Source: Candidatus Heimdallarchaeota archaeon (GTDB lineage Archaea; Asgardarchaeota; Heimdallarchaeia; JABLTI01). From it: a stretch of DNA of 6,483 nt. Positions within the stretch are counted from its first letter, which is position 1, and each line of letters opens with the position of its first letter. A program made the translations under genes and the position numbers. This document shows, piece after piece, positions 1-6,483 of this stretch. Where the stretch lies: NCBI GenBank assembly GCA_030614005.1, contig JAUWKS010000110.1, positions 1 through 6,483 on the forward strand, given 5' to 3'. The notes beneath the pieces were generated by a model. It ran no database searches. It had not been told where the DNA came from and saw only the letters and a program-made list of their open reading frames with translations.

Positions 1-783
1 ATCTATCAAGTGCACAAAACAAAGGAGTACTACCTTTCAATAATTTATGAGCAAGAAATTCCAGAGTATTACGATAATGGTATTTATCAAACAATAGACC
101 TCGGACTTATTAATATCGTTGCAGCGACGAATAGCCATGCAGGAAAATCGTTTATAATTAAAAATAAACGAGTGGACAAGTACTGGCAAATAAAAATAGA
201 GGAAATACAAAGCAAAAGAGATCATTGTAAAAAATACTCTAATCGATGGCACTGGTTAAATGATAAAATGTGGAAGATGACCAAGAAACAAGCGAACCAG
301 CAAAAAAACTTCCAACACAAAGTAAGCAAAAAGATTGTCGAGAACACCAGAGCAAACACTATAATCATCGGTGACTTGAACGTAAAAGCAATGAGTAAGA
401 GCAAGAAGAACGATAAAAAGAACGATAAGAGCAGACATAGAACCATGCAAAGCAGTGGTTCGATTGGTCGCTTCGCTGGATTCTTAACCTACAAAGCACA
501 GCGAGTAGGTAAGAAAGTAATAAGGATCAGTGAACGAAGAACAACCAAAAGATGCAGTTATTGCTTGACAAAGGAGAACAGAGCACTCTCCGAACGAACT
601 ATTAATTGTGATTGTGGACTAGTAATAGATCGAGACACAAGCAGTGCAGGAACGCAAATGCAACGCTTCCTCGCTCTGCTAGCACTATCACAGAACCGCC
701 TTATGGTCAAGCAACGACTCTTGAAAGATATTCGAGTCTTTCGAGAGAAGTTTTTTAGCGACATACAGCCAAACGTCAAATGA
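1..783 (+). CDS. tnpB: TnpB-family RNA-guided nuclease (IS200/IS605 or IS607 OrfB), 5'-truncated by window edge, rearranged RuvC-II
   Basis: Frame is open from base 1 (IYQVHKTKEYYL...). The GTG at 10 is an internal Val, as shown by alignment to copy 2. Motifs: RuvC-I TIDLG (D at 97-99), RuvC-II IIIGDL (G at 370-372), ISERRTTKRC (E at 532-534), Zn finger CSYC...CDC, RuvC-III DRD (D at 634-636). Confidence 0.95.
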   Translation: MYQVHKTKEYYLSIIYEQEIPEYYDNGIYQTIDLGLINIVAATNSHAGKSFIIKNKRVDKYWQIKIEEIQSKRDHCKKYSNRWHWLNDKMWKMTKKQANQQKNFQHKVSKKIVENTRANTIIIGDLNVKAMSKSKKNDKKNDKSRHRTMQSSGSIGRFAGFLTYKAQRVGKKVIRISERRTTKRCSYCLTKENRALSERTINCDCGLVIDRDTSSAGTQMQRFLALLALSQNRLMVKQRLLKDIRVFREKFFSDIQPNVK

Positions 784-830
784 AAGTTTCTCCCCCTCCA
801 GGGGAGTTGGGCGGACTCGCAGAGAATCAA
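1..830 (+). mobile_element. 3' portion of a tnpB-carrying IS element (IS200/IS605 superfamily-like); right end tentatively at TCAA 827-830
   Basis: tnpB 3' end is followed by GC-rich hairpin CTCCCC-ctcca-GGGGAG (790-806), GCG-gact-CGC (811-820) and TCAA (827-830), a tetranucleotide known as the right-end cleavage site of IS608-type elements. The exact end is uncertain; an alternative lies near 866. Confidence 0.6.
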
Positions 831-850
831 AAGTTAACAGAAATGCTTTA
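640..850 (+). ncRNA. Candidate omega-RNA/reRNA (TnpB guide scaffold plus flank-derived guide)
   Basis: TnpB omega-RNAs are known to overlap the tnpB 3' end and right end. Seen here: hairpin CTTGAA-agata-TTCGAG (720-736), possible long-range GAGTC(734-738)/GACTC(814-818) pairing, hairpin 790-806. Boundaries are inferred. Confidence 0.5.
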
Positions 851-885
851 AGCATCCGTTAACCAAGATAGACCATTAAAGTCTA
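833..885. repeat. Two inverted repeats downstream of tnpB
   Basis: GTTAAC-agaa-ATGCT-tta-AGCAT-cc-GTTAAC (833-863) and TAGAC-cattaaa-GTCTA (869-885). Confidence 0.6.
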
Positions 886-913
886 AGGAAATCTGTATAA
901 TAATTTGATTACT

Positions 914-918
914 GAGGT
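914..918 (+). promoter_or_regulatory. Shine-Dalgarno motif for the M42 peptidase
   Basis: GAGGT 8 nt upstream of the TTG at 927. Confidence 0.6.
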
Positions 919-926
919 TTATTTCT

Positions 927-1994
927 TTGAGCAAGCAAATACTAGAAGATTTGAAAGAATTATCACAAATAGTAGGCGTTTCATCTCGAGAGGAGCGAGT
1001 TGTTGAAGCAATCAAGCAAAAAGTTGAATCTTTAGCAGATGAAACAAGAATAGATAATTTAGGAAATTTAATTGTCACATTGAATGGTACCAAAAAAAAT
1101 GGTCCAGTATTAATGTTAGACGCACATACGGATGAAATTGGCTTAATGGTTAGGCATATCTCAGCTGATGGTTTTATTTATTTTGCCAAAGTTGGTGGAT
1201 TTGTTGATCTTATCTTCCCTAGCCAAACGGTTATCTTTATGCCTGATGACAAAGCACTCCCGCCTGTGTACGGTGTTATCGGTATAAACCCACCACATCT
1301 TATGTCTCCGGAAGCAAGAAAAAAAGTTCCTAGTGCAGATAATTTAGCAGTAGATATTGGTGCTTTTTCGGCAAAAGAAGTTCGAAAATTAGGCATAGAT
1401 GTTGGAACAACTGGAACGCTTGTTGGTGAATTCAAAGAGCTAGCAGGTGACCGTGTTTTAGGGAAAGCTTTTGACGATCGAACAGGATGTGTTGTTTTAA
1501 TTGAAACTCTTCGAAGATTGAGCAAAAACAGACCAGAGGGAACAATTGTTTTTAGCTTTTCATCCGCAGAAGAAGTTGGTGGTCGAGGAGCAACTACAGC
1601 AGCATACTCTATTGAACCTGACATAGCAATTGCTATTGAAAATACTACTGCAGCAGATACTCCTGGTGTTTCAGAACAAGACTGCCCTTGCAAACTTGAA
1701 GGTGGTCCTGCAATTACTGTTGCAGATAAATCATTAATTGTCAATAGTAAATTACTTGACAAACTAAAAGAACTAGCAAATACAAACGACATTCCTTGGC
1801 AATATAAAAAACCAATCTATGGCGGTACAGATGCCGGTAGAATACACATTGTTCGAGCAGGTATACCAGCAGGTGTTGTTTCAGTTCCTTGTCGATACAT
1901 TCACAGTCCGATCAGCATTCTTTCGTTAAAAGATATATCCCGAACCTGTGATTTGATTGAAGCTTTTTCCAAACATTTTCAAGAGTTGCTTTAA
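927..1994 (+). CDS. M42 family (TET/FrvX-like) dinuclear metallo-aminopeptidase
   Basis: Motifs IDNLGNLI, DAHTDEIG, KVGG, GKAFDDRTGC, SAEEVGGRGA, GGTDAG and PCRYIHSP. 355 aa, the usual M42 length. TTG start with SD. Confidence 0.95.
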   Translation: MSKQILEDLKELSQIVGVSSREERVVEAIKQKVESLADETRIDNLGNLIVTLNGTKKNGPVLMLDAHTDEIGLMVRHISADGFIYFAKVGGFVDLIFPSQTVIFMPDDKALPPVYGVIGINPPHLMSPEARKKVPSADNLAVDIGAFSAKEVRKLGIDVGTTGTLVGEFKELAGDRVLGKAFDDRTGCVVLIETLRRLSKNRPEGTIVFSFSSAEEVGGRGATTAAYSIEPDIAIAIENTTAADTPGVSEQDCPCKLEGGPAITVADKSLIVNSKLLDKLKELANTNDIPWQYKKPIYGGTDAGRIHIVRAGIPAGVVSVPCRYIHSPISILSLKDISRTCDLIEAFSKHFQELL

Positions 1995-2119
1995 GCAAGC
2001 AATTCTTAACTTTCATTTTATTTTGCTATAAAAATCATTATGGATTCTTTTAGTTAACTAATAATTTACAATTATTTCAAATTATGGTTCAAAGGTCTTT
2101 AATATGAGTGAAAGATTAA

Positions 2120-2617
2120 TTGTATTTGTACATTGTCAATGGTAGCTTTCAATGGGGATACCATGTTACTCTAACTTCTGAATCCCACAATCTTTGGTTT
2201 GGATGGACAAACGTCATAACAGCGGGAGAACATAAGACTAAAATCGGTGCAATTACTAATGATGGTACTTATGTTTTTCTTTGGCTTGATTCTTGTCGAG
2301 GATATACAATGGGTAGCTGGTCTTCTGGTGAACATAATAATCATTTAGAAATATGGTATTATATCCCTTTGGGGTATCAAATGGCTTGGACACCAGATGG
2401 ACAACCTTCTTACAGGTATGCTTATTGGCAATATGATCATGACGGACATAAGGATTGTGAAGCTGAATGGTTATTTAGCAATTTATTGTTATTTTATCCA
2501 TACAGTGTTACCGTTATCGGAGACGATATCGAGGAATATTTTAATGATACTCTTCATCCAGGTGTATCAGAAATGACTACGCTAACTTATTGGGGCAGTC
2601 ATTCATTCTACATTTAA
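2120..2617 (+). CDS. Hypothetical Trp/Tyr/His-rich protein; start uncertain, possibly 5'-damaged
   Basis: 165-codon open frame in AT-rich DNA with 10 Trp, followed by a T8 tract. The TTG start sits directly after a TAA and has no obvious SD. Confidence 0.6.
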   Translation: MYLYIVNGSFQWGYHVTLTSESHNLWFGWTNVITAGEHKTKIGAITNDGTYVFLWLDSCRGYTMGSWSSGEHNNHLEIWYYIPLGYQMAWTPDGQPSYRYAYWQYDHDGHKDCEAEWLFSNLLLFYPYSVTVIGDDIEEYFNDTLHPGVSEMTTLTYWGSHSFYI

Positions 2618-2637
2618 AATATGTCCTTGTATTTATC

Positions 2638-2645
2638 TTTTTTTT
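2638..2645 (+). terminator. Oligo-T archaeal-type terminator candidate
   Basis: T8 run 20 nt after the stop at 2617. Confidence 0.45.
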
Positions 2646-2717
2646 ACTTCAATGGGTAAAATAACAATAAATTAATAATGAAAAAAAAGAACTATTTAGA
2701 AGAATTAGGTGATTAAT

Positions 2718-3128
2718 ATGAAACGAAAATGTGCTAATTGTGGTGAGAATGTTGATCAAGAGAGTACTACTTGTTCCTCTTGTGGTGAAACCATTCCTCG
2801 AATAAACCAACTTGATACTCATTACCCTTTTCTTTCAACTATATCTTTGGTAATCGGTTGTTTTGAGATTGGTCTTTTTTCCTGGTTTGCAATGTTATTT
2901 GATTTACTCCCATCTTGGTTTGGAGGTCTGCTTAGTTGGATAATATTCAATAGTGTTTTCTTACTTTTCGTTGTTGTTGGAGTTGTCCTGGGAGCGATGA
3001 GTGTTAAAAAAGGAAGAAGAAAAAGAGCTATTATTGGATTAGTTTTCAACTCGATAGGGGTTATTCTACATACTTATCTAACAATTTTCTTTATAGTCCT
3101 TCTCAGTGACCCATATATAAACCTCTAA
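2718..3128 (+). CDS. Zinc-ribbon domain membrane protein (N-terminal CxxC...CxxC plus about 3 TM helices)
   Basis: MKRKCANCGENVDQESTTCSSCGE followed by three hydrophobic segments. AGGTGA (2707-2712) is an SD for ATG 2718, so the GTG at 2709 in the ORF track is probably part of the SD. Confidence 0.8.
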   Translation: MKRKCANCGENVDQESTTCSSCGETIPRINQLDTHYPFLSTISLVIGCFEIGLFSWFAMLFDLLPSWFGGLLSWIIFNSVFLLFVVVGVVLGAMSVKKGRRKRAIIGLVFNSIGVILHTYLTIFFIVLLSDPYINL

Positions 3129-3143
3129 TTTTTTTCTTTTTTT
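3129..3143 (+). terminator. Oligo-T terminator candidate
   Basis: T7-C-T7 immediately after the stop codon at 3128. Confidence 0.55.
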
Positions 3144-3154
3144 AATCAGAAAGT

Positions 3155-3341
3155 CTAATTGAATTCTATATCAAAATAATAAATGAAACCAAATATCATT
3201 AATACTGCTGCAACACAAAAGGACAATATCCCAAAAACAATTGGTGCAGGTGTTTTAGCTTTATTAGTAAAAATACCTAAAGTGAAATCTTATATTAAGT
3301 CAATATTGACTGAGCTTAAAACAAGTCAACAAAATTACCAT
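3155..3341 (-). pseudogene. Possible decayed small membrane-protein gene
   Basis: Minus-strand frame DFTLGIFTNKAKTPAPIVFGILSFCVAAVLMIFGFIYYFDIEFN* has a TM-like stretch but is preceded by an in-frame TAA. Joining it to ATG 3341 (MVILLTCF) needs a frameshift. Confidence 0.3.
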
Positions 3342-3466
3342 TAAATAAAAAGATTCAATATTACCTTTTAATCATATTAACAAACTATCTTCATGAAAAC
3401 AGTATATCATATATAGAAAACTTCGTTAAGGAGAATGAAATTTTTTTTAAAAATTTTCAATAATTA

Positions 3467-3547
3467 TTCGCACTGACGCGTGAGGAATCGCTGTAAGCGA
3501 TGAGTAGCGGCGATGCGAGCACGCCACAAAGCGTGAGCAATTGAGTA
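3467..3547. other. GC-rich multi-hairpin island with five GAGNA motifs (REP/MITE-like or structured ncRNA candidate)
   Basis: 43/70 G+C in 3469-3538 within very AT-rich flanks. Stems 3467-3486, ATCGC/GCGAT (3487-3501), or 8-bp 3487-3494/3507-3514, and CACGC/GCGTG (3520-3535). Confidence 0.65.
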
Positions 3548-3569
3548 TTTATTTTCTAAATTCAACACA

Positions 3570-3743
3570 TTACTTCCTAAGAATAAAAAATTCTCTTACA
3601 AAGTTATTAAGTACTGAATTATGGAATCGATTTGATGTTATATCTATGGCAAAATAATCACCAAGTTCTTCTCTATAAGTTACATTAGACTTGTTGTTCT
3701 CTCCAAGACTCATTATACACCCTCTTTCCTTAAATTGTAAACC
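3570..3743 (-). other. In-frame 57-codon continuation of the LAGLIDADG-HTH ORF beyond its TGA (or a separate 47-aa ORF from ATG 3713)
   Basis: After TGA (3744-3746) the same frame reads GLQFKERGCIMSLGENNKSNVTYREELGDYFAIDITSNRFHNSVLNNFVREFFILRK to TAA at 3570-3572. Confidence 0.55.
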
Positions 3744-5195
3744 TCAAAGTAATTGTATCATTTTTTCATTTGGTCGAGTATCTATTAGACAATGGGAGCT
3801 TCGAGAATGAATGAGTAGTTTTGAATGTTCTTTGAGAATATCTAATAATGAACGATTATAGAATGTGTATATTTTCATTAGATTAGCTATTGGAATTGTT
3901 GTAATATTTAACTCATAAGTTGATAACAATGTTCTCTTTATGTTGACTTCTTTTGCCAAATCTTGTTGAGTGTGATTTTGTAAACGACGCAATTTTCGTA
4001 TTTTCTCACCGAAATTTGATAGACTGAAATATTGCACCAAAAGGAAGTTAAAATACCCAGTTGTCAATTTTTTTTGTTGAACATCTACTACTTGCCCTTT
4101 CCAAACTCCTTGTTTACGTAATGTTGTAGTTTTTCGAGCAAACCGATTAACTCTTCGACTGAGTAAGATTCCTAAATCCTGTTTTTTTTGTGGATGGTTT
4201 GTACCTATGAGTTGTGCAAACTGCTTTCTAGATTCACCTGCAATATTGAGACTAAATGTTGTTCCACCAAAAACTGATTGAGTGTAAAATCGATGTAGGA
4301 TGTTGTGTAGTGTTAAAAAGTTTGAAAAGTCTTTTAGCAGTTGTTTTGAAGCTGTACCAAAACTGATTGTTGATATATAACTCCCATCTGCATCCATCAA
4401 TCCACGCCAAAAAGCAGAGCGAAAAACAGGTTCAGACTGAATAAGAAGCGGTTCACGCAAGTGGGGATATTTTCGTTCATTGATAGGTTGTCTGGAGAGA
4501 AAATTGAAGAATCGAACAATCCATTTGCTAAGCACATTGACATTCCATGCTTGAGCATTTTTTTGAGCAAAAAATTCGATATTTGTTTGAAATATTGTTT
4601 CTAATGATTTAACGAGATTCTCAATATGCTCTTTCGAGCTATCGATTATATTAACAAAATAATTTGCTAAGTGTCCATCTCCCATAATTACTCCTGTAAG
4701 ATACGCTAGCTCTTCAGTGAGCATGAGTGGGAGTTGAAAACCTTCTCCTCGTGCAGATTGAAACTGGATGTACTGTTTTCCTTGAAAGAATGTCTCCCAG
4801 GAGGGAACCAACCGGAATAATGGAAAGGGAAGGCGCTGTTGCTCTTCGATATATGATATAATTCGCTTCTGCCAGTCTCGAATGGATTTTGAAATATTTG
4901 AGCCTAAAAAATAGTGATGTGCTTTCTCCGCATGAGCAAGTGATTGTTTTCGTATCCTTGAAACCCACTCTTGATTTAGTAGTATATAAGGGAAGGATTG
5001 GATAATGCGTTCTCCCGAAATAAAGTCTACTTTACGGAGCATAATTGGATATAATTGTAGTTGTCCTGTTTCTGTTTGGAATTTATCTCCTTGCCTTTTT
5101 TCCAGTAGCTCGTTTGCAGTTAGCCAAGTATTTTGTGCTGCTGGTGTAGGATCAAGTAGTAAAGGATCCGATTCCCAATGCAAGAAGGCAGGCAT
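3744..5195 (-). CDS. Free-standing double-motif LAGLIDADG (DOD-type) endonuclease-like protein fused to an XRE/Cro-type HTH
   Basis: Motif 1 LAYLTGVIMGDG (aa 163-174), motif 2 AFWRGLMDADG (aa 261-271), HTH FGEKIRKLRRLQNHTQQDLAKEVNIKRTLLSTYE (aa ~395-428). AGGAGA SD on the minus strand at 5202-5207. No intein splice-junction residues seen. Confidence 0.88.
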   Translation of the reverse strand: MPAFLHWESDPLLLDPTPAAQNTWLTANELLEKRQGDKFQTETGQLQLYPIMLRKVDFISGERIIQSFPYILLNQEWVSRIRKQSLAHAEKAHHYFLGSNISKSIRDWQKRIISYIEEQQRLPFPLFRLVPSWETFFQGKQYIQFQSARGEGFQLPLMLTEELAYLTGVIMGDGHLANYFVNIIDSSKEHIENLVKSLETIFQTNIEFFAQKNAQAWNVNVLSKWIVRFFNFLSRQPINERKYPHLREPLLIQSEPVFRSAFWRGLMDADGSYISTISFGTASKQLLKDFSNFLTLHNILHRFYTQSVFGGTTFSLNIAGESRKQFAQLIGTNHPQKKQDLGILLSRRVNRFARKTTTLRKQGVWKGQVVDVQQKKLTTGYFNFLLVQYFSLSNFGEKIRKLRRLQNHTQQDLAKEVNIKRTLLSTYELNITTIPIANLMKIYTFYNRSLLDILKEHSKLLIHSRSSHCLIDTRPNEKMIQLL

Positions 5196-5273
5196 CTAGT
5201 ATCTCCTGAAATAATAGTACAGTTTCTCTTTCTTAAAGACCCCTTTGTACAATCGTACAGATTACTAATTGTT

Positions 5274-5331
5274 TAGCTATTCTTTTAAGTAAGCGATTAT
5301 TACTTTCGGTAATCTCATTAGAAAATAGCTA
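5274..5331. repeat. Nested imperfect hairpin in the divergent intergenic region; candidate IS left-end structure
   Basis: Outer stem TAGCTATT(5274-5281)/AATAGCTA(5324-5331); inner ATTAC-tttcg-GTAAT (5299-5313). Confidence 0.45.
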
Positions 5332-5349
5332 TATATCTAGCTTAATATA
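5320..5349 (+). promoter_or_regulatory. Candidate archaeal BRE/TATA promoter for tnpB copy 2
   Basis: Purine-rich AGAAAATAGC, then TATATAT (5330-5336), then TTAATATA (5342-5349), upstream of ATG 5367. Confidence 0.35.
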
Positions 5350-5366
5350 TACTTTACTGAACGAAA

Positions 5367-6483
5367 ATGCTCTCAAAAGAACGGCGCCTCACAAGAAAAG
5401 CATACAAAAAACTAATAGCTGACTTGCCAAAGGACGAATTAGAGAAAGCAATGGAACAAGTACAACAAATAGCAAAACCACCAAAGAAAAAACCGCTACA
5501 ACTAGCAGCTAAAGTAAAGATCAAACCAACTCCAGAGCAAGAAGAAGTTCTCTGGGCACTAGCAGAAAATTGTCGATTAATACATTACTTTGCTAACAAA
5601 GAGCGAAAAGAATGGTGGGATAAAAACAAGCACTTGCCAAAGAAGAAAAGAGACAAAGAAACAAAACCTACCTACAACAAGCAATCAGCACAACTACCAA
5701 AGTTAAAAGCCCTTTATCCTCGTTATGAACAAAATTATTCTAAAACATTACAAGAAACACTGAAGCAATTAAAAGCTGATTATAAATCATTTTTTGCTCT
5801 AAGAAAGAATGGTTACGAGGATGCACAACCACCGAGATTCAAAGGAAAAAAATACTTTACCACCATGCATTACAATCAGAAAGGATTCAAAATCGAAGGA
5901 ACAAAAATTAACTTTACTCATTTCTATCCTTCAAAAAAAGCAAAAGACAAAGTAGACCTCACATTTGAGATGGAAGGAAAATTCACCTTTGAAGGTAAAA
6001 AAGTGAAACACGTAACCATCTTCCAAAAACACAAAACAAAAGAATTTTTCTTATCAATAATTTACGAAGAAGAAACACAAGAATATTTTGACAATGGTAT
6101 TTACCAAACAATAGACTTGGGAGTAATCAACTTGGTTGCAGCAGTGAACAGTCACGAGGGAAAAACAATAACGATAAAAAACAAACGAGTAGACAAGTAC
6201 TGGCAACCAAAAATAGAAGAGTTAACATCAAAGAGAGATCATTGCAAAAAATACTCTAATCGCTGGTACTGGTTAAACAACAAACTCAGCAAAATGATAT
6301 CAAAACAAGCGAACCAGCAAAAAGATTTCCAGCACAAAATAAGCAAGCAAGTGGTTGAAAACACCAAAGCGAATACTATCATCATTGGTGATTTAACCGT
6401 TAAGGAAATGTCGAAGAGTAAAAAAAGAGATAAAAAGAACGATAAGAGCAGACATAGAACCATGCAAAGCAGTGGTTCGATTG
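5367..6483 (+). CDS. tnpB: TnpB-family RNA-guided nuclease, copy 2, 3'-truncated by window edge
   Basis: My translation is open from ATG 5367 (alternative ATG 5451) to the window end, 372 codons. N-terminal KVKIKPTPEQEEVLWALAENCRLIHY (HTH_OrfB_IS605-like), PPRFKGK, RuvC-I TIDLG (D 6114-6116), IIIGDL (G 6387-6389). Confidence 0.95.
   Translation, partial: MLSKERRLTRKAYKKLIADLPKDELEKAMEQVQQIAKPPKKKPLQLAAKVKIKPTPEQEEVLWALAENCRLIHYFANKERKEWWDKNKHLPKKKRDKETKPTYNKQSAQLPKLKALYPRYEQNYSKTLQETLKQLKADYKSFFALRKNGYEDAQPPRFKGKKYFTTMHYNQKGFKIEGTKINFTHFYPSKKAKDKVDLTFEMEGKFTFEGKKVKHVTIFQKHKTKEFFLSIIYEEETQEYFDNGIYQTIDLGVINLVAAVNSHEGKTITIKNKRVDKYWQPKIEELTSKRDHCKKYSNRWYWLNNKLSKMISKQANQQKDFQHKISKQVVENTKANTIIIGDLTVKEMSKSKKRDKKNDKSRHRTMQSSGSI
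6018..6483 (+). repeat. Diverged direct repeat of 1-466 (offset 6017, no indels); last 55 nt identical to 412-466
   Basis: Codon-by-codon alignment gives 32 amino-acid differences in the first 137 codons, then an exact 55-nt match of 6429-6483 to 412-466. Confidence 0.95.

Follow-up and report, generated by a model that had tools for sequence, protein, structure and literature searches.

The two ends of contig C86, from a MAG of a Heimdall-group Asgard archaeon, probably represent copies of a multicopy tnpB/omega-RNA insertion sequence of about 1.9 kb that belongs to the relocated-glutamate class (TnpB2/RIIr/Ealt), with an Asp-Glu-Asp site completed by the alternative RuvC-II glutamate (Ealt) and a homing logic based on TTAT. 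The window analyzed here is this complete 6.5-kb contig; the source MAG comprises 3.6 Mb in 126 contigs and is 90% complete. The protein is likely an active omega-RNA-guided nuclease, because the Gly and Glu columns of its RuvC domain are coupled among homologues, the relocated Glu aligns with E467 of a Fanzor2, low dN/dS values indicate purifying selection, the termini have unique flanks and thus unique guides, and empty sites are found at polymorphic insertions. The first-pass annotation of this DNA had read the genes as relocated-glutamate TnpBs that are functional rather than dead, and the same lines of sequence evidence favor that reading. From these data we infer nuclease activity, the expression and 5′ end of the omega-RNA, the length of the guide, the role of TTAT as the TAM, and a transposase.

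Each end of the contig carries part of a tnpB gene, and host genes lie between the two:

1 to 783, plus strand: tnpB copy 1, 5′-truncated by the contig start; 260 codons, with the stop codon at 781 to 783
927 to 1994: M42 aminopeptidase, a host gene between the tnpB copies
5367 to 6482, plus strand: tnpB copy 2, 3′-truncated by the contig end; 372 codons, with the RuvC-I Asp at 6114 to 6116 and Gly at 6387 to 6389

The other host genes between the copies are an unknown ORF and a gene for a zinc-ribbon membrane protein; no tRNA genes were found in the window. Neither tnpB ORF contains an internal stop, and both are truncated by the contig ends and not by mutation. Because their products are 79% identical over a 155-residue overlap, the two copies are diverged paralogues and not an assembly duplicate. 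The sole full-length copy on one contig, P0001 (499 aa; C8:6403-7902), served as the reference, with key residues D250, G341, E395, C402/C405/C420/C422, and D429. Copy 1 corresponds to residues 218 to 477 of P0001 and shares 83 to 88% amino acid identity with the copies on contigs C8 and C72. The sequence of copy 2 ends at the contig edge, upstream of the position expected for its relocated Glu. The complete proteins of the window copies would resemble this C8 paralogue, to which they are 79 to 83% identical. The Pfam domains OrfB_IS605 and Cas12f1-like_TNB were detected above cut-offs in both ORFs, as was HTH_OrfB_IS605 in copy 2, giving the TnpB domain order of HTH_OrfB_IS605, OrfB_IS605 (RuvC), and zinc-ribbon/TNB; the NCBIfam model guided_TnpB scored 172 bits (cut-off, 100). 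The nearest copies of this tnpB family (75 to 83% protein identity) come exclusively from Heimdallarchaeota MAGs; the host is therefore an Asgard archaeon, a point that the first-pass annotation had left to the taxonomy of the contig. When 120 further genomes from across the phylum were sampled, 24 contained relatives with about 50% identity.

The catalytic and zinc-binding motifs are found at the following positions of copy 1:

97 to 99, plus strand: RuvC-I Asp (codon GAC) in T-I-D-L-G, which has D-L-G and not D-P-G; Asp in 83 of 86 homologues
370 to 372, plus strand: Gly (codon GGT) at the canonical RuvC-II Glu, in I-I-I-G-D-L; column with 47 Gly and 37 Glu; within strand 337-342 of the structural model
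532 to 534, plus strand: Ealt (codon GAA) in I-S-E-R-R-T-T-K-R-C, six residues ahead of the first CxxC (C-S-Y-C)
553 to 615, plus strand: zinc finger, with C-x-x-C at 553 to 564 and C-x-C at 607 to 615; four Cys invariant in an alignment of a 16-sequence clade
634 to 636, plus strand: RuvC-III Asp (codon GAC) in D-R-D; Asp in 79 of 86 homologues
637 to 657, plus strand: start of the drifted RuvC-III helix, T-S-S-A-G-T-Q in place of x-N-A-A-x-N-I; variable among Heimdall copies

[quoted passage not shown] All three acidic RuvC residues (Asp 97-99, relocated Glu 532-534, and Asp 634-636) are thus present. A nonacidic residue (Gly or Pro) at the canonical Glu and a Glu six residues ahead of CxxC are the features of a rearranged RuvC-II, and both are seen here, with Gly as the nonacidic residue. 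The E-x6-C-x-x-C spacing, seen as E-R-R-T-T-K-R-C-S-Y-C in copy 1 and as E395 to C402 in P0001, exactly matches the definition of “Ealt” by Yoon et al. (PMC10711439).

An exhaustive HMMER search of 1.84 billion representative proteins returned 3,694 hits, and the 86 full-length proteins among the best 150 of these were used as the homologue alignment. The canonical RuvC-II column contains 47 Gly and 37 Glu, the downstream column contains 44 Glu and 31 Pro, and the four-residue patterns D-G-E-D and D-E-P-D occur in 41 and 31 proteins, respectively. Rows with Gly pair with the downstream Glu and rows with the canonical Glu pair with Pro, Ala, Lys, or Ser, with zero crossover; neither the Gly-plus-Pro nor the Glu-plus-Glu combination was found among the 86 full-length homologues. 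The Gly/Glu pattern is not due to chance, because the two columns are coupled. Pro occupies the second site in 31 of the 37 canonical-Glu rows, in line with the V-x-P-x-x-T-S motif that the first-pass annotation expected there in canonical TnpBs. In a maximum-likelihood tree, a branch with 99% support separates the canonical-Glu proteins, the trait needs one change, and the Heimdall family is nested deep within a 23-row Gly/Ealt clade, also with 99% support. Judged from this tree, the rearranged site is the ancestral state in a large clade of prokaryotes. The 16-sequence clade shows no variation at D250, G341, E395, the four Cys, R428, or D429. The tnpB gene is under strong purifying selection, with dN/dS values of 0.09 to 0.16 in 27 of 28 pairs (Nei-Gojobori, 467 codons, eight full-length Heimdall copies); the exception is one near-identical pair.

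In the AlphaFold2 model of P0001 (83-sequence alignment; pLDDT, 89.7; pTM, 0.86), D250 lies in strand 246-251, G341 lies in strand 337-342, and D429 opens helix 428-447. E395 directly follows strand 389-394, with a local pLDDT of about 95, which places Ealt at the end of strand 5, adjoining strand 4, as described for the strand-5 Glu of RIIr TnpBs (PMC10691335). In a phmmer comparison with PDB sequences, E395 aligns with E467 of the mimivirus Fanzor2 (ApmFanzor2, 9b0l), and an E467A substitution in that enzyme abolished cleavage (PMC10530073). Foldseek matches included Cas12f, ISFba1 TnpB, ApmFanzor2, and ISDra2 TnpB at TM scores of 0.55 to 0.61. Topology and alignment together thus suggest a three-dimensional Asp-Glu-Asp site. 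[quoted passage not shown]

A relocated-glutamate RuvC class in large TnpB clades and Fanzors, including an active archaeal member, has been known since 2023, and the Heimdall TnpBs are ordinary members of it. Altae-Tran et al. described clades with a RuvC-II Glu-to-Gly change and a compensating Glu, several branches of which are nearly archaea specific (PMC10691335); Jiang et al. introduced the name TnpB2 for the class and demonstrated activity, and TvTnpB, an Ealt enzyme from an archaeon, acts as a TAM-dependent nuclease (PMC10530073). As in TnpB2/RIIr proteins (PMC10691335), among them TvTnpB of Thermoplasma volcanium (PMC10530073), Gly replaces the canonical RuvC-II Glu in the Heimdall proteins and a compensating Glu follows some 45 to 55 residues on, where the next strand ends, immediately ahead of the zinc finger; the archaeal host, the omega-RNA at the right end, and the mobile, multicopy nature of the element are also shared. 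However, the Heimdall proteins differ in having a drifted RuvC-III helix (no D-x-N and no N-I), a C-x-C second zinc pair, and a 44-residue helical N-terminal extension. In contrast to TvTnpB, which has an IS605 TnpA and the target NTGAC, the Heimdall copies have no IS605 TnpA nearby and a putative TTAT target. The best natural solved match to the clade profile is ISDra2 TnpB (PDB 8exa and 8h1j; 114.7 bits), which has the same domain order and an omega-RNA overlapping the 3′ end; its element, too, integrates on the 3′ side of a short T-rich target and makes no long duplication. Unlike the Heimdall TnpB, ISDra2 TnpB has the canonical strand-4 Glu, an intact D-R-D-x-N-A-A-x-N-I, and a Y1 TnpA partner.

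The first-pass annotation had also suggested that, in an Asgard host, these genes could matter for the origin of Fanzors, and this part of it was not upheld. The Asgard host and the Glu position shared with Fanzors would fit Asgard TnpBs as the archaeal sister or source of eukaryotic Fanzors, as would ApmFanzor2 having the highest sequence identity (20%) of the top structural matches; ApmFanzor2 (Acanthamoeba polyphaga mimivirus; PDB 9b0l; PMC11832414) also has Gly at the canonical site, a Glu (E467) at the aligned position, and the same overall fold (TM, 0.59). However, in Fanzors and in the bacterial proteins proposed as their progenitors, Ealt is accompanied by D-P-G at RuvC-I, and pro-Fanzors have been found in cyanobacteria only (PMC10711439), whereas every Heimdall copy, including the two in the window, has D-L-G at RuvC-I. 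Fanzor2 further differs in its IS607-type context and eukaryotic-virus host; the host here is a Heimdallarchaeota MAG, and no serine recombinase was found in the source genome. With PDB scores as a proxy for phylogeny, the profile of the 16-sequence clade scored 114.7 bits against ISDra2 TnpB versus 78.3 bits against Fanzor2, with no Fanzor1 hit among PDB sequences, and NCBIfam gave 99 bits for IS200_TnpB versus 55.7 bits for IS607_TnpB. Since the Ealt state is, in addition, common to a large prokaryotic clade, a sister or source relationship to Fanzors appears highly improbable. Nothing in these sequences points to the Heimdall TnpB as a pro-Fanzor or to a special Asgard-Fanzor link.

The RuvC-III helix was not remarked upon in the first-pass annotation. 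In nearly all homologues, the RuvC-III Asp is followed by x-N-A-A-x-N-I, and its two Asn residues are present in 70 and 73 of the 86 proteins. Asp and the following residues read D-T-S-S-A-G-T-Q in this lineage versus the near-invariant D-x-N-A-A-x-N-I. Among the Heimdall copies, this segment grades from I-N-A-A-V-N-I through V-S-G-T-V-N-I to T-S-S-A-G-T-Q, with Asp always kept. A frameshift was considered as the origin of the odd helix and rejected; because the other two frames contain no N-A-A-x-N-I-like sequence and the relatives are graded, the change represents real drift. The drifted helix could weaken or alter catalysis, and its drift together with the loss of Asn is the best argument for such an effect; the C-x-C in place of C-x-x-C at the second zinc-finger pair also counts against a functional reading.

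Loss of both conserved Asn residues and helix drift among copies would suit a TldR-like RNA-guided binder or regulator that binds guide and target without cutting and keeps the Glu solely for folding or metal binding. Consistent with the same role are Gly at the canonical RuvC-II position, the frequent pairing of the gene with a DNA-binding LAGLIDADG-HTH gene, and the fact that no TnpA was found to create excised empty sites needing cutting. We nevertheless consider a noncutting binder unlikely. TnpBs described in the literature as dead or exapted have lost catalytic residues and are immobile genes in single copy (PMC10691335), whereas none of the three acidic residues or the zinc-finger Cys varies in this clade, and the genome contains 16 copies, each of which takes its guide from a unique flank, with presence or absence varying between congeners. 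Activity has been seen in the Ealt enzymes assayed so far (PMC10530073).

The favored reading of a mobile, guided nuclease is also based on the structure of the element ends, which are as follows in the window:

678 to 876, plus strand: predicted omega-RNA scaffold, overlapping the tnpB 3′ end; right end (RE) at 876 (...GTTAACCAAGATAGACCAT)
877 to 896, plus strand: guide-encoding flank of copy 1, of presumed length; host DNA 50 nt upstream of the M42 peptidase start
5223 to 5366, plus strand: upstream region of copy 2, common to tnpB-only copies; 5′ UTR/promoter side of the left end

The right end is sharp at 876 and is followed by full divergence in the 16 copies of the source genome; six copies in other Heimdall MAGs share the same right-end motif, and all 22 terminate in ...GATAGACCAT before diverging. 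Within the last 200 nt or so of the element, there are invariant blocks as well as two hairpins that show compensatory substitutions. Past residue 467 or so, the protein tail differs by frameshift among copies, as would be expected if this region is constrained at the RNA level. No Rfam family matched in the window at E values of up to 1, and with indels counted, the omega-RNA segment was no more conserved at the DNA level than the coding body (77 to 81% versus 78 to 84%), so that support for the omega-RNA comes from the sharp boundary, the invariant blocks, and a few compensatory pairs. The scaffold would be encoded by the 3′ end of tnpB plus the 93 nt behind the gene, and transcription beyond the right end would add a guide copied from the flanking DNA.

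Thirteen left ends start with GATATCATTTCGTTAAC..., and their flanks end in TTAT (10), GTAT (2), or TTAC (1). As candidate left ends of a larger LAGLIDADG/helicase-containing element, a left-end-like site was also observed at C29:23398 (TTAT and then GAGTTCATTTCGTTAACC), together with a weak one at positions 3404 to 3432 of the window. For copy 1, the empty site is present in two genomes of the same genus (G001 and G010), where ...AAAAGTTAT is directly followed by TAAAGTCTAAGGAA..., corresponding to the window from 877 onward. The left flank of the C97 left end runs straight into the right flank of the C99 right end in G010, with an empty site of ...GGTTAT and then GGATAAC..., and because these flanks are contiguous, C97 and C99 represent one insertion. 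A third empty site, for C108, reads ...GTTAT and then AACTTTC. In the three empty sites, found in two congeners, (G)TTAT thus stands directly 5′ of the right-flank sequence, and since this places the element 3′ of TTAT, the right flank (from 877 on) can be read as the guide.

Only the dinucleotide AT is shared by both junctions, with no longer duplication, which fits IS200/IS605-type insertion 3′ of a short target or a serine-recombinase crossover at AT. The junctions do not fit insertion by a Cas1-type integrase, an enzyme that produces long duplications. The TTAT motif is likely the TAM of the element. As the element sits 3′ of TTAT, its empty site would consist of this motif followed by the exact guide sequence, the arrangement on which TnpB-mediated homing depends. 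The RNP could then cut the empty site, and the element would be restored by homology-directed repair.

In the source genome, 16 right and 13 left termini were counted, and their flanks are unique. The 16 right-end segments of this genome, compared with 0 to 3 in each of ten congeners, represent a copy-number burst (16 versus at most 3). Many of the copies may be old, because they differ by 10 to 20% in DNA sequence (78 to 91% identical); some left ends are 95 to 100% identical to each other. BLAST of the window ends against the genome showed that many contigs terminate within the element, and this contig likewise breaks inside it, as near-identical repeats would give. No Y1 TnpA (PF01797) scored over the cut-off in the 11 genomes of the genus, and a serine recombinase (PF00239) was found in 1 of the 11 and not in the source genome (MAGs 64 to 92% complete); thus, among MAGs of this completeness, the genus lacks a detectable association of tnpB with either type of TnpA. 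Many TnpBs are nonautonomous.

The divergence among copies, the frameshifted C-terminal tails, a premature stop in the neighboring LAGLIDADG gene, and the lack of a detected transposase raise the question of whether the window copies are decaying relics of an extinct element that merely inherited the motif pattern. This seems very unlikely given the absence of internal stops in the window ORFs, which are cut by the contig ends, the dN/dS of about 0.1, the mutual identity of some left ends (95 to 100%), and the excess of copies over those in congeners; the contig breaks within the element are also as near-identical repeats predict.

A gene adjacent to copy 2 suggests a connection of the insertion sequence to a larger unit:

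3744 to 5195, minus strand: LAGLIDADG plus Xre-type HTH gene, divergent from copy 2; recurrent upstream partner of this tnpB family

In the window, a premature TGA shortens its product to 483 aa, versus 541 aa in paralogues. The LAGLIDADG-HTH gene lies divergently upstream of members of the tnpB family on C86, C8, C15, and C48 of the source genome, upstream at 6 of 9 loci in Heimdall MAGs, and beside a 59%-identical metagenomic relative. On C8, C48, C63, and C29, it is followed by a gene for a 1367-aa protein and then by one for a DEAD-MZB-phosphoesterase helicase. The 1367-aa protein has no detectable domains, and Pfam, NCBIfam, and PDB sequence searches returned no match to Cas1. Most tnpB copies in the source genome are tnpB-only, and at their left end, a terminal module of about 95 nt is joined exactly at the LAGLIDADG start codon, as if the short elements had arisen from the larger unit by deletion.

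Cargo genes resembling WhiA/meganucleases and two Asgard-linked aCas1-TnpB groups were described by Altae-Tran et al. (PMC10691335). Like the aCas1-associated Asgard TnpB loci (Cas1H-Asgard-1/-2; PMC10691335), the Heimdall element has an Asgard host and a right end that closes in a conserved T (…CCAT), and the paralogous loci on C8, C48, and C29, with the tnpB family beside LAGLIDADG-HTH, the 1367-aa protein, and the DEAD-MZB-phosphoesterase helicase, can be likened to them. In contrast to those loci, the published downstream GTTCACTCA motif is absent from the 22 Heimdall right flanks, 21 of which contain no GTTCACT-like motif within 70 nt, and most source-genome copies are tnpB-only. No Cas1-like gene is present in the window; in the paralogous loci, the 1367-aa protein, which gave no Cas1 match by sequence, is encoded two genes away. 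A fuller scenario, in which the tnpB-only copies derive by deletion from a larger Heimdall element (helicase, 1367-aa protein, LAGLIDADG-HTH, and tnpB) and are moved in trans by an enzyme of neither the Y1 nor the serine type, inserting 3′ of TTAT with only AT shared at the junctions, is offered tentatively, and we would not expect it to hold in full.

Overall, the Heimdall TnpB adds a member to a known class and no new principle. As a worked Heimdall example, it comes with exact element ends, a defined guide, TTAT as the probable TAM, three sites that are empty in congeners, and a burst in copy number, and it thereby makes an Asgard OMEGA system directly testable at the bench. It also removes a tempting link from Asgard archaea to Fanzors, given the D-L-G at RuvC-I and a sequence nearer to ISDra2-type TnpB. 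Two questions may merit further work, namely, by what means the element moves in a genus in which canonical TnpA is almost never found and whether the drifted RuvC-III helix alters catalysis. If the scenario of a larger element is true, the drifted helix could reflect an altered cutting mode, and movement in trans would be a new route of OMEGA-element mobilization in the closest archaeal relatives of eukaryotes.

The tnpB family has a recurrent divergent partner, a LAGLIDADG-HTH gene at a spacing of approximately 170 bp, and this pairing holds even for a relative with 59% identity. The window's copy of the partner and the other features considered here are as follows.

2120-2617, (+) strand: a 165-aa open reading frame rich in Trp, Tyr, and His, between an M42 peptidase gene and a gene for a zinc-ribbon membrane protein
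3456-3550: a GC-rich element of ~90 nt in AT-rich surroundings, immediately 3' of the LAGLIDADG gene
3744-5195, (-) strand: a LAGLIDADG and Xre-HTH gene with the acidic motifs M-G-D-G and M-D-A-D-G
5637-5657: the basic patch P-K-K-K-R-D-K, residues 91 to 97 of TnpB copy 2

Both acidic motifs of the LAGLIDADG-HTH gene are intact. A premature TGA shortens its product to 483 aa, versus 541 aa in the paralogues, of which the genome has 13. Comparison with the PDB gave only weak matches, to a homing endonuclease (2dch), the VMA intein, and controller and Xre proteins. On contig C63, the position beside the LAGLIDADG gene that this tnpB usually occupies instead holds a TnpB of 532 aa together with a tRNA-like sequence. 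Further, distant TnpB families (24 to 45% identity) coexist in this genome, on C63 (L036; C63:33684-35282), C37, C7, C78, and C9. The 165-aa open reading frame had no match in Pfam.

In the region 3404-3440, the homology that the window shares with the LAGLIDADG loci on contigs C48 and C63 ends near 3440, and just outside this limit lies a weak look-alike of the tnpB element's left terminus, GTAT followed by ATCAT...TTCGTTAAGG. Together, these two features suggest that the LAGLIDADG gene and copy 2 may be an ~5-kb deletion derivative of the larger, ~12-kb element. A candidate for the far left terminus of that element is found at C29:23398, where a left-end-like sequence, GAGTTCATTTCGTTAACCAA, is flanked by TTAT approximately 1 kb past the helicase gene in one copy of the large element, with a methyltransferase-like fragment in between. 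The GC-rich element is 95 to 96% identical on C48, C63, and C9, despite identities of just 57 to 83% for the adjoining proteins; the C8 version is a variant whose stems differ. The GC-rich element has a predicted fold of approximately -27 kcal/mol and no match in Rfam. Within the larger element, it may function as a structured RNA or as a site for protein binding.

Among Heimdall copies of TnpB (L022 to L030), the helix after the RuvC-III Asp (window 637-657) is a hot spot of variation, while strong purifying selection acts elsewhere in the protein. The basic patch of copy 2, which resembles a classical nuclear localization signal, sits in a confidently modelled loop of the REC part, is conserved across the Heimdall family, and is probably a nucleic acid contact.

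Within the genus, no Y1 TnpA was found, and a serine recombinase was found in only one genome (G005). The right-end segment (probe, window 760-876) occurs 16 times in this genome versus 0 to 3 times in ten same-genus genomes, an excess that is a lineage-specific burst.

Follow-up and report, generated by a model that had tools for sequence, protein, structure and literature searches.

A tnpB contig end, a mosaic patch between tnpB paralogs and a 4.85-kb insertion in a Heimdall-group Asgard archaeon

The window considered here, which is the entire 6483-nt contig C86, belongs to the MAG of a Heimdall-group Asgard archaeon (126 contigs, 3.62 Mb, 90% complete) and carries parts of two tnpB genes on its forward strand. 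The 3' part of copy 1, from about aa 218 to the stop, lies at positions 1-783 and is cut by the 5' end of the contig; it was recognized by the Pfam families OrfB_IS605 and Cas12f1-like_TNB and by tblastn against a stitched copy 2. The first 372 aa of copy 2 lie at 5367-6483. Near the 3' end of the contig the two copies, diverged up to that point, become identical and remain so up to the last base. What does this switch represent? An initial annotation of the sequence offered three readings: exchange or homogenization of the 3' module between two TnpB lineages, a 6017-bp circle or tandem unit, or a break in the assembly at a shared repeat. As argued below, the window is very probably a short-read contig that was broken inside a tnpB repeat, on a chromosome that runs linearly through the locus, and it also records an old exchange of a ~400-nt patch.

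The contig end and the 72-nt repeat

Self-comparison of C86 reproduces the numbers on which the three readings were built. Positions 1-466 align with 6018-6483 without a gap; 1-411 and 6018-6428 differ at 105 of 411 positions, 16 of them within the last 51 nt before the junction; and 412-466 is then identical to 6429-6483 over 55 nt. In an assembly search the corresponding 56-mer is unique. The first 55 nt of C86 are also unique in the assembly, and its last 55 nt are the internal 412-466.

Each of the 252 contig ends of the assembly was scored by the longest terminal string found elsewhere in it. At 76 ends the shared string is exactly 127 nt long, and a tail of ends lies at 55-126 nt; the assembler was apparently of the multi-k de Bruijn type, with k up to 127. 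The 3' end of C86 and the 5' end of a second contig, C104, each share a string of exactly 55 nt. C104:1-55 is identical to C86:429-483, and C104 departs from copy 1 at base 56; the exact repeat therefore extends over 72 nt. It occupies 412-483 in copy 1 and C86:6429-6483 plus C104:39-55 in copy 2, both on the forward strand, and its terminal 55-mers are confined to these places. C86 stops on the first 55-mer of the repeat in copy 2 (6429-6483). The 55-nt length is thus an assembler footprint and no biological quantity. Likewise, the expectation that the 3' modules would be identical from the junction onward fails, as identity stops 17 nt past the end of the window, at C104 base 56.

These observations suggest how the contig came to end where it does. 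Two paralogous tnpB genes in the same orientation, ~6 kb apart and with a 72-nt exact stretch in common, would give a repeat edge at the k=55 stage of the assembler; C86 would end on the first 55-mer of the repeat and C104 would start on its last, with no bridging at higher k. The picture resembles an unresolved repeat edge of a SPAdes-type multi-k de Bruijn assembly in three respects: the overlap at the end of C86 equals exactly one k value (55), a complementary contig (C104) begins on the last k-mer of the repeat, and most of the other contig-end overlaps equal the top k value (127). The suspicion that a shared repeat broke the assembly at k=55 is borne out by the exact-55 ends of C86 and C104, by the geometry of the 72-nt repeat, and by synteny with congeners (see below). 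When C86:5367-6483 is joined to C104:39 onward, copy 2 continues in frame through C104:39-427 as an open TnpB of 501 aa that aligns end to end with the copy on C8, the only complete tnpB copy in the genome. At least 16 right ends of the tnpB family are present in the genome, 12 of 16 within 400 nt of a contig end, and most of the ~9 tnpB starts lie at contig ends; the family fragments this assembly throughout.

Two points concerning the assembly count against the explanation given here. The copy 1 junction was bridged at k >= 77 and the copy 2 junction was not, and further edges at the repeat could come from short contigs that the MAG does not include.

A ~400-nt patch common to two tnpB lineages

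The contig end accounts for the length of the terminal match. What of the change from diverged to similar sequence? Trees were built for two segments, given in copy 1 coordinates as A (1-411) and B (484-876). In segment A, copy 1 groups with C72, C8 and L018 (support 98/99) and copy 2 groups with L007 (94/94). In segment B, copies 1 and 2 are sisters, joined next by C29 (96/92), and the segment-A partners C72, C8, L018, L007 and L022 are still found together, in another part of the tree. By AU test, a copy 1 + copy 2 clade is rejected in A (p = 1e-4), as is a copy 2 + L007 clade in B (p = 1.7e-4). A copy 1 + C72 clade in B is rejected only weakly (marginal p = 0.04), and for segment B the clades to be tested were picked once the tree had been seen.

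Quartet site patterns among copy 1, copy 2, C72 and L007 locate the change. Within 1-402, no site joins copy 1 with copy 2, and 32 sites join copy 1 with C72 and copy 2 with L007; within 403-802, the counts are 22 and 2, respectively (Fisher p = 1e-13 for the two sets of counts). At the terminal hairpin (824-856), a single site (832) joins copies 1 and 2, and five sites have the alternative pattern. Since the pattern flips at ~403 and flips back at ~824, the copies have in common a ~400-nt patch rather than the entire 3' module. The abrupt rise in similarity at ~403-412 is real, and the breakpoint at ~396-412 is the left edge of this internal patch. Within it (403-802, forward strand), copy 1, copy 2 (here on C104) and the remnant C29 constitute one lineage according to the segment trees, the AU tests, the quartet patterns, and the identities with the Fisher test; copies 1 and 2 are 92.7% identical over this interval. 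The patch spans the Lys-rich linker after RuvC-II, the zinc finger, RuvC-III and the start of the ωRNA-like region. The proposed swap or homogenization of the 3' module thus survives in reduced form: there is a recombination breakpoint where the similarity changes, but the patch includes neither the whole module nor the terminal hairpin and right end.

Could the switch have arisen with no recombination, through stronger purifying selection on the part from RuvC-II to the ωRNA, which encodes both protein and RNA? Some of the data point this way. In all paralog pairs the 3' third is the more conserved part (85-91% identity, versus 75-79% in segment A), so that rate heterogeneity does account for some of the increase. 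In addition, paralog pairs often have exact runs of 50-120 nt in common, and a 72-nt run has p ~0.04-0.10 within a patch of this identity; thus, the 72-nt run itself is unremarkable. However, differences in rate leave the topology of a tree unaffected, whereas copies 1 and 2 move from different clades to become sisters as their segment-A partners remain together. Congruence is rejected by the AU tests, and the site patterns change at both edges of the patch. Selection on its own is therefore an unlikely source of the switch.

An assembly chimera, in which the assembler switched paralogs at the shared repeat, is less probable still. The breakpoint does lie at the very repeat that broke the assembly, and the MAG is fragmented at the tnpB family. 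However, exchanging the two exits of the repeat leaves the mosaic in place: it is independent of how the contigs are joined, because both exits carry the same 3' lineage. The k-mers of a de Bruijn graph derive from reads, and the 55-mers across both breakpoints are unique in the assembly; single unique 55-mers include the clade-specific sites at 389-396 and 403-429. Finally, the independent remnant C29, which lies inside a 29.5-kb contig, has the same patch lineage.

With selection and chimerism set aside as main causes, homologous recombination or gene conversion would have moved the patch between tnpB lineages, in an exchange old enough for about 7% divergence to have accumulated since; a conversion mechanism, and its direction, are what we infer from the mosaic. 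C29 is fused in frame to a fragment of a host gene, and its start, at 387 in copy 1 coordinates, lies 10-25 nt from the left breakpoint. It may be speculated that a truncated donor such as C29 explains the shared left edge. Concerted evolution of the 3' module across the genome was also considered and was dropped: monophyly of the 3' segment within this genome gave an AU p of 0.063, and is neither shown nor clearly rejected.

Chromosomal order and the ends of two elements

Element 1 consists, within the window, of tnpB copy 1 and an ωRNA-like structured 3' region (617-876, forward strand) with hairpins at 790-806 and 833-863, and it finishes in the right-end sequence ...GATAGACCAT at 867-876. 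This sequence is common to 16 right ends, which diverge directly past it. Because the homology of two related genomes, G010 and G001, to C86 begins at 875, the right end of element 1 is placed at 876; in the empty site of G010, TTAT immediately precedes the homologous sequence. The two terminal hairpins have five compensatory pairs in an alifold consensus drawn from only eight related copies. An Rfam search of the window and the start of C104 gave no match for the region at E <= 1. According to the established model of TnpB homing, the flank of the element serves as guide and a short motif as TAM. Here, the flank past each right end, and the TTAT that precedes it in the empty site, are placed like a TnpB guide and TAM, and by this analogy the RNA-like region may function as a guide-bearing ωRNA. 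The flank at 877-896 (forward strand), from its position beside right end 1, is the predicted guide segment of ωRNA 1. G001 was also tried as a same-strain check and was set aside; it is a different species (92% nt) without copy 1 at the site, and it carries a different, inverted element 12 nt from the copy 1 site.

Downstream of element 1 lies a gene for an M42 glutamyl aminopeptidase (927-1994, forward strand; Pfam Peptidase_M42, E = 2e-94). It is syntenic in 28 of the 31 genomes searched. In the same-genus genome G010, C86:875-2041 corresponds to L040:16106-14943 and C104:450-8000 corresponds to L040:14944-7396, so that the two stretches abut at L040:14943/14944. A second genome of the same genus, G005, has the M42 peptidase gene followed by the first C104 gene in the same order; the M42 gene thus adjoins C104 genes in both. 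The M42 peptidase is a chromosomal gene and not cargo, and C104 comes after C86 on the chromosome. From this synteny, together with the insertion described next, the order along the chromosome is element 1 (tnpB copy 1, the ωRNA-like region and the right end at 876), the M42 gene, a 4.85-kb element, and then the C104 genes. A set of 21 related tnpB loci gave no information on the M42 or C104 genes.

Relative to G010 and G005, the DNA from C86:2042 to C104:~451 is an insertion of 4853-4855 nt, of which the window holds 2042-6483 (forward strand); this insertion is element 2. Directly 5' of it is a TTAT motif (2038-2041, forward strand) that is present in the empty sites of both genomes. The left junction reads ...ATTAT/GGATTC..., the right junction ...GATAGACCAT/AAAGAAC..., and the empty sites ...ATTAT/AAAGA.... 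An AT is common to both junctions, so the comparison with these two empty sites also allows a 2-bp duplication or a crossover of the IS607 type. By analogy with other TnpB systems, TTAT would act as the TAM. The left end of ~80 nt (2042-2123, forward strand) contains a GTTAAC motif and recurs on C18 and C89, and the motif GTTAACCAA is common to the left and right ends. A left end at ~5249, suggested by the LAGLIDADG-HTH paralog on C63, was rejected: it marks only a module boundary, and synteny puts the start of the insertion at 2042.

Within the element, a 165-aa cargo ORF (2120-2617, forward strand) matches no Pfam family and has a paralog on C9 (82% aa identity). It is followed by a 139-aa zinc-ribbon protein (2709-3128, forward strand), with paralogs on C74 and C9, and by a WhiA/meganuclease-like protein of 483 aa with the Pfam domains LAGLIDADG_3 and HTH_3 (3744-5195, reverse strand), whose gene is divergent from tnpB. 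At least 12 LAGLIDADG-HTH paralogs are present in the genome, and the divergent LAGLIDADG-HTH/tnpB pair, ~170 nt apart, is found at four loci here and at nine loci in other Heimdall MAGs. The mobile unit consists of the left end, the two small genes, the LAGLIDADG-HTH gene, tnpB and the ωRNA-like region, inserted 3' of TTAT. Profile searches of the 90%-complete assembly found neither a Y1 (HUH) TnpA transposase (PF01797) nor a serine recombinase TnpA (resolvase, PF00239). Since neither was found, the element is probably mobilized in trans or by an unrecognized enzyme.

This arrangement bears on the second of the three readings, that 412-6428 is a real 6017-bp circle, excised or tandemly amplified by recombination between the tnpB copies and containing all of the cargo genes. 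A graph of the form in1-R-E-R-out2 formally permits a loop, the assembler left the copy 2 junction unresolved, and the chimeric tnpB predicted at the join does hold up on translation, 5367-6428 plus 412-783 giving 477 aa with an intact frame and no stops; nevertheless, such a circle is extremely unlikely, because a circular contig should repeat its own first k-mer and C86 instead ends on its internal 412-466, the exit missing from the repeat is supplied by C104, whose genes sit beside M42 in the linear order of G010 and G005, the true ends at 876, 2042 and C104:451 cut across the circle and do not coincide with its junction, M42 is not cargo, and a branch at k > 72 would end the contig past the whole repeat and not 55 nt into it.

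Relation to known TnpB elements

Across the two TnpB copies, OrfB_IS605, HTH_OrfB_IS605 and the zinc-ribbon family Cas12f1-like_TNB of Pfam all score above cut-off. The Asp residues of RuvC-I (IDLG) and RuvC-III (DRD) are in place, and in the alignment the position of the RuvC-II Glu is occupied by Gly (IIIGDL), a departure from the canonical D-E-D triad. TnpBs in which Gly replaces this Glu form a "rearranged catalytic site" class in a published TnpB classification (Altae-Tran et al. 2023, PNAS; PMC10691335), and, as judged from the sequence, the Gly seen here matches that class. The same classification mentions WhiA/meganuclease-like cargo and Asgard aCas1-TnpB transposons. The Asgard aCas1-TnpB and cargo TnpB elements (PMC10691335) are like element 2 in the Gly at RuvC-II, the LAGLIDADG + HTH neighbor, the extra cargo, the asymmetric ends, and the Heimdall/Asgard host. 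Element 2 also has its left end in common with a larger, helicase-bearing element on C18, which, as far as its contig reaches, encodes a type I R-M system and an SF2/MZB helicase. However, unlike the Asgard aCas1-TnpB transposons, the 4.85-kb copy lacks a Cas1-like gene, a serine recombinase and a Y1 transposase, its genes being only those for the 165-aa protein, the Zn-ribbon protein, the LAGLIDADG-HTH protein and TnpB. A further difference from the published cargo TnpB elements is that the exact ends and two empty sites (TTAT/) are visible here. The element family has already been published in outline. A literature search combining TnpB, Asgard and LAGLIDADG found no paper.

Elements of the IS200/IS605 tnpB-only group (IS1341 type) offer a second comparison. 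They insert 3' of a short motif with no clear target duplication, as element 2 may do, and they have a structured RNA that overlaps the 3' end of tnpB and stops at the right end, with the flank positioned as a guide; the RNA-like region of element 2 is a candidate counterpart. Element 2 differs from them in having three extra genes and no Y1 TnpA, and in the AT found at both junctions, which allows a 2-bp crossover of the IS607 type. The patch, in turn, is like other mosaic insertion sequences produced by paralog recombination in its tree incongruence and its sharp breakpoints between copies in one genome. It differs from them in being internal (both edges are seen), in being old (~7% diverged), and in having a left edge 10-25 nt from the start of C29. 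PMC9956272 contains nothing on recombination among TnpB elements.

Does the patch mark a preferred boundary between TnpB modules? It is conceivable, though doubtful, that the Lys-rich linker after RuvC-II is such a boundary, and that a cassette of catalytic tail, zinc finger and ωRNA scaffold has been exchanged repeatedly between lineages within the genome, with 5'-truncated, C29-like remnants as donors that fix the left edge. If this were true, TnpB protein and RNA would be a recombining two-module system and not a single co-evolving unit.

A contig end that matches another place over exactly one k-mer length bears the footprint of an assembler, and taking it for a circle would lead to a false mobile-element call. 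On the positive side the results are modest, and consist of the exact ends, empty sites and TTAT target of a single TnpB/LAGLIDADG-HTH element of 4.85 kb in a Heimdall-group Asgard archaeon, and of evidence for the exchange of an internal patch among the tnpB paralogs of that element; both could aid the annotation or mining of Asgard TnpB systems.

Gene content of element 2

Element 2, the 4.85-kb insertion that contains the second tnpB paralog of the window (copy 2), also carries two small ORFs and a gene of the LAGLIDADG_3+HTH_3 (WhiA-like) type, which is encoded on the reverse strand at 3744-5195. At least 12 paralogs of this gene, at 31-83% aa identity, are present in the same genome, with representatives on contigs C63, C48, C8, C9, C15, C110, C41, C67, C122, and C78. 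For four of the paralogs, a divergent tnpB lies ~170 nt away, with the LAGLIDADG-HTH gene upstream of tnpB; this arrangement is also seen at nine loci of other Heimdall MAGs. On C63, the gene is present without tnpB.

The small ORFs (2120-3128) encode a 165-aa protein and a zinc ribbon. The adjacent pair recurs, at 84% nt identity and without element ends, on C9 (163153-164202), and the zinc-ribbon ORF alone is found on C74 (20106-20608; 94% nt identity). It is possible that these copies are the sources of the cargo captured in element 2. A 27-nt inverted repeat (89% complementary; 2475-2501 and 2652-2678) flanks the 3' end of the 165-aa ORF together with the spacer ahead of the zinc-ribbon ORF.

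TnpB proteins and transposase genes

Alignment to solved TnpBs places a Gly (motif IIIGDL; 364-378 in copy 1, the first tnpB paralog, with equivalent sites in copy 2 and on C8) in all copies where the solved proteins have the RuvC-II catalytic Glu. This Gly corresponds to the published rearranged-catalytic-site class (PMC10691335); the compensating Glu was not located. The lineage to which copies 1 and 2 belong in the recombinant patch also includes a 5'-truncated tnpB remnant on the reverse strand of C29 (about 3796-4290), which starts at copy 1 coordinate 387. This remnant is joined in frame after a segment that, by eye only, resembles the N-terminus of an aminotransferase-type host gene.

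Although TnpB elements are represented in the genome by at least 16 right ends, neither Y1_Tnp (PF01797) nor Resolvase (PF00239) genes were found in this 90%-complete assembly.

Left end and insertion target

The ~80-nt left end has a second copy on C18. In this region (locus L045, 1-8938), a complete type I restriction-modification system (HsdR, HsdS, HsdM) comes after the left end, and then, before the contig end, an SF2/MZB helicase. This unit is possibly a larger sister element whose cargo serves defence.

In a congener of a different species (G001, contig C461; locus L042, 3270-3404), a different tnpB element is present, inverted, 12 nt from the insertion point at C86:2041. Thus, the short spacer 3' of the M42 peptidase gene is a repeated target.
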